Positions 1 through 64,000 of a stretch of DNA of 64,000 nt are shown one piece after another. A program made the translations under genes and the position numbers. Within the stretch, counting starts at the first letter, position 1. Every line of letters starts with the position of its first letter. Source of the stretch: Candidatus Saccharimonadota bacterium (GTDB taxonomy: Bacteria; Patescibacteriota; Saccharimonadia; Saccharimonadales; UBA10212); assembly GCA_016187125.1 (NCBI GenBank), contig JACPKF010000007.1, positions 835 to 64,834 on the forward strand. The letters are read 5' to 3'. The notes under the pieces are model-generated. The model was given only the letters and a program-made list of their open reading frames with translations, was not told the DNA's origin and did not search any database.

Positions 1-378
1 CTCAAGCAGTGGGAGCGGTTGGAAAATTACTTTGTCAAAAAACCATTTATCGATAACAAATCAATCAGCGGTGAAGTGCCGGCCATGATCCCTAAAAAAC
101 GGCTGATTGATAGCTGGCGAAAAGAAATTGGCAGCTATTTTTACTCAACCCGACATTTTATAAGGCGCCTGGCCGTAAGGATGCTTAATTCGCGCCGAGC
201 TAAAGTCAGTACTTTGGTTGAGCACGTCCACTATGTGGCTGATCGCGGTGACCGGTATGCCTGGACGGTTCGTGGCACGATTGACTACATTTTAGTTAAG
301 ACCGCGACTGACACCTGGAAAATCTCTCAGATGATATTTAAGGTTACTGACCAAGCCGTGAGGCCTATTAGTGCTTAA
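1..378 (+). CDS. hypothetical protein, C-terminal part (ORF open at window start)
   Basis: Frame 1 has no stop from nt 1 to 378. No recognisable motif. Confidence 0.35.
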   Translation, partial: LKQWERLENYFVKKPFIDNKSISGEVPAMIPKKRLIDSWRKEIGSYFYSTRHFIRRLAVRMLNSRRAKVSTLVEHVHYVADRGDRYAWTVRGTIDYILVKTATDTWKISQMIFKVTDQAVRPISA

Positions 379-797
379 CGTATTAGGCTTTCTTCGCTAA
401 CGCCTTCAGCGACCAGATAGTTATAAAGAACCTCTCTGTCGGCTTCGTTTAAAATATATCTTTTGCCTTTATTATCTATTACCTCCCGCGTAGCATGGGC
501 TTGATAAGCCCAGTATCTACGGACAAACGTGGATACATCCTTGGGATGGATTCCAAAACTATCATAGTTTCTGAAATCCCCATAAAATTCTATATCTCTG
601 CCGAGATTTGGGTAGCCTTCTATCGCCCCATCTAGGTATCTGATAGCATACTGCGATTGTTGGTCCATTAAGACTGTAGCTATTCCATCAATACCGACAA
701 ATCCATCTGGGCCTAAGTCAAATTGTCTGCCTAGCTCATCGGTGTAGTGGTGGCCCCCTTCGGCTAATTTAAACTGCATAATTTTCAAACTATACAT
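375..797 (-). CDS. hypothetical protein (140 aa)
   Basis: Intact ORF convergent with the previous one. No motif recognised. Confidence 0.45.
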   Translation of the reverse strand: MYSLKIMQFKLAEGGHHYTDELGRQFDLGPDGFVGIDGIATVLMDQQSQYAIRYLDGAIEGYPNLGRDIEFYGDFRNYDSFGIHPKDVSTFVRRYWAYQAHATREVIDNKGKRYILNEADREVLYNYLVAEGVSEESLIR

Positions 798-872
798 TAA
801 AAATTAGCCTCTGTCAAAGATGAGCGTCTGAGCAAGTCTGCGTTACAATAAAGCAATAAAGGTGGGTACGAT

Positions 873-1541
873 TTGAACATACTGATTGTCTATGCGCACC
901 ATGAACCGTCGTCTTTTGTGGCGGCTATGAAGAACACCGCTATTGAGATTTTGTCCAGGGAAGGGCATAGTGTTGTAGTTAGTGACTTGTATGGACAAGG
1001 CTTTAGCGCGGTTGCCCAAAAGTGGGATTTTGTAACAACTTCAGGCAACCACTTTAACTATATGTTCGAGCAAAAACACGCCGCTAAGTTAGATTTAGCC
1101 TTTTCGCCTGATATTTTAAGCGAGATTCAGAAATTACAAACCGCCGATCTGGTGTTATTTGTATCACCGATATGGTGGTTTAGCGTCCCGGCAATCTTGA
1201 AAGGCTGGTTTGATCGGGTGCTGGCCATGGGCGTAGCTTGGGACGGTGGCAAAATTTATGAAAAAGGCCTACTGCGGGGCAAGCAAGCGATGCTGATAGT
1301 GGCTGGTGGCGGACCGACCGAGTATTACCAAGAAAGTGGTCGGCACAAAGCCACAGCGGTGCAAATTCTGCATCCCATCAACCACGGCACGCTGGCTTTT
1401 TGTGGCTTTGACGTCCATGATCCGTTTGTCGCCCTCAATGTTTTAGGCCTAAGCGATCAAGGCAGACTCAAACTTCTAACGGACCTGCAGTATAGGTTGC
1501 AGCATATGCTGGATAGCCCCAACTGGTTAATCCGATATTAA
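873..1541 (+). CDS. NAD(P)H dehydrogenase (quinone) / flavodoxin-like fold oxidoreductase
   Basis: N-terminus MNILIVYAHHEPSSF and the FVSPIWWFSVPAILKGWFDRV segment are typical of the Flavodoxin_2/NQO1-like family. SD aaggtggg precedes a TTG start. Confidence 0.75.
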   Translation: MNILIVYAHHEPSSFVAAMKNTAIEILSREGHSVVVSDLYGQGFSAVAQKWDFVTTSGNHFNYMFEQKHAAKLDLAFSPDILSEIQKLQTADLVLFVSPIWWFSVPAILKGWFDRVLAMGVAWDGGKIYEKGLLRGKQAMLIVAGGGPTEYYQESGRHKATAVQILHPINHGTLAFCGFDVHDPFVALNVLGLSDQGRLKLLTDLQYRLQHMLDSPNWLIRY

Positions 1542-1560
1542 ATAACAGATTAGAATATGT

Positions 1561-1661
1561 AAATAGATTCAGCGGGCCTACTTCGCCGTAGTAGCGCTTG
1601 GGCTACGATCCATTCTCCGTAGTACTACGAAGGATGAAAGGCTGAATCGCTGAATCTATTC
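1561..1661. repeat. MITE-like palindromic element with termini aaatagattcagcg / cgctgaatctatt
   Basis: Terminal inverted repeats enclose internal hairpins (cgtagtactacg). The same termini occur as a minimal hairpin at 41646-41683. The related core ttcagcgatcgctgaa occurs at 12792-12829 and 32187-32216. Confidence 0.7.
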
Positions 1662-1731
1662 CTAACCCTAAGTACTTGTCCGAACCAGCTTGCTACAAGG
1701 ATAATCCTTGTAGCACTCTTGTAGCACTAAC

Positions 1732-2011
1732 CTACTTTTCCAAAGTAGCAAACTATCCTACTTTTTGGTCCGTCAATCCGCCAGCTGGCGGAGCCGCAAA
1801 ACTCCCGGGATATTCGCAAAGCTAGATTGAGTCTAGTTGCAGACAAAAGCCGCACCAAAACAACTCCCTATGGTCGGTCTCGTTCTATTATCGGCGGAGG
1901 AACTCGACTCAGTTTTGGCTGGACTCGACTTTTGCCTGCCTAGCCTCATCTGTTTGCTCGAGTCCCGCAATTAAAAAAGGGTCCGCTCAGGGCTCAGCAG
2001 ATGCCCGGACC
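1732..2011 (+). repeat. copy A of a structured non-coding repeat family (A/B/C/D/E)
   Basis: Aligns block by block with 29683-29917 and 18340-18545: ctactttNNaaagtag, caaaactcccggg, gccgcNccNaaacaac, agtttNggNt, catctg...cagatgcccggacc. It ends 1 nt into the stop codon of the minus-strand ORF. Confidence 0.7.
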
Positions 2012-2355
2012 TACTTGTACTTACTGAGAAGTTCGTCTAGTTTTACTAGGATAGGGGAGCGCCAATCAAATTCAAGCTGTGTTCTTATAAACCGTACGAA
2101 CTCTTTATCTGTAGCCGATAAATTTTGTTTCTCTAACTGATGAATTTTACTAAGTATTTCGTAGTCTGTATCTGCGGCTAGGACATATTGATTAGCTTCT
2201 TCCGACGAAACTTCATTGCTTGCTTGAAGTTTTGACTTACGTTCTTTAAGAAGTTTTTGATATTCTCGATCATTTTCAAGTGCCTCGCGTAATTTATCAC
2301 CACTTAAGCCTTGATTAACGTAATAATTTTGCACTTGTTGGAGTGACTTAGACAT
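2011..2355 (-). CDS. hypothetical protein (114 aa), cassette-like ORF
   Basis: Intact ORF bracketed by direct repeats of gcccggacct (2003-2012 and 2511-2520). Confidence 0.5.
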   Translation of the reverse strand: MSKSLQQVQNYYVNQGLSGDKLREALENDREYQKLLKERKSKLQASNEVSSEEANQYVLAADTDYEILSKIHQLEKQNLSATDKEFVRFIRTQLEFDWRSPILVKLDELLSKYK

Positions 2356-2520
2356 GTCTCAATCATAGCAAATTCATCTGTCTGCTCCGGATCACAGCCT
2401 GAGCGGAGTAGCCCCGCCCATCTCGATAAGCGGGGTTATGGAGCTTCAAGTTTTAGTGCTCGGGTTTTTACTAATGCTTGCCGTGTAGTGAGCTTTGCTC
2501 TACTACTGCGGCCCGGACCT
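2356..2520 (+). repeat. copy D: 3' module only of the A/B/C/D/E repeat family
   Basis: Starts with tagcaaattcatctgtc and ends with gcggcccggacct. The central part is expanded relative to copy B. Confidence 0.6.
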
Positions 2521-2522
2521 GC

Positions 2523-3059
2523 TTAGCCGCTTTTTGTAATAGAAAGGGTTATTGAATTAGGAAGAGAGCCGAAAAGCTTGCCGGGCACAAGTAACTTTGA
2601 CTTCTTTATCCCACTACCGATTACCACTTTCTCTGTTTCTAGCACCGCAGTATCTACTAACAAAGACCAGTCAGCGGGTAGGCCGATCGGTGTAATACCG
2701 CCGAACTCCATTCTTGTTAGCAAGACGGCTTTATTCGTGGGTGCAAAAGAGGCTTTTCGCGCCTCCAAATGCCTGCGGATTATACCGTTAATATCGGCTC
2801 TAGCGGTTGCTAAAATCAGGCAGGCCGCGTACCACACTTTATCTGCCCGCTTTGCTTCAACTATTACGCAATTAGCCGATACTTCCATGTTTATATTGTA
2901 ATGCTTGCAGAAGGCTGCTGTATCTGTTAACTGAGGATTTATTTCTGCTACCAGTACATCAGTAAGATTATTTGTTTTGGTACTTTCATTAACCGAGCTT
3001 GCAATTAAATCTAATCGTTCCTCAACAGGAACGAACTCTAATTTACCAAGTTTCATCAT
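2523..3059 (-). CDS. YbaK/EbsC-like aminoacyl-tRNA editing (deacylase) domain protein
   Basis: The segment CVIVEAKRADKVWYAACLILATARADINGIIRRHL...FGGITPIGLP matches the YbaK/ProRS-associated domain pattern. Confidence 0.65.
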   Translation of the reverse strand: MMKLGKLEFVPVEERLDLIASSVNESTKTNNLTDVLVAEINPQLTDTAAFCKHYNINMEVSANCVIVEAKRADKVWYAACLILATARADINGIIRRHLEARKASFAPTNKAVLLTRMEFGGITPIGLPADWSLLVDTAVLETEKVVIGSGIKKSKLLVPGKLFGSLPNSITLSITKSG

Positions 3060-3274
3060 TACTCCTTAAATTTAAAATACTCCGATTTGATCGGATTTAA
3101 CTCAGACAGTCGGGGTAATTAGAATCCTTTAAATGTTGCCATGTTTATTAACATATTAGCAAAGCCTACTGTTTTTGGAAGGCGGTCCGGAGGCGGAGGA
3201 TTTCACCCAGCATTTTGTTAGGATTTTCATTTTGTAATAATCAGCCCGCAATAGCTAACCTATTGCCAGTAAAC

Positions 3275-3856
3275 TTACTTGGCGCGGGCAGCGCTAAGGG
3301 CGTCGCTGTACCACCTCAACTCCTCTAGCAGACTGTGCAGCGCTGCAGCCGGCCCGTAAGGCTGGGCTTTAACCTCTTCGCTTAGCTCTCCTTCCTCGTT
3401 AAGTTTTTCAGCAGCTGCGCTAAGTGCGACTTGGCGCGGTGTTATTGCCGCGCCCGACTCACTCAAAACTTCCTTTAAGTGGACAATCGCCCGGGCTCCG
3501 CCAACGGAGCCTTGCGACACCACGGTTGCCGGTTTCTTAGTAAGTTCTACGGTTATATAATCCAGAGCGTTTTTTAAGACTCCCGGGATTGAGTGGTTAT
3601 ATTCCGGCGTGACAAAAACGTAAGCCTCGCCCTCGGCAATTTTATCCATCCATTTTTGGACTACAACGCTTGGTTTTCTCTCGGGGTTGTAGCGTGGACT
3701 TTTGGGTTCGTCAAAAAGGGGCATAGGGTAGTCTTTGAGGTCAACTAAGTCTACTTTGGTACCAGGCAGGTTGGCAGCTTCTTTGGCCACCCATTTAGCA
3801 ACTCGCTCGCTTACACGTCCAGGGCGTGTGCTGCCGATAACTACTATTAGTTTCAT
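3275..3856 (-). CDS. NADPH-dependent FMN reductase
   Basis: N-terminus MKLIVVIGSTRPGRVSERVAKWV and the FVTPEYNHSIPGVLKNALD motif are typical of the FMN_red family. Confidence 0.8.
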   Translation of the reverse strand: MKLIVVIGSTRPGRVSERVAKWVAKEAANLPGTKVDLVDLKDYPMPLFDEPKSPRYNPERKPSVVVQKWMDKIAEGEAYVFVTPEYNHSIPGVLKNALDYITVELTKKPATVVSQGSVGGARAIVHLKEVLSESGAAITPRQVALSAAAEKLNEEGELSEEVKAQPYGPAAALHSLLEELRWYSDALSAARAK

Positions 3857-3869
3857 AAAATCCTTTCGA

Positions 3870-4157
3870 TTACAGTTTATTTACGTTAATGCCGCTACGC
3901 AGCAGCAGGGCTTTATTCAAAGTATAGTTTTTGGCTGCACCGGCCTTCGATTCTATAATTACTCCGGATTCAACCAGTCGTTGAAAATGATGGCTGAGCG
4001 TCGGCTGGCTGAGGATGCTTTTTTGGCACAGTGCCTCGCCGCTGGTGCCGGCAGGGCAGGCGGCTAATTTGCGCACCATCGAAAGGCGCGTTGGGTCGGC
4101 CAAGGCCTTCAAAACTTTAATTGTACCGCTTTGTTTGGGGGCCATTACTTGATTCAT
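3870..4157 (-). CDS. ArsR/SmtB-family winged-helix transcriptional regulator
   Basis: LKALADPTRLSMVRKLA ... QPTLSHHFQRLVESGVI is the ArsR HTH signature. The start was chosen at the internal Met (ORF extends to 4202). Confidence 0.75.
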   Translation of the reverse strand: MNQVMAPKQSGTIKVLKALADPTRLSMVRKLAACPAGTSGEALCQKSILSQPTLSHHFQRLVESGVIIESKAGAAKNYTLNKALLLRSGINVNKL

Positions 4158-4333
4158 TACTCTTACACTACTTACTCTACTTACTTTATATAAACATGTC
4201 AATATTTAAATATAGAAATGTTTCAATGAAATGAAGGAAGCTGTAGAAGTGTGTGCAAAAGTGAGAATGAAGAGAGGCAGAAAGTGAATACGATGCGGGG
4301 AGGGTGAGTTGAAACTGAGATATAATTCAAGAT

Positions 4334-5005
4334 ATGAGTTTAAGCGGGGTGGAAAAGAGATACTTGCAGATGCTGGGACTGCTCAGCGGGCTATGCCTGA
4401 GCTTATTTAGCCTTAGGCTGCTGGCAACGGGTGTGTCGCGCTACTGGTTTGTACCGGAAAACTTGCTGCTGGCCTGGTTGGCACTAATTTTTGGCTGGCT
4501 TTTGATGAGGCAGCTGGACCGTAGCGGTTGGCGCAACTGGCGGGCTCTTGTTTTAACTGGGTTTTGGCTACTATTCTTACCGAATGCTTGGTACGTCATG
4601 ACCGATTTTATCCATGTCTTTGACAGCGGGGAGATAAGCTATATTTATGATATTGCCATGATCAGCACGCTGACACTAACCGGTTTTTTGCTGGGCTTTA
4701 CCAGTTTATTTATGGTACATCGACAAATGCTCAGGCGTATGGGCTATTTATCGGGCTTTGTGGTGATAGAAATAGTCATATTGCTGGCCAGCTTTGCTAT
4801 TTATCTAGGCCGCGATCTCCGCTGGAACACCTGGGATATCCTAACTAACCCCAGCGGCTTGATCTTAAGCATTACCGACCGGCTGATAAATCCCTTTGGT
4901 TTTCCGCGAGCGGTGAACGTTACGGCCATTTTCTTTGTAGTTATCAGTATTATGTACCTAGCTATCTGGCTGTTCCTTAAGCCAGTCGCAACCAGAAAGA
5001 CCTAA
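4334..5005 (+). CDS. polytopic membrane protein, DUF1361-like
   Basis: Multiple hydrophobic helices. The LFLPNAWYVMTDFIHV motif resembles the DUF1361 PNAPY..TD..H motif. Confidence 0.6.
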   Translation: MSLSGVEKRYLQMLGLLSGLCLSLFSLRLLATGVSRYWFVPENLLLAWLALIFGWLLMRQLDRSGWRNWRALVLTGFWLLFLPNAWYVMTDFIHVFDSGEISYIYDIAMISTLTLTGFLLGFTSLFMVHRQMLRRMGYLSGFVVIEIVILLASFAIYLGRDLRWNTWDILTNPSGLILSITDRLINPFGFPRAVNVTAIFFVVISIMYLAIWLFLKPVATRKT

Positions 5006-5021
5006 CTGGTATGATATCTCC

Positions 5022-6755
5022 ATGGACGAGTTAAAGGAGGTAGTCAAAAAAGCCTCCAAAGATCTTTTTGGTGTTGATATTGAACCGGAACTGGCGCGGC
5101 CGGAAGAGCAGTTTGGCGATTACAGCACCAACGTGGCTTTGCAATTGGCCGCCCAACTAGATAATCCACCAGCAGGCGGACCTCGCGAAATCGCCGAGCA
5201 ACTAAGCAAAAGTGTGATAGGTTTAACCTATCACATTAAAAAGGTTAAGGTGGCTGGGCCAGGATTTATTAATTTTTGGTTGGCTGACAGTGTCTTGTTG
5301 GACGAGCTTAGTAAAGTAGACTCCAGTTATGGCAAAAACCAGCTTCACGCTGGCAAAACGGTAGTTGCTGAATATTCCGATCCAAATCCGTTTAAAGTTC
5401 TGCATGTAGGACATTTATATACCAGCGTGGTTGGTGACAGCATTGCCAAATTATTTGAAGCCGCTGGTGCCAATGTCCACCGTGTCAATTTTGGCGGCGA
5501 TGTTGGCCTTCATGTTGCCAAAACCATGTGGGCGATTATAGGTAAGTTAGAAGGAGAACATCCCGAAAAACTGGCAAAAATACCGGCCGAGAAACGCGCC
5601 GACTGGTTGGCCAAAGAATATGTCACAGGCAGTCTTGCGTATGGGGATGACAAGAGGATTGATGATGAAATCGAAGAACTGAACAAGCGAATTTATCAGA
5701 TACAAAATGACCAGGATAAAACTTCTGAGCTAGCCCGGATTTATTGGACTACTCGGCAGTGGAGCTACGACTATTTTGATGAATTTTATAAGCGTATTGG
5801 CTCAGGCTTTGAGAAATATTATCCAGAAAGTGCCACAGTTGAGCCTGGAATGAAAATAGTTAAAGCCAACATTGGCAAAGTTTTTGAAAAATCAGACGGT
5901 GCGGTTGTTTTTAAGGGCGAAGTCCACAACATGCATACTCGAGTATTCATAAATAGCCAAGGGCTGCCGACTTACGAGACTAAAGATGTTGGGCTAATCC
6001 TCAAAAAGTGGGAAGATTACCATTTTGATCGCTCGGTTGTAATTACGGCCAATGAAATCTATGAGTATATGCAGGTGGTTTTGAAAGCAGTTGAGCAGTT
6101 TGCACCCGATCTGGTTCAGAAAACTACTCATATTACGCATGGCTTAGTAAAGCTGGCTGCTGAAAGTCCTGAGCAAGGTCGAAGGAGCGGCACAAAAATG
6201 AGCAGCCGCAGTGGCAACATTATTGGGGCTGAGGAGGTGTTGGATGCGGCCATGACCGCTAATAAACAGATTAACCAGCAAGAAAATGCCGATACGGCTC
6301 TTGGTGCTGTCAAATATGCCTTTTTGAAAAATCGCATCGGCGCCGATATTATTTTTGACCCGGCCGAATCAGTCAGTCTGCAAGGTAACAGCGGGCCGTA
6401 TCTTCAATATGCGCTTGTTCGCGCAAAAAGTATTTTGCGCAAGTCCTCAGTCCCTAGTCCTCAGTCCCTAGCTAAAGACTCTCAGCTCACAGCTCTGAAC
6501 TCTTCCGAGCGATCTCTCGCTAGGAAGCTCGGTGAATACCCGGAAGTGGTTGAAAAAGCCGTAACCGAATTGATGCCGCATCATGTCTGTACCTATTTAT
6601 ATGAGCTGGCACAGATTTTTAATCGGTTTTATGAAAGTAATCACGTGATTGGCGATCCTCGGGAAAGTTTGCGCCTAAAACTTGTTCAAGCCTATGCCCA
6701 AGTTTTAAAAAATGGCCTGGGGTTGCTCAACATTCCAGCGCCAGAAAGGATGTAG
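5022..6755 (+). CDS. argS: arginine--tRNA ligase
   Basis: 577 aa with a class I HIGH motif (HVGHLYTSVVGD) and the ArgRS anticodon-binding C-terminus. It contains a tandem-repeat insert at 6441-6500. Confidence 0.95.
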   Translation: MDELKEVVKKASKDLFGVDIEPELARPEEQFGDYSTNVALQLAAQLDNPPAGGPREIAEQLSKSVIGLTYHIKKVKVAGPGFINFWLADSVLLDELSKVDSSYGKNQLHAGKTVVAEYSDPNPFKVLHVGHLYTSVVGDSIAKLFEAAGANVHRVNFGGDVGLHVAKTMWAIIGKLEGEHPEKLAKIPAEKRADWLAKEYVTGSLAYGDDKRIDDEIEELNKRIYQIQNDQDKTSELARIYWTTRQWSYDYFDEFYKRIGSGFEKYYPESATVEPGMKIVKANIGKVFEKSDGAVVFKGEVHNMHTRVFINSQGLPTYETKDVGLILKKWEDYHFDRSVVITANEIYEYMQVVLKAVEQFAPDLVQKTTHITHGLVKLAAESPEQGRRSGTKMSSRSGNIIGAEEVLDAAMTANKQINQQENADTALGAVKYAFLKNRIGADIIFDPAESVSLQGNSGPYLQYALVRAKSILRKSSVPSPQSLAKDSQLTALNSSERSLARKLGEYPEVVEKAVTELMPHHVCTYLYELAQIFNRFYESNHVIGDPRESLRLKLVQAYAQVLKNGLGLLNIPAPERM

Positions 6756-6883
6756 CACCCGCCGAAACTTTTTATCAGTAAATGTCGCGTGGGTCATACA
6801 AAGTAGCTGATTTTCATTTCGTTAAAGACAATAAGTAGTGAGAGAATCAATCCATAAGACGATAAAAAGTTTAGGAGGGTAAA

Positions 6884-7300
6884 ATGGCAAAGAAGTTTAG
6901 GGATGAAGAGTTAAAGAAAAAACTTACGCTGGAGCAGTACCATATCCTGCGCGAAAAGGGGACAGAGGCTCCATTTACCGGCAAATATCTCGACCACAAA
7001 GAAGCCGGCATGTACACCTGCGCTGTCTGCGGCGCGGAACTTTTCAGCTCAAAATCTAAGTTTGAGTCCACGGCTCCGGGTCTGGCCGGTTGGCCAAGCT
7101 TCAGTGAGGCGACTAGTAACAAAGCTTTGGAACTAAAAGAGGATAATAGCAATGACCTGAACAGGATAGAAGTTACATGTGCTAACTGCGGCAGCCACTT
7201 GGGACATCTCTTCAAGGATGCACCCGACCATCCCTCCGGCAGGCACTTTTGCATTAACTCTGCCTGTCTGGGATTTGCGCCGACTGAAGATAAAAAATGA
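6884..7300 (+). CDS. msrB: peptide-methionine (R)-S-oxide reductase
   Basis: Contains CAVCGAELFSS...GWPSF...CANCGSHLGHLF, i.e. the SelR/MsrB Zn-Cys and catalytic motifs. Confidence 0.9.
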   Translation: MAKKFRDEELKKKLTLEQYHILREKGTEAPFTGKYLDHKEAGMYTCAVCGAELFSSKSKFESTAPGLAGWPSFSEATSNKALELKEDNSNDLNRIEVTCANCGSHLGHLFKDAPDHPSGRHFCINSACLGFAPTEDKK

Positions 7301-7600
7301 AGCCTCCACGGGTTTACCCCACGCACCAGAAGGCCACCGACTCCTGTCGGTGGATGATAGTTGGCGCATTGGCCTTCGGTGCGGGGTTTCGCACCGTAAT
7401 CTGGGAAGCCGCCAACTCCTGTTGGCGGTGCTTCACACCCGTGGTATCCTTCATTTCTTCGGCGGAATCCGCCGAAGCACCCTCCTTCGCTTTCCAAGCT
7501 TCGGAGGGTCCACCGTTTGCCTTCATCCATGGGCTTAGGCCCATGGTCTTTGTGCGAATGCGGATAAGCATAAAGAGGTTGCTAATAAGTAGGCTTAGGC
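7301..7600. other. hairpin-dense GC-rich non-coding block (candidate structured RNA or nested small repeats)
   Basis: Hairpins: ccaccgac-TCCT-gtcggtgg (7334-7353), gccaac-TCCT-gttggc (7411-7426), cttcggcgg-aat-ccgccgaag (7457-7477), catgggcttaggcccatg. Overlapping ORFs on both strands have no coding signal. Confidence 0.5.
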
Positions 7601-7639
7601 GTACATTTACAGTATAAGTATTAAGGAGGGGCGAAGGTC

Positions 7640-7867
7640 ATGAACGAGTTCAATAAAATGTTAAAAAACCAAACAGTTAATAATCTTGCCACGGCTTTTA
7701 TTTTTGGGGGAGCCACGCTAGGCTTCTTTACTAGCGTTGGTAACACGCTCTTTGGTAGTCTATTTAGTACTGGTGCTACTTGGGAATGGAAGCCATTTTT
7801 TACTGAACTAGTCGTCTATGTAGTCCTCATCGGCATCGCTTGGTGGGTCAATTTACAAGCCCGATAA
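7640..7867 (+). CDS. small membrane protein (75 aa)
   Basis: Two hydrophobic helices. SD aaggagg lies upstream of the ATG. Confidence 0.45.
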   Translation: MNEFNKMLKNQTVNNLATAFIFGGATLGFFTSVGNTLFGSLFSTGATWEWKPFFTELVVYVVLIGIAWWVNLQAR

Positions 7868-7946
7868 GAAATTTGCGCTGTAACTGGAGCCCTTGACTTC
7901 TTCGATAGAAGGCAGTTAGTCAACGACATTTGTTAAAATTGGCTAT

Positions 7947-8282
7947 ATGACGCATAAGCAGGTGGAAAAATATATATTGAGTATGCCTGGCGCTGAGCTA
8001 GATTATCCGTTTGGCGAAGACGTGGCGGTATATAAAGTCGGTCCGGCAGCTGCCGGTAAAATGTTCGCGCTAATTGCTGAAAATAAAGAACCAGTCCAAC
8101 TAAGTCTAAAATGCGATCCGCTGCTGGCCGAAACCCTGCGTGCCAAATATGAAACCGTTCTGCCGGGCTATCACTTAAATAAAAAACACTGGAACACAAT
8201 TTTACTCACTGGCCAGCTTTCCTGGGACGAAATTGAGGACTTAATCCGTCATAGCTACAACCTCGTCGCAGACTCGAAGTAG
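7947..8282 (+). CDS. MmcQ/YjbR-family protein
   Basis: The pattern YILSMPGAELDYPFGEDVAVYKV...LPGYHLNKKHWNTI matches the YjbR family. Confidence 0.7.
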   Translation: MTHKQVEKYILSMPGAELDYPFGEDVAVYKVGPAAAGKMFALIAENKEPVQLSLKCDPLLAETLRAKYETVLPGYHLNKKHWNTILLTGQLSWDEIEDLIRHSYNLVADSK

Positions 8283-8291
8283 CTTGTTGTA

Positions 8292-8333
8292 AGTACCCCA
8301 CTTTTGGTCCGATCGGACCAAAAGTGGGGTACT
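8292..8333. terminator. bidirectional hairpin terminator, perfect 42-nt palindrome centred on CCGATCGG
   Basis: agtaccccacttttggtccga|tcggaccaaaagtggggtact lies between convergent genes. A sister palindrome is at 25249-25288. Confidence 0.7.
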
Positions 8334-8346
8334 TTAGTATCTTAAT

Positions 8347-8961
8347 CTATTTGAATTGGGGCGCTGATAGAATTTGCTGAGTGCTGCTATAAGCCTCTTT
8401 TAAGGTCACGCCTAAATCCTTAGGGGCGCTAGCGTAAGCATTGTTAAGAGCCGAACTATAGTCCGCTAAATTTGTTTTTAGGTAGTTCAAGTAGGTTTTG
8501 TCATAATTGTTATTTTGCGACGCGGCTTGCAACTCGTCATCAGTAGATTTATTATGCCTAGCGTTTAATTTTTTAGGATCGGTCTTTATTTTATGAGCTT
8601 TTAAATATTTGGCTATTTCCTGCTTCTCGCTACTTAAAGAGTCGCCGGTAGTTAGAGCTAGAGCTTTAGTGTCGTCGGCCGTAGCTTGCTGACGGGCAAG
8701 CGTACTGACACGGGAAATCTCCTGAGCTCGAGCCATAATATCAATTAACTGAGCACTATTACTTACCCGTTTGCCAAAAAGGAGCGAAAATAGCAGAATA
8801 CCTATAATTAAAACTAAAGACACTCCAGCTATCAGCACGGCCGGTTTTGGTAAGCCAGACCAAGGGAAATGCCGGGGAGGTTTAGGCGAATCTTTTAAAA
8901 TAAAATCAAATTGCCCAGGAGCGGGGGAAGCTGGCTGCGTGTTTTGAGATGACATAAGCAC
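8347..8961 (-). CDS. membrane-anchored hypothetical protein (204 aa)
   Basis: Single N-terminal TM helix (AVLIAGVSLVLIIGILLFSLLF) followed by a polar domain. Confidence 0.5.
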   Translation of the reverse strand: MLMSSQNTQPASPAPGQFDFILKDSPKPPRHFPWSGLPKPAVLIAGVSLVLIIGILLFSLLFGKRVSNSAQLIDIMARAQEISRVSTLARQQATADDTKALALTTGDSLSSEKQEIAKYLKAHKIKTDPKKLNARHNKSTDDELQAASQNNNYDKTYLNYLKTNLADYSSALNNAYASAPKDLGVTLKEAYSSTQQILSAPQFK

Positions 8962-9063
8962 TATTGTAACAGGGGATTAGTGCTTGTAGGTAGGTCGAAA
9001 ATAATACCGATATCAATGCTGCTTAAGCTGTACGCTGAACCCTTCACGCTGTACGCTATTTAT

Positions 9064-10881
9064 ATGGATGCGGTGAGCGAAGTAAAATCTAGACTGAATA
9101 TTGAAGACGTGATTTCAGAGTACGTCCAACTGAAGCGAGCCGGGCGAAACTTTAAAGGCTTGAGCCCCTGGACCAATGAAAAAACGCCGAGTTTTATAGT
9201 TAGTCCGGAAAAGCAAATCTGGCATGATTTTTCCTCTAGTCGGGGCGGCGACATGTTTAGCTTTGTTATGGAAATGGAAGGTCTTGATTTTCGCGGTGCG
9301 CTGGAGCATTTAGCCAGGAAAGCCGGAATAGATCTAGAACAATTCCAAAGCTCAACAGCCGGTGCCAATAGCAAGTTTAAGGCTCGGGTTAGTGAAGCTT
9401 TAAGCTTGGCTGCCAAATTTTATCAAAAGCAGCTAACAGTTAATTACGCGGCTCTTTCATATCTGTTGAGTGTTAGAAAATTTAGTAAAAAAACGCTGCT
9501 TGATTGGCAGTTGGGCTATAGTCCTAATACCAGCCGCGGGCTGACCGATTTTTTATCTAAAAAGGGCTTTGAAGCTAGTGAACTGAAAGCCGCTGGACTA
9601 ATTACACAACGCCGCGATGGTAGTAACGCTGATATGTTCCGTGGACGGATAATGATCCCGCTGTGCGACAGCCGCGGCAATGTAATTGGCTTTACAGCCC
9701 GGTTTTTAGAAACCAGCCTTTCGCCAGCTGGCGAAGCCCCCAAATATATTAATACGCCCAGTACCCCGCTTTATGATAAAAGCCGTCATGTATTCGGACT
9801 GCATTTGGCCAAAGAAACTACCCGCAAGGCCGGTTTTGTGGTGGTGGTCGAAGGCAATATGGACGTTATTGCTTCTCATCAAGCCGGCGTGACTAACGTT
9901 GTAGCTACTGCCGGTACAGCCATGACCACGCAGCATCTGCGTGAGCTTAAACGTTTTACAGGTGATATTCGTCTATGTTTTGATTCCGATCAAGCCGGCA
10001 TCACAGCTACCGAGCGGGTTATACCGTTGGCTCAAAAAGTTGGCGTAAACTTAAACATTGTTAGCATAGATTCCAAAGACGGTAAAGACGCTGATGAACT
10101 GGTTCAAAAAGACCCGCAGCTATGGCAAAAAGCTATCAAACAAGCCAAGTATGCGCCGGATTGGTTAATCGAACACTACAAAGATTCTCTGGATCTGTCT
10201 TCGGCGCAGGGCAAGCGGGCTTTTACCGACGCGCTGCTAGTGACTATCAGACGCTTGAGCGACCCGGTAGAGAAAGAACACTACCTAAAAACTATCGCCG
10301 AAGCCACTAACACTAGCCTAGAGGCGATTAAGTCAAAATTGAGTGCCAGTGTTTCAGACGACTCGTTCGTGCCAAGAAGAAAAGTAGCGCCTCAGTCTCA
10401 GATTTTGGATCAAAGCGCCGTAGAATACCAAAGACTGCAGGATCATTTTTTAGCCAATGTGCTTATGCAACCTAAATTACGCGACTTACTGGATAATCTT
10501 AAGCCTGAGTATTTTAGCGAGGGCCCAGCCCGAACCACTTTTAAGTTCCTAGAGAAATATCCTGACTTTAAAGGGTTAAAAAAGGCCGCCTCGCCCGCCA
10601 ATCCGTCCAAGGCGGATCAGGAGAGCAAGGAGTTGCAGGAGATTGCTGATTATGTTAAAATTATATCATTACAGTTTGAGGAGCTCTATCAAGATCTGAG
10701 CCTGGAAGATTTAAGAATTCAGGCAGCTAGTCTCAAGAAACGCTTAATAGAGCGCTACGTAAAAAGCCAAAAGAGGCAAATTTCAGTTGCCATGCAAACA
10801 GAGGTTGATGAAAAGAAGCTGCAGGGGCTTATCCAAAAAGTTGATCAACTTAACAAACTGATCAACCCGCCCAAAAAATGA
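9064..10881 (+). CDS. dnaG: DNA primase
   Basis: Zn-ribbon region (KGLSPWTNEKTPSFIVSPEKQIWHDFSS) plus TOPRIM (VVVVEGNMDVIASHQAG...DSDQAG). The start was set at the ATG at 9064 rather than the ORF-track start. Confidence 0.9.
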   Translation: MDAVSEVKSRLNIEDVISEYVQLKRAGRNFKGLSPWTNEKTPSFIVSPEKQIWHDFSSSRGGDMFSFVMEMEGLDFRGALEHLARKAGIDLEQFQSSTAGANSKFKARVSEALSLAAKFYQKQLTVNYAALSYLLSVRKFSKKTLLDWQLGYSPNTSRGLTDFLSKKGFEASELKAAGLITQRRDGSNADMFRGRIMIPLCDSRGNVIGFTARFLETSLSPAGEAPKYINTPSTPLYDKSRHVFGLHLAKETTRKAGFVVVVEGNMDVIASHQAGVTNVVATAGTAMTTQHLRELKRFTGDIRLCFDSDQAGITATERVIPLAQKVGVNLNIVSIDSKDGKDADELVQKDPQLWQKAIKQAKYAPDWLIEHYKDSLDLSSAQGKRAFTDALLVTIRRLSDPVEKEHYLKTIAEATNTSLEAIKSKLSASVSDDSFVPRRKVAPQSQILDQSAVEYQRLQDHFLANVLMQPKLRDLLDNLKPEYFSEGPARTTFKFLEKYPDFKGLKKAASPANPSKADQESKELQEIADYVKIISLQFEELYQDLSLEDLRIQAASLKKRLIERYVKSQKRQISVAMQTEVDEKKLQGLIQKVDQLNKLINPPKK

Positions 10882-10918
10882 TAGAAATTTTACCAGTTAG
10901 AGGACATAATTAACAATA

Positions 10919-12088
10919 ATGCTAAAAAAGAAGACTAACGATCAATCGGCTGCCAAGCCCGATAAAGTTAAAAAACCGGGGCGAACTCCAAGAATGAAAT
11001 CGTTCGACCGAGAAATGGAGCAGCTGGTTACTCGGGGCAAAAAAGAGGGCAAGATTGAGCAGCGCGATGTTTTTGAACTAATTCCAGACACTCCGGCCAA
11101 CCTTGAAGTTTTGGACCAGCTGTATAACGAGCTGGCGGAAGCCGAAATTGAACTTATAGAAGTTGTTGAACCCAGCGTTACCGAGATTAGTGATGAGTGG
11201 GAAGAAGACGAGCCGGCAGCTGTAGTAGCACCGGTCAATACCACTTATCTAGACGATGTTTCAGACGACTCGGTCCGGCTTTATCTGCGTGAAATCGGCA
11301 AAATTCCGCTTCTGACAGCCGAAGAGGAATTAGCCCTGGCCAAAAAAGTTGTTACCGGCGACAAGCGCGCCAAAGACGCCATGGCCGAGGCTAATATGCG
11401 CCTGGTGGTTTCGATTGCTAAACGCTACGTTGGCCGAGGACTGGATCTACTGGATCTTATTCAAGAGGGCAATACTGGTCTATTGCGGGCCGTCGAAAAA
11501 TTTGATCCGGACCGGGGCTTCAAGTTCAGTACTTATGCCACTTGGTGGATTCGCCAGGCTATAACTCGGGCCATTGCCGATCAAGCCCGCACCATCAGAA
11601 TTCCAGTGCACATGGTCGAGACCATTAACAAGCTGCTACGGACTCAGCGCCGCTTGACCCAAGAGCTCAACCGCGAGCCAACCAACGAAGAAATCGGCGC
11701 CGCTATGGAAATGGACGTTGATAAAGTTGAGCACATTATGAAAATCAAGCAGGATATTTCCAGTCTTGATGCCAGCGTCCGCGACGACGAAGAAGACAGC
11801 GTGCTGGGCGATTTTATAGAGGATGAAGACACTAAAACGCCTACCGAGTCAGCCTCCGAACAGTTGCTCAAAGAACAAGTTAAAAGGATTTTAGGCACAC
11901 TGACCGAGCGCGAGCAAAAAATCCTCAAGCTTCGCTTTGGACTGGAAGACGGCAAAAGCCACACGCTGGAAGAAGTTGGCCAGGAATTTAGCGTTACTCG
12001 CGAGCGCATCCGTCAAATCGAGGCTAAAGCTCTGGCCAAGTTAAGAAAACATAAGGACACTAGAAAGCTTCATGAATATCTTCAATAG
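10919..12088 (+). CDS. rpoD: RNA polymerase primary sigma factor (sigma-70 family)
   Basis: Regions 1.2-4.2 are present: [56 protein letters not shown]. Confidence 0.95.
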
Positions 12089-12173
12089 TCATAGCACAAA
12101 CCCCGCATATTTTCATGGCGTTTCGCAATCCGCCGCAGGCGGACTGCTCCACCCAGAAAATTGGCGGGGCAGG
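12089..12173 (+). repeat. 85-nt hairpin element (family F1) with core cgcaatccgccgNaggcggactgctccaccc
   Basis: Outer inverted repeat ccccgcatattttc / gaaaattggcgggg with an inner hairpin tccgcc/ggcgga. A second copy is at 14733-14808. It sits between the two rpoD 3'-end copies. Confidence 0.75.
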
Positions 12174-12206
12174 GACACCCGCAAGTTGCATGAGTATTTG
12201 CAGTAG
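12174..12206 (+). pseudogene. displaced duplicate of the rpoD 3' end ([10 protein letters not shown])
   Basis: gac acc cgc aag ttg cat gag tat ttg cag tag encodes the same 10 aa as 12056-12088. Six codons differ, all synonymously. Its TAG abuts the ATG of the next gene. Confidence 0.85.
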
Positions 12207-12776
12207 ATGAGAATTATTGGACTTGCCGGCACCAACGGTTCAGGGAAGGATAGTTTGGGCCAGATTTTGGCTGATGGTTATGGTTACATGTTTGTGTCGG
12301 TAGCTGATTTTTTAAGGGACGAGGCTAAAAAACGCGGCTTGCCGATTGAAAGGGAAGTTTTGCGGACAATCAGCGCCGAGTGGCGCCGTGAGTACGGACT
12401 GGGGGTTTTAGTTGATAGGGCAGTAGAATTATTCCAAAAATCCGGCAAGAACTATAAAGGTTTGGCAATCAGCCCGATGCGTAACGGCGGCGAGGCCGAC
12501 AGATTAAAAGAGCTAGGCGGCAGATTAGTTTGGATAGACGCTGATCCTAAAATTCGTTACGGGCGAATAACCAATCGTGCCCGTAGCACCGAAGATAAGA
12601 AAACTTATGAGCAATTTTTAGCCGAGGAACAAGCCGAAATGCAGCCCAGCGGCGACGAGGCCACCTTGAGCTTGAGCGATGTTAAAAAACGAGCCGACAT
12701 TTTTATTCAAAATGATGTTGAATCTTTGGAAGATTTCCGCCAAATCATCGACCAAAAATTAGCTCAACTTTTGTAA
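12207..12776 (+). CDS. P-loop nucleotide/nucleoside kinase-like protein (dephospho-CoA kinase / dNMP kinase-like)
   Basis: Walker A motif GLAGTNGSGKDS at the N-terminus in a small 189-aa protein. The exact substrate is not inferable. Confidence 0.55.
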   Translation: MRIIGLAGTNGSGKDSLGQILADGYGYMFVSVADFLRDEAKKRGLPIEREVLRTISAEWRREYGLGVLVDRAVELFQKSGKNYKGLAISPMRNGGEADRLKELGGRLVWIDADPKIRYGRITNRARSTEDKKTYEQFLAEEQAEMQPSGDEATLSLSDVKKRADIFIQNDVESLEDFRQIIDQKLAQLL

Positions 12777-12791
12777 TTAACAGATCAAATT

Positions 12792-12829
12792 ATAGGAATA
12801 AATTCAGCGATCGCTGAATTTATTCCTAT
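12792..12829. terminator. perfect 38-nt palindrome centred on GCGATCGC, likely terminator
   Basis: ataggaataaattcagcga|tcgctgaatttattcctat lies 16 nt after the kinase stop. Confidence 0.6.
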
Positions 12830-13091
12830 GCAGCCTATTGACGCAAGGCGGGAAAATGCTGTATAAACTGACGCATGAGTTATTTACTCAGTCAGAATCA
12901 ATTGTTTTTTAGCTCCTCACGCGGGGGCTTAGCTTCATTTTGTAAGTAAACATAACTAAATAAAGTCAATCACAAGCCCCCAACAGGGGCTTTTTTAATA
13001 TTTAAATTTAACCCGCCATCCGCCTGAGGTGGATTGCGGGCTTGGCCGCACAAACTTCCAAAGAAGTTTAGGTGGCCGAAGGGAGAAAGAA

Positions 13092-13979
13092 ATGATCGAA
13101 ACTTACCAAAATATTCCGGTATATCACGTTGGCTCCAACGGCTCATATAGTCAAATCAATGCTGAGCGCTTGTTTGCCACAACCAGAGGAATTGAGTTTG
13201 TCCCCCAGCGAACATTTGATGATATTGCCGATGCTTTGGCAGAGAACTCTCGAGCATTGGCAGTGCTTCCCATTGAAAATAATAGCTCTGGCCGTGTGCA
13301 CGAAGTATCGGATATTTTGTTCGAAAGAAGACTAATCGTAGTCGGTGCTAATTGGCTAAGGATTCCTATGCACCTAATAGGTGTAGAAGGTGCTTCGGAA
13401 GAAACTGCGCAGATTGTGGTGTCGCAAAACCAAGCTTTAAAACAATCCAAAATATATATAGATAGTATGGATTTGAAAAGAAAACGCTATGACAGTACTT
13501 CTGAAGCAGCTCAATTTGTCGCCGCGGAAAACGATCCGCGGGTTGTTTGTCTGGGTGGTTTAACATTGGCAAGAGAAGCAGGGCTGCAAGTCATAAGAGA
13601 GCATGTTGCAAATAAAGGCGAAAATAATAAGACTAAATTCTATGTTGTCCGTGGTCGGCAAGGTGATGAAGTTCCGGAAATTCCCAAACCGAATGGTGAC
13701 GATTTAATGGTAACAATGGTGGTCGGCTTGAAAGACCGCAAAGGCTCACTCGGCCACTTCTTAGTCGAACTAGAAGATTCTGACTTACGAACAACTGTAT
13801 CTAACCCAGACCCGGAAGACGATGGCAGCCATCCGGACGAAGGCGACCACCTGTTCTGGATAGATTTTCAGGCAGCAAGTTTGGACGTTAGAAGATTATT
13901 AGAAATAGCAAGAAATAGATCACACACATTTGATTTGTTAGGTGTATATAAGTTGGGCGAAGATCAATTTGCTGAATAG
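13092..13979 (+). CDS. prephenate dehydratase-like protein (PDT domain plus C-terminal regulatory-like domain)
   Basis: GSNGSYSQINAERLF ... ALAVLPIENNSSGRVHEV matches the PDT pattern (G.GS.S, P.ENS..G.V). The start was set at the ATG preceded by gaagggag. Confidence 0.65.
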   Translation: MIETYQNIPVYHVGSNGSYSQINAERLFATTRGIEFVPQRTFDDIADALAENSRALAVLPIENNSSGRVHEVSDILFERRLIVVGANWLRIPMHLIGVEGASEETAQIVVSQNQALKQSKIYIDSMDLKRKRYDSTSEAAQFVAAENDPRVVCLGGLTLAREAGLQVIREHVANKGENNKTKFYVVRGRQGDEVPEIPKPNGDDLMVTMVVGLKDRKGSLGHFLVELEDSDLRTTVSNPDPEDDGSHPDEGDHLFWIDFQAASLDVRRLLEIARNRSHTFDLLGVYKLGEDQFAE

Positions 13980-14077
13980 AGCATCTCCTTATGATGTACT
14001 TGGTATCTACAAACCCAGACAAACCTACCCCAGCGAGTAAGAGCAGTTTTTTACGACCTACATAAACCATTCTAATA

Positions 14078-14107
14078 TTCTTAAGAATAATAGAATAGGA
14101 ATAATTA
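14078..14107. repeat. copy of the ttctaatattcttaagaatattagaa palindrome family (imperfect)
   Basis: cattctaatattcttaagaataatagaata lies about 45 nt upstream of ORF 14153. Other copies are at 48498-48523, 48780-48807 and 51421-51452. Confidence 0.7.
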
Positions 14108-14152
14108 AAGCATAAGTAGTCGCCGAGAAAACCCTGGGTTTATAATTGAAAT

Positions 14153-14692
14153 ATGTCAGAGGATTACACAGGCCCACTTCAGGTAGAAGAAATTCCTTTT
14201 AACCCTTTAAACAAAACGGGTTGGGAAAAAGAAGACGGACAAATAAATGAAGTTGTGATACGAGGAGAGCGAAAGCCAGTTCATCCAACAAATAACCTTC
14301 GAATGATTTTCGGTTTCCATAAAAGGCTAATTAGTGGCGATCGTACCGATCCTTTTATGCAGGTATACAAAGGTGTATTTCAAACAAATAGGCTAGGTGA
14401 AATTTTGGAACACTTTGGTAAAAAGTTTCCTCTTCTATATGCAAGAATGAGTGAGATTAGCGAGCAACATTATCAGAACGCGCAAGATCGGAATAATGCA
14501 TTAGTGAAGCTTGGGCCCAACTCCCCAGAATATGAGACTTTTGTCAAAAAACAAGGGCGCACTGTCGAAGAAGCGGTTGAGCAAGATTACATTTTTTCCA
14601 TGGGCTATGATGGTTTAGCCGAGTCAGCGGTTGAACTTGATCCCGAATATCCAGTAGAAAATCTTCGGGTGCTCACCGGCTATAACGGCTAA
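14153..14692 (+). CDS. hypothetical protein (179 aa)
   Basis: Intact ORF. A TATAAT (14141-14146) lies 6 nt before the ATG. No motif recognised. Confidence 0.45.
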   Translation: MSEDYTGPLQVEEIPFNPLNKTGWEKEDGQINEVVIRGERKPVHPTNNLRMIFGFHKRLISGDRTDPFMQVYKGVFQTNRLGEILEHFGKKFPLLYARMSEISEQHYQNAQDRNNALVKLGPNSPEYETFVKKQGRTVEEAVEQDYIFSMGYDGLAESAVELDPEYPVENLRVLTGYNG

Positions 14693-14732
14693 AATACCTA
14701 CCTACTATCTGTCTGGCGTATAATTTTAAGTA

Positions 14733-14808
14733 ACCCGCAGATCTTTTTGGGGAGTTGCGCAATCCGCCGAAGGCGGACTGCTCCACCCTGAAAAGGTATG
14801 GGGCAAGT
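14733..14808 (+). repeat. second copy of the F1 hairpin element
   Basis: The core gcgcaatccgccgaaggcggactgctccaccc (14757-14788) and flanking inverted repeats align with 12089-12173. Confidence 0.75.
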
Positions 14809-14819
14809 GGCAGAGACTT

Positions 14820-14852
14820 ATGAGTGAAAGAAAGAAATTAGCGATTATAGAC
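14820..14852 (+). pseudogene. displaced duplicate of the polA 5' end (MSERKKLAIID)
   Basis: atg agt gaa aga aag aaa tta gcg att ata gac parallels the real start gtg agc cgt aag aaa ttg gct atc ata gac at 14953. Differences are synonymous, apart from ATG vs GTG at the start codon and one extra codon. Confidence 0.8.
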
Positions 14853-14927
14853 CCCAGCACCAAAATCTTGAAATTCTGCAATAGGGATATTCTCCCTCTT
14901 CTGCATTCAGGATTTGGTGCGGGGCAG
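14853..14927 (+). repeat. 75-nt MITE-like element (family F2), termini cccagcaccaaaatc / gatttggtgcggggcag
   Basis: Inverted termini. The first 20 nt (23 counting the preceding gac) and the last ~20 nt are near-identical to 24539-24611. The centre is variable. Confidence 0.8.
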
Positions 14928-14952
14928 GTCGCGGCTATAGAAAGTTGGCGAA

Positions 14953-17643
14953 GTGAGCCGTAAGAAATTGGCTATCATAGACGGAAAGAGCGTTTTCTAT
15001 AGAGGGTACTACGCCTTGCCGAATTTAAGTACCAAAGACGGAATTCCGACTGGTGGAGTTTATGGTTTCGCGTCTATGAGCCTGGAGCTTATTAAAAAAC
15101 TCAAACCGGATTATGTGGCCGTAGCTTGGGATAAACCCAAAACCAACATTAGAGCCCGGCTAAAAATGTATCCGGAGTATAAGGCCGGCCGCAAACCGGC
15201 GCCGCCGGATTTTTACACCCAAATCCCGATTTTGCATGAACTGCTAGAAGCCTTCGGTTGGCCACTGTATGAACTGGACGACTATGAAGCCGACGATATT
15301 ATGGGCACCTTGGCAGTCCAGGCCCGTAAAAAAAATATCGAAACCCAGCTTATAACCTCCGATCTTGACGCCCTGCAGCTGATCAACGGTCACGTCAAGG
15401 TCTATGCCCTAAAAAAAGGCTTCTCTAATATCGAAGAGTTTCATACCGAGAGTTTTGAAGCCAAATACGGCCTCAAAGCCGAGCAATTTTTGGATCTAAA
15501 ATCTCTAAAAGGTGACAGCTCCGATAATATTCCCGGCGTACCAGGCGTGGGTGAAAAAACAGCTATTGCTCTGCTTCAACAATACAAAACCCTGGACGGA
15601 GTTTACAAAAACTTGGAGTTAGTTAAAGACAGCCTACGCAAAAAACTTGAGGACGGCAAAGACTTAGCCTATTTGAGCAAGCAACTAGCTAAACTTTGGA
15701 CTAATGCGCCGCTTAAATTGAACCTGGAGGCGATGGACACCAGTAAATGTGATACCGACCGTCTGCGGAGTTTGCTGCAGGAACTGGAATTTCGCAGTTT
15801 GCTGAACAACTTGCCGGAGAATATGCGGGTTACACCCGCAGTAACAAGTAATATGCCCCAAGCAAAAAGCGGAGATAAATTAAAGCTCCAGGAACATAAA
15901 TTAATTGATTCAGACGCTAAACTGGCTGAAATCAAGTTGGCTGGCGATAAGATTTTTATTCATTCTCGAGCTGCCGGCCGGCACGGTGCCGACCCGCAGG
16001 TTTTGATTATCGGCACCGACAAAATTTCTTACACGCTTGATTTAACCAAGCTGGACCATAAAAAGGTCCAGCAAGCTATCAGCCATCAGCTAAAGGTTAG
16101 TAGTTCGGTGGTTGGCTATGACTTGAAATCTGATATTAAAGTTTTAAAAAACCTTGGTATCCAACCGCCGCCTGTGGCTCATGACGTCCTGGTAGCGGCC
16201 TTTTTGCTAAATCCCTTAATGCGAGTTCAAACTTTGACCGAACTGGCCACGGTAAATTTGGGCTACGGCGGCACGAGCTTAGAAGATTTGCCAACTGAAG
16301 ATTTTATAGAACGCTCCGCCGAGCTTATGGCAATTCTCATTAAGCTTTACCACGTCCAGCAACACGAATTTGGCGAGGCGCCAACGCTCGAGCGCTTAGC
16401 TAAACAAATCGAATGGCCGCTTATTCCGGTGTTAGCCGATATGGAATACCGCGGTATTAAACTCGACGTTAAGTATCTGAAAAATTTTTCCAAAAAAATA
16501 GAAGATTCGATTAGCGATCTGGAGCAAACCATTTATGGCCACGCCGACTACGAGTTTAATATCAGCTCGCCGGCCCAGCTAGCAGACGTACTATTTACCA
16601 AACTCAATCTTCCCAAGCAGGGAATTAAAAAAGGCAAAACCGGCTTGTCAACGGCGGCCAGCGAGCTGGAAAAATTGCGCGGCCTGCATCCGATTATTGA
16701 TTTAATTAGCCAGTACCGCGAAGTAACTAAGCTCAAAAATACCTACGTTGACGCCTTGCCGGCCTTAGTGGACGCCAGTAGCCGCATTCACACTACTTTT
16801 AATCTGACAGTTGCTCAAACCGGCCGGCTATCGAGTGCCGATCCGAATTTGCAAAATATTCCGGTCCGCACCGAGCTGGGTAAAAATATCCGCACCGCTT
16901 TTATAGCGGAGCGCGGCAATGTTTTTGTCAGTGCCGATTACAGCCAGTTCGAAATAAGGCTAGCGGCCGCCTTTTCGGGCGACCAAGATATGATTGACGC
17001 TTTTAACCAAGATATGGACATTCATGCCGAAACCGCCGCGCTGGTGTTGGGTATCCCGGTTGATAAGGTAACTAGCGAACAGCGTTATGCGGCTAAAGCC
17101 GTCAATTTTGGCATCATGTACGGCCAAGGCCCGCATGGTCTGAGTGTTGGTACGGGTATGGATTACACAGCGGCCCGGGAATTTATTGCCAGATATTTTG
17201 AAGTGCGGCCCAAACTCAAAGAATATATAGATTCGATTCGTAGGGAAGCCGAAGAGCAGGGCTTTGTAGAGACAATCCTAGGCCGCCGCCGGCCAACTCC
17301 GGACGTTAAATCTTCTAACTTCGCGGTCCGCGAGGCTGCTTATCGGGCGGCAATAAACATGCCATTGCAAGGCAGTGCCGCCGATCTCATGAAAATGGCG
17401 ATGGTAGCGGTGAACAAAGAATTTGAGAGCCGCTACCATCGCCATCCTGAGCGGAGCGATAGCAGAGTCGAGGGATGGCCTCGAATGTTACTTCAGATCC
17501 ATGACTCTATACTTGTTGAAACCCCTGAGTCGTTAACTAAACAAGTGGGCGATTTGCTTAAGGACACCATGGAAAACATCCACAAACTACCCGTGAAGTT
17601 GGCAGTAGATATTTCTGTAGGTAAAAATTGGGGCGAACTCTAG
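14953..17643 (+). CDS. polA: DNA polymerase I
   Basis: 896 aa with a 5' nuclease N-terminus, a 3'-5' exo-like domain and pol motifs (DYSQFEIRLAA, KAVNFGIMYG, QIHDS). GTG start. Confidence 0.95.
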   Translation: MSRKKLAIIDGKSVFYRGYYALPNLSTKDGIPTGGVYGFASMSLELIKKLKPDYVAVAWDKPKTNIRARLKMYPEYKAGRKPAPPDFYTQIPILHELLEAFGWPLYELDDYEADDIMGTLAVQARKKNIETQLITSDLDALQLINGHVKVYALKKGFSNIEEFHTESFEAKYGLKAEQFLDLKSLKGDSSDNIPGVPGVGEKTAIALLQQYKTLDGVYKNLELVKDSLRKKLEDGKDLAYLSKQLAKLWTNAPLKLNLEAMDTSKCDTDRLRSLLQELEFRSLLNNLPENMRVTPAVTSNMPQAKSGDKLKLQEHKLIDSDAKLAEIKLAGDKIFIHSRAAGRHGADPQVLIIGTDKISYTLDLTKLDHKKVQQAISHQLKVSSSVVGYDLKSDIKVLKNLGIQPPPVAHDVLVAAFLLNPLMRVQTLTELATVNLGYGGTSLEDLPTEDFIERSAELMAILIKLYHVQQHEFGEAPTLERLAKQIEWPLIPVLADMEYRGIKLDVKYLKNFSKKIEDSISDLEQTIYGHADYEFNISSPAQLADVLFTKLNLPKQGIKKGKTGLSTAASELEKLRGLHPIIDLISQYREVTKLKNTYVDALPALVDASSRIHTTFNLTVAQTGRLSSADPNLQNIPVRTELGKNIRTAFIAERGNVFVSADYSQFEIRLAAAFSGDQDMIDAFNQDMDIHAETAALVLGIPVDKVTSEQRYAAKAVNFGIMYGQGPHGLSVGTGMDYTAAREFIARYFEVRPKLKEYIDSIRREAEEQGFVETILGRRRPTPDVKSSNFAVREAAYRAAINMPLQGSAADLMKMAMVAVNKEFESRYHRHPERSDSRVEGWPRMLLQIHDSILVETPESLTKQVGDLLKDTMENIHKLPVKLAVDISVGKNWGEL
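17442..17478 (+). repeat. in-frame hairpin insert (family F4, CCTGAGC...GTCGARGG) inside polA
   Basis: ccatcctgagcggagcgatagcagagtcgagggatgg is translated as HPERSDSRVEGW just upstream of the QIHDS motif. Related units are at 24445-24508 and 62650-62790. Confidence 0.65.
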
Positions 17644-17646
17644 CTT

Positions 17647-18285
17647 ATGAATAACTCGATTCCTGATCAAAGAGATTTTTGGAATAGAAGACACGGTAAT
17701 GAGCTAGAGGAAGACAGAGACGTTAATCCATTCGCTATCCTTGCTGAGCAAAGTTTTCAACCGCATTCTAAAGTTTTAGATTTGGGCTGTGGAAGGGCAA
17801 GCGATGCGGTTTATTTTGCGAGTAAAGGCCACAGTGTTTTAGCAACTGACTTTTCAGAGACAGTAATCGATCATAACAAAAAAACTTTGAGTAATTCTGG
17901 AGTTGATTTTCAAGTTTTTGATTTACGCCAGTCGCTTCCAGCAGGATCGGAAAGCTTCGACGCCGTTTATTCTAGCCTATCTCTTCATTACTTTGGCGAT
18001 AAAATTACCAAAGGAATCTTTAGTGAGATTCACCGAGTACTCAAGACTGGCGCGACTTTTGCTTTTAGTTGCAAGTCTGTCAACGATCAGCACTACGGCG
18101 AAGGAAGCGAAATAGAAAAGAATGTTTTCATATCCCCTAAAGGCTACCTTAGACATTTCTTTTCTGAGAGTTATGTAAAAGAACTTTTAGCTGATGGCTT
18201 CGAAATTGATCTGCTTGAAGAAGTGCAAGAGGATTATGTGGGAGAGGATTCACATATTATCCACTGTATTGCCCGGAAGTTATAA
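17647..18285 (+). CDS. class I SAM-dependent methyltransferase (cassette between two polA 3' ends)
   Basis: Motif I is VLDLGCGRASDAVYFASKGHSVLATDFS. The ATG lies 3 nt after the polA stop. Confidence 0.85.
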   Translation: MNNSIPDQRDFWNRRHGNELEEDRDVNPFAILAEQSFQPHSKVLDLGCGRASDAVYFASKGHSVLATDFSETVIDHNKKTLSNSGVDFQVFDLRQSLPAGSESFDAVYSSLSLHYFGDKITKGIFSEIHRVLKTGATFAFSCKSVNDQHYGEGSEIEKNVFISPKGYLRHFFSESYVKELLADGFEIDLLEEVQEDYVGEDSHIIHCIARKL

Positions 18286-18291
18286 ATTGTA

Positions 18292-18339
18292 AAACTCAAA
18301 GTCGATATCTCCACCGGCAAAAACTGGGGCGAACTATAA
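18292..18339 (+). pseudogene. displaced duplicate of the polA 3' end (KLKVDISTGKNWGEL*)
   Basis: Parallels 17596-17643 (KLAVDISVGKNWGEL*) with 9 synonymous and 2 replacement codon differences. Confidence 0.85.
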
Positions 18340-18545
18340 ATATCTTCCATTTTGTTTCGGCAAAACGGAAGCCAAAAACCGACGGACATTCGAAAACACT
18401 ATCGAATTTACTAACGCTGTCTGCCGCGCCAAAACAACGCAAGCGGTCCCTCACTTTCTAGGGCAGAGGTTCGGGATTGAGTTTCGGCTGGACTCGCCAG
18501 CCAGCTACCAAATTCATCGGTTTTCTCGAGTCCGGAGACAGAAAG
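18340..18545 (+). repeat. copy C of the A/B/C/D/E structured repeat family
   Basis: ctgccgcgccaaaacaacgcaagcggtccctc ... gagtttcggctggactcgccagccagctaccaaattcatcggttttctcgagtccgg aligns with copies A and B. Confidence 0.65.
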
Positions 18546-18659
18546 ATTCTTTTGTTAGGACGGTTTAACACTAAATCCAGAGAAGATAATCTCTTCGATC
18601 TCTCAGGGTATAATTTGATTAAGGAGCCAGGTATAAATAACGACTTCATTTTGCCGGAA

Positions 18660-19646
18660 ATGCGATCAAGATTTTCTGAAATCCGTTTGGGATTTGAACA
18701 ACTTAAGATTATTGGCCTAGAAACTGGCGATCGTTTTTTTGAAACATATGGCCCAGGTAATTTAATTGAAGGAATGGATCGTCCATACGAAAGATTTCAC
18801 GACTACGAGCTGCTGCTAGTAATTATTCAGGGTATTGACCCAGATAAATACCTGCACATACATAAAGGTACACCTTTTTACTTTTTGGCTTGGTTGGCAT
18901 TTGCAATCAGGGATTACGAAAAGGCGGTATTTTATATGGACTCTGCGCTATCGGAAGACAAAAGAAAAAGCCCAACTGAGCAATTTTCTTCTTGGATACA
19001 AAACCCTGCTGGCAAATTTTTCTGCCTTAATCCAAAAGATCACACTGCGAGGATCATTACACAGCAGTTAAAGGACATACTAGAAAGTCAGTTTACGAGA
19101 TTCAATACAATTTCTAACTTGCCCACTCTGCTTAATGTTGATAGTTGGGTAGGAAATTTCGTACATCCTATGATAAAGGCGGAGAAGTTTCCTTTCGTAA
19201 CTTCAATTTATAGCTATCTTTTAGAGTTTAAAGACCGGCACCAGATGTTAAACCTCAAACCATTACTTGATGGATCTACCGAACCATATACAGTGCATCT
19301 TTTTAAGGGAGGTTTAATATTTGAATCTCTAATGAAACACTATTACGAATCTAGAGCCAAAAAACTCAGTGAATGCCTAAAGAATGAAGATTTTAAAAGG
19401 GACTTCTCTTTGAAATTAGTTGATACTTCAGCTAACAGCCTACGAGAAATACTTGATAAGATTATTGATAATACTGCAGCAACTAGCTTCAATACAACAT
19501 CAAAGCTTCGAAATACTACGGGGCACAAGCTAGTCTGGGATAAAGTCTTTAATCTGCCAGAAAACTACCAGAAACTGTTTGAGCAAGAACTTAACGCAAT
19601 TTTTTTCGTTATCGGGAAGCAAATTGAGAAAGGCCTAGCTATATAA
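18660..19646 (+). CDS. hypothetical protein with a C-terminal HEPN-like RNxxxH motif (AbiD/Abi_2-like signature)
   Basis: KLRNTTGHKLVWD resembles the hRNxxAHHxxLWN signature of Abi_2 HEPN proteins. The start is uncertain: the ORF extends to 18477 but overlaps repeat C. Confidence 0.45.
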   Translation: MRSRFSEIRLGFEQLKIIGLETGDRFFETYGPGNLIEGMDRPYERFHDYELLLVIIQGIDPDKYLHIHKGTPFYFLAWLAFAIRDYEKAVFYMDSALSEDKRKSPTEQFSSWIQNPAGKFFCLNPKDHTARIITQQLKDILESQFTRFNTISNLPTLLNVDSWVGNFVHPMIKAEKFPFVTSIYSYLLEFKDRHQMLNLKPLLDGSTEPYTVHLFKGGLIFESLMKHYYESRAKKLSECLKNEDFKRDFSLKLVDTSANSLREILDKIIDNTAATSFNTTSKLRNTTGHKLVWDKVFNLPENYQKLFEQELNAIFFVIGKQIEKGLAI

Positions 19647-19704
19647 AACTTACAGGATTTTGAATAAATCCAGCGAAAGTATGACCATTGGAGGAATATT
19701 CTCT

Positions 19705-20454
19705 TTATTCCTTTGTGAATGCTTGTTTGGCGATTTGAGGTGCAACAAATAGTTTGATTGTTTGCACGATATCTTCAATTTCGCTTTCCGTCATCTCAAT
19801 TTTCATGCCTTTTTTTATAAGACTTGATTGTTCTGCAGTTTTGACGGCTATTGTAGTGTTTTTCAGAATTGTGGGTTTGTTTAAGAGCATAGGCTTTCCG
19901 CCTACTAGATACTCCATATGATAAAGGTTCATCTTAATATCCTTTTGGGCAACACCTTTGTGATGTTCGATAGTGGATCGAAGATCGAAATACCCATCAA
20001 CTGCGTCAGCTAAAAATTTCTTCAGTTTTCCCAAAATAGCTATTTTCTGAGGTTTTGAAAGATGCCCATCCTTGCCAATCTTCTGTGCCTTCATAGATAT
20101 TTGCTGGCTTATGTATTCGTCGAGCTCGACTTTAGTATGGATATCTCTATCTACCTTCTGAGGCATGGAGCAGAGTTTTCTAATAGCAAGCAACTCATCA
20201 ATAAAATCATTAAAGGAACGAATAATTGAACAGTAGGCATTACGAATTTCATTTTGAGCAGCGATTGAACTATTAATTTGTCTAGTTATTGCTATATTCG
20301 TCGGGCTATTTTCAGAAAGTACTCCTCTCTCGGCATAGCCCCCGCTTTCAATAGAACGTAAAACGCTACGTAAAGACAGAAGTTGTTCATCGAGCCGGCG
20401 ATATAGTTGGTCAACGTAATGGTTAACATTGATATTAATATTCATCCCCCCCAT
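19705..20454 (-). CDS. hypothetical protein with an Rx4H motif (LRSTIEHH)
   Basis: Intact ORF convergent with the previous one. It contains a possible HEPN-type Rx4H motif. Start chosen at an internal Met. Confidence 0.4.
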   Translation of the reverse strand: MGGMNININVNHYVDQLYRRLDEQLLSLRSVLRSIESGGYAERGVLSENSPTNIAITRQINSSIAAQNEIRNAYCSIIRSFNDFIDELLAIRKLCSMPQKVDRDIHTKVELDEYISQQISMKAQKIGKDGHLSKPQKIAILGKLKKFLADAVDGYFDLRSTIEHHKGVAQKDIKMNLYHMEYLVGGKPMLLNKPTILKNTTIAVKTAEQSSLIKKGMKIEMTESEIEDIVQTIKLFVAPQIAKQAFTKE

Positions 20455-20602
20455 TCTATACCTACGGGTCTTTAAATAAATCCGGCAGAATAACACTTTA
20501 TGCGGCAGGTCTGGATTTGGGTTTGGGGAAGTAGCGGCGGAGACAAGGCAGATAGAAAACGGGTAATCCCACCCCGTTGGTACAAGTCCATGTAAAAGCG
20601 TG

Positions 20603-20632
20603 TTGACTTTTCAGGATACTTATTGTAAAAAT
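20603..20632 (+). promoter_or_regulatory. sigma-70-type promoter TTGACT-17-TAAAAA, 8 nt before the ATG
   Basis: TTGACT (20603-20608), 17-nt spacer, a TG-extended A/T-rich -10, then the ATG at 20640. Confidence 0.45.
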
Positions 20633-20639
20633 ATCAATT

Positions 20640-21257
20640 ATGAGCATCTCATCTCCAACGGATATGAAGGTATTTAACCCACGTGATCTTAATGGACAAC
20701 CTCAAACAGCGTTCATTGAAGCAACTAGGCAAGCTCATATGAGGTTTGGAGTATTCCCAGAATTCGTGGGTTTGGCGTTAAGAGGTTCTCTGACCAAGGG
20801 TTATTCAACTGAGGGCTCTGATGTTGACGCAATAATGCTGTGGGACTCATTTTTGTCTAGTCAAAAATTGGCTCTTCAAGAACTTGCGCAAGCTGACTTT
20901 AAGTTCATGGTGGATGGGACTCCAACAGTTAATCTACAAGCTGAAGACATAAATGTTGCAGTAATTTTAGAGGACGTTATGTATTATCCGTCCAAACTCT
21001 CTAATATTTTTCGGCCTGTAACAGGGAAAAAAGTAGATCTTTATAGAAAATACTGGGCAATTCACTTGGCTGGTTTGCCGGAGTCTGAAAGACAAATTAT
21101 AATTCGCGGAATGGCGATAAGCCTTGCAAGGGACGACCTTCTTGGGTGGAGTAAAATGGTTGAAAGAGTGTCATCTGTACCAGGTCCACAAGACTACCGT
21201 AGACATAGACTGGAACTCTGGCTTGGAAGACTAGACCACTTCTTAGCAGAGCAATAG
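20640..21257 (+). CDS. minimal nucleotidyltransferase (MNT/pol-beta superfamily) domain protein
   Basis: LRGSLTKGYSTEGSDVDAIML fits the GS-x10-DxD NTase signature. Confidence 0.65.
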   Translation: MSISSPTDMKVFNPRDLNGQPQTAFIEATRQAHMRFGVFPEFVGLALRGSLTKGYSTEGSDVDAIMLWDSFLSSQKLALQELAQADFKFMVDGTPTVNLQAEDINVAVILEDVMYYPSKLSNIFRPVTGKKVDLYRKYWAIHLAGLPESERQIIIRGMAISLARDDLLGWSKMVERVSSVPGPQDYRRHRLELWLGRLDHFLAEQ

Positions 21258-21355
21258 AGAAATATGTAAGTATAAGCCCGGTAGTAGACCTGCCTAGGGC
21301 GGACTCACTACCGGGTAAGCACCTAGTTTTTGTCGACATCCGTACCTAGGATTTA

Positions 21356-21958
21356 TTAAGGTTTTAGAATTACTCTTTTACTGTGTCCAGGAGAATGAGA
21401 TCTATCAAATCGCGCTATTGGAAACTCTGGAGTTCCGGATACCACTGCATCAGCAAACTCCATTAAATCTGAATCCTCGGGTGTATAACGAAAGGCCGCA
21501 ACCTTTCCTAAGTAGCGACTCACACCAAAGCCACTTGCTCTATGGCTCCTCCTCTCCAAAACGGCATAGCCGGTTTCTCCTAGGCCACGCTCGCCAAGGT
21601 CAGATAAACCAAATAAGTCTCTAATAGCTTCCCCTACCGGCCTTTCGGGCTGGTAGTGAAGCTCTGCTAGGTTAAAGTAGCCTAGCAACACATCTTTATT
21701 GGCGCCCATTGGTGTGAGGTCAACCCTATGGCGACCTACGCTAAAATCAGTATTTAAAACGCCCAGCTTAGGGTACTCTCTACTCCCATCATATTGGGCC
21801 ATAAAATTTGCAACTGAAGCTAGATGACCAACAGCTTGAAAACGCTCGAACAGAGCCCTCTCCGCTTCAGCAATATGAATAACTGGGAATCCCGCGTGGA
21901 ATTCAAGTGGTGGACTTTGAACACTCAAAACTCCTGATCTTTCTATAGTTTTTAGCAT
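21356..21958 (-). CDS. hypothetical protein (200 aa)
   Basis: Intact ORF. No motif recognised. Confidence 0.4.
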   Translation of the reverse strand: MLKTIERSGVLSVQSPPLEFHAGFPVIHIAEAERALFERFQAVGHLASVANFMAQYDGSREYPKLGVLNTDFSVGRHRVDLTPMGANKDVLLGYFNLAELHYQPERPVGEAIRDLFGLSDLGERGLGETGYAVLERRSHRASGFGVSRYLGKVAAFRYTPEDSDLMEFADAVVSGTPEFPIARFDRSHSPGHSKRVILKP

Positions 21959-22083
21959 ACTAACTCCTTTGAATAGATAATAGTCTAAAAAGCTAGGAAC
22001 GCAAGCATAAGCACCTCTGTTTTTTTGTTGAAATGAATGATGAAAATAATAAACAGGATATAATTATGTCCGAGCAGGAGTTT

Positions 22084-22902
22084 ATGAATATCCCAAATTT
22101 GAAGATGAATAACGAGCAGAAGATTCCGCAAGTTGGGCTGGGCCTTTGGATGAACAAAGACGGTGAGGCTTGCAGGCAATCAGTTAAATTCGCGCTGGAA
22201 GCCGGATATCGGCATTTTGATTCGGCTCAGGCTTATGATAATGAGCAATTTTTGGGTGAAGCTATCAAAAAGGGCGGGGTCCCGCGTGAAGAATTGTTTA
22301 TTACCACTAAAATCTTGAATGACAACCAGTGGTGGAACGATATTATTCCCAGTTTCGAAAAATCGCTGGAAAATTTACAGACGGACTACGTCGATTTACT
22401 GTTACTTCATTTTCCGGTCACCGAAACACGTCGGCCGGCTTGGCGCAGAATGGAAGAAATTTATAAATCCGGCCGGGCCAAATCCATCGGCGTTAGCAAT
22501 TATATGATCCATCATCTTGAGGAACTGCTAAAAGAAGGTGATATTAAACCGGCAGTTAACCAAGTTGAACTCCATGTCTTTCTGCAACAGCCAGAGCTAG
22601 TAAAGTTCTGCCAGAAAAACGACATCGTGGTTGAAGCTTATTCGCCGCTGGCTCACGGTAATGGAATGGATGACCCGGTGCTGGCTAGTATTGCCAAAAA
22701 ACACGGAAAATCCACGGCTCAAATTATGATCCGCTGGTGTATCGAGATGGGAACGGTGCCTCTGCCAAAATCGACTCATCAGGGACGTATAAAAGAGAAT
22801 ATTGATATTTTTAATTTTAAGCTTGATAAGCAAGACATGGCCGATATCGCCAAGCTTGACCGCGATTTTAGAACCTGCTGGGATCCAACTCACGTACCAT
22901 GA
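22084..22902 (+). CDS. aldo/keto reductase
   Basis: IPQVGLGLW, GYRHFDSAQAYDNE, LLLLHFP and AYSPLAHG are AKR signatures. The ORF extends to 22033 and the start was chosen by N-terminal length. Confidence 0.8.
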   Translation: MNIPNLKMNNEQKIPQVGLGLWMNKDGEACRQSVKFALEAGYRHFDSAQAYDNEQFLGEAIKKGGVPREELFITTKILNDNQWWNDIIPSFEKSLENLQTDYVDLLLLHFPVTETRRPAWRRMEEIYKSGRAKSIGVSNYMIHHLEELLKEGDIKPAVNQVELHVFLQQPELVKFCQKNDIVVEAYSPLAHGNGMDDPVLASIAKKHGKSTAQIMIRWCIEMGTVPLPKSTHQGRIKENIDIFNFKLDKQDMADIAKLDRDFRTCWDPTHVP

Positions 22903-23804
22903 TGACTACTCAAGATAACCAAAAATTTGTCGAGTTAATTAAGTCCCACGAGCCCACGGCTGGGGATATTGAGTTTGTAGAACATGGCTACGACAACATT
23001 GTGGCGGTTGTTGATCGCCAGAAAGTTTTCCGCTTTCCGCGAACCGAAGTTGATAAGTACCGTCTTTGGTTCGAGGCCGAGCTTTTACAAAAAATGGCTG
23101 GCAAAATACCTAAAACGCCGCGAGTTATTAGGCTCAATCAACGACCATTTTACGCAGTTTATAGCTATCTTCCGGGCAACCATCTAAGCGAGGAAGAGAT
23201 TGGCGGCTTATCTGCTAAAGACCAGGCGGAGATTGGCAATCAGTTAGCCGACTTTATAGCTAGCTTTAATAAACTTATTTCGCCCAGCGAAGTATTATCA
23301 CTGCGCAGCAGTTCAGGCCTAGCTGCCCAACCGGGTGAAGAAACTTGGCCAATTTATTTAAAACGGGTTCTTGGCGATTCTTCTTTCCCCAGCAACCCAA
23401 AAATCGAACAACTAGCTAAAGATTACTATCAAAAATGGCTAAATTTAAAAGACGATTTGCCAATAATTACCGTCCATGACGATTTACATGCCGGAAATTT
23501 ACTTTTTAGCGATGGCCAAATAAGCGGCATCTTTGATTTTGGCAATGCTAGCGCTGGTACGGCTACTCAAGAAATGCGCAACATATTGAGGTTGGGAGAC
23601 GATGTTTTACGAGCCTCAATAAGTCGTTACCAGGACTTAACAGGCCAGACAGTAGATCCGGAAAAAGCCCGTTTCTGGATGATTGTTAACGATCTAGCCT
23701 CTATTTGTCTGCGCCTATTAGACGGCAAAACAGATGCTCCTGGCTTTGCCCGGGCCCAAAAAAATCTAAAAAAATGGGGAGTAATAAGCGATGTGGCGGG
23801 ATAG
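22899..23804 (+). CDS. aminoglycoside/choline-kinase-type phosphotransferase (APH family)
   Basis: HDDLHAGNLLF and GIFDFGNA are the Brenner and DFG-like APH motifs. Confidence 0.75.
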   Translation: MMTTQDNQKFVELIKSHEPTAGDIEFVEHGYDNIVAVVDRQKVFRFPRTEVDKYRLWFEAELLQKMAGKIPKTPRVIRLNQRPFYAVYSYLPGNHLSEEEIGGLSAKDQAEIGNQLADFIASFNKLISPSEVLSLRSSSGLAAQPGEETWPIYLKRVLGDSSFPSNPKIEQLAKDYYQKWLNLKDDLPIITVHDDLHAGNLLFSDGQISGIFDFGNASAGTATQEMRNILRLGDDVLRASISRYQDLTGQTVDPEKARFWMIVNDLASICLRLLDGKTDAPGFARAQKNLKKWGVISDVAG

Positions 23805-24522
23805 AGCTGAAGCTGGGCAGGAACTAGCTGGAGCCCTTATGAAATATAAAGACAGGAACGCGGTGGTTTATGGGCTGCCGCGGGGCGGAGTAGTGGTAGC
23901 GGCCGAAGTTGCCCATGCACTTAACGCCCCTTTGGATCTGATTATTGCTAGAAAAATCGGTCATCCGGCTCACGCGGAATACGCCATCGCCGCCGTAACC
24001 GAGGACTCAGAACCTGTAGTAAATGAAGCAGAAGTTGCTTCGATTGGCAAAGACTGGTTTGAGCGAGCCCTAAAAGAACAAAGAGTCGAGGCCAAGCGCC
24101 GCCGGGAGCTTTATTTAGGTGGTCGCAGACATATTTCACCGAAAGGCAAAATCGCAATCGTGGTTGATGATGGTATAGCTACCGGTTTAACGCTCCAAGC
24201 GGCAATTAAGAGCTTAAAGCCCCGGCGTCCAGCTAAAATTGTGGTGGCCGTGCCAGTGGCGCCGGATGATACAGTAGCTGAAATAGAAGCTGAAGTAGAT
24301 GAGATGGTATGCTTGCATAAGGAAAAAGATTTTTTTGGCGCCGTTGGCAGCTATTATCAATTTTTTGAGCAAGTAGAAGACAGCGAAGTTATTGATCTTC
24401 TGCAAGAGTTTGATACGTACGACCCATTCGATAAAACTCAGGCTCGTCCTGAGCAACGTCGAACGGACGACGAGCTCAGTATCAATCCTGAGCATAGTCG
24501 AAGGATTGAAAATGAGCATTGA
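23791..24522 (+). CDS. phosphoribosyltransferase-family protein
   Basis: The PRPP loop IVVDDGIATGLT is present. The N-terminus RDRAEAGQELA..YGLPRGGVVVA is typical of putative PRTases. The C-terminal ~30 aa are encoded by F4 repeats. Confidence 0.7.
   Translation: MWRDRAEAGQELAGALMKYKDRNAVVYGLPRGGVVVAAEVAHALNAPLDLIIARKIGHPAHAEYAIAAVTEDSEPVVNEAEVASIGKDWFERALKEQRVEAKRRRELYLGGRRHISPKGKIAIVVDDGIATGLTLQAAIKSLKPRRPAKIVVAVPVAPDDTVAEIEAEVDEMVCLHKEKDFFGAVGSYYQFFEQVEDSEVIDLLQEFDTYDPFDKTQARPEQRRTDDELSINPEHSRRIENEH
24445..24508 (+). repeat. two tandem F4 hairpins forming the C-terminal tail of the PRTase
   Basis: The hairpins are cgtcctgagcaacgtcgaacggacg and caatcctgagcatagtcgaaggattg. Confidence 0.65.
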
Positions 24523-24538
24523 AGCCGTAATATTCGAC
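24512..24538 (+). pseudogene. displaced duplicate of the HAD-hydrolase 5' end (MSIEAVIFD)
   Basis: atg agc att gaa gcc gta ata ttc gac overlaps the stop of the upstream gene. It parallels the real start gtg att aaa gcc gtg ata ttt gac at 24630. Confidence 0.8.
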
Positions 24539-24611
24539 CCCAGCACCAAAATCTTGAAGCTCCATAATCTGATTGCAGACTACTTAAGCTCAGGATTTGG
24601 TGCGAGGCAAG
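24539..24611 (+). repeat. second copy of the F2 MITE-like element
   Basis: cccagcaccaaaatcttgaa ... tcaggatttggtgcgaggcaag has the same termini as 14853-14927. Confidence 0.8.
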
Positions 24612-24629
24612 TTGCTTTGGGGTATCGCA

Positions 24630-25202
24630 GTGATTAAAGCCGTGATATTTGACTGCTTCGGTGTCTTAACGAAGGATTGGTGGCGGGAATTTTGTGCCTC
24701 AGTACCGCCCGGCCCGGGTCTGCAAAAAGCCAAAGAGCTCAACCACCTCTATGACGCCGGACTTATAAGCTTGAAAGAATTTGTAGCCGGTGTTGAACAA
24801 GTCACGGGCCGTGAACCCCAACCGATCGAAGACATTTTTGCTAGTCCCGAGCCAATTAAAAACACTACTTTGCTTGAATATATAAAAAGCTTAAAAACTG
24901 GCTACAAGATTGGCATGATTAGCAACGTGGGCACTAATTGGGTGAGGGATTATTTTTTGAGCCCTGAGGAGCAAAGGCTTTTTGACGATATGGTGTTTTC
25001 TTTTGAGGTCGGAACTACCAAACCTGACCCCAGGATTTACGAGCTAGCTACCAAGCGTCTGGGCCTTAAGCCCCAGGACTGCGTTTTTATAGACGATATT
25101 GAAAGATATTGCGAAGCCGCTCGGGCCACAGGCATGAAGGCTATCCTATACAAAGACTTTGAACAGATGAAAACTGAGCTCGATAAGCTTCTTCAGGCCT
25201 GA
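24630..25202 (+). CDS. HAD-superfamily hydrolase (subfamily IA-like)
   Basis: Motif I AVIFDCFGVLT, later SNVG and the DD motif FIDDIERY. GTG start; the ORF track starts at 24597 inside the F2 element. Confidence 0.75.
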   Translation: MIKAVIFDCFGVLTKDWWREFCASVPPGPGLQKAKELNHLYDAGLISLKEFVAGVEQVTGREPQPIEDIFASPEPIKNTTLLEYIKSLKTGYKIGMISNVGTNWVRDYFLSPEEQRLFDDMVFSFEVGTTKPDPRIYELATKRLGLKPQDCVFIDDIERYCEAARATGMKAILYKDFEQMKTELDKLLQA

Positions 25203-25248
25203 CCTTTAGTTTTGAGTAATCACGAAAAGTTTGCTGGCAGATAGTAAA

Positions 25249-25288
25249 TTACCCCAAAAAGTGTCCGATCGGACACTTTTTGGGGTAA
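25249..25288. terminator. bidirectional hairpin terminator, perfect 40-nt palindrome centred on CCGATCGG
   Basis: ttaccccaaaaagtgtccga|tcggacactttttggggtaa lies between convergent genes. Confidence 0.7.
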
Positions 25289-25305
25289 AATCATACTTTG
25301 ATTAA

Positions 25306-25557
25306 CTAAGAACTGTTTCTGATAACTAATTTTTTACCACCCAAATTACACTTTTTTATAAGTAGTTGTTTTTCCAGCTGCAAGGTGGCGGCCAGGCCCG
25401 AGCCAGGCACACTCAGGATAAAAGCTTCACGCTCTAATTTAACTTTGCAGCTGACGTTATATTTCCGCCGAACGTAATCTTTAATTACTGCCATTTCGTC
25501 CGGTGGCAAGGCTATTTTTCGACTACCTAAAATTTTCCTTAAGCTTTCCACACTCAT
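25306..25557 (-). CDS. DUF721/DciA-like small protein
   Basis: An ~83-aa basic protein whose layout resembles DUF721. Start at the internal Met, with TGcTATACT 6 nt upstream. Confidence 0.45.
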   Translation of the reverse strand: MSVESLRKILGSRKIALPPDEMAVIKDYVRRKYNVSCKVKLEREAFILSVPGSGLAATLQLEKQLLIKKCNLGGKKLVIRNSS

Positions 25558-25651
25558 GCTGCCAGTATAGCAATATAGATCAGCTGAACCCCCCAATTTA
25601 TCTGAAAAAAAGATTGCTAAAATAGCTAATCTGTGCTATAATTTACTAACC

Positions 25652-26638
25652 GTGACACAAAATCCAAATAATTTAGGATCTACCACTTTACCGGAAAATT
25701 TTGCCGGCCAAGTTGAATTAAGAACGTCTTTTGGCGAACAAGGGTCAGTAAGTTACAAAATTTTTCAAGGCGATAACAGTAAACCACCGGTTTTTATTGT
25801 TCCGGGTTTTCCCTTAGGCACTACGCAACTTGATAACTTTGCAGCTACGCTTAACAGATTAGGCAACAGAACAGTTATTTCACCTAACGAAATAGATTTG
25901 AAGGGCTTCAATGCGCCAACAGTAGAGAAAGAGGCAGATTTATACTTAGGTATAATCCAGCGAGAGGGGTTGGCTGATAGTGATGTTCAAGTCGTAACCC
26001 ATTCTTACGGCGCTGCGGTCTTTTCGAAAATGGCTGAACAAGCCGACAATAAAATTATTGGATGTTTCAAAGGCGAACATTCACGTGTGGTTATGATTGC
26101 TCCAGTTGGTACAACCAGTGAAGAAAAGTTTCCAAAGCTAGCCAAACGACTCGGTCGGTTCTTAAAAACAGGCGTGTCAAATGGCATTATTTCCGACGTT
26201 TTGCTGGCCCCTAGTAGACCGAGTTTATATAAAGAAAATATTAGAACAATTGTAGCTCATCCATGGAAAACTGCGGGTGAAATTCGGGCAATTAAAAAAA
26301 CCAAACTTGATTTTGAAAAATTAGGTCAGCTTGCCTGTTCACCAGACATCTTAATTTACCCGGTTGATCCAATGTTCGGCGAGAGCGTGCCAGAGGTAAA
26401 AGAGGGAATAGAAGCTCAAGCTGAACATATTGCTGGTGTTAGTATGCCAGTAAGAATAGGTGAAAATCTAGCATATCCATATGCAAGCGAAACTTGGTCT
26501 TATAAAAACGGACTAAGGACAATCTCACGTTCGAGCCATCTTGCCAGGCATGATGAACTTATAATGGATCCTGAAAGTACAGCTGGCGCTGTGCTAAATT
26601 GTCTTGAGCCTGATAGGCTTTTAAAAAACATAGACTAA
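25652..26638 (+). CDS. alpha/beta-hydrolase-fold protein
   Basis: Nucleophile-elbow-like VVTHSYGAAVF with a lipase/esterase-like layout. Confidence 0.5.
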   Translation: MTQNPNNLGSTTLPENFAGQVELRTSFGEQGSVSYKIFQGDNSKPPVFIVPGFPLGTTQLDNFAATLNRLGNRTVISPNEIDLKGFNAPTVEKEADLYLGIIQREGLADSDVQVVTHSYGAAVFSKMAEQADNKIIGCFKGEHSRVVMIAPVGTTSEEKFPKLAKRLGRFLKTGVSNGIISDVLLAPSRPSLYKENIRTIVAHPWKTAGEIRAIKKTKLDFEKLGQLACSPDILIYPVDPMFGESVPEVKEGIEAQAEHIAGVSMPVRIGENLAYPYASETWSYKNGLRTISRSSHLARHDELIMDPESTAGAVLNCLEPDRLLKNID

Positions 26639-26683
26639 TTTTAACGCTGGCTAAGAAGTTTATGCGCTATATATAATTAGTAA

Positions 26684-27796
26684 ATGCCTGAGCTTCCTGA
26701 AGTTGAGATTATAAAACAAGGCTTATCTAAACTATTGCCCGGGCGGATTATTGCCGACGTTTGGCACAACTGGCAAAAATCTTTTCCGAACGCGCCAGCG
26801 GATGTGGCCCGATTTTTGGTGGATGCCAAGATCATATCAGTTAAACGTCGGGCCAAAGTCTTGATAATTGAACTTTCCAGCGGCTACTCGCTGGTTGTCC
26901 ATTTAAAAATGACAGGGCAACTAGTTTTTGTGCCAAAAACCAGCGAGCAAAAAGCCCGCCTTCGCCAAAGCTACGGTCGACAGGCAAAAAGCAAAAAGCA
27001 AAAAGCCGAAAAAAAGTTTGGTGGTGGGCATCCGACCAAAAGCTTAATAGGTAAGCTGCCGGACAAATCAACCCGAGTCATTGTTGAGTTTTACCCCCCG
27101 AAAGGCGCGCGGGACATACGCTTGAGTACGTTGCAAGGAAAAGTTGAGCAACGGACTAAGCCGTATATGAAATACGGTGAAGGAGTAGCGCAGACTTTGA
27201 CACAGCAAAGTGCCAAGAGTGTCGCCGGAGTGCCAGGGCGACAGCCCGAGCAGCAGGGCGACACGGCGCATGGTCCGCGACTTTTTTTTAATGATCAGCG
27301 TAAGTTTGGCTGGATGCGCCTGCTGCCGACGGTTGAGGTGCCCCAGATTGACTTTATGAAAAAAGTCGGCCCGGAGCCGCTGGAAGATAATTTTACGGTT
27401 GGTGTGTTTATTGAAAGACTCAACCGCCGAAAAAACAGCTCGATAAAAGCTATGCTGCTGGATCAAACCGTGCTGGCTGGAGTGGGGAATATCTATGCTG
27501 ACGAATCCTTATTTGCCGCTAAAATCCATCCAGCTACCCCGGTTTTTAAAGTTTCTAAAGCAAAATTAGTAATGCTCCATAATGCCCTGCGCCAAATACT
27601 GCAGCAGGCAATAGATAAAGGCGGCAGCACGGACCGAAATTACGTTGATGTCAAAGGTAAAAAGGGGAGTTATCTGAACTTTGCCCAGGTTTTTAGAAGA
27701 CAAGGCCAAGTGTGTTCCCGCTGCGGAGGCGTCATACAGAAGATACGCGTAGCTGGAAGAGGTACTCACATATGTCCAAGGTGTCAAAAACGTTAA
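26684..27796 (+). CDS. mutM: formamidopyrimidine-DNA glycosylase with a ~62-aa internal insert
   Basis: N-terminal MPELPEVE, H2TH (GVGNIYADESLF) and a C-terminal zinc finger (CSRCGG...CPRCQ). It is 370 aa against about 270-290 aa for typical Fpg. Confidence 0.88.
   Translation: MPELPEVEIIKQGLSKLLPGRIIADVWHNWQKSFPNAPADVARFLVDAKIISVKRRAKVLIIELSSGYSLVVHLKMTGQLVFVPKTSEQKARLRQSYGRQAKSKKQKAEKKFGGGHPTKSLIGKLPDKSTRVIVEFYPPKGARDIRLSTLQGKVEQRTKPYMKYGEGVAQTLTQQSAKSVAGVPGRQPEQQGDTAHGPRLFFNDQRKFGWMRLLPTVEVPQIDFMKKVGPEPLEDNFTVGVFIERLNRRKNSSIKAMLLDQTVLAGVGNIYADESLFAAKIHPATPVFKVSKAKLVMLHNALRQILQQAIDKGGSTDRNYVDVKGKKGSYLNFAQVFRRQGQVCSRCGGVIQKIRVAGRGTHICPRCQKR
27092..27277 (+). repeat. in-frame translated insertion element (family F3) inside fpg
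   Basis: The core gagtacgttgcaagg...ccgtatatgaaatacggtgaaggagtagcgcag aligns with 37493-37583 in the UDG gene. Contains hairpins ccgtatatgaaatacgg and gtcgccggagtgccagggcgac. Confidence 0.75.
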
Positions 27797-28257
27797 GTTT
27801 TAAGCTCTTTAGAGTAAAATCGGCGATGGGTAACAAACAATACACTTGCAAGCAAGAGTGTAACTGACAAAAACCGCAGGATACGTGCATCTGCGATGCT
27901 AGAAGTAATAATGGCATACATAGTAGTTGCTATACCGCCAAGCGCCACACCTTCGCCAATGACATCTGAGCGCTTCAACCAATATGAACCGCCAACCACA
28001 AACACCACGGCCAACGGTAGTACTGCCAGAGTTACATTACGCTGGTATGCTTTCTCTTTTTTATCATAGGCTTCGGTGGCTTTTTCAAATTCCTTTTGCT
28101 GCTGTTGGTAAACTGTGTCATCAGCTGAGACTGAATTGTAATTGGGATATTGGGGATACTTTGGCGGCTGGTAGAAGGAATAAATACCTAATCCAACAAA
28201 AGTAACTACTGCCCCCGCGATTAGCAGTGCGTATAATAATCTAATCAATGCGTTCAT
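27793..28257 (-). CDS. membrane protein (154 aa)
   Basis: Four predicted hydrophobic helices. No family recognised. Confidence 0.5.
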   Translation of the reverse strand: MNALIRLLYALLIAGAVVTFVGLGIYSFYQPPKYPQYPNYNSVSADDTVYQQQQKEFEKATEAYDKKEKAYQRNVTLAVLPLAVVFVVGGSYWLKRSDVIGEGVALGGIATTMYAIITSSIADARILRFLSVTLLLASVLFVTHRRFYSKELKT

Positions 28258-28332
28258 TCTTAAACTGCTTTCTAGGTAAGCTCAATTGTACACCAAGTAC
28301 ATTCTTAAACTATAGACTGTTAAAATATCCTT

Positions 28333-29247
28333 ATGATCTTTGCGTTGATCGGGAGTAATTCCTTTGCGCTGAAACGACGACTTGATGAACTTATAAGTGC
28401 TTTTGTTACAAAAAATGGGGGTTTGGCGCTGGAGCGGATTGACGGCGAAGAAGTCGAGCCTCAAGCTATTCTTGAGGCTTTGCAAAACCTGCCATTTCTG
28501 GCAAAAAAAAAGATGGTAATCGTCAGAGATCCAAGCAAAAATAAAAAAATAGTTGAACAAATCGAACAAATAATTAGCTCAACAAAAGACGATGTGGATT
28601 TGATTTTTGTAGATCCTGAGATAGATCGCCGGACCAGCTATTTTAAGGTGTTAAAATCCCGAACTCGACTCGAAGAATTTAATGAACTTGACAGTCCAGG
28701 CTTGGCAAGATGGCTGGTTAACGAAGCCAAAAAACGGGGCGGTCAACTTAACCTTTCTGATGCTATTTATATGGTTGAGCGGTTGGGCACCAACCAGGCT
28801 TTACTAGCTAATGAGTTAGATAAATTATTGATTTATAAACCAGAAATAACGCGGTCTACAATTGATCTACTGACCACCGCAAATCCGCAAAGTAAAATTT
28901 TTGAGCTTCTGGATGCTGCCTTTAACGGTAAAAAACAAGCGGCACTTGATCTATATGATGAGCAACGAGCCCAAAGAGTTGAACCGCAAGCCATACTGGC
29001 CATGATCAGCTGGCAGCTTCAACAGATTGCAATCGCTAAATACGCAGAAGGTAAATCAGCCGGGGAAATAGCTAAAGACAGCGGCATGAAAGATTATCCC
29101 GTGAGGAAAGCTATGGGTTTGGCAACCAAATTAGAAGCAGAAAAACTTAAAAAACTGGTATCGGCTGCCCTCAACATTGACTTAAAAGCTAAAACTAGTG
29201 GCCTAGACATGGACGAAGCCCTAAAAACTTACATTGCTACAATGTAG
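28333..29247 (+). CDS. holA: DNA polymerase III subunit delta
   Basis: The N-terminal pattern IFALIGSNSFALKRRLDEL...LPFLAKKKMVIVRD and the size (304 aa) fit HolA. Confidence 0.7.
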   Translation: MIFALIGSNSFALKRRLDELISAFVTKNGGLALERIDGEEVEPQAILEALQNLPFLAKKKMVIVRDPSKNKKIVEQIEQIISSTKDDVDLIFVDPEIDRRTSYFKVLKSRTRLEEFNELDSPGLARWLVNEAKKRGGQLNLSDAIYMVERLGTNQALLANELDKLLIYKPEITRSTIDLLTTANPQSKIFELLDAAFNGKKQAALDLYDEQRAQRVEPQAILAMISWQLQQIAIAKYAEGKSAGEIAKDSGMKDYPVRKAMGLATKLEAEKLKKLVSAALNIDLKAKTSGLDMDEALKTYIATM

Positions 29248-29268
29248 GTTACAGTTTACAGTTTACAG

Positions 29269-29643
29269 TTATTTTTTTGCAACAGGTTTCTTAGCAGGCT
29301 TTTTTGTGGCAGGCTTTTTGATCGGAGTTTTTTTAGCTGCTTTTGGCGTGATGACTTTAGGGGTAGCTTTGGAAGGTTTTACGCCGGCGGATTTGGCTTG
29401 GGAAGCTAATCTGGCTTTTTGGCGGGCGGCCTTATTTTTATGAATAACATTTTTCTTGGCTGCCGTATCAATAGCGCTCGTGGCCTGGTTTTGGGCTTTG
29501 ACAATACCGGCAGCTTTACCGCTCTCCATAGCTTTGGCAAAGCCTTTTAAGGCTTCACGCAAATTGCGCCTGGTCCTGGTATTGCGAGCATTAGCTTTGG
29601 CAGCTGTCTTGACGCGCTTTTTAGCAGACTTGATTATTGGCAT
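29269..29643 (-). CDS. rpsT: 30S ribosomal protein S20 with a Lys/Pro/Ala-rich C-terminal tail
   Basis: MPIIKSAKKRVKTAAKANARN is the S20 N-terminus. The protein is 124 aa and ends in PKAAKKTPIKKPATKKPAKKPVAKK. Confidence 0.9.
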   Translation of the reverse strand: MPIIKSAKKRVKTAAKANARNTRTRRNLREALKGFAKAMESGKAAGIVKAQNQATSAIDTAAKKNVIHKNKAARQKARLASQAKSAGVKPSKATPKVITPKAAKKTPIKKPATKKPAKKPVAKK

Positions 29644-29651
29644 AGGAGGTT

Positions 29652-29680
29652 ACTATACAGAGTGGAGCCCCTCTTGTCAA
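29652..29680 (-). promoter_or_regulatory. rpsT promoter TTGACA-17-TATAGT, 8 nt before the ATG (leaderless type)
   Basis: Minus strand reads ctcTTGACAagaggggctccactctgTATAGTaacctcctATG. No SD is present. Confidence 0.55.
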
Positions 29681-29682
29681 AG

Positions 29683-29917
29683 AGTCGGAAGACCTACTTT
29701 GTAAAGTAGGCAAACATTTCGCAACCTTTAACCGTAAAGGTTGCGCCAAACTCCCGGGCGCAGTAAAAACCAGATTGAATATGCCTCAACGGCGACTGCC
29801 GCGCCGAAACAACGACAAGCGGTCTCGTTCGTTAAACATCGGAGGAACGAGACAAAGTTTCGGTTTTACCCGCCAGCCACCTAGCAAATTCATCTGTTTT
29901 CACTGATGCCCGGACCC
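29683..29917 (+). repeat. copy B (most compact) of the A/B/C/D/E structured repeat family
   Basis: Hairpins cctactttgtaaagtagg, gcaacctttaaccgtaaaggttgc and gtctcgttc...gaacgagac. It ends with aattcatctgttttcactgatgcccggaccc. Confidence 0.7.
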
Positions 29918-29993
29918 AAGAAATTATCCTCTTGCGTACTCATACTCCTTATGGTACTGTTTGAGCATAAACTACAAAACTAAAAAATAAAAA

Positions 29994-30110
29994 ATGGATC
30001 CCGTTAGAACTCAAAAGACCAACAAAAATCACAAAGTGTTTGAAACCTCTACTGCTTTTCAATCGTTAATCAACACTAGAAAGTTAAGTGAGTTCTAACG
30101 GGATGGATCC
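29994..30110 (+). mobile_element. 101-nt MITE with 12-bp terminal inverted repeats and an 8-bp target-site duplication ATGGATCC
   Basis: Layout is ATGGATCC|cgttagaactca...tgagttctaacg(gg)|ATGGATCC. The right copy of the duplication is the start of the downstream gene. Confidence 0.7.
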
Positions 30111-31743
30111 AGCGGCAGCCAAGCAGCAAATAGTCGAGCGCATTAAACAAGCCTCTAATATTTTAGTGACGGTCAGTAATAATCCTTCGGTGGATCAACT
30201 GTCGGCTTGTATCGGCTTAACCTTGCTTTTAAACAAAATGGACAAGCATGCTACGGCTGTCTTTTCCGGGCAGGTTCCCTCGACTATCGAGTTTTTGCAA
30301 CCCGAGAAAACCATCGAAACCAACACCGACTCGCTGCAAGACTTCATAATTTCTCTCGATAAAAATAAAGCCGATAAACTGCGCTATAAAGTTGAAGATC
30401 AAGTAGTTCGCATATTTATAACACCGTATAAAACGTCTTTGAGTGAAAAAGATCTGGTGTTTAGCCTGGGTGACTTTAATGTCGAAGTGGTACTGGCTTT
30501 GGGTGTACAGGAACGCACTCAACTAGACGCCGCCATTACCACCCATGGCCGGATTTTGCATGATGCTACGGTTATCGCCCTGGAAGCCGGGAAGGGCAAT
30601 GCGCCCAACATTGGCCAAATTAATTGGCAAGATCCCACGGCCAGCAGCTTATCAGAGATGTTAGTTAGTATTAGCGAGGCTTTTGGTACGGGGCTGATTG
30701 ATAATCAGATGGCTACAGCCTTTTTAACCGGAATAGTAGCCGAGACCCATCGCTTCAGTAACGACAAAACCTCGCCTAGGGTTATGGCTATGGCTGCTCA
30801 ACTGATGGCCGCCGGCGCCAACCAACAGCTAATTGTTTCTAAACTAGAACCGCCACCGCCTCCAGCCGCACCGGTCGCCCAAAAATATACGCCGCCGCCC
30901 CCGCCGCCTGGGCCGTCCACCGGAGTCTTAAATGTTCCGCATAAGGCCGAGAAAGATGACAGCCAGGAAGTGGAAGTAAATTCCGGCGAGATTCACATAG
31001 ACGAAAAGGGCAACATTGTCAGCGATGAATTGCCAGCGGGGCCACCGCCTGGGCCCAAGATAACCCCAGCCCGAGCCTTACCAGAACCTGAGGATTTTAA
31101 GCCGCCAGCTCAGCCGATCTCTCAAAATACTCAAACGGCTATTCCTGGTCCTCATAGCTTACTCAATCCTCGTGAGCATCAACCGTCTATTAGCCCGCCA
31201 TTTACGGCTGACACCAAGCCGGAGTGGTACGATCCTTACAATACCGTGCCGCTTGACCCGTTAAGCGGTGTTTCCCGGCCGGACGACATCATTATTGACC
31301 AGGCAGGGAGCTTACAACCAGCCCAGGCAGAGCCAAGCGCTTCTTCTGGGCAGACTTCTGCGCCGACCGCGCCGACTGTTAACAGTAGTGAAACTGAGCC
31401 GCCATCTGATTTGCCTACCCAAGCCGGTACGGCACAGGCTCAATTACCGGCGGCTCCGCCTCCAATCAAAAACTCGGCGGGAACGCCTGGGATCGATAGC
31501 GCCAGGGGAGCAGTCCAAGGCGCAATAGATGCGGCACCATTTGACCCTAGCGGAAAGCCACTAACAGCTCTCGGGGCTCAACCCCTGAGCTCTGATTTAC
31601 ATGGTAAGATGGCGCCTCCAACCGATCAAAAGCCGGCTGATTCTTTGCCTCCACCGCCGCCTCTACCACCGCCTCTAACACCTTCACCTGGAGTGGTTAT
31701 TCCTGATCCGGCGCCTAGCGCAGGGCAGAATAAGCCAAAATAA
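30103..31743 (+). CDS. degenerate DHH-like N-terminal domain protein with a long proline-rich C-terminal region
   Basis: The N-terminal ~240 aa have an NrnA/DHH-like layout, but the DHH catalytic residues are not evident. The C-terminal part has PPPPP runs. The ORF track starts at GTG 30088. Confidence 0.45.
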   Translation: MDPAAAKQQIVERIKQASNILVTVSNNPSVDQLSACIGLTLLLNKMDKHATAVFSGQVPSTIEFLQPEKTIETNTDSLQDFIISLDKNKADKLRYKVEDQVVRIFITPYKTSLSEKDLVFSLGDFNVEVVLALGVQERTQLDAAITTHGRILHDATVIALEAGKGNAPNIGQINWQDPTASSLSEMLVSISEAFGTGLIDNQMATAFLTGIVAETHRFSNDKTSPRVMAMAAQLMAAGANQQLIVSKLEPPPPPAAPVAQKYTPPPPPPGPSTGVLNVPHKAEKDDSQEVEVNSGEIHIDEKGNIVSDELPAGPPPGPKITPARALPEPEDFKPPAQPISQNTQTAIPGPHSLLNPREHQPSISPPFTADTKPEWYDPYNTVPLDPLSGVSRPDDIIIDQAGSLQPAQAEPSASSGQTSAPTAPTVNSSETEPPSDLPTQAGTAQAQLPAAPPPIKNSAGTPGIDSARGAVQGAIDAAPFDPSGKPLTALGAQPLSSDLHGKMAPPTDQKPADSLPPPPPLPPPLTPSPGVVIPDPAPSAGQNKPK

Positions 31744-31822
31744 GCCAAAATAGAAGTAGAAAGACCGTATTTACAAGGAGGCTCCTTGTAAATACGGAAA
31801 ATATTGTATAGTAGCTAACCAC

Positions 31823-32593
31823 ATGGATGGATTTTTGTTAGTTGATAAGCCAATTGGTATGACGTCGCATGATATTGTAGCGAGAGTGCGCGGCGTGCTA
31901 CGCACAGTCGCCAGTCAATACTCAACAGTCGCCAGTCGAAAAAAACTAGGGACTAAGGACTATCGACTAGTGACTCCTTCGGCGAAGCCGAAGGTTGGTC
32001 ACACTGGAACTCTGGATCCGCTGGCCACGGGATTGATGATTTTAGTGATCGGCAGTTATTGTAAACGGGCTAGCGAATTTAGCAAATTGGACAAAACTTA
32101 TGAAGTAGAACTGACGTTAGGAGCTACCAGTACAACCGGTGATACCGAAGGTCACATAACTTCAACTTCAGATAAGCACAACCTAAACAGAATTCAGCGA
32201 TCGCTGAATTCTGTTCCGAAAATAACGGAGGTGCTTAAGACATTTATTGGCGAAATTAAACAGGTTCCTCCAGCCTATAGTGCCATCAAAGTGGGCGGAC
32301 AAAGGGCCTATAAATTGGCGCGGCAAGGGAAGCCAGTCAAAATTGAGCCGCGAAAGGTTATGATCTACGAAATACGATCTACGATCTACGAGTACCCGAA
32401 GCTGTGTTTCACAGCCAGGGTGTCTAGTGGTACATACATCCGGTCACTGGCCGAAGATATCGGTAAAAAACTCGGCACCGGCGCTTATGTTTCAGCTCTG
32501 CGCCGCACCAAAGTTGGAGGCCTTAATATAGAAAATGCTCTCGAAATTGACAAGTTCTCGCTTCCAAACATCGAAAATCACTTGCAAAAGTAG
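31823..32593 (+). CDS. truB: tRNA pseudouridine(55) synthase with repeat-derived inserts
   Basis: Contains GFLLVDKPIGMTSHDIV, KVGHTGTLDPLATG and SSGTYIRSLAEDIG. Confidence 0.9.
   Translation: MDGFLLVDKPIGMTSHDIVARVRGVLRTVASQYSTVASRKKLGTKDYRLVTPSAKPKVGHTGTLDPLATGLMILVIGSYCKRASEFSKLDKTYEVELTLGATSTTGDTEGHITSTSDKHNLNRIQRSLNSVPKITEVLKTFIGEIKQVPPAYSAIKVGGQRAYKLARQGKPVKIEPRKVMIYEIRSTIYEYPKLCFTARVSSGTYIRSLAEDIGKKLGTGAYVSALRRTKVGGLNIENALEIDKFSLPNIENHLQK
32187..32216. repeat. perfect 30-nt palindrome (aacagaattcagcga|tcgctgaattctgtt) inside the truB CDS
   Basis: It has the same ttcagcgatcgctgaa core as 12792-12829 and is translated as NRIQRSLNSV. Confidence 0.75.
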
Positions 32594-32633
32594 CCAAAGT
32601 GTGATACTATAGAGCAGTTAAATCAAGACAAAA

Positions 32634-33635
32634 ATGACAGAAAGATACACTACAGCTCTATCCGACCCAGTCGAGACAGCCCAACCTGTGGCCGAAACCA
32701 CTGGTAGGATGTCTAAAATCGGTCGCCTTAAGCAGAGACTGGGACGATCAACAGCTCTCCAGCAGCTGGCTTCCTCTAGGTTGTCGGTAACTGAAGATAA
32801 CAACTCTGGGATAACCGCTGATTTACACCCCGGCACCGACCCGGAACCTAGTAAAGTATCCGATTACGAAACTGAAACTCGGGAGGAAGCGGCTGAGGAA
32901 AAATTGCACAGAGAGGACTTAGTGCGTCCCACGCCAAAAGAGCAGGCTTTGCTTTCAGGCAATATTGTTCGTGAGGAGTTCCGTGGAGGAGGGCAGCATT
33001 ATGTGGAGCTGGATAACGGCGAAGCGGGGTTATATTGGCCAGACATGAACACAACTGGCGGTAAGTATCGCAACGAGCGGGCTACTTATTTGGTAGATCG
33101 CGCTTGGCAATTCGGACTAGTCCCAACAACGGTTATGAGAGAAGTTACATATAAGTATGGGAAGAAGGACACAGTCAGCTTCCAAGAGTATATTCCTGAT
33201 GCGATTGACTCCAGAGAAATTAAGGATTTTGAAGCCGCAGAACAATTCTATAATGATTTCTATAAATTATGGATTCTCAACTACAGTATATGGAATACGG
33301 ATCCCCATAAGGGCAACGTTATAGCAACTGATAGACTCTATGCAATTGACCACGAGCATGCCTTTTGGGAAAACAGTAATAGATGGCGCCACTCGTTTAT
33401 GGATATTTACATCTTGGGCGCTAGTGCACCAAAGGACGTAATAGCAGCAGCAGAAATATTTTTAAGTGATAAAGTTCGCCAGGAAGTGCTTGAAGAACAA
33501 CTAAAAGAGGCACTGCAGTGCCCTGATCACATTATCCAAGCTTGCTTGGCGCGCATGATACACGTAGCCGAGATTTTGACCACCAAAGGTAGAATCGAAA
33601 CTCTAGAGGAATTATCAGAATATTCACCAAACTAA
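32634..33635 (+). CDS. hypothetical protein, possible atypical kinase fold
   Basis: NTDPHKGNV ... YAIDHEHAF weakly resembles the DxHxxN / IDxG catalytic motifs of PI3/4-kinase-like proteins. Confidence 0.35.
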   Translation: MTERYTTALSDPVETAQPVAETTGRMSKIGRLKQRLGRSTALQQLASSRLSVTEDNNSGITADLHPGTDPEPSKVSDYETETREEAAEEKLHREDLVRPTPKEQALLSGNIVREEFRGGGQHYVELDNGEAGLYWPDMNTTGGKYRNERATYLVDRAWQFGLVPTTVMREVTYKYGKKDTVSFQEYIPDAIDSREIKDFEAAEQFYNDFYKLWILNYSIWNTDPHKGNVIATDRLYAIDHEHAFWENSNRWRHSFMDIYILGASAPKDVIAAAEIFLSDKVRQEVLEEQLKEALQCPDHIIQACLARMIHVAEILTTKGRIETLEELSEYSPN

Positions 33636-33680
33636 TTCTCGATTCAATAAGTTGACATAATACATAAGTTCAGAAACATA

Positions 33681-33709
33681 TTGTCAGGCTACCCCTAATG
33701 TGCTAGAAT
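33681..33709 (+). promoter_or_regulatory. rpsO promoter TTGTCA-17-TGcTAGAAT
   Basis: The -35 is at 33681-33686 and the extended -10 hexamer at 33704-33709. The ATG at 33721 follows, so the leader is very short. Confidence 0.5.
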
Positions 33710-33720
33710 TGAGTCCAAGA

Positions 33721-33987
33721 ATGATATCTAGCGAGAAGAAGGCCAAGATTGCTTCCGGTCTTGCCACCCACCAGAACGATACCGGCTCGCCGGCTGTGCA
33801 AGTTGGTATTATGACGGCCCGAATTGCCGAGCTAACAGATCATTTGAAAAAAAATAAGCACGACTACGCCGCCCGCCGAGCACTACTGCAGCTGGTTGGC
33901 AAACGAAAAAAACACCTTAAATACATCGCCGAAGGCAGCAGCGACGCCTATTTAGAACTTATTAAAAAACTTGGTATTAGACGTTAG
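33721..33987 (+). CDS. rpsO: 30S ribosomal protein S15
   Basis: Contains TGSPAVQVGIMTARIAELTDHLKKNKHDYAARRALLQLVGKRKKHLKYI. It is 88 aa from the internal ATG. Confidence 0.9.
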   Translation: MISSEKKAKIASGLATHQNDTGSPAVQVGIMTARIAELTDHLKKNKHDYAARRALLQLVGKRKKHLKYIAEGSSDAYLELIKKLGIRR

Positions 33988-34085
33988 AGCCTAGACGCTG
34001 GATGTTAGAAAACTAATATCCAAAATCTAGAAACTAAATTCTAGAATCATTAAATAATTTGGGTGATAAAGCACAGCTACTTCAA

Positions 34086-34167
34086 AGGTATAAGGTATGC
34101 CGTATGAGGTATAAAGTATTAGAAGAAAAATTCTATACCAAATACCTGATACCAAATACGAAATACG
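34086..34167 (+). promoter_or_regulatory. long imperfect hairpin in the rpsO-pnp intergenic leader, built from short repeats
   Basis: The left arm (ggtat/cgtat units) pairs with the right arm (atacc/atacg units) around the loop agaagaaaaattct. Confidence 0.5.
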
Positions 34168-34250
34168 CATTTGAATGGTTGGACCTTGTCACCCAATCGC
34201 CGAAATTTCAAAGAAATTTTTGCGAGTAAAAGAAAGGTGAATAAAAAATT

Positions 34251-36404
34251 ATGGCTGAGACCATAAACCCCTTTGGTAAAAAAGTAATTAGAGTATCAAC
34301 CGATTTTTGCGGCCGCGAGCTGTCACTAGAGGTAAATCGCGTTGGTTTCCGGACTTCAGCGTCTGTGCTGGCCCGTTATGGCGATACGGTGGTGCTGGGC
34401 ACGGCTATGGTTAGCGACGGCCAAGTACAGGGACTGGATTATTTCCCCTTGAGTATCGATTACGAAGAAAAATTTTATGCGGCTGGCAAAATCAGCGGCA
34501 GCCGTTTTATAAAAAGAGAGGGCCGTCCCAGCGATGAAGCCATTTTAATCGGCCGGTTAATCGATCGCCCAATCCGTCCGCTGTGGCCCAAAGGTTATCG
34601 TAACGAAGTTCAAGGTGTTGCAACGGTCCTTAGCATGGACCCGGGCTTCCGCCCCGACATGGTAGCCATGGTAGCCATGAGCGCCGCCTTTATGTTAACC
34701 GGAGCGCCGTTTGAAGGTCCGGTGGCCGGATTACGCATTGGTCTGGTTGATGGTCAACTTACGGCTTTTGCCAGTCCCGAGCAGCTGGATAAAGGCCCAC
34801 TGGACTTAGTAGTTGCTGGCACGAAGGACGGTATTATGATGGTTGAAGCCGGCGCCAATGAAGTTTCCGAGTCCCAAGTCGTTGAAGCTTTGGAATTTGC
34901 CCACAAGATGGTCCAGCCAGCCATTAAATTGCAGAAAGAACTGGTTGAAAAAGTCGGCGTGGTAGCCCGTGAATATGAACTGCTGAAGCCGGATAAGGAA
35001 ATTGTTGATCGGGTTGAGACTTGGCTAGCTGGAAAAATGGGCGCCAACCTTCGTGCCCCCCATCCGGAGCGCGGTGACATAGTTAAAAAGTTGCGCGATG
35101 CTATGTTTGAACATTTTGAAATGAATCCGCCAGCTGGCGGAGGTGATGATTTTGCCGCCCAAAAAGCCGACTTTGACGAAGCTTTTACTATGGCCCTGCA
35201 TCAAGATTTGCGCCAAGCGGTGCTGCATGAAAATATTCGTCCCGATGGCCGCAAGACTACCGAAATTCGGCCACTTTCCAGTGAAGTCGGCTTTTTGCCT
35301 CGAGCCCACGGCTCCAGCTTGTTTACCCGCGGCGTGACTCAGGCTATGAACATCGTTACCTTGGCGCCGCTTTCCTACGCCCAGATGGTAGACACTATGG
35401 AACGCCAGGGCGAACGACGCTATTTGCATCACTACAACGCGCCGGGCTATACGATAGGTGAAGTCCGACGACTGGGCAGCCCCGGCCGGCGTGAAATTGG
35501 CCATGGTTATTTGGCCGAGCGGGCCCTATTGCCGATGCTGCCAGACGAAGCCGATTTCCCATACACTATCCGCTCAGTAACCGAAATTATGAGTCAAAAC
35601 GGCTCAACTTCGATGGCTGCCACATGCTCCAGTACTTTGGCGCTGATGGACGCCGGGGTGCCGCTAAAAGCCCCAGTTAGCGGTATTGCCATGGGACTAA
35701 TGACCAATGGCACAAAGTCGGTAATTTTAAGTGATATTGCTGATGCCGAGGATTTTGCCGGCGATATGGATTTTAAAGTTGCCGGTACCACCAAAGGCAT
35801 CACAGCTCTGCAAATGGACATGAAAGTTCATGGCTTACCGGTAGAAACCTTGGCCAAGACATTGGAACAGGGCAAAGCCGGCCGGGCTGAGATTTTGCAG
35901 CACATGCTTAGCACTCTGCCTGAAGTCCGGCAACAAATGAGCCCCTACGCACCACGAGTTGAAACCATCATAATCAATCCCGAAAAAATCCGTGAAGTTA
36001 TCGGTAAAGGTGGTGAAACGATCAATAAAATCATTGCCGAAACCGGCGCCGAAATTGATATTAAAGATGACGGTATGGTGATGATTGCCAGTCCGGACAA
36101 AAAATCTATCGATGCCGCCCGCCAGTGGATAGAGAGCATCACGGCCGAACCGGAGGTCGGGCGTATTTACGAAAACGTACCAGTAGTTAACGTCATGGAT
36201 TTTGGCGCTTTTGTGCAGATTATGCCCGGTAAAGACGGACTGGTGCATGTCAGCGAAATGAGCGAGCAGCGGGTAGAAAAACCCAGCGACGTCGTTAAAG
36301 AAGGTGATAAAGTGACCGTTAAATTAGTCTCAATTGACGACCGTGGCCGCTTGCAGCTAAGCATGCGAGCGGCACAGCGAGAAATGAAAGAGAAGAAAGA
36401 CTAA
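34251..36404 (+). CDS. pnp: polyribonucleotide nucleotidyltransferase (PNPase)
   Basis: 717 aa with two RNase PH domains, KH (GKGGETINKI) and S1 (GAFVQIMPGKDGLVHVSE). Confidence 0.95.
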   Translation: MAETINPFGKKVIRVSTDFCGRELSLEVNRVGFRTSASVLARYGDTVVLGTAMVSDGQVQGLDYFPLSIDYEEKFYAAGKISGSRFIKREGRPSDEAILIGRLIDRPIRPLWPKGYRNEVQGVATVLSMDPGFRPDMVAMVAMSAAFMLTGAPFEGPVAGLRIGLVDGQLTAFASPEQLDKGPLDLVVAGTKDGIMMVEAGANEVSESQVVEALEFAHKMVQPAIKLQKELVEKVGVVAREYELLKPDKEIVDRVETWLAGKMGANLRAPHPERGDIVKKLRDAMFEHFEMNPPAGGGDDFAAQKADFDEAFTMALHQDLRQAVLHENIRPDGRKTTEIRPLSSEVGFLPRAHGSSLFTRGVTQAMNIVTLAPLSYAQMVDTMERQGERRYLHHYNAPGYTIGEVRRLGSPGRREIGHGYLAERALLPMLPDEADFPYTIRSVTEIMSQNGSTSMAATCSSTLALMDAGVPLKAPVSGIAMGLMTNGTKSVILSDIADAEDFAGDMDFKVAGTTKGITALQMDMKVHGLPVETLAKTLEQGKAGRAEILQHMLSTLPEVRQQMSPYAPRVETIIINPEKIREVIGKGGETINKIIAETGAEIDIKDDGMVMIASPDKKSIDAARQWIESITAEPEVGRIYENVPVVNVMDFGAFVQIMPGKDGLVHVSEMSEQRVEKPSDVVKEGDKVTVKLVSIDDRGRLQLSMRAAQREMKEKKD

Positions 36405-36422
36405 GCGCGGGGAATAAATAAT

Positions 36423-36710
36423 ATGAAACTCTTTAAAATGGGTCCAGAGCCAACTCCCCAAAAACAGTATGAGATGCAACAAAGAATAAGACGCTCAGAT
36501 AAATACATGATCCCTATTTTTATAGGCGGCGCAGTTATATCAGTTATTAATGTTCATAAATATGCTAGTAAGGGTGATGGTGGTAATGCGGTATGGGCTG
36601 CTGTCGCGGTGCTAGCTTTTGGCTTAATTATCGGTCAAATCATAGCCCAAAGAGCCCTAATGAAAGCCCTAAGTAATATAAGAAAAAAGAATGTTAAAAA
36701 AGATATTTGA
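36423..36710 (+). CDS. small membrane protein (95 aa)
   Basis: Two hydrophobic helices. SD-like ggggaataaataat lies upstream. Confidence 0.4.
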   Translation: MKLFKMGPEPTPQKQYEMQQRIRRSDKYMIPIFIGGAVISVINVHKYASKGDGGNAVWAAVAVLAFGLIIGQIIAQRALMKALSNIRKKNVKKDI

Positions 36711-36927
36711 ACAGACCCGAGGCCAGCAACTAATGCGCAAATGGTGGGGCAGGCTGCTACTGGCTGTAATCTTTTGGGCAATTTCCTATGGTTTTATTTC
36801 GCTGGCCATTGACTCCGGTAGCTTGATTGAATACGCCGCGACACTAATTTTCTTAGCCTACGGTGTCAAGTTTGCCATCCGCGCTATTTATCCAGACCAA
36901 AAAAGGTCCGACCTTGGGAAAAGATAG
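36691..36927 (+). CDS. small membrane protein (78 aa)
   Basis: Two hydrophobic helices. It overlaps the previous ORF by 20 nt, and its 3' end runs into repeat F7. Confidence 0.4.
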   Translation: MLKKIFEQTRGQQLMRKWWGRLLLAVIFWAISYGFISLAIDSGSLIEYAATLIFLAYGVKFAIRAIYPDQKRSDLGKR

Positions 36928-36981
36928 GTAAAATCTAGTGATTTTGCATAAAATCTCTTTGCTTTTTCCAAGGTCGGACCT
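36904..36981. repeat. 78-nt hairpin element (family F7): aggtccgaccttgggaaaag ... ctttttccaaggtcggacct
   Basis: 20-nt inverted arms around a ~38-nt centre beginning with aggtaaaa. A second copy is at 42733-42811. It ends directly at the SD of the UDG gene. Confidence 0.7.
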
Positions 36982-36992
36982 CAAGGAGTAAG

Positions 36993-37859
36993 ATGACCAA
37001 ACAAGAAGAACTTGCAAAAATTAAGGCTGATATTGTGAAGCAAAAAATTTGCCCAGACCTGGCCGCCGGTGCCACGCAACTGGTTTTTGGCGATGGTGAT
37101 CCGGACGCCGAGCTAGTCTTTATTGGTGAAGCGCCCGGTAAAAACGAAGATGAGCAAGGTCTGCCATTTGTCGGCGCGGCCGGTAAGTTTTTAAATGAGA
37201 TGCTAGCACTTATAGGGCTAAAACGTGAGGACGTATACATTACCAACATTGTTAAATATCGCCCGCCGGAAAATCGTGACCCATTGCCTGATGAAAAAAC
37301 GGTCTTTTTGCCGTTTTTGCATGCTCAGCTGGCAGTGATTAAGCCCAAAATTGTGGTAACGCTAGGCCGTCACAGCATGGAGTGCTTTTTGCCGGATCTG
37401 AAAATTAGTGTCTGTCACGGCCAAGCCAAAAGGATCAGAGTGGAGAATGGAGAGGGCAGAGTGAAGAAAGTCGTGGCAGGTGGCCAAGTGGCGAGTACGA
37501 TGCAAGGCGCAGGCGAGCAGCGGACTGAAACGTATGGAAAATACGGTGAAGGAGCAGCGCAGCCTGCAACACAGCAGCGTGCCGCAAGTGACAACAGTGT
37601 CGGTGGCTCTGCCGACGACCAGGTTGTTACGTCCTTGGTCATCCTGCCGTTGTTTCATCCGGCGGCGGCCTTATATAACGGCGGAATGCGCCAAACATTA
37701 ATAGACGATTTTATGAAGATACCGCGTATTTTAGCTAAACTTGAGCAGACGCCTAACTCTTTTGATAAACAAAAAACGCGGGAGGTGCAAGTTTCTGTCG
37801 TGTCTCAGCCAGAAGTTAAAAAAGCTGGCCCGAGCCAACTTCAATTAGGTATTAAGTGA
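36993..37859 (+). CDS. family-4 uracil-DNA glycosylase with a ~65-aa internal insert
   Basis: GEAPGKNEDEQGLPFVGAAGKFL and HPAAALYN are family-4 UDG motifs. It is 288 aa against about 190-210 aa typical. Confidence 0.85.
   Translation: MTKQEELAKIKADIVKQKICPDLAAGATQLVFGDGDPDAELVFIGEAPGKNEDEQGLPFVGAAGKFLNEMLALIGLKREDVYITNIVKYRPPENRDPLPDEKTVFLPFLHAQLAVIKPKIVVTLGRHSMECFLPDLKISVCHGQAKRIRVENGEGRVKKVVAGGQVASTMQGAGEQRTETYGKYGEGAAQPATQQRAASDNSVGGSADDQVVTSLVILPLFHPAAALYNGGMRQTLIDDFMKIPRILAKLEQTPNSFDKQKTREVQVSVVSQPEVKKAGPSQLQLGIK
37436..37638 (+). repeat. in-frame translated insertion element (family F3) inside the UDG gene
   Basis: gagtacgatgcaaggcgcaggcgagcagcggactgaaacgtatggaaaatacggtgaaggagcagcgcag is homologous to the fpg insert. 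The peptide is QGAGEQRTETYGKYGEGAAQ. Confidence 0.75.
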
Positions 37860-37863
37860 TGAA

Positions 37864-38059
37864 CCCATCTCACACCTCCACTCCAGCTTCGGAAACTTTG
37901 TGCGGCCTACAACAAGCATACCGCTCGCCCGGCCTTCGTAGCCAAGGCCACTTCGGCGGAGTAGGCTCACCATACCTTACAGGTATGCTTCCTCACCTGA
38001 TGCTTGTTTCGTCTACACCTAAAGGTTTCTCACTTAACAGACTGGAGATATGAAATGGG
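37864..38059. other. ~196-nt rod-like structured element (long imperfect terminal inverted repeats); ncRNA or MITE
   Basis: The 5' cccatctcacacctccactccagcttcggaaactttgtg pairs with the 3' cacctaaaggtttctc...gactggagatatgaaatggg. The internal module cgcccggccttcgtagccaaggccacttcggcggag recurs inverted at ~45940-45975. Confidence 0.5.
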
Positions 38060-38098
38060 CTCAATGAAAACTAAATTTAACAGGAAGGAAAATCATCA

Positions 38099-40186
38099 AT
38101 GGATGACAAAGCAAAAAATCTAGACAGTCAACCATCCAATCAGCCAAATAGTAGAACCGCGCCCGGTCGTAACTTGGTTACTTCAACCGGCCGAAATGTC
38201 TCTAGAGGGGCGGCCATCCGGGCCCAAAAACAAGCGGTTAACGATGCTAATCGGGTAGCTAGTCAATATCTTGATGCAGCCAATAAACATCCGCTGGCTA
38301 GCGGAGACCGGCCAAGACGTGCCAACGTTATTGATGATAATCCGCGGCTAAAAATTATTGGCTTGGGTGGCATGGATGGTGGCGGTTCTAAAAATATGCT
38401 GGTGATCGAATACCAAAATGATGCAATTGTGATTGATTGCGGCAATGATCTAGGCGTTGATCTGCCAGGCATTAACTACGGTATCGCTGATACGACTTAC
38501 CTCGATCAAATAAAAAATAAGCTAAGAGGTTTTGTCATAACCCATGGGCATCTGGACCACATGGGCGGCCTACCTCACATTTTACCCAAATATAACGTGC
38601 CGGTTTATGGCGGCCGTTTTACCATCGGACGGGTGGAGGAAATCTTTCAAAACTTTGGCCTGCCAATGCCCAAGGGCTTTGAGCTTAAAACTGTCATCAT
38701 GAACGAAACAACCCACGAACGTCTTAAAATTGGCGTGTTTTTCGTGGAATTGGTGCGAGTAACCCATGCCATCCCAGGCAGCACCATGGTAGTGGTTGAT
38801 ACACCGGTGGGTAGAATTATAAATACCGGTGACTTTCGCCTAGATCCCAATCCTTTGGATCACGAAAGAACGGATACGGCACGCATTGAGGAACTGTCTC
38901 GTGAAAATGTGCTGCTACTGATGAGCGAAAGTACTACCACCGAAACCCTTGGCCGTACGCTATCGGAAAGCCAAATCGAGAAAAGCTTTATAGACATTAT
39001 GGACCAGGCGCCCGGACGGATTTTCGTGGCTATTTTCTCGACCAATGTCAATCGCATCCAGATGATAGTTAACGCTGCTGTGCACCACGGGCGTAAAGTG
39101 GCGATTGATGGACGCAGCATGATTAGCACGCTGGAAATGGCCGTAAAAAACGGCTTTATGAAGATTCCCAAGGGTACATTTGTACCGATAGCTTCAGTGT
39201 CTAATCTCAAAGATGATCAAGTTGTGGTAGTCAGTACTGGAGCCCAAGGCGAACCGAACTCGGCGCTTCAACGCATGAGTACGGGGGATCATAAATACGT
39301 TGCATTAAAAGAACAAGACACCGTCATTCTGTCTAGCCGGGCTATTCCGTACACCGGCAATGACGCCTTAATACGCTCTATGGTTGATGAGCTCTTTAAA
39401 AAAGGAGTACACGTTTTTCGTCACGAAACCTACGAGCTGGACGGCGGTGGGCCACTGCACGTTTCCGGGCACGGCGGTCAAGAAGAATATCGGGATATGA
39501 TTAAAATGGTCAAACCAAAATTCTTTTTGCCCATTTACGGCGACTATACCGCCAAAAAATACCATATAGATATTGCTTTGGAGGAGGGAATTCCGCGGGT
39601 CAATACACTGAACGTTGACAACGGCCAAGTCATAACGCTTGCTAAAGACAAAATGCAGCTTGGTGGCGAGGTGCCGCATGGCACCATCTTGGTAGATCAA
39701 ACCGGGGCTGTGGTTAGCACGGTGGTGGTTAAAGACCGGGTCCTACTGGCCGAAGAGGGCGTAGTGGCGGTGGTGCTGACTATCGACAAAAAAACCGGCC
39801 AGCTTCTAACTAGCCCAGATATAATCAGCCGCGGCTTTATCTACATGAAAGAGAATGAAGAGCTAATGAATGCTTTTCGCGCCGAACTGCGCCGAGCGGT
39901 TAGCCAGCGCTTTAAGCGGGTTGATCTGGACCGCTTTAAGGCCGAGCTAAAAGACTACGTCACCCACTTTTTGTACGAGCAAACCCAACGCAGCCCAATT
40001 GTCATCCCAGTAGTTAACGTTATTGGCGGCCGGGCAGAAAAAGCCAATAATAATCTGCACGGTGCCGGCCAAGTTGCGCCCAGCGGTGAAACTCCCAAGA
40101 CGCCTGAAGAGATTGCTTTAGAACAGCAGCGCCGATTTGCACAGATGAGGCAACGACTGCTCAACCAAGACGCCCGTGTGGACTAA
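38099..40186 (+). CDS. rnj: ribonuclease J
   Basis: Metallo-beta-lactamase HGHLDHMGG, beta-CASP layout and the conserved HVSGHGGQEE. There is a ~90-aa polar N-terminal extension. Confidence 0.9.
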   Translation: MDDKAKNLDSQPSNQPNSRTAPGRNLVTSTGRNVSRGAAIRAQKQAVNDANRVASQYLDAANKHPLASGDRPRRANVIDDNPRLKIIGLGGMDGGGSKNMLVIEYQNDAIVIDCGNDLGVDLPGINYGIADTTYLDQIKNKLRGFVITHGHLDHMGGLPHILPKYNVPVYGGRFTIGRVEEIFQNFGLPMPKGFELKTVIMNETTHERLKIGVFFVELVRVTHAIPGSTMVVVDTPVGRIINTGDFRLDPNPLDHERTDTARIEELSRENVLLLMSESTTTETLGRTLSESQIEKSFIDIMDQAPGRIFVAIFSTNVNRIQMIVNAAVHHGRKVAIDGRSMISTLEMAVKNGFMKIPKGTFVPIASVSNLKDDQVVVVSTGAQGEPNSALQRMSTGDHKYVALKEQDTVILSSRAIPYTGNDALIRSMVDELFKKGVHVFRHETYELDGGGPLHVSGHGGQEEYRDMIKMVKPKFFLPIYGDYTAKKYHIDIALEEGIPRVNTLNVDNGQVITLAKDKMQLGGEVPHGTILVDQTGAVVSTVVVKDRVLLAEEGVVAVVLTIDKKTGQLLTSPDIISRGFIYMKENEELMNAFRAELRRAVSQRFKRVDLDRFKAELKDYVTHFLYEQTQRSPIVIPVVNVIGGRAEKANNNLHGAGQVAPSGETPKTPEEIALEQQRRFAQMRQRLLNQDARVD

Positions 40187-40354
40187 TATTTCCGGACGCT
40201 GCCTCGACTCGATATAGCTGTTGATTAAAAACAGGCTCGCTCGGGAACTCCTCGGAATTCATCCACTGGATAAATTCTTCGTCAAACAGCCCTCGCACCC
40301 AAGGACGCCTCTTTTCAACAACATCTACTCGGGCCTCGCCAGATGCCCGGAAAT
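40187..40354 (+). repeat. copy E (diverged) of the A/B/C/D/E repeat family, starting immediately after the rnj stop
   Basis: Begins atttccggacgctg and ends cgccagatgcccggaaat (inverted ends). It contains the aattcatcc module. Confidence 0.55.
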
Positions 40355-40475
40355 ATTAGTCCATCCTCCAAAAAATCGAAGCCAAGGACAGACTGTTTTA
40401 CGCTCGCCCGGCTTCAGGTTCGCTGCGCAGGCCTAGAATTCAAACCGTTGGCCACTCTATTGAAGGTTTAGAAAA

Positions 40476-40504
40476 TTGACAAAAGCACATAAATTTGCTA
40501 CAGT
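40476..40504 (+). promoter_or_regulatory. cassette-internal promoter TTGACA-17-TACAGT
   Basis: aaaaTTGACAaaagcacataaatttgcTACAGT is followed by the SD aaaagga and the ATG at 40531. Confidence 0.55.
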
Positions 40505-40530
40505 ATATCTATATTATAAAAAGGATACGT

Positions 40531-41019
40531 ATGACAACTCACGATCATCCACCTTCACCAGAACAACCAGCCACACCTAATTTACTTGGCCTTTTTGAAA
40601 GAGTTGGAATGCTAGTACAAGCGCAGACTGATGAGGACCGAGGTCTTTATCAATCAGACCCTCCTATTCATTATAAGGAGTTCACTCCTGATATAGAAGA
40701 TGGCGAAGACCGAGATCCGGATGTTACTAGCATCACTTGGCCGCTTAAACCTGAATATGATAAAGCCGACCGGTTTCTTCCTAGTGGAGAACTAATGGTA
40801 GGAACAGATGAAAAGGAAATTGTCTATACATTCGGTCGGGTAATCGCTGAAGATTTGGACCAACCAAATACACCAAAAATAAAGAAACGCCAAAAGCTTT
40901 ATAATGTTGCAAATCCCGAATGGGAATCGGAGAGAGAGTTGAGCGACGATGAAGTTGAAGAACTACAAGAAATTCAGAAAGTTCTAGCGGAAATCGAACA
41001 AAAATTAGCAGTAGACTAA
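40531..41019 (+). CDS. hypothetical acidic protein (162 aa), cassette 1 cargo
   Basis: Intact ORF with its own promoter and SD. No motif recognised. Confidence 0.5.
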   Translation: MTTHDHPPSPEQPATPNLLGLFERVGMLVQAQTDEDRGLYQSDPPIHYKEFTPDIEDGEDRDPDVTSITWPLKPEYDKADRFLPSGELMVGTDEKEIVYTFGRVIAEDLDQPNTPKIKKRQKLYNVANPEWESERELSDDEVEELQEIQKVLAEIEQKLAVD

Positions 41020-41020
41020 T

Positions 41021-41050
41021 CTTCTCAACCAAGACGCCCGGGTTGATTAG
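41021..41050 (+). pseudogene. second copy of the rnj 3' end (LLNQDARVD*)
   Basis: ctt ctc aac caa gac gcc cgg gtt gat tag versus the real ctg ctc aac caa gac gcc cgt gtg gac taa. All differences are silent. Confidence 0.85.
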
Positions 41051-41283
41051 CCCTGTTTGCGGTTCTTAAGGAATTCTTCGGTTGTTAGTCCAATATCTTT
41101 ACAAATCTGTCTGAGCAAAATTGGTGAGATATCCCGAGATCCATGAACCGGCACAGTTGTTGCCCGTCCGTCTGGATGCCTGAATTGTTGATGCGAACCG
41201 CGCTGGCGCGCCAAGCTAAAGCCCAGCCTTTCCAAAATGGCGATTACCCCTTTTGGCTTTAAGACAGGCAGCTTAACAGCCAT
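41047..41283 (-). CDS. hicA: HicA-family mRNA interferase toxin
   Basis: The pattern ILERLGFSLARQRGSHQQFRHPDGRATTVPVHGSRDISPILLRQICKDIG is the HicA (YcfA) pattern. Confidence 0.8.
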   Translation of the reverse strand: MAVKLPVLKPKGVIAILERLGFSLARQRGSHQQFRHPDGRATTVPVHGSRDISPILLRQICKDIGLTTEEFLKNRKQG

Positions 41284-41284
41284 T

Positions 41285-41503
41285 TTAGACTGCGACTAAT
41301 TGCGTACCGACGAAATATGATTCTGGCTTCTGGTTATTATCATCTTCGAGCACTAAAGCCACTACCTCTTTGAGATTTTTGTTCAATTCCTCCAGCGTTT
41401 CGCCCTGAGTGTGGGCGCCGGGCAAATCAGGCACATAGGCTACGTACAGACCAGTAGCTACATCCTTTTCAATAATTGCGGTATAGGCTTGCGCGGATTT
41501 CAT
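41285..41503 (-). CDS. hicB: HicB-like antitoxin (UPF0150 fold)
   Basis: YTAIIEKDVATGLYVAYVPDLPGAHTQGETLEELNKNLKEVVAL is the HicB N-domain pattern. It lies 1 nt upstream of hicA. TGtTATAAT is 7 nt before the ATG. Confidence 0.75.
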   Translation of the reverse strand: MKSAQAYTAIIEKDVATGLYVAYVPDLPGAHTQGETLEELNKNLKEVVALVLEDDNNQKPESYFVGTQLVAV

Positions 41504-41538
41504 AATAATAATTATAACACGTTTCGGCTGTGTTCGGG

Positions 41539-41595
41539 CGCCGCTTCGCCCAGATGCGCCAACGTCTGCTTAACCAAGACGCTCGCGTCGACTAG
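41539..41595 (+). pseudogene. third copy of the rnj 3' end (RRFAQMRQRLLNQDARVD*)
   Basis: Of 19 codons parallel to 40130-40186, 10 differ and all are silent (the stop changes TAA to TAG). Confidence 0.88.
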
Positions 41596-41645
41596 TCTCA
41601 ATCCGAGGTCCGAGACTTACTTCATAATAGATAACAGATCAAGAT

Positions 41646-41683
41646 ATGAGAATAGATTCAGCGTTCGCTGAATCTATTCTCAT
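41646..41683. terminator. palindromic hairpin atgagaatagattcagcg-tt-cgctgaatctattctcat
   Basis: An 18-bp stem 50 nt after the last rnj-end copy. It has the same termini as the element at 1561-1661. Confidence 0.6.
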
Positions 41684-41780
41684 ACTCTTTGTCCACCTGC
41701 AGAACCTAGTTATCGACGCGTCGAGTAAGTTAACTGCAAGGGAAGAGAATATTTAATTAGTTAAGTACTTAATGATTTAC

Positions 41781-42599
41781 CTAGTGCCTGCCCCATCTTC
41801 TGCCCAATTCAGCCTGTCTGTACTCCGTAAAAGAGTTGGCAAACCGCATTACCGGCCAACGAGTGAGGTGCGAGCTATCAGAATAGAGAACAAGCGGTGT
41901 ATCATCGAAAGGCCAAGTTTGGCAGAAATCTTTGCTTTTAAGCCAGACATGTAAGCTAGTTAGGTTGGCAAAGGATATTCTTGTCCCAGTCTCGGCAGTG
42001 TAACTTTGAAGGCGTTCGCCGAAGCCTATGCTAGTAACATCTGCTGCAATCCAGCTGACGGGCGTAGACCTAAGAGCTTCTTGAGTTCGGGCAAAACGAT
42101 CAAGATCGGTCCAGTGATAATCCCCATATTCACCAGCCTCTAAACCAATCATTTTTATCAAGTATTGAATATGTGAATAAGAATCTGAATTAGCTGGATC
42201 AAGCTTACTGCCTGCGTAGGCTTTATCCCACAAGCTCTTTATAACTTCGGCTGGCATATTGCTGTGACTAATAAGTTCAGCTAAATCTGCATTAAATGAC
42301 AAGACATGCGGGTTATAATCAACCATAAGTACTCTATCCAGCTGTAGCTCAGGCAAAATTGAAAGCATGCCCCCAGCGCCAATAAATAGACCTATCCCAC
42401 CTCTTATACTCCTTAGACGATCCTGAATAATAGGCGCCAAATCTTTAAAACCTTGATCATTTGATACTGCCCATTTTGGTTTGTCTGTTCTTAGACTTCC
42501 GTAGTCACCGGAAAGGCTAGGATCACCGGAAGAGAAATCGTCATTGTTTAGTCCTACTAAACCATCTATAGGGAAACGTTCAGGAGTAGGAGAATTCAT
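41781..42599 (-). CDS. hypothetical protein (272 aa)
   Basis: Intact ORF. A GxGG stretch (LFIGAGGMLS) hints at a Rossmann-like fold only. Confidence 0.45.
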   Translation of the reverse strand: MNSPTPERFPIDGLVGLNNDDFSSGDPSLSGDYGSLRTDKPKWAVSNDQGFKDLAPIIQDRLRSIRGGIGLFIGAGGMLSILPELQLDRVLMVDYNPHVLSFNADLAELISHSNMPAEVIKSLWDKAYAGSKLDPANSDSYSHIQYLIKMIGLEAGEYGDYHWTDLDRFARTQEALRSTPVSWIAADVTSIGFGERLQSYTAETGTRISFANLTSLHVWLKSKDFCQTWPFDDTPLVLYSDSSHLTRWPVMRFANSFTEYRQAELGRRWGRH

Positions 42600-42732
42600 A
42601 GTTTATAACTCTAGTATAATTTTATCAAATTGTCAAAAAGAAGGTTTTTGCCGGTTTTATTTTTTTTGAGGTCTGTCCTTGTAAAAAGCTAGGGAAGATG
42701 GTCCTGCCGCACCATACTTGACAGCTCACTTA

Positions 42733-42811
42733 GAGGTTCGACCTTAAGAAAAGAGAGGTAAAACCTTATAGTTTTATATTTTCAATCTTGCTTTTCCCAA
42801 GGACGGACCTC
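42733..42811. repeat. second copy of the F7 hairpin element
   Basis: gaggttcgaccttaagaaaag ... cttttcccaaggacggacctc. An extra half-site gaggtctgtccttgtaaaaag is at 42668-42688. Confidence 0.65.
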
Positions 42812-42863
42812 CTCACGCTGCCAGAACGGAAAATTGACAAAGGCAGCGTGAGTGTGTTATAAT
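42812..42863 (+). promoter_or_regulatory. ftsK promoter TTGACA-18-TATAAT with an 11-bp inverted repeat bracketing the -35
   Basis: ctcacgctgcc (42812-42822) and ggcagcgtgag (42842-42852) flank TTGACA (42834-42839). TATAAT is at 42858-42863. Confidence 0.5.
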
Positions 42864-42918
42864 TACAACATTATGCCTGCCTGTTTTGGCGGGCATAAAC
42901 GGGTTATAATAGGCAGGT

Positions 42919-45075
42919 ATGGCAAGAAAACGCAAATATACAAAACGCAAAAAAGCCGAGGATAAGCAAAAAACCTCTAATTTTTGGCGAGGTGTCGGCG
43001 GGGTTCTGCTAATAGTTGGCGGCGTTGTACTGGGTTTTGGCGCTTTTATCAATGCCCCAATCCCACAAGATTTCTGGCACGGCGCCTGGTGGGCCTTTGG
43101 CGTCGGTGCGGTAATTGCTCCCTTGGCGTTGATTTATCTTGGTTCACTAAAATTTCTGACCGAAGATCAACAGATACCTTTGCCAAAAATGCTTAGCGTC
43201 TTGGGGTTATTGACTTTTTTTGCCGCTTGGATGCACGTAGCCTTTGGGCGTGGCGGCAACGTCGGACAAACAGTAGGTGAGGTGCTAGAAAGCGCTATGG
43301 GGAACTTCTTGTCCTCGTTGGTCTTTTTTATTCTAAGTCTATTCTTTTTTTTGTTCACCTTGGCGATTGATCCCCGCTCACTACTTAAACTGGCAGCACT
43401 GTTTAAACGGCAGCCCCGTGAGGGTAAAGGAGAAGAAGACCTGGCGGCTTTAAAAAGTAAAATGAGTCCGGACTTTCAACTGCATGAGGGCGTGCCGGTA
43501 GAACATCACTCCGGCAGAGGTCTGAGCAGTCTGCGCAACACTGCCCAAAAACTGGCGCCTTCAGAAGACCACGCCGCGCTAACTGTAGCCAGCGATCCCG
43601 ACTGGCAATTTCCGCCGCTTAGTCTACTCAGTGATAAGCAAGATAAAGCCGACGCTGGTGATGTAACCGGCAATGCTCAAACCATAAAAGAAACTTTTAC
43701 CAACTTTAATATTGATGTGGAAGTCGAGGGCGCCAATGTCGGCCCGCGAGTGACTCAGTACACGCTTAAGCCGCCCACGGGCGTTAAATTGTCGCGTCTG
43801 ACGACTTTAGAAAACAACCTGGCGCTTGATTTGGCGGCCGACACCATCCGTATGGAGGCTCCGATTCCCGGTAAACGGGCGGTTGGCATTGAAGTGCCTA
43901 ATGTAAAAGCCGCCACAGTCTCGATTTATGGCCTACTGACCAGTTCGGAATGGCAAGAACTAAAGTCGCCGCTGGGAATTACCATCGGTAAAGACATTTC
44001 CGGGAACCCGGTGGTTGGCGATCTGGACAAAATGCCGCACTTGCTGATTGCTGGCCAAACCGGCTCTGGCAAAAGCGTTATGATCAACACCATACTAACC
44101 AGCTTACTTTATAAAAAGAGCCCATCCGAGCTTAAGCTTATCCTAGTTGATCCAAAGCAAGTTGAGATGAACCTTTATAGCGATATTCCCCATCTGTTGA
44201 GTCCAGTGATTCATGAGCCCGAAAAATGCATCAGCGCGCTTAAGTGGGCGGTAGCCGAGATGGAACGGCGCTTGAGAGCTTTTGCCGCGGTGGCTAAGCG
44301 CAACATCGGCGAATACAACGAGCTTAAGCAAGAAGAAGGCATGCCCTACATTGTTATTGTCATAGACGAGCTGGCCGATCTGATGATGATGGCGGCCCGC
44401 GATGTGGAGGCCCTAGTGGTACGTTTGGCCCAAAAATCCCGGGCGGCCGGCATACACCTAGTAATAGCTACCCAGCGGCCCAGCGTAGATGTTATTACCG
44501 GCCTGATTAAAGCTAACATCCCAGCTCGCATCGCCTTCACGGTTGTTAGCCAAGTGGACTCCAGGACTATTATCGACCAAGTAGGCGCCGAAAAATTGCT
44601 GGGCCGCGGCGATATGCTTTACAGCATTCCGGAATTTAGCAAGCCAAAGCGCCTGCAGGCCGCTCTTATCAGCGACGCCGAAACCAACAAAGTTTGTGAT
44701 TTTTTGCGCAATCAACGCCCGCCGCAATACGATGATGAGGTGGTCAGCCAGCCAGTTCAGCTAACTGGCCGAGCAGCCTCAGCCCTGAGCATGGAAGGGA
44801 CTGTAGATGATAGCGCCTGGAAAGACGCCGTTGAGGTTGTCATAAATAACAATAAGGCTAGTACTAGCTTGTTGCAGCGCAAGCTGCGGATTGGTTACGG
44901 CCGGGCTTCGCGTTTGATAGATATGATGGAGGAGCAGGATATAGTCGGGCCGTCCGAGGGCTCTCGTCCGCGGGCCGTTTTGGTCCGTAGTATCGATGAT
45001 GTTTTTGGCTCAAGTGAGACTGAGGCCTCTAAAGACGACATCTATGATGAGAATTTCCCCGACGAAAAAATCTAA
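42919..45075 (+). CDS. ftsK: DNA translocase FtsK
   Basis: N-terminal TM helices, Walker A GQTGSGKSV, Walker B IVIVIDELADLMM and the gamma domain LLQRKLRIGYGRASRLID. Confidence 0.92.
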   Translation: MARKRKYTKRKKAEDKQKTSNFWRGVGGVLLIVGGVVLGFGAFINAPIPQDFWHGAWWAFGVGAVIAPLALIYLGSLKFLTEDQQIPLPKMLSVLGLLTFFAAWMHVAFGRGGNVGQTVGEVLESAMGNFLSSLVFFILSLFFFLFTLAIDPRSLLKLAALFKRQPREGKGEEDLAALKSKMSPDFQLHEGVPVEHHSGRGLSSLRNTAQKLAPSEDHAALTVASDPDWQFPPLSLLSDKQDKADAGDVTGNAQTIKETFTNFNIDVEVEGANVGPRVTQYTLKPPTGVKLSRLTTLENNLALDLAADTIRMEAPIPGKRAVGIEVPNVKAATVSIYGLLTSSEWQELKSPLGITIGKDISGNPVVGDLDKMPHLLIAGQTGSGKSVMINTILTSLLYKKSPSELKLILVDPKQVEMNLYSDIPHLLSPVIHEPEKCISALKWAVAEMERRLRAFAAVAKRNIGEYNELKQEEGMPYIVIVIDELADLMMMAARDVEALVVRLAQKSRAAGIHLVIATQRPSVDVITGLIKANIPARIAFTVVSQVDSRTIIDQVGAEKLLGRGDMLYSIPEFSKPKRLQAALISDAETNKVCDFLRNQRPPQYDDEVVSQPVQLTGRAASALSMEGTVDDSAWKDAVEVVINNNKASTSLLQRKLRIGYGRASRLIDMMEEQDIVGPSEGSRPRAVLVRSIDDVFGSSETEASKDDIYDENFPDEKI

Positions 45076-45089
45076 AATTTTTAAACTGT

Positions 45090-45118
45090 TTGACAATTCG
45101 ACTGAATGCTGGTATTAT
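45090..45118 (+). promoter_or_regulatory. promoter TTGACA-17-TATTAT
   Basis: ctgTTTGACAattcgactgaatgctggTATTAT is followed by the SD aggag and the ATG at 45142. Confidence 0.55.
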
Positions 45119-45141
45119 CCTTTCAATAACAGGAGTAAAAT

Positions 45142-45687
45142 ATGAGTTCGATTGAAGAACTAGACCATATAGTCAACCCCGATTATCAAGCCTTTTCATC
45201 CGCAATATTCCCCGGTGGATTACCGGGGGAATATGATCCTATTTGGGAAGCCTATTGGCCCCTTGCGCCTGGGGTTGACGGTCAAGTTGTCCCTGTAGTA
45301 GAAGTTACGCTTGTTAAGGATCAATCAATCGAATTTCGTACTCAAGAAGAAATAGAACATATGTTAGCAACCAACGGCTTAAGAGCCACTGCATTGATTC
45401 GTGGTGGCAAACGACCCAAAGAAGCTTTACCACCAAAACACATCAGAGATGCCAGTCGAGAACCCAAGCTGCAACCTCCCACAAAAGAAGTAGAGGTGCG
45501 CGATGAAAAAACTGGAAAAGTCGTAAGATTGGAAACAGTCCCTATGAGACTTGATGAAAGGGCTAAGCCACCTAGCTATGCGAAACATGTGGGCGCAACA
45601 ATTACTCCCGAAGTACGAGAAAGTGCTATTGACGTACTTCAAAGAGACAGCGAAACACATAAAGACAATCGCCAAAGGGTTCGGTAA
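45142..45687 (+). CDS. hypothetical protein (181 aa)
   Basis: Intact ORF with a good promoter and SD. No motif recognised. Confidence 0.5.
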   Translation: MSSIEELDHIVNPDYQAFSSAIFPGGLPGEYDPIWEAYWPLAPGVDGQVVPVVEVTLVKDQSIEFRTQEEIEHMLATNGLRATALIRGGKRPKEALPPKHIRDASREPKLQPPTKEVEVRDEKTGKVVRLETVPMRLDERAKPPSYAKHVGATITPEVRESAIDVLQRDSETHKDNRQRVR

Positions 45688-45828
45688 GGCTCTATATCAT
45701 ATTTGACTAACAGGGGTAAGTTAGTTAAAATAAAACCATTGTCAACTCAGCTTGCGGCGAAAGGCGCGTAGGTCCACCCGCCTAAACTTCTTAGAAGTTT
45801 TGGTGGGCAAGTCTAAAGGAGGTTCTAT

Positions 45829-46488
45829 ATGAGTGCACGAGCAACGCAGACTGGTGCAATACAAGGCGCGGGTGAGGAGCGCAACGAAGATGTACAAAAT
45901 GGTACATCGAGTAAGCACCGCAGCCCGCAAGCCGACTCCGCCGAAGTAGCTTCGGCTACGAAGGCCGGGCGCACTAATGCGTCTGAAAGCGCTAGCAGAA
46001 TCGGCGGCTCAGCCAGTGAGCAGTACAGTGCGGTGCGTGGGTCGGTGAATCAATATGAGATTGCGGTGTTATACCATCCGGATCTGGAAATTGATCTGGG
46101 AAAAGCCTCTGCTAAGGTAGAACAGATCATCGCTACCAGCGGGGGTAAAATTACCAAAACTGACAATTGGGGCAAGCGCAAGCTGGCTTATCCCATTAAG
46201 AAAAATGACTTTGCGGTGTATGTTTTTTACGATGTGGCAATGGAACCATCAGGCGTAGCCAAAATCGAGCAAACTTTTAATATAACCGATGAGATTATCC
46301 GTTTTTTGATAACCCGGCCGGATTTTAAAGCCAAAGCCAAAGCCGAAGCTCTGGCCAAAGAAAAGGCTAAGAAAGCTGCCGAGAGAAGCGAAAAAGATGA
46401 CGAAGATAAGGACGACGAGCGAGAGACTGAAAAACCTCGTCGTAGTAGAATAATAGCTAAGAACTTGGGACTAGGGACTAAGGACTAA
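45829..46488 (+). CDS. rpsF: 30S ribosomal protein S6 with a repeat-derived 72-aa N-terminal extension (alternative start GTG 46045)
   Basis: The S6 core is YEIAVLYHPDLE...KTDNWGKRKLAYPIKK. A strong SD aaaggagg serves the ATG at 45829. The conventional S6 N-terminus begins at 46045. Confidence 0.85.
   Translation: MSARATQTGAIQGAGEERNEDVQNGTSSKHRSPQADSAEVASATKAGRTNASESASRIGGSASEQYSAVRGSVNQYEIAVLYHPDLEIDLGKASAKVEQIIATSGGKITKTDNWGKRKLAYPIKKNDFAVYVFYDVAMEPSGVAKIEQTFNITDEIIRFLITRPDFKAKAKAEALAKEKAKKAAERSEKDDEDKDDERETEKPRRSRIIAKNLGLGTKD
45832..46044 (+). repeat. F3-related insertion immediately after the rpsF start codon, in frame
   Basis: atacaaggcgcgggtgaggagcgcaacgaagatgtacaaaatggtacatc parallels the fpg/UDG insert core (peptide QGAGEER). 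It also carries the ctccgccgaagtagcttcggctacgaaggccgggcg module. Confidence 0.65.
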
Positions 46489-46523
46489 GGACTAAGGACT
46501 AAATCCGACAAAGGAGGATTTTT

Positions 46524-47042
46524 ATGGCACGAAGTTTTAATCAAGTAGTTTTGATGGGAAATCTCACCCGAGATCCGGATTTGCGGACTACGCCCAGCGG
46601 ACAAAGCGTCTGTAACTTTAGTTTAGCGCTGAACCGAAGCTATAAGGGCCAGGATGGTGAATGGAAAGAAATGACCGACTTTATTGACATTGTGGCTTGG
46701 GGTCCTTTGGGTGAGCGAGTCGCCCAATATTTAACTAAGGGCCGACCGGCGCTGGTTAGCGGCCGGCTGCAAAGCCGCAGCTGGGAGCAAGACGGCCAAA
46801 AGCGTAACAAAGTGGAAGTGGTAGCTCAGGATGTAACATTCTTGGGCAGTCCCAGCGGATCGGCGGCTAGTAGCCTAGCAACGGATGAGCCGACAGCCGC
46901 GGCAAGCGATGATAAAAAAGCCGTTCCGAAAAAGAAAAAAGATGATAAAAATCCGCCAGCTGTCGGAACTAAAGACGAGGAAGATGTTGTGATTGAGGAC
47001 ATCGGCGACGAACCGATTAATTTGGATGATATACCATTCTAA
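46524..47042 (+). CDS. ssb: single-stranded DNA-binding protein
   Basis: OB-fold N-terminus NQVVLMGNLTRDPDLRTTPSGQSV and an acidic tail ending in DDIPF. Confidence 0.92.
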   Translation: MARSFNQVVLMGNLTRDPDLRTTPSGQSVCNFSLALNRSYKGQDGEWKEMTDFIDIVAWGPLGERVAQYLTKGRPALVSGRLQSRSWEQDGQKRNKVEVVAQDVTFLGSPSGSAASSLATDEPTAAASDDKKAVPKKKKDDKNPPAVGTKDEEDVVIEDIGDEPINLDDIPF

Positions 47043-47180
47043 CAATTTTCAATGTCTAATTTTCAATTTTTATTCAATCTTCAAACCACTAATTTACAAA
47101 CGTTTGAGACATTGAGAATTGGATCATTGATTGAAAACTGGTAATTGTAAATTGATAATTCTCGACTGAAAGGAGCATAA
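47043..47180 (+). repeat. ssb-rpsR spacer made of short A/T-rich repeats forming a long hairpin
   Basis: The left arm ttttcaatgtct... pairs with agacattgagaa... Its right part (47121-47160) is the inverted complement of the rpsR-efp spacer (47390-47431). Confidence 0.6.
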
Positions 47181-47384
47181 ATGGCTAAAATATTTAAACA
47201 CCGAACCGACGTAGCTTTTTTTGACTACAAGGATTTTAAAACCTTGCAGCGCTATGTCAACCAATATGGACAGATAGAGCAACGTAAAAAGACTGGTTTA
47301 ACTGAAAGTAAACAACGCCAGCTGGCGCGGGCTATCAAACGTGCTCGCCACATCGCGCTGCTGCCGTTTGTATCTAACGGCTAG
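47181..47384 (+). CDS. rpsR: 30S ribosomal protein S18
   Basis: FFDYKDFKTLQRYVNQYGQIEQRKKTGLTESKQRQLARAIKRARHIALLPF is the S18 pattern. Confidence 0.92.
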   Translation: MAKIFKHRTDVAFFDYKDFKTLQRYVNQYGQIEQRKKTGLTESKQRQLARAIKRARHIALLPFVSNG

Positions 47385-47446
47385 TAAAGCAATTTACAAT
47401 TCTCAATTCACAATTTTCAATCAATGATCGATAACCAATTTTCAAA

Positions 47447-48013
47447 ATGGCTTTAAGTATTACGGAACTCAAGAAGGGGACTATATTTCAGATGGATGGA
47501 ATCCCATACCGAGTTATCGAGTACAGTCAAAAAGTGATGGGGCGGGGCGGTTCGACCGTTAACGTTAAAATTAAAAGTTTGGTTGATGGCAAAGTTCTAG
47601 CCAAAACTTTCCATGGCGGGGAAAAACTAGACTCTGCCGACATAGCTAACCGGCCGGTCCAGTATCTATACGAAAAAGGTGGGCAGTACCATTTCATGGA
47701 CGTTGAAAATTACGACCAGTTCAGTCTGTCGACCGAAGACACGGAGGGCAAAGGGGGATATTTGAAAGAGGGAGATACAGTGACTGCCCAATTTTTTGGC
47801 GGGCGGGTGATAAGCATCGAACTGCCCAAAAACGTGCCGCTAAAAGTTACTTATACTGAAGACGCAGTGAGAGGGGACACCAGCTCGTCTATCACCAAAG
47901 ACGCAACATTGGAAACTGGCGCGACTGTTAAGGTACCAGCTTTTATCAAACAAGGCGATATAATCTCGGTGGATACAACCAATGGCACCTACAAGCAGCG
48001 CGTCAAAAACTAA
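47447..48013 (+). CDS. efp: elongation factor P
   Basis: 188 aa. Contains ELKKGTIFQMDGIPYRVIEY and KVPAFIKQGDII. Confidence 0.95.
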   Translation: MALSITELKKGTIFQMDGIPYRVIEYSQKVMGRGGSTVNVKIKSLVDGKVLAKTFHGGEKLDSADIANRPVQYLYEKGGQYHFMDVENYDQFSLSTEDTEGKGGYLKEGDTVTAQFFGGRVISIELPKNVPLKVTYTEDAVRGDTSSSITKDATLETGATVKVPAFIKQGDIISVDTTNGTYKQRVKN

Positions 48014-48491
48014 CCAGCATCGCTACCTTATTGCCTACTTGTTAGATAGTTTAGAGATTGGAGACAAGTTCCAGCCCTCAGCGCTACATATTACAATTCT
48101 ACCGTGGTTCGCATTGGAAACGGATGAAGGGCCATTTTTGACATGGTTTTATGACCATTTTGACAGAGTGCCGGCTTTTAATGCCGAGGTTGGTACCAGA
48201 AAATTATTTGGCCCTGACAAAGACGTGCCGGTAAGTCTGATGGAGCCAGAGCGTAAGTTTATGCAGCTGCACCTGTTGGCACTGAGCTGGTTTGGCAAAG
48301 TTGGCGCCCGTTGGGCAGAGAAGGATCCCTACGTTGGTAATGATTATATACCCCACGTTGCTCAACGACGGGGTTTTGTTCTCAACGAGGGCGATATTTT
48401 ACCCATATCTTCACTAACCCTGTTTAAAGCCGCCCGTCGCGAAGACCAAATCCGCCGAGTCGCTGCCAAAGCCGTACTTAAACAAGGATAA
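47982..48491 (+). CDS. hypothetical protein, possibly 2H-phosphoesterase-like
   Basis: One clear HxT motif (LHITILPWF) and a weaker second one (PHVAQ). The start is uncertain and overlaps the efp end. Confidence 0.35.
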   Translation: MAPTSSASKTNQHRYLIAYLLDSLEIGDKFQPSALHITILPWFALETDEGPFLTWFYDHFDRVPAFNAEVGTRKLFGPDKDVPVSLMEPERKFMQLHLLALSWFGKVGARWAEKDPYVGNDYIPHVAQRRGFVLNEGDILPISSLTLFKAARREDQIRRVAAKAVLKQG

Positions 48492-48497
48492 CCAATT

Positions 48498-48523
48498 TTC
48501 TAATATTCTTAAGAATATTAGAA
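48498..48523. repeat. perfect 26-nt palindrome ttctaatattctt|aagaatattagaa just upstream of the HTH gene
   Basis: It ends 7 nt before the ATG at 48531 and belongs to the 4-copy palindrome family. Confidence 0.8.
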
Positions 48524-48530
48524 TGTAACT

Positions 48531-48809
48531 ATGAAAACTATCTATTCTTCTCAAGATCTAGCAGATATTTTAAAAGGGGGAGCCAATCATCACAGAATTA
48601 ATATCCTTTTTTTGCTTGATAAGCGAGGCAAGCTAACACTCGACGAAGTTGCTGAGGCATTAAGGGCAAATTATAAAACTATTGCTGTCCACCTTAGCCG
48701 CCTACATAAAAGTGGGCTGGTTACCAAGCGCTATAAAGCTTCAGCTGTCGAGCATGATTTAACACCACGTGCTCGCCATATTCTAAATTTCTTAAGAATA
48801 TTAGAATGA
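48531..48809 (+). CDS. small winged-helix (ArsR-like) DNA-binding protein
   Basis: A 92-aa protein with HHRINILFLLDKRGKLTLDEVAEALRANYKTIAVHLSRLHKSGLV, an HTH pattern. The gene is bracketed by two copies of the palindrome. Confidence 0.6.
   Translation: MKTIYSSQDLADILKGGANHHRINILFLLDKRGKLTLDEVAEALRANYKTIAVHLSRLHKSGLVTKRYKASAVEHDLTPRARHILNFLRILE
48780..48807. repeat. imperfect copy of the palindrome spanning the HTH gene stop and the tlyA start
   Basis: attctaaatttcttaagaatattagaat encodes ILNFLRILE* and contains the tlyA ATG (48806). Confidence 0.75.
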
Positions 48810-49531
48810 CGAGTCTTAAAAGGGTAAGATTGGATCAAAGACTAGTGCAGCTTAGATATACTCCGACGCGTAGCCAGGCAGAAAATTATATTCGACTGGG
48901 TTTTGTAGAAGTCAATGAAAAAGCAGTAACTAAAGCCGGCTTTTTTGTTGCGGATAAAGACAAAATTAGATTAACTAACCCTGAGCATTATGTTAGCCGG
49001 GCCGGTTTAAAACTATCCGATGCTAACAAGTATCTAAAAGTAGACTTTAGCAATAAAGTAGTGCTTGATGTAGGTAGCAGCACGGGTGGTTTTACGGACT
49101 ATGCTCTGCACAAGGGGGCCAAAAAAGTTATTGCCGTGGATGTCGGTACCGACCAACTGCATCTAAAACTTCGTGCAGATGAAAGAATTGAGCTTTACGA
49201 AAAAACCGATATTAGAGACTTTAAGCTAAAATCTGCCCCCGACATTATTATGGTGGATGTCTCGTTTATTTCACTAAATTTGATATTACCTCATTTAGCA
49301 CGATTAAGCAGTTCCAAGACTATAATCATAACCTTACTTAAACCCCAATTTGAGGCTGGAAATGAGCAAATTAACAGGGGTATCATCAAAAATGATAGTA
49401 TACGCCGGACTATCCTAAAGGATTTCGAAAATTGGACAAAAAATTTGTTCAATATTGTCGGCAAAGTTGATAGTAATATTACCGGCTCCAAAGGCAATCG
49501 GGAGCGTTTTTACTTACTTAAAAAACTATAA
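48806..49531 (+). CDS. tlyA: TlyA-family rRNA 2'-O-methyltransferase
   Basis: S4-like N-terminus RLDQRLVQLRYTPTRSQAENYI and FtsJ motif VLDVGSSTGGFTDYALHKGAKKVIAVDVG. Confidence 0.85.
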   Translation: MTSLKRVRLDQRLVQLRYTPTRSQAENYIRLGFVEVNEKAVTKAGFFVADKDKIRLTNPEHYVSRAGLKLSDANKYLKVDFSNKVVLDVGSSTGGFTDYALHKGAKKVIAVDVGTDQLHLKLRADERIELYEKTDIRDFKLKSAPDIIMVDVSFISLNLILPHLARLSSSKTIIITLLKPQFEAGNEQINRGIIKNDSIRRTILKDFENWTKNLFNIVGKVDSNITGSKGNRERFYLLKKL

Positions 49532-49571
49532 GTACTTTTGATAGCCGTTTTTGTTTGTTTAAATTAACGTC

Positions 49572-50759
49572 ATGAGTCAGTCAAAGCAGCAAATAATATT
49601 TTCGCTTATTGGACTACTCCTATTAGTAAGTGGACTTTTCTTTTTAAGAACGTTTCATATTTTCGGAATATTTCCCAAGCAGGATTCTGCTTTAACCGAT
49701 CAACCCAAAACTTCACCACCTACTAAAACTTCTATCATGCAAGCAAGTTATCTAATCTCTGGCGATGTTTTTTGGGGAAGGGGCATTGATTACTTTGCCC
49801 AACAGAGCCCACTTAAATATGATTGGCCGTTTTCTCGCCTTAGTGAGTTTAACCCCGATAAATATGATGGCTGGATCGCCGACATAGAGTGCCCGGTAAC
49901 GGATAAGAAAATTCCATATCAAGTTCAGGTTGATTCATTAATTTTTGCTTGTTCGCCGGATTATTTGCCGGCAGCCAGCAAGTGGTTTGATGTTTTTACA
50001 CTTGCCAATAACCACACCAGCAATACCGGTCCTGACGGATTTGCCGATACCCGCACCAATCTGGCCAAAGCCGGGCGGCAGTTTTTTGGCCATTGGGATT
50101 TGTCCCAAAGACAGGATCTTTGTGAAGTAATAGCGCTTAAGGTAAAAGTTGATAGCCAAGCCAAAAAACTGCCGATTGCCATGTGCGGCTACCACTGGTT
50201 AGCCCGAATGCCCTCGGACGATGAACTGGCTCAAATTAGCCAATACGCGGCTTATTTCCCGGTTTGGGTTTTTCCACACGGGGGAACTGAATATTCCACC
50301 GTCGCCACGCCTGCTCAACAGGAACTGTACCGCAAGATGATTGATCTCGGTGCCGACGCTGTTTTTGCGGATCATCCTCATGTTGTAGAGCCAACCGAGG
50401 CTTACAAAGGCAAGTTAATCGTCTACAACTTGGGCAATCTAATCTTTGATCAGTGGTTTGATCAAGAAGTAACTAAGTCGTTAATTGTTAATGTGGCGCT
50501 GTCAGCTAGCGTGGATAAGAATCTTCAAGCTTATTTGGATATGGGCGAGTCCTGCGCAGTCTTTAAGGACAACTGTCTTGAGACCGCTCAAACTAAGGGA
50601 CTTAAAGCTTATAAGTTAAAATATTCATATAGTATTATTGCCGGTGATAGCTCAAACGCCAGCAGTGATGATCGCCTCAAACACCTCGGTAGCCCCACGG
50701 TTCAGGAGTGGCTGCTTAAGCGGACTAATTGGCCAACAACTCTCTCCGGTCTAAATTGA
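49572..50759 (+). CDS. CapA/PGA_cap-family metallophosphatase-like protein, membrane anchored
   Basis: N-terminal TM helix, LANNHTSNTGPDGFADT and the later FPHGGTEY, ADHPHV motifs typical of CapA. Confidence 0.7.
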   Translation: MSQSKQQIIFSLIGLLLLVSGLFFLRTFHIFGIFPKQDSALTDQPKTSPPTKTSIMQASYLISGDVFWGRGIDYFAQQSPLKYDWPFSRLSEFNPDKYDGWIADIECPVTDKKIPYQVQVDSLIFACSPDYLPAASKWFDVFTLANNHTSNTGPDGFADTRTNLAKAGRQFFGHWDLSQRQDLCEVIALKVKVDSQAKKLPIAMCGYHWLARMPSDDELAQISQYAAYFPVWVFPHGGTEYSTVATPAQQELYRKMIDLGADAVFADHPHVVEPTEAYKGKLIVYNLGNLIFDQWFDQEVTKSLIVNVALSASVDKNLQAYLDMGESCAVFKDNCLETAQTKGLKAYKLKYSYSIIAGDSSNASSDDRLKHLGSPTVQEWLLKRTNWPTTLSGLN

Positions 50760-50884
50760 TCTTAAACTATCGGGAAAATAGCCCGAGATGCGGATTCATT
50801 CCGCACCCGGCGTGATAATCGGGGTCCCCATGAAATTTATTTCATGGGGTATGGTAAGAAACCCCGAAGGGGTGTCTTATAGTT

Positions 50885-52021
50885 CTAGACATTGAAACGG
50901 AATTCGACTACGTCGTCGGGTTGCATAATGTAGTCTTTACCCTCGGTGCGCACCTTGCCAGCGGCCCGGGCGCCCGCTACTGAACCGGCAGTAATTAAAT
51001 CCTGGTAATTTATGACTTGAGCGGCGATGAAACCTCTCTGAAAGTCGGAATGAATAACCCCTGCGGCTTGTGGGGCAGTGGACCCTTTGCTAATTGTCCA
51101 GGCCCGAACTTCTTTTTCGCCGGCGGTCAAGAAACTCTGCAAGCCCAAAACACCATATGCGGCATGAATTAACTGAATTAGCCCACTCTCATTTTGTCCA
51201 TAACTGGCAAGGAGTTCCTGACGGTCAGTTTCGTCAAGTCCCCGTAGCTCACTTTCTAATTTTGCGCAAATAAATACGGCTTTTGCGGGCGCAATTAGAT
51301 CTGTTAATTCCTTTTGCAGGGATTGTCCCTGCAAACTGGCTTCGTCGATGTTAAACACGTAAATTACTGGCTTAGCAGTTAGCAGCTGGAGTTCGTCCAA
51401 GAAAACTGACTGGTCCTTATCCATTCTAATATTCTTAAGAATATTAGAATGGGACAGGGAAGAGTTGGTTTGTAGGTGGGTATTGATAGAATTTAGGGCG
51501 TCGAGTTGAGGTTTTAGTTTTGGGTTGGCTTTAGTTTCTTTTTCCAAACGGGGCAGGCGTTTATCAACCGTTTGCAGGTCGGCAAGTACCAGTTCGGTAT
51601 TTATTATTTCTATATCCTCCGACGCTCCGACCACTAAGTCGGAAGTCGGAGCCCCGATCGAAGCGTCGGGGTTTTTCACGCGGGCTACATTTGGATCATC
51701 AAAGGCTCTTACTACGTGGCAAATGGCATTTGCTTGTCTAATGTGGGATAAAAATTGGTTGCCCAAACCCTCGCCTTGGCTGGCGCCAGCGACTAAACCG
51801 GCAATATCTACAAATGTCACCGTGGCTGGCACGATTTTTTCGGTTTTATAAATCTCGGCCAGTTTTTGCAAGCGCGAGTCGGGAATCGGCACGATGCCGG
51901 TATTTGGCTCAATGGTCGCAAAAGGGTAATTAGCAATCAGGGCATTAGCGTCTGTCAACGCATTAAACAGCGTAGACTTACCGACATTGGGGAGGCCAAT
52001 AATTCCAATACTAAGACTCAA
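50885..52021 (-). CDS. ychF: redox-regulated ATPase YchF
   Basis: GIIGLPNVGKSTLFNALT, the TGS domain and the C-terminal DDVVEFRFNV. It carries a palindrome insert at 51421-51452. Confidence 0.95.
   Translation of the reverse strand: MSLSIGIIGLPNVGKSTLFNALTDANALIANYPFATIEPNTGIVPIPDSRLQKLAEIYKTEKIVPATVTFVDIAGLVAGASQGEGLGNQFLSHIRQANAICHVVRAFDDPNVARVKNPDASIGAPTSDLVVGASEDIEIINTELVLADLQTVDKRLPRLEKETKANPKLKPQLDALNSINTHLQTNSSLSHSNILKNIRMDKDQSVFLDELQLLTAKPVIYVFNIDEASLQGQSLQKELTDLIAPAKAVFICAKLESELRGLDETDRQELLASYGQNESGLIQLIHAAYGVLGLQSFLTAGEKEVRAWTISKGSTAPQAAGVIHSDFQRGFIAAQVINYQDLITAGSVAGARAAGKVRTEGKDYIMQPDDVVEFRFNV
51421..51452. repeat. perfect 32-nt palindrome ccattctaatattctt|aagaatattagaatgg inside the ychF CDS
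   Basis: It is translated on the minus strand as SHSNILKNIRMD in the helical insertion domain and belongs to the same family as the 48.5-kb copies. Confidence 0.85.
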
Positions 52022-52208
52022 AATTGACTCCTATATTCATCTGTTAATCATAGCACGATAGGGAAAACACTTGCAAAAATAGAGAAAACGTGCTATTTTA
52101 TATATGAGAGTTAAGTAATAAACAAAAATGGCAATATCGTATTCACAAGATAAAATAACCCCATCGTTATTATTTGTGCTAATGTAACAACATAGGATAA
52201 ATACAAAA

Positions 52209-53837
52209 ATGTCTACTTTGCCTATAGAAGTGTTGCGCGGAGAAACAAATGGTCTTCGTCTGGGCGATCCGGCTCCTCGTATTCTACCGGGCGAGCGTAT
52301 ACTCTCAATAGTATATCCAGGTATTTCATATCCAAAAGAGCACCCTCCTGCAACTGTCGTTCTTATGCAATTAACGGGAGTAAAAAAGCCTGAGGATATT
52401 GGCAACAATGGTCCCAGCATTGCTGCTACAGCCAGTGCCGAAAATGAGCATATAGAAATCCTGAATAATCTTAAGGCTTTATATGGCAGAGATTCATTAA
52501 TAGTAGGTAATTATGTAAGCGGGATTTTCCCCAAACTGCAGCAAGCAACTGTAATAAGGTTGGCTGAACTTCAAGGCATTGATTATAATTCTCTAGCCGA
52601 AGAAGAGCCTGGCCGTATTATTCATGAAGATCGCCCACCAGACAGTCCCATAGCCGTCCAAGCCACCGAAAAGTCTGGTTGGCAGTGGCCATATTATGGC
52701 AGCATTGACGCCACACCTTTATTCATAAGTGCTACTATTGATTGCACAAAAAACGAAATTCTCTTTCTTAAGAGACGGTTTGAGGGACGCGATGGTAAAA
52801 CCCATACGCTAGAAGAAAGCCTAGAAAATTCAGTTGGCTGGTTGATGCGTAAGCTGGATAGCAATCAGGAGAGTTTACTGGAATTTAAGCCGAGCTTTGA
52901 TGGTAGTATAGAAAATCAGGCTTGGAAGGATTCCTGGGATTCATATTTCCATAAAGATGGCACCATTGCTAATCACAGGCAAGGCATTGCTTCGGTTGAG
53001 GTCCAAGCCTTCGCCTATGACGCTTTATTGGATGTAGTAGAATTTTATAACTCTCGTTTAGAGGCTATTACTGATCCTTCAGAGAAATCGGTATTACAGC
53101 AAAAGATTGAAGGCCTGCAGTTACGAGCTGACAAACTAAAGCGGACAGTAATGGACAAGTTCTGGGTTGAAGATGAGAGGGGTGGTTATTTTGCTCTCGG
53201 CACGGATCGTGATGAAGATGGTAAATTGCGGCCTCTAGAAATCAGAACTTCCAACATGGGCTATTTGCTGGATTCGCGAATGTTAGACAGCAATGATCCG
53301 GAAATTGTTAGGCGGCGTGAGGAAGTTATAAAAACTTTGTTCTCTGAAGAGATGCTGGCTGAAGCTGGTATTCGAACACTTTCAAATCGGGAAGTGCGTT
53401 TTCGATCAGGGGCTTATCATAATGGTAGTGTTTGGCCGCATGATACTTACCGTATAAGCCGCGGTTTGGCTAAATGCGGCTACTACGGGCTAGCCTATGA
53501 TTTAGTTCAACGGATTAAAGGGGTCGTAGAGAAAACAAATATGTACGTAGAATTTGCCCGCGGCGGTGAGTCTGGGGATGAGCCCATAAACCGGCGAATA
53601 GTTGATGTATGGGATGAAAAATTAAGCCGGGAAAATAGAATTGAGGAACCGCCTAAAGAGCCCCAAGCTTGGGATGTTGCCGCAAATGTGGCGATTGACT
53701 ACTTTTACAATTCGTCAAGCCCCAAAAAGGCGTTACCAACACAAGCCACCGATCCAGCAAAGCAATTGTTTGAAGAAGCAATTCTATCTCAAATTCACAG
53801 ATCATATCCCCACCCCGAACGCCTACTAGCGGGTTAG
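52209..53837 (+). CDS. amylo-alpha-1,6-glucosidase / glycogen-debranching-enzyme-like (GDE_C) protein
   Basis: YGSIDATPLFI, ENQAWKDSWDS, GIASVEVQAFAYDAL and AYHNGSVWPHDT are typical of the six-hairpin GDE_C family. The N-terminal start is uncertain. Confidence 0.7.
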   Translation: MSTLPIEVLRGETNGLRLGDPAPRILPGERILSIVYPGISYPKEHPPATVVLMQLTGVKKPEDIGNNGPSIAATASAENEHIEILNNLKALYGRDSLIVGNYVSGIFPKLQQATVIRLAELQGIDYNSLAEEEPGRIIHEDRPPDSPIAVQATEKSGWQWPYYGSIDATPLFISATIDCTKNEILFLKRRFEGRDGKTHTLEESLENSVGWLMRKLDSNQESLLEFKPSFDGSIENQAWKDSWDSYFHKDGTIANHRQGIASVEVQAFAYDALLDVVEFYNSRLEAITDPSEKSVLQQKIEGLQLRADKLKRTVMDKFWVEDERGGYFALGTDRDEDGKLRPLEIRTSNMGYLLDSRMLDSNDPEIVRRREEVIKTLFSEEMLAEAGIRTLSNREVRFRSGAYHNGSVWPHDTYRISRGLAKCGYYGLAYDLVQRIKGVVEKTNMYVEFARGGESGDEPINRRIVDVWDEKLSRENRIEEPPKEPQAWDVAANVAIDYFYNSSSPKKALPTQATDPAKQLFEEAILSQIHRSYPHPERLLAG

Positions 53838-54020
53838 CTATTTAGTGGACGTAGAGTTGTGATTTTAACTTTAATATCCTCGGAAAGTACAGCCCGTCTT
53901 TGGTTTGGGGGTGAGCAGGAGCGGTCCCACTCAATTTGAATCAAATTGGGTGGGATTCGGACTTATTCCGAAAGCGACGATGAGAGAGGGAGTCGCCGCC
54001 TCTCATGAGCCGAAGGTGCT

Positions 54021-55655
54021 TTAGTGGGCATAAAAACCGCGGGCGGTGGCGTCGGGCAGAGTATAAAAAGCCACGCCGGCTTTTTTTAAGGCTTCGACTA
54101 CTTTATGGTCATTAACGGAGCCACGGGTGGCAAATATGGCCTTGATGCCGGCTTTGGCCAGCGTTTCCGCACCGTCAGGGAACGGAAAGAAACTGTCGCT
54201 ATAGGCTACGGCTCCATCGGTGTCGTGGCCAGCATCCCGGGTGCGTTTGAGCGCCAGCTGGGCCGCCGAAACTCTATCTTGCTGGCCGACGCCGTTGCCA
54301 ATTAACATGCCATTTTTAACTAAGGTTATAGTGTTGCTGTTACTGGTGCTGCCGATGGCCCAAGCTAGCAGCATATCTTTCTCCTCGTTTGCGAGACCGG
54401 GCCTCGCAAACGAGGATTGGCTGGCTTTTTCCAGCTCGGCTGATTTAAAATCTAGAACAAAGTCGTAGTTTTGCTGGGCCAAAACGCCGCCGCGGACGTA
54501 TCTAAAACGCCGTGCAATATCGAGTGATTTTTGGTTTAACTGCCCGAGAGCCGAGTTTTTAACCAGGCGTAGTTTGCCGCCCCTTCTTTGCAAAATTTCC
54601 ATGGCTTTATCCGTAAAGTCGGCAGCTGCCACTACGTCCAAAAGTCGTTTACCGCCGTTCATGGCATGCTCAAGTAGCAAGTTTGCTTCATCTTCATCAA
54701 CCGCAAAATTGATCATAACGCAGCCGCCAAAAATCGCTCGGCTGTCTCCTTCCAGCATTTTTTTAATAGCTTCATCCGGATTTTCTGAAACGGCAGCCCC
54801 GCAGACATTGCCGTGCTTGGCCCCCAGTGCAATCGCCGGTACTTGGTTAAAGTTTTTATCGAAGCCGGCGGCTATATGGGTAATGGTTTGCAGCAGCCGA
54901 TCAATATCAGCGTAGTTGTTATAGCTAAGCCCGGTGCCGCCAACTTGTGCAAAGTTGGCAATGGACAGAGGGTCTTGATCACTCCGTCTGGCATAAAGTC
55001 CGGCGCCACCTTGCCACGGATTTTCGCCGTATTTAGCCTGGGCGATTTGATTGCCTATAAAGCCAAAGGCTTCTGAGCCGTTTAGGTATTTAGCCGACTC
55101 TAAGATGTAGCGAGCAACTTCTAGTTCCGCGGCGGCGGCTAAGCTTTTAATAAATTGCTGCTCGTTCGGCCGGCCGGCTTTTAGCCAATCTAACACTGTT
55201 TGTCTTTGGCTGGGTTTGGATAGCACTATGCGGCGGCCTTTGGCCGCCGCATGTAGCAGAGTCGGGCCGCCGACATCGGTTTTTTCTATAATTTCGCTTT
55301 CTGGGGCTCCGTTGTTGATGGCCTCAGTCAGTGGGTACATATCAACACAAACTAAATCAATCCGCGGAATCCCCAAGCGTTTTAGTTCGGCGGCTTGCTG
55401 TTTGGTGTTATCGGCCAAAATGCCGGCGTGGATCTCGCGCGACAGAGTTACCACTCGGTGGCCTAAAATGGCCTGGCCACCGACCAGCTCGGAAACATCA
55501 GTAACTTTAACACCAGATTTTTTAATTGCTTGGGCCGTGCCACCGGACGCGTAAATTTTCCAGCCCAAATCAGCCAGTCCGTGGGCAAATTCCTCTATGC
55601 CGGTTTTGTCATAAACCGAAATAAGAGCATTAGGCTGGACTTGGTTCTCCATCAT
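54021..55655 (-). CDS. purH: bifunctional AICAR formyltransferase / IMP cyclohydrolase
   Basis: MGS-like N-terminus ALISVYDKTGIEEFA...ASGGTA and the AICARFT domain. The C-terminus ends in RGFYAH. Confidence 0.9.
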   Translation of the reverse strand: MMENQVQPNALISVYDKTGIEEFAHGLADLGWKIYASGGTAQAIKKSGVKVTDVSELVGGQAILGHRVVTLSREIHAGILADNTKQQAAELKRLGIPRIDLVCVDMYPLTEAINNGAPESEIIEKTDVGGPTLLHAAAKGRRIVLSKPSQRQTVLDWLKAGRPNEQQFIKSLAAAAELEVARYILESAKYLNGSEAFGFIGNQIAQAKYGENPWQGGAGLYARRSDQDPLSIANFAQVGGTGLSYNNYADIDRLLQTITHIAAGFDKNFNQVPAIALGAKHGNVCGAAVSENPDEAIKKMLEGDSRAIFGGCVMINFAVDEDEANLLLEHAMNGGKRLLDVVAAADFTDKAMEILQRRGGKLRLVKNSALGQLNQKSLDIARRFRYVRGGVLAQQNYDFVLDFKSAELEKASQSSFARPGLANEEKDMLLAWAIGSTSNSNTITLVKNGMLIGNGVGQQDRVSAAQLALKRTRDAGHDTDGAVAYSDSFFPFPDGAETLAKAGIKAIFATRGSVNDHKVVEALKKAGVAFYTLPDATARGFYAH

Positions 55656-55703
55656 CTAATCTAATTATTGGGGAGCTGAGCAGGGAATACAAGCTCAATT
55701 CTG

Positions 55704-56222
55704 TTATGCAGCTAGAGCTTCTGGCTCTGGTATATAAATACCGGCAATCCTAGCAAATGAACGGAATAAACGGGCATTGGCTGGATCCAGAGCTACAGCA
55801 GCTTGCTTTGCGTAGTCTCTCTCGACTACGTACCCCAAAATTTCTCTTGGTTTTAACTGACTAACGTTGCCCGGCCGCCTATTGGGCCGATCATTGTTGA
55901 ATATCAGACCGAGACGGTTAAAATACTCAGTTGGTGTATTTGCGTATTGACCTTTGAGCATTAAATTTGTCCAACGCAGGTCCAAAGCCGTCCATCCAAT
56001 CCGTTGATTGTTGGGATTGATATTGGCTACTACGGGAGCAAATTCTACTGCGTATGTCTTAACATCACTTAGTGCGTGGCGCAAAACACCAAGCTCTTGG
56101 CCATTTCTTACTCTTTTCTCAAGTACATCCAACCGCACGGCATGTGCTGTCCCAGCTAGAAACTCCTCGGGAGAAACAACGCCCTGATAAAAAATGGGCA
56201 GGGATTCTGGAGGTAAACTCAT
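55704..56222 (-). CDS. hypothetical protein (172 aa)
   Basis: Intact ORF. No motif recognised. Confidence 0.45.
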   Translation of the reverse strand: MSLPPESLPIFYQGVVSPEEFLAGTAHAVRLDVLEKRVRNGQELGVLRHALSDVKTYAVEFAPVVANINPNNQRIGWTALDLRWTNLMLKGQYANTPTEYFNRLGLIFNNDRPNRRPGNVSQLKPREILGYVVERDYAKQAAVALDPANARLFRSFARIAGIYIPEPEALAA

Positions 56223-56311
56223 AATATTAGCTCTATCTTATAACTTTAGACGTGATAGATTATCACAATTTAGCACAAGACGCAACGCTTGTAGTGGTCC
56301 AATACACTTGC

Positions 56312-56340
56312 TTGCGCCTGTAGGAGTAGCAACTTATAAT
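56312..56340 (+). promoter_or_regulatory. promoter TTGCGC-17-TATAAT, 8 nt before the ATG at 56349 (leaderless type)
   Basis: cTTGCGCctgtaggagtagcaactTATAATgcttatgtATG. Confidence 0.45.
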
Positions 56341-56348
56341 GCTTATGT

Positions 56349-57605
56349 ATGTCCAGTAGTAGACCCCGTAGTGAGCTTTTGCGACCATCCGCTAAAGCGG
56401 ATGCTAAGCCAACCTTCGGTTGGCAACGCAAAAGTCTACTACGGGGCTCACTACTGGATATGAAACGAGCCAAAAAAATCTCGGCTCTGGCCTTAGGCAT
56501 TATCTATTTATTTCTTAGTTCTGGCTTGGCTTTGGCCGACAGCCGGCCGTATTTTAAAGTTTTTGGCGGCGATGTCTTTAGTGGCGGCTGGTTCAATAGC
56601 GGCACCAACTGCGATACAGCCACTAGCTCTTTTTACCAATACCCTAGTTATCAGCCGGCCGGTTATAATCAAGACGATCGAACTGGCGGCATTTTGAGTT
56701 TTGCCAAGCAAAACGGTGATGGCAATTCGCTGGGCGGTGCCAGCTCGCAATATGGCGCTTTTGCCCTAGGCATTATTGAAGGCTCTGCCGCTGGTGATGC
56801 CAGTAGCCACGGATTTTATAGCGCTGGCGCCCAAGCGGCCACCGGGACACCTACCTCAAGAAATTTGCTAAGTTTTGCTAACGCTGGTAGCTCGGCTAGC
56901 GTCTGGGGCGGTAAGTTTGATGGCGATGTGCCTCAAAGTAATTGCATCGCAGATTATTATGCTAAATTCCCAGATCCCGCGCCGCCGGCTCTGGCTTCAC
57001 TTGATTCGTCTACGGCTTCGGGGGTCTATAGCGCATCGGCTGGCAGTGGCACGACTTATAGTCTAAACGTCTCAGCCGTTAGTTTAAGACCTGGCACCAA
57101 AATAACCATTTACGTTAACGGCAATGTGTTTATAAGCCAAAATATTGTTTATCAGCTTGACAAGGTAGACAACGTGCCCAAGTTCGCACTAGTAGCCAAG
57201 GGTAATATCTATATAGATCCGGGTGTTACTCAACTAGACGGAGTTTATATCGCCCAACCCACAAGCGGCACCGACGGCGGTGATATCTGGACTTGCCATC
57301 CCAATAACACCGACGTTGTGTTATACACCTATCCCAGTAGCTGCACCAACCAGTTAGTGGTTAACGGATCTTTGATAGCCAAACGGGTAGCCTTGCTGCG
57401 GATCAAAGGCGACGTGACCGCCGCCTCAACCAGTGAGGATAATCTCAGTACTGTCGCGGCTTGCACGTCTGCTCCTGGCAGTTGCAATATCGCCGAGATA
57501 ATTAACTATCCGCCGGCCATGGTTGTAGGCGGACCGTTTTTCAACCCGCCTCCGCCCCCCGGCTTGCCAGTTGATAGCCTGATTGCTTTACCACCGGTGT
57601 TTTAA
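56349..57605 (+). CDS. secreted/cell-surface protein preceded by a repeat-encoded 37-aa extension (alternative start ATG 56460)
   Basis: A signal-peptide-like MKRAKKISALALGIIYLFLSSGLALA begins at 56460. A Gly/Ser/Thr-rich body follows, with a PPPPPG C-terminus. It lies directly upstream of the pilus genes. Confidence 0.55.
   Translation: MSSSRPRSELLRPSAKADAKPTFGWQRKSLLRGSLLDMKRAKKISALALGIIYLFLSSGLALADSRPYFKVFGGDVFSGGWFNSGTNCDTATSSFYQYPSYQPAGYNQDDRTGGILSFAKQNGDGNSLGGASSQYGAFALGIIEGSAAGDASSHGFYSAGAQAATGTPTSRNLLSFANAGSSASVWGGKFDGDVPQSNCIADYYAKFPDPAPPALASLDSSTASGVYSASAGSGTTYSLNVSAVSLRPGTKITIYVNGNVFISQNIVYQLDKVDNVPKFALVAKGNIYIDPGVTQLDGVYIAQPTSGTDGGDIWTCHPNNTDVVLYTYPSSCTNQLVVNGSLIAKRVALLRIKGDVTAASTSEDNLSTVAACTSAPGSCNIAEIINYPPAMVVGGPFFNPPPPPGLPVDSLIALPPVF
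56353..56457 (+). repeat. 105-nt three-way-junction element inserted right after the ATG at 56349
   Basis: Outer arms ccagtagtagaccccgtagtgagc / tctactacggggctcactactgg, then stem ttttgcg/cgcaaaa, then hairpins catccgc-taaa-gcggatg and gccaacc-ttc-ggttggc. Confidence 0.7.
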
Positions 57606-57680
57606 GGAGCAAAACTAGCAAGCAACAGGGGAAGGAAAGATTAAGAAAGCACAGCGCTCATGCTATAATCGGAATCAATT

Positions 57681-58721
57681 ATGCATATACTAGGTGGGAC
57701 GTCGGACTTCTTTGGCTTAGACATGGGAGTCAGCGCAGTTAGGGTAGTGCAACTCAAAGGAACAGGACCCACTAAGACGCTGGATCGCTACGGGCAGACG
57801 CCTATCACTGGCACTGTGGCTCTGAGTGACTCTAAGGCCGACCGCCAAAGGATCGCCCAGGTGATCCATGAGTTAACGACGCGGGTAGGTATATCAACTA
57901 AAAATGTGGCGGCTAATTTACCCTCTAGCCGGGTGTTTACGACAGTTATTGATATAGATCGTCTACCGCCTGAAGAGCTTGCCAAGACCATAAGCTATCA
58001 AGCCGAGTCGTATATTCCGACTCCCTTGTCTCAGTCTAAAATTGACTGGGCAATTATTGGTAACTCGCCTAAAGACCCTGGCAAAATTGAACTCCTGCTA
58101 TCTAGTGTGCCCAATGATTTCATCGAAAGGCGGCTCGAGATATTGGAATCCATAGGTCTCAATGTAGTGGCTTTTGAGCCTGATAACATGGCTCTAGTGC
58201 GAGCTATTACTTCACCTGATACGGCTGCTCCTTGGCTAATACTTGATATTGGCAATGCTGCGACGGATTTGGTAGTTGTAGTTGGCGGTATGCCACACTT
58301 GGCTCGTTCTATTCCTATGGGTCAGCAAGCTTTTGTCCGGGCAGCTATTCAAGGTTTGGGAGTTGATCCTTCTCAGGCGGAGCAGTTTGTGTTTAAGTTT
58401 GGCCTGTCTCGCGACAAGCTAGAAGGCCAGGTCTATGACGCCATAATTGGGACTATTGACGGTCTGGTGGCGGAGATCGAAAAATCTATTAAATTCTTTG
58501 GCGAGCGCTACAGAGGCGCCAAGTTGGAGGGGATAGTTGTAACTGGTGGCGCTTCGACATTACCTGAACTGCCGCTTTATCTGGCTAATAAATTTAACTT
58601 GAATGTCGAAATTGGCAACGCTTGGCGGAATGTTAATGTGCCAACCGAACGGCAAAACGAGGTGCTGGCGGTTTCTAACCACTTTGCCGTAGCCGTAGGC
58701 CTGGCGGAGAGAGAGACATGA
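57681..58721 (+). CDS. pilM: type IV pilus assembly protein PilM
   Basis: Actin-like ATPase fold: FGLDMGVSAVRVVQLKG ... LDIGNAATDLVVV ... VVTGGAS. Confidence 0.85.
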   Translation: MHILGGTSDFFGLDMGVSAVRVVQLKGTGPTKTLDRYGQTPITGTVALSDSKADRQRIAQVIHELTTRVGISTKNVAANLPSSRVFTTVIDIDRLPPEELAKTISYQAESYIPTPLSQSKIDWAIIGNSPKDPGKIELLLSSVPNDFIERRLEILESIGLNVVAFEPDNMALVRAITSPDTAAPWLILDIGNAATDLVVVVGGMPHLARSIPMGQQAFVRAAIQGLGVDPSQAEQFVFKFGLSRDKLEGQVYDAIIGTIDGLVAEIEKSIKFFGERYRGAKLEGIVVTGGASTLPELPLYLANKFNLNVEIGNAWRNVNVPTERQNEVLAVSNHFAVAVGLAERET

Positions 58722-58844
58722 CTACGTCATTCCCGTTCACCGTTCACCGTGCACCGTTCACCGTTAATACATGGTCAACGGTCAATGGCAAATGTAAGGT
58801 AAATGGTAGATGGCTAATTGTAAATGCCTCCGAAGGAGGATCTT
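58722..58844 (+). repeat. pilM-pilN spacer: (ttcaccg)n / (cggtaaa-like)n heptad hairpin plus an SD-sequestering hairpin
   Basis: tcccgttcaccgttcaccgtgcaccgttcaccgtta ... caacggtcaatggcaaatgtaaggtaaatggtagatgg, then cctcc-gaa-ggagg (58827-58839). It is homologous to 63863-63997. Confidence 0.75.
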
Positions 58845-59555
58845 GTGGCTAGGATTCAATTTAACCTGCTGCCGGACGTTAAACTGCAATTTGATAAGGC
58901 CAAACGTGTCCAGAATCTAGTCTTTAGGGTAGCTACTGCTGCCAGCGCTACCATGCTGGGTCTCTTTTTGGTGATGCTGGTCGTGGTCCATGTAGTCCAA
59001 AAATCGCAGCTCAGTAGCGCTGCTAAGGCCCAAGATACACTTAGTAGCCAACTAAGCAATATCCCAAATCTAGGACAAATTATAACTATTCAGAATCAGC
59101 TCAAGACATTGGTTGGGTTGCATCAAGCCAAGCACGTTAGCTCGCGCATCTTTACATACTTACCCCAGGTAACTCCGTCAAATGCCAGTATTGGCAAGCT
59201 CGATATAGATCTGGCGGGCAGTACTATGAGCATATCGGGCAATGCCGATTCACAAAAAACGGTTAATACCTTCATTGATACTCTAAAGTTCACGACTTAC
59301 ATGGTTGGTGACCAAGATACCCCTCATAGCGCTTTTACTTCAGTGGTGGAAAGTACCTTTGCCATTAATGCCACCAATGTTAGCTATACCTTAGACATTA
59401 GCTTTGACCCCCAGCTTTTTGCCAACAACTTACTTGACAGCCAAGATCATCCCCAGGAGCCTAAGTTGTCCGTGCCTAAACTTACGACTACCAAGTCGGG
59501 AGTTAATGATGCCAACAATCCAATATTTAAAACTCAATCTGGCGGAGGACAATAA
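58845..59555 (+). CDS. pilN: type IV pilus assembly protein PilN-like
   Basis: N-terminus VARIQFNLLPD followed by a TM helix. GTG start 5 nt after the SD aaggagga. The ORF track start at 58824 lies inside the hairpin. Confidence 0.7.
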   Translation: MARIQFNLLPDVKLQFDKAKRVQNLVFRVATAASATMLGLFLVMLVVVHVVQKSQLSSAAKAQDTLSSQLSNIPNLGQIITIQNQLKTLVGLHQAKHVSSRIFTYLPQVTPSNASIGKLDIDLAGSTMSISGNADSQKTVNTFIDTLKFTTYMVGDQDTPHSAFTSVVESTFAINATNVSYTLDISFDPQLFANNLLDSQDHPQEPKLSVPKLTTTKSGVNDANNPIFKTQSGGGQ

Positions 59556-60238
59556 TGGCAATCGTTTTATCTAAAAAACGACTACAAATAGACAAAACTC
59601 AGTCTAGAATGCTGATAGTAATTGCCCTGTCTACGGTAGTCATTGTTTTTTGCTTGGTGAGCGCTAAAGCACTGCTGGCCCGCGCTACTTACCAAAACCG
59701 GGTGATTAATGCCCGCCACGCAGCCATTAAACAAATCGAGCAGAATATTAAAAACGCGAACACTTTAGTTACTCAATATAATGATGTTTTTGTAGGTACT
59801 AACCCAACTAATATCATTGGCGGGAAGAATGATCCTAGCCCCAATGCCTTGCCGCCAGACGGCGATAACGGCCGGATTGTGCTTGACGCCCTGCCGATAA
59901 GCTATGACTTTCCAGCGTTGCTGACAAGCGTCTCTAAAATACTGGCCAATAATAGTATAGGTGGACCGGCGATTGGCGGCAGCGATCAAAGCTCGGCGGT
60001 AAATAGCGACCCCTCAGCTCACCCAAGTCCAGCTAAAATCGACTTGTCAATTAGCGGCGGCGGCAGTTACCAGGGCGCCCAGACTCTCATTAAAGATTTC
60101 GAAAGATCTATCCGGCCTTTTGATATTACTAAACTATCGCTTTCGGGCAGCGAATCCAGTCTGGCTATAACGATTGGCCTTAATACTTATTTCCAACCGG
60201 CCAAGTCCCTAATGATAACTAGCAAGGAGATCCGCTAG
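59555..60238 (+). CDS. PilO-like pilus assembly membrane protein
   Basis: N-terminal TM helix, a coiled segment and an operon position after pilN. Assignment is by context only. Confidence 0.45.
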   Translation: MAIVLSKKRLQIDKTQSRMLIVIALSTVVIVFCLVSAKALLARATYQNRVINARHAAIKQIEQNIKNANTLVTQYNDVFVGTNPTNIIGGKNDPSPNALPPDGDNGRIVLDALPISYDFPALLTSVSKILANNSIGGPAIGGSDQSSAVNSDPSAHPSPAKIDLSISGGGSYQGAQTLIKDFERSIRPFDITKLSLSGSESSLAITIGLNTYFQPAKSLMITSKEIR

Positions 60239-60505
60239 ATGAAACACAAGGACATGGCAGTTTTAATTACGGTGGCTGTTATCACTGGCTTTATTTCCTT
60301 GATAATGGCCAGCATTTTCTTTAGCGTACCCCAAACCCGAAGCTCCAAAGTACCAGTGGTCGACACTATTACCACGTCCTTGCCTGATATTAAAAATGAG
60401 CCTGTTTATCAATCTATTTTTAACTCCAAGGCGCTCGATCCGGCCCAGCCGGTCCAAATCGGCAATACTCAAAACAACACGCCCTTCAACAGCCGTGGAC
60501 GCTAA
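60239..60505 (+). CDS. small membrane-anchored protein (88 aa) in the pilus operon
   Basis: Single TM helix AVLITVAVITGFISLIMASIFF. The ATG abuts the previous stop. Confidence 0.45.
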   Translation: MKHKDMAVLITVAVITGFISLIMASIFFSVPQTRSSKVPVVDTITTSLPDIKNEPVYQSIFNSKALDPAQPVQIGNTQNNTPFNSRGR

Positions 60506-60777
60506 GTTTGATAACGGAAGATTAGTAGCATGAATCCTATTAGACTCCAAAAAGATACGGGGGGGATTAATCCCGTTAGACCTATAGCAGAGAATTTCAC
60601 ATTTCACATTTCACATTTCACATTTATTTTACATTTACCATTTGACAGTTTAGACCAATGGTCAATGCTAAATACCAAATCATTGTCTTCGACTCTGAGG
60701 GATGAGACCTCAGGCTCAGACTCGAACGAGAAAATTGGTAATTGTAAATTGGTAATTGCCTCCAAAGGAGGCTGGGG
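60506..60777 (+). repeat. spacer upstream of pilB with (tttcaca)n heptads, an F4-like unit and an SD-sequestering hairpin
   Basis: Contains tttcacatttcacatttcacattt, gactctgagggatgagacctcaggctcagactcgaa and gcctcc-aaa-ggaggc (60758-60772) before the ATG at 60778. Confidence 0.7.
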
Positions 60778-62568
60778 ATGAATATTTTATCGCCTACAAC
60801 TCAACAAAACGTGGAAGGCGAGCTGATTGCTGACGGTCTGGTGTCCGAAAACCAACTTAATCTTTTAAAGAATGAAGCCAAAAAACAAAACCAATCAATC
60901 TTTAGCTTTCTTATTAAAGAGGGTCATATAACTGACGAACAGCTGACTAAAGCGCTAGCCGGTGCCAGCAATGTCCCATATGTAAATTTAAGCCGTGCCC
61001 GAATTAACCCGGCAATACTGGACTTGCTGCCTCAAGATATAGCCTCACGTTACATGGCTGTCCCCTTAGGAGAAATGCAAAATCGTTTAGTGGTGGCTAT
61101 GCTGGATGCCGACAATGTGCAGGCGGTGGATTTCTTGAGTAATAAAATCGGCCGTCCGCTGAAGGTTTACGTCGCCAGCGAAGCTGGTATTCGTTACGTG
61201 CTTGGACAATACGACAGCGCTAGGAGCATTAATAAAATGCTGAATCTGCCTAAAGAGGTAGAGGCCGAAACTAAGGCCGCGTCGGTCTCGCACGTCGGCA
61301 CACCCAATCAAAAAATTCAAACAATCGTTCAAGACTCGCCAATTAGCAAGGCTCTTAGCGCCATCATGGATTACGCCGCCAAAAACCGGGCTAGTGACAT
61401 CCATATCGAGCCGCTGGAAAAGGAATTAAAAATCCGCTGCCGAGTTGACGGTGTTCTGCGTGAAGTCATGAAATTGCCCAAAAGCGCCGAACTGCCACTG
61501 ATCAGCCGCATTAAAATATTGGCCAACCTAAAAATTGACGAGCACCGTATTCCTCAAGACGGCCAATTTTCGATTTCTGCCAGCGGACGGCCGATAGACA
61601 TCCGTGTGGCCATTAGCCCCACCGTTTGGGGAGAGCAGGTGGTTTTGCGGTTGCTGGATAAAACCGGTACTAGCATGCAGCTGGAAGACATGGGCTATAT
61701 CGGTCGGGCCTTACGCATGATTCGTCTAGGCTTGCAGCAGCCTCATGGCATGATCTTAACATCAGGACCGACGGGCTCTGGTAAATCTACTTCGATGTAC
61801 GCCATGATTTCTGAAATAAAGACCGACTCGGTTAATATAGTTACTCTTGAGGACCCGGTTGAATATAAGATTGAAGGCGTCAACCAGATTCAGGTAAATC
61901 CCGACGTCGGCTTAACTTTTGCTACCGGCCTGCGTTCGATTCTGCGTCAGGACCCCGACGTGGTCATGGTAGGTGAAATTCGCGATCGCGAAACAGCCAG
62001 TCTAGCGGTCCAGTCGGCCCTAACCGGACATCTAGTTTTTAGCACCTTGCACACCAATTCGGCAGCTGGCATTTTGCCCAGGTTGCTTGATATGGGCATC
62101 GAACCTTTCTTAATCGCCAGTACAGTTCATACGGTAATTGGCCAGCGTCTACTGCGCCGAACTGTGCCCGGCGGTGAAACTTATTCATCAAGCCTTAGTG
62201 AAACTAAGGCCATCAAAGCTACCATTGGTCATCTATTGCCTAAAACTCCAGCCGAAGTAAAACCGGTAGGCGAGAATCTAGGTTACAGTAACTTGCCACT
62301 AGCCGGCCAAAGCGCTTATACTTTGGTTAAGGGAAAGCCCACGCCCGAAAATAAATTGGGCCTGTCTGGACGCATGGGCCTTTATGAGGTATTTACTGTT
62401 ACTGATAAGATCCAGGATTTAATCTTAAAAAGGGCCACTAGCAATATGATCCAGCAAGTAGCCATTGCCGAGGGTATGATCACCATGCGTCAGGACGGCT
62501 ACCTCAAAGCCCTGGCCGGCCTAACTACTTTACTGGAAGTTAATCGAGTGGCATCAATAGAAGCCTAA
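60778..62568 (+). CDS. pilB: type IV pilus assembly ATPase PilB (GspE family)
   Basis: T2SSE N-domain, Walker A SGPTGSGKSTS, Asp box, Walker B VVMVGEIRD and His box TGHLVFSTLHTN. Confidence 0.9.
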   Translation: MNILSPTTQQNVEGELIADGLVSENQLNLLKNEAKKQNQSIFSFLIKEGHITDEQLTKALAGASNVPYVNLSRARINPAILDLLPQDIASRYMAVPLGEMQNRLVVAMLDADNVQAVDFLSNKIGRPLKVYVASEAGIRYVLGQYDSARSINKMLNLPKEVEAETKAASVSHVGTPNQKIQTIVQDSPISKALSAIMDYAAKNRASDIHIEPLEKELKIRCRVDGVLREVMKLPKSAELPLISRIKILANLKIDEHRIPQDGQFSISASGRPIDIRVAISPTVWGEQVVLRLLDKTGTSMQLEDMGYIGRALRMIRLGLQQPHGMILTSGPTGSGKSTSMYAMISEIKTDSVNIVTLEDPVEYKIEGVNQIQVNPDVGLTFATGLRSILRQDPDVVMVGEIRDRETASLAVQSALTGHLVFSTLHTNSAAGILPRLLDMGIEPFLIASTVHTVIGQRLLRRTVPGGETYSSSLSETKAIKATIGHLLPKTPAEVKPVGENLGYSNLPLAGQSAYTLVKGKPTPENKLGLSGRMGLYEVFTVTDKIQDLILKRATSNMIQQVAIAEGMITMRQDGYLKALAGLTTLLEVNRVASIEA

Positions 62569-62797
62569 AGACAATGAACAAAGAACAATGAACACAGAAC
62601 AAAGAATCTGCAGCCCACTGCTCACTGCTCACTGCTCACTGCTTATTGTAGCGACCGGTCATTCGACTCTGCCCATTCGACATGCTCAGGGCAGCCTGAG
62701 CGATAGTCGAAGGCTGAGGGATGGGCTCTCCGTTCGACGGCCTGAGGCCGCTCACGGCTCGAAGGCAGGCTCAGACTCGAAGAGAGGGAGCGTCTAA
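62569..62797 (+). repeat. pilB-pilT spacer with (gaacaaa)n and (cactgct)n heptads and three F4-like units
   Basis: Contains gaacaaagaacaatgaacacagaacaaag, cccactgctcactgctcactgctcactgct and gcctgagcgatagtcgaaggc. Confidence 0.7.
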
Positions 62798-63862
62798 ATG
62801 CAGCAACCAAAAATTGAAAGCCTGCTCGACGAGGTAGTCAAGCGCAAGGCATCTGATCTGCATCTTCAGGTAGGTTTGCCGGCTGTGATTCGGATTGATG
62901 GTAGTTTGACTTTCTCTCAAAACACCACTGCCTTGAGCGAGCAGATGGTCGAGGTAATGGTTTTCTCACTGCTTGATGAAGACCAAAAACAGATTCTGCT
63001 GCGCGACAAAGAGTTTGATTTTAGTTTTGCCTTTGGTGATCTAGGCCGTTTTCGCGTCAACGCCTTCCATGAACGCGGTAATCTGGCCGCCGCTATGCGT
63101 CTGATTCCTAACGAAATCCGGTCTATCGAACAGCTTGGCTTGCCTAAGGTCCTCAACAGTTTTGCCGACTATCCCCGGGGCTTGGTCCTGGTTACCGGTC
63201 CTACCGGTTCGGGTAAATCCTCGACTCTGGCGGCTTTGATAGACAAGATAAATAACGAACGGCCGGTACATATTATTACTGTCGAAGATCCTATTGAGTA
63301 CACCCATAAGTCCAAAAAAGCGGTGGTGGTGCAAAGGGAGGTTCACTATGACACCTATAGTTTTTCGGCAGCCCTTAGGTCAGCTCTACGCGAAGATCCA
63401 GATGTTGTTTTAATTGGCGAAATGCGCGACCTAGAAACAATTGCCGCCGCCATCACGATTGCCGAAACCGGCCATCTGGTGTTTGCCACCCTCCATACCA
63501 ACAGCGCCAGCCAAAGCATTGATCGCATAGTCGATGTTTTCCCGCCGCACCAACAGCCGCAAGTCCGGTCGCAACTAGGTAATATTTTAATGGCCGTGGT
63601 TTCCCAACGCCTGATTCCGGCGCTCGGTGGCGGCCGGGTGCCAGCCACCGAAATTATGGTTGCCACACCCGCCGTCCGCAATATTATCCGCGAAGGTAAA
63701 AACTATCAACTAGACGCTGTTATCCAAACTGGTGCTGAAGCCGGCATGCAAAGCATGGACAAAACGCTGGTTAGTATGATTCATTCTGGAGTGGTAAGTT
63801 ATGACGAAGCTCGAAATGTAGCTGTTGACGTTGAAGAACTTGACCGTCTGATGAGAGGCTAA
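62798..63862 (+). CDS. pilT: twitching-motility ATPase PilT
   Basis: 354 aa. Walker A TGPTGSGKSST, VVLIGEMRD, TGHLVFATLHTNSA and the PilT-type AIRNIIREGK-like motif AVRNIIREGK. Confidence 0.95.
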   Translation: MQQPKIESLLDEVVKRKASDLHLQVGLPAVIRIDGSLTFSQNTTALSEQMVEVMVFSLLDEDQKQILLRDKEFDFSFAFGDLGRFRVNAFHERGNLAAAMRLIPNEIRSIEQLGLPKVLNSFADYPRGLVLVTGPTGSGKSSTLAALIDKINNERPVHIITVEDPIEYTHKSKKAVVVQREVHYDTYSFSAALRSALREDPDVVLIGEMRDLETIAAAITIAETGHLVFATLHTNSASQSIDRIVDVFPPHQQPQVRSQLGNILMAVVSQRLIPALGGGRVPATEIMVATPAVRNIIREGKNYQLDAVIQTGAEAGMQSMDKTLVSMIHSGVVSYDEARNVAVDVEELDRLMRG

Positions 63863-63997
63863 AGTCGTGACTGCGTCACTCCCGTTCACCGTTCACTGTT
63901 CACCGTTCACCATTAAGGCACGGGTAATAGTTAACGGTAAATGCACGGTAAATGGTAAAAGGCTAATGGTAAATGTGGCTTCGAAGGGAGCCGTCTG
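63863..63997 (+). repeat. spacer after pilT, paralogous to the pilM-pilN spacer
   Basis: tcccgttcaccgttcactgttcaccgttcaccatta ... ttaacggtaaatgcacggtaaatggtaaaagg, then ggcttc-gaag-ggagcc (63977-63992) sequestering the SD before the ATG at 63998. Confidence 0.75.
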
Positions 63998-64000
63998 ATG

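Follow-up and report, generated by a model that had tools for sequence, protein, structure and literature searches.

Rickettsia palindromic elements (RPE) are often found in frame in protein-coding genes and are translated as extra peptide segments (PMC10969869). The repeat described here, termed family A, is like them in being a short palindromic mobile repeat with in-frame insertions in reduced-genome, host-dependent bacteria. The copy under study, in a 64-kb stretch of DNA analysed as a whole (the window), lies in frame at an N-terminus, as do the copies at loci L008 and L033, while at L100 and L128 the in-frame copy lies within a gene. The sequences are unrelated, however. Family A is hosted by the phylum Saccharibacteria/CPR, its copies are mostly intergenic, and it is distinguished by clear 4-bp duplications, a conserved asymmetric arm pair and two hypervariable hairpins.

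In Neisseria, the Correia (NEMIS) elements have a TA duplication and contain promoters as well as an IHF site (in part after PMC10969869). Like family A, they are miniature inverted-repeat elements (MITEs) with long terminal inverted repeats, often located just upstream of genes, and they are co-transcribed and form long RNA hairpins. They undergo RNase III cleavage and alter expression after co-transcription (PMC10969869). Family A differs in its 4-bp duplication (G|YWWR|C) and in a right arm with no evident outward promoter, none being found by eye in the window copy. A Correia element was rejected on the duplication (YWWR, not TA) and on arms unrelated to the ~26-bp Correia inverted repeats.

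REP/REPIN elements, mobilised by RAYT (Y1) transposases, reportedly (Nunvar 2010; Bertels & Rainey 2011) resemble family A in having a GTAG motif close to both ends, inverted halves that form hairpins, many intergenic copies and compensatory changes that keep the pairing (computed here for family A). To our knowledge they lack a target-site duplication, and the duplication seen in most family-A copies argues against this class. Cis-regulatory leader RNAs are likewise structured RNAs between a promoter and a start codon with an occluded AUG, but they have a conserved core at an orthologous position, whereas family A is variable, scattered and absent from the nearest orthologous loci. The element is a MITE and behaves much like RPE. 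The literature searched contained no report that connects MITEs with Saccharibacteria.

The locus and its promoter

The gene downstream of the element (56460-57605; this and all features below are on the plus strand) encodes 381 aa from the ancestral start and is annotated by NCBI as HYW35_03735 with 418 aa. It lies upstream of pilM-pilN-pilO-pilB, and its ATG (56460-56462) opens the signal peptide MKRAKKISALALGIIYLFLSSGLALA|DSRPYF, in agreement with the description of a pilus-adjacent secreted protein made earlier from the sequence alone (the sequence-only reading). The protein has no Pfam family, no PDB relative by sequence and no significant match in a fold search (best E = 0.74). Its AlphaFold model (pLDDT 62) is confident only in a beta-rich part, residues 165-335.

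A -35-like hexamer TTGCGC (56312-56317), read from the sequence, is followed after a 17-nt spacer by the -10 box TATAAT (56335-56340), which lies 8 nt before an upstream ATG (56349-56351). The -10 box, an invariant 8-nt spacer and this ATG make up a conserved 17-mer, TATAATGCTTATGTATG (56335-56351), which 45 homologs, representing 37 distinct sequences and a protein identity as low as 35%, have upstream with 0-2 mismatches. In most of the 37 distinct homologous loci the ATG of the 17-mer is the ORF start itself, so the mRNA would be leaderless, with this ATG as the ancestral leaderless start codon. In 26 of these 37 loci the -10 box has a TTG 16-18 nt upstream of it. A consensus promoter scanner did not list the window promoter because its -35 box agrees with the consensus at no more than 3 of 6 positions. 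The case for a real promoter rests on the conservation of TATA(A/C)TGCTTATGTATG across the 37 distinct homologous loci. The promoter and leaderless-type start proposed by the sequence-only reading are thus found at the same coordinates, and the start is kept in homologs.

Anatomy and fold of the inserted element

The element occupies 56352-56458 (107 nt) and, judged by its fold, the family anatomy and a covariance model, is a double-arm variant of a family-A MITE. Outer arms TCCAGTAGTAGAC (56352-56364) and GCTCACTACTGGA (56446-56458) enclose inner arms CCCCGTAGTGAGC (56364-56376) and GTCTACTACGGGG (56434-56446), followed inwards by the extended arms TTTTGCG (56377-56383) and CGCAAAA (56427-56433). 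The folds place two hairpins in a three-way junction, CATCCGC-TAAA-GCGGATG (56386-56403) and GCCAACC-TTC-GGTTGGC (56408-56424), on an outer stem of 34 paired positions with three single-base interruptions. The predicted free energy is -75.9 kcal/mol; shuffled sequences average -33.8 (z = -10.2), and none of the 200 tried folded as well. The minus strand folds nearly as stably, as expected of an inverted-repeat DNA element. The three-way junction with two hairpins had been anticipated, and it stands; the length given with it, 105 nt, does not.

A covariance model built from 47 copies matches the inner unit with 80.5 bits (E = 4e-20). The double-arm layout also occurs at another locus (L107). 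An origin of the double arms by nested insertion was rejected, given this shared layout and the lack of any internal duplication or loop remnant between outer and inner arms.

The element is flanked by a target-site duplication, TATG, at 56348-56351 and at 56459-56462; the downstream copy holds the regenerated ATG 56460-56462, and homologs align from here. The second ATG lies 111 nt from the first, in the same frame and with no intervening stop, and both strands of the element are open in frame. No Shine-Dalgarno sequence precedes ATG 56460, as had been noted, the bases before it being the right arm of the element.

A family of dispersed repeats in Saccharibacteria

To follow the element in other genomes, the arm pattern was scanned in one genome per species with a single gap of 52-82 nt, which under-counts mini copies and long copies. 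The scan returned 64 stretches, of which ~55 come from MAGs of Saccharibacteria; a single MAG has up to 6 copies with exact arms. The arm consensus is CCCNGTAGT-AGAC...GCTC-ACTACNGGG; copies have arms CCCNGTAGTAGAC / GCTCACTACNGGG and extended arms TTTCGAG / CTCGAAA. The 13-nt arms formed part of the search pattern, so that their identity is partly by construction; this does not apply to the extended arms or to the CC/GG on the flanks, which the pattern did not contain. A perfect 4-bp target-site duplication flanks 36 of the 64 copies, and 13 more have one mismatch; in the control, the next 4 nt outward, the count was 0/64. The consensus of the target site reads G|YWWR|C.

The three-way-junction fold is found in 60 of 63 copies (mean core z = -4.2), and compensatory double changes in the stem number 18, 6, 4, 15 and 7 at five pairs. 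RNAalifold on a MAFFT alignment of the copies recovered only the outer stem, because the hairpins are too variable for alignment. Hairpin conservation was accordingly assessed from single-sequence folds and shuffles, not from column-wise covariation, and the hairpin sequences are hypervariable. The three-way junction is therefore the family's own architecture, and no device evolved for the secreted-protein gene.

Copies range from 39 to 107 nt, occur in either orientation and are mostly intergenic; they contain no transposase gene and no ORFs other than read-through frames. A few lie in genes. At L128 the element is in frame at residues 174-203 and falls within an NAD_binding_1 domain, the match to which ends at profile position 49 of 109; at L100 it is in frame at residues 132-161 of a 517-aa methyltransferase ORF; and at L142 it lies at the end of SelR. 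Such in-frame insertion inside protein-coding genes without loss of the ORF is a property of RPE-like selfish elements. In the ~1 Mb of loci examined, no transposase with matching ends was found, and no arm pairs 0.5-3 kb apart flank a transposase-like ORF. Family A is small and dispersed, with terminal inverted repeats, a duplication of fixed length and both filled and empty sites, as is typical of MITEs. On sequence evidence, the window element is one copy of this MITE family dispersed in Saccharibacteria genomes, since it shares the arms of a multi-copy repeat with 4-bp duplications, either orientation and in-gene insertions.

Empty and filled sites in homologous loci

The closest relatives (~70% protein identity) have no insert. 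One half of the observation that the sequence-only reading had named as counting against its proposal, homologous loci that lack the element, is thus what was found at the nearest loci. At L001, L002 and L004 the sequence TATAATGCTTATGT-ATG continues directly into the coding sequence; these loci and L006 have an empty site with a single TATG, and in all four, as in ~30 further loci, the 17-mer is joined directly to the ORF. The ancestral site reads TATAAT-GCTTATGT-ATGAAACGAGCC. Homologs begin at the second ATG, are ~380 aa long and cover ~91% of the 418-aa query, which agrees with the proposed insertion between a leaderless-type start and a signal peptide.

The same site is filled by family A at L008 and L033, in the orientation of the window copy, and at L052/L053 in the opposite orientation. 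The inserts at L008 and L033 are in frame and open, with 30 codons each. At L052/L053 the frame through the insert stops after 14 codons and coupling is absent; the gene is nonetheless intact. At L003, L016 and L017 the site is filled by a second family, family B. By comparison of these loci, the start-codon site was struck independently by family A and family B.

A second family located on start codons

The window also contains a family-B element, CCCGTTAGA...TCTAACGGG (30000-30102), which lies on another gene's start codon and has ATGGAT as its duplication; a 34-codon open frame ends at a TAA 4 nt before ATG 30108. Family B is located almost exclusively on start codons. In 9 of 9 such copies frame 0 is open throughout, with a stop at or beside the regenerated ATG; the product of the shuffle probabilities is 1e-7, and 16 of the 18 other frames contain stops. 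Thus ribosomes starting at the upstream ATG matter in this lineage, and family B provides strong evidence for translation from there.

Expression of the gene after insertion

The locus is best explained, with fair probability, by insertion of a family-A MITE on a leaderless start followed by expression through in-frame read-through. The element transposed into the TATG overlapping the start codon of the leaderless gene. The 4-bp duplication thereby doubled the start codon, one ATG being kept at the promoter and a second rebuilt before the intact coding sequence. Transcription would still start from the conserved promoter, and ribosomes may load on the 5'-terminal AUG before the 3' arm is transcribed. 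They would then translate the 36 stop-free in-frame codons of the MITE into the signal peptide, and signal peptidase would cut off the extension along with the signal peptide, leaving the mature protein unchanged. This read-through frame would explain the 418-aa protein of the public annotation. The start-codon position may thus be a tolerated "safe harbour", which would explain repeated strikes on the same few bases in different lineages. The 37-aa basic pre-extension, one of two outcomes offered by the sequence-only reading, is a viable and our preferred account of continued gene expression, and read-through with it is the most likely outcome.

Predicted folding bears on this account in two ways. 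When only the first 75 nt of the mRNA are folded, AUG1 is free. Once the transcript is fully folded, both AUGs lie in the helix end, with unpaired probabilities of 0.16, 0.04 and 0.004 for the three positions of AUG1 and 0.04, 0.16 and 0.95 for those of AUG2, so that leaderless initiation should be hindered. It would also be unusual for a signal peptide to follow an n-region of 43 residues. The frame itself is weak evidence of selection because an in-frame, open copy is common by chance: ~41% of family-A copies fall in the right length class and ~60% are open, a joint chance of roughly 0.27. The length classes (26/19/18, ~60% open) show no significant in-frame bias, and shuffle probabilities for an open interior are 0.35-0.62.

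The same insertion could instead leave the protein to be made from the second AUG, which we regard as rather unlikely. Cleavage of the helix, for example by RNase III, or its breathing would give a short-leader or near-leaderless mRNA, or the helix would throttle translation and down-regulate the pilus-adjacent gene. A near-perfect helix of ~34 bp is a plausible substrate for a double-strand RNase, such as the RNase III that cuts the inverted repeats of Correia MITEs (PMC10969869). The equilibrium fold occludes both AUGs, the second ATG is the one used by homologs, and the L052/L053 gene is intact without an open frame through its insert. However, AUG2 is not preceded by a Shine-Dalgarno sequence, a cut in the stem would leave a leader of ~10-25 nt and no 5'-terminal AUG, and family B in the same lineage strongly indicates translation from the upstream ATG.

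The other outcome offered by the sequence-only reading, an RNA switch or processing site controlling the surface protein, fares poorly. A cis-regulatory RNA that evolved for this protein, whether as riboswitch, thermosensor or processing signal, would suit the ordered, very stable fold and its place between promoter and start codon, yet it is very unlikely. Dozens of copies lie elsewhere, mostly intergenic, in either orientation and with target-site duplications; the hairpins are variable, the closest homologous loci have no element, and other lineages have a different element at the same site. The Rfam scan suggested earlier found no family matching the element: there was no match at gathering score over the window, and at a permissive threshold around the element only mir-2483 was returned, a chance match of 18 bits compared to a threshold of 75. 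A scan for tRNA and tmRNA was also negative. A riboswitch or other curated cis-regulatory RNA was rejected on the lack of an Rfam match, the element-free state of most homologous loci and the hypervariable cores.

Slightly less probable still is an inverton, in which the inverted repeats recombine and the flipping segment causes phase variation of the surface protein. Inverted repeats upstream of a surface-protein gene, orientations that differ between lineages (L008 and L052) and a window copy open in frame on both strands fit such a switch, but copies are dispersed through genomes and flanked by direct 4-bp duplications, the promoter lies outside the repeat, and the neighbouring genes tested contain no recombinase domain. 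The least probable reading is translational bypass, for which phage T4 gene 60 and the mitochondrial "byp" elements are precedents and the identical UAUG flanking a compact hairpin is suggestive: an initiator tRNA-ribosome complex would leave the 5' AUG and land on the identical AUG past the hairpin, but the matching codons are fully accounted for by the target-site duplication, the 111-nt gap exceeds known bypasses, and family-B frames ending at the second ATG point to ordinary translation and reinitiation.

A possible adaptation to start codons

Beyond the preferred read-through account, we tentatively suggest that Saccharibacteria and some other CPR bacteria may carry mini mobile elements adapted to start codons without silencing the gene. 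An ATG-containing target would be duplicated and the frame from the upstream ATG kept free of stops. Family B would then supply, from its right terminal repeat, a stop that coincides with or adjoins the regenerated ATG, allowing termination-reinitiation, while family A, as here, would be fused in frame to the disposable n-region of a signal peptide. If so, the window element would be translated selfish DNA in the cut-off part of a secretory precursor, and insertions would recur at a safe-harbour hot spot, the leaderless start of this gene next to the pilus genes.

The public records HYW35_03735 (418 aa), P0017 and P0104 have repeat-encoded N-terminal extensions, and screens for structured RNAs in CPR genomes will go on flagging repeats of the family-A type as candidate riboregulators. 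Recurrent insertions at a leaderless start also offer natural constructs that probe the tolerance of leaderless translation for 5' structure and for additional codons. The analysis points to two families in a phylum whose genomes are usually called streamlined: a MITE family that is well defined, and another that is associated with start codons.

Other elements and their surroundings in the window

A search of the window with the 24-nt arm found the main element alone, which had suggested a single-copy feature. This was overturned by a 12-nt arm search and the covariance model, which revealed a second family-A copy at 21277-21315; the model thus places two copies in the 64-kb window. The second is a 39-nt mini element, consisting of arms only, with TAAG/TAAG flanks between convergent genes (31.3 bits, E = 1.8e-6).

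Type IV pili are described as central to the episymbiotic lifestyle (for example PMC9894109, PMC11623550). In the window, elements cluster around type IV pilus genes, at the secreted-protein gene, the pilM/pilN junction and pilB; insertions so placed could modulate the expression of host-attachment functions.

Element anatomy and ancestral start of the gene

On the plus strand, the secreted-protein gene upstream of pilM-pilN-pilO-pilB begins with a -35-like TTGCGC (56312–56317), a 17-nt spacer, the -10 box TATAAT (56335–56340), GCTTATGT and ATG 56349 (AUG1). A 107-nt element (56352–56458) and a single T precede ATG 56460 (AUG2), which starts a classical signal peptide (MKRAKKISALALGIIYLFLSSGLALA/DSRPYF). 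ATG 56460 is in frame with ATG 56349, 111 nt downstream of it, with no intervening stop; the longest ORF is 418 aa, identical to the NCBI annotation (protein P0001, 100% identity). The element folds into ∼34 paired positions, interrupted three times by a single base, and two capping hairpins (loops UAAA and UUC). Its ΔG is −75.9 kcal/mol (z = −10.2), none of 200 shuffles folds equally well, and the minus strand folds nearly as stably. The sequence, fold and ORF checks agree with the sequence-only reading in all but minor lengths, and its placement of the element between start and signal peptide is confirmed.

Homologs of the protein are ∼380 aa long and cover ∼91% of the 418-aa query, and thus begin at the second ATG. 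The 17-mer from -10 box to ATG (56335–56351), TATAATGCTTATGTATG, precedes 45 homologs with 0–2 mismatches, including some as distant as 35% protein identity; these represent 37 distinct sequences. A TTG lies 16–18 nt ahead of the -10 box in 26 of these 37, and in most loci the ATG of the 17-mer is directly the ORF start. Uninterrupted examples include L004 (TATAATGCTTATGT-ATGAAGCGTGCG) and L001/L002 (...ATGGGGCTAACC); no insert is present in L001, L002 and L005, whose proteins are closest to that of the window (68–73% identity). The gap between -10 box and ATG is only 8 nt, leaving no space for a ribosome-binding site, so that the mRNA is most naturally read as leaderless, and we infer from these alignments that the gene was ancestrally leaderless. 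The 8 nt themselves, GCTTATGT (56341–56348; same place in L001–L073), do not vary among homologs, even at 35% protein identity, a conservation exceeding that normal for a promoter spacer; they could bind a regulator or help to select the transcription start.

Recurrent insertion into the start codon

Inserts with the same arms and orientation lie directly 3′ of the 17-mer in the window, L008 and L033. The insert of L052/L053 at the same site has these arms (family A) in reversed orientation around a longer interior, while those of L003, L016 and L017 carry the unrelated arms CCCGTTAGA...TCTAACGGG of a second family (family B). The window target is TATG (56348–56351), with a second copy at 56459–56462. 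Insertion into TATG with duplication of the target identifies the second ATG, which lacks a Shine-Dalgarno (SD) sequence, as the regenerated ancestral start codon. The reconstructed ancestral sequence, TATAATGCTTATGTATGAAACGAGCC, agrees with uninterrupted relatives such as L035 and L037. Judged from these alignments, at least three independent family-A and at least two family-B events at one leaderless start among 37 loci are beyond the ordinary.

Family A is a dispersed miniature transposable element

A pattern search for GTAGTAGAC-N(52-82)-RCTCACTACBGGR in one genome per species returned 64 stretches, ∼55 of them in Saccharibacteria MAGs (≤6 per MAG), a few in Lloydbacteria and ∼4 that look like chance matches (L090, L105, L110, L115). 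Aligned copies share a common layout: a 4-bp repeat, CCCNGTAGTAGAC, TTTCGAG, hairpin 1, hairpin 2, CTCGAAA, GCTCACTACNGGG and again the 4-bp repeat. This flanking repeat is perfect in 36/64 copies and has one mismatch in 13 more, compared with 0/64 for the control (the next four bases outward); the reconstructed target is G/YWWR/C (CAAG, CTTA/TAAG, TCAA, TATA, CATA/TATG and others). The three-way-junction fold is present in 60/63 copies, with hairpin 1 usually starting at nucleotide 23 and loops of 3–5 nt. The cores are far more structured than shuffles (mean z = −4.2), 63/64 core sequences are unique, and five pairs of the outer stem carry compensatory double changes. An ...AGAC arm is always paired with a ...GAGC arm, with a constant small helix mismatch, in ∼65 scan elements and six found locally; as the pairing is built into the scan pattern, the six are the independent evidence. 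The window copy is a double-arm variant whose outer AGAC/GCTC pair abuts an inner GAGC/GTCT pair, as in L107. Its inner unit scores 80.5 bits against a covariance model of 47 copies, which also detects an arms-only copy of 39 nt (21277–21315, plus strand) flanked by TAAG/TAAG between two convergent genes, which may be a bidirectional terminator-like hairpin. The model also matches weakly at 14853–14924 (E = 0.015).

Taken together, the dispersed copies, arms, 4-bp duplications and fold give family A the defining sequence features of a MITE, apart from an autonomous partner, none of which was seen in the fetched loci. A conserved three-way junction with hypervariable hairpins is beyond the ordinary.

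Copies that share the 13-nt termini and have 4-bp duplications are also present beyond Saccharibacteria, in L108, L123, L135 and L145 (Candidatus Lloydbacteria MAGs) and in L096 and L126 (a MAG labelled Spirochaetia). In the Lloydbacteria copies the interior, ∼75 nt long, is unstructured (z about 0); L145 holds three family-B and two family-A copies inside 8 kb, and in L096 and L126 a mini copy is nested within a full copy.

The window element behaves like two known systems, both described in PMC10969869: Rickettsia palindromic elements (RPEs), selfish repeats that insert in frame in a reduced genome, and Neisseria Correia elements, MITEs that lie upstream of genes, are transcribed with them as long hairpins and are cleaved by RNase III. 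By its sequence features it is a MITE with RPE-like behaviour; REP/REPIN identity is ruled out by the target-site duplications, and Correia identity by the different duplication and arms. An incomplete literature search found no paper tying Saccharibacteria or Patescibacteria to MITEs, nor MITEs to start-codon coupling.

Family B and expression of the window gene

Eleven family-B copies (73–136 nt) were collected, of which 10 lie on start codons and are flanked by a duplication of 6 bp, ATGRRT; L038 and L039 are identical and counted once, giving nine distinct start-codon copies. These lie on the secreted-protein gene, on pilM and, in L092, L128 and L145, on unrelated genes, at L003:1507–1612, L016:1397–1500, L017:509–609, L038:2551–2686, L092:2498–2570, L128:4548–4651, L145:3950–4064 and 4724–4841, and window 30000–30102, the start codon of another gene. 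The frame from the upstream ATG (MxPVR...) is open through the element in 9/9 copies (24–45 codons) and terminates in the right repeat, with TAA 4 nt ahead of the real ATG or TGA overlapping it. The other two frames are interrupted by stops in 16/18, none of the copies is a multiple of three in length, and the shuffle probabilities of the open frames multiply to 1e-7. Family B looks like a built-in termination-reinitiation coupling, and its open frames suggest that ribosomes from the original upstream ATG translate through the repeat and appear to keep the downstream gene expressed in these genomes. A companion family on start codons with a built-in coupled frame is itself beyond the ordinary.

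By analogy with family B, the strongest indirect evidence, the window gene is probably still expressed by ribosomes that would start at the 5′-terminal AUG and translate 36 MITE codons into the gene. The insert is likewise in frame and stop-free in L008 and L033 (30 codons each), and family A lies in frame inside genes in L128 (NAD_binding_1 domain), L100 (methyltransferase ORF) and L142 (SelR end). The extension is basic (8 K/R versus 3 D/E); with a cleavable signal peptide behind it, it would be lost on export, leaving the mature protein unchanged. The 37-aa basic pre-extension of the sequence-only reading is accordingly retained, as the most likely consequence of insertion.

Several points weaken this reading. 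Around a quarter of family-A copies would be in frame and open by chance, and the L052/L053 insert is not coupled to its gene. Both AUGs lie at the helix end in the folded RNA (unpaired probabilities 0.16/0.04/0.004 for AUG1 and 0.04/0.16/0.95 for AUG2), and such a stable 5′-end helix should impede leaderless initiation, although AUG1 is unpaired when the transcript comprises only its first 75 nt. The main rival is that the helix is cleaved or breathes and initiation occurs at AUG2, or that the insertion simply down-regulates the gene. The alternative of a dedicated RNA switch is rejected by the MITE identity and dispersal of the element, which has no Rfam match.

Other repeats and the secreted protein family

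By sequence, small structured repeats are unusually abundant in this genome. A third type (58722–58844 and 63863–63975, 81% identical; related stretches at 60590–60777, 47122–47160 and 47391–47429) consists of RTGACTRCGTCAYTCCCGTTCACCG, (CACCGTT)n ... (AATGGT)n and a terminal anti-SD/SD hairpin, CCTCC-GAA-GGAGG. Its insertion has separated pilM and pilN, which ancestrally overlapped at ATGA: the start codon of pilN is now GTG 58845, preceded by a Shine-Dalgarno that the repeat supplies, and a 44-codon ORF (58718–58852) runs uninterrupted through the insert. Upstream of pilB, relatives carry GTGAATGTTTTATCG ∼25 nt past the end of an 88-aa gene. Its place in the window (60530–60781) is taken by ATGAAT/CCTATTAGACTCC..., a 248-nt composite insert, then /ATGAATATTTTATCG. 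This insert contains an 83-codon ORF open throughout, whose TGA overlaps the pilB ATG (60778), and provides AAGGAGG 7 nt ahead of that ATG. Further long perfect palindromes and structured intergenic repeats lie at 8291–8334, 25249–25288, 12098–12171/14732–14805 and 27124–27221/37493–37590.

For the secreted protein (56460–57605) and its homologs, neither Pfam nor PDB sequences gave a match, and no fold match was significant; the top ones, all weak, are ice-binding-type β-solenoids and the ComZ competence pilin. Where the model is confident (residues ∼165–335), it is β-rich. The family (∼380 aa) ends in an invariant C-terminal ...SLISLPPVF (alignment A1).
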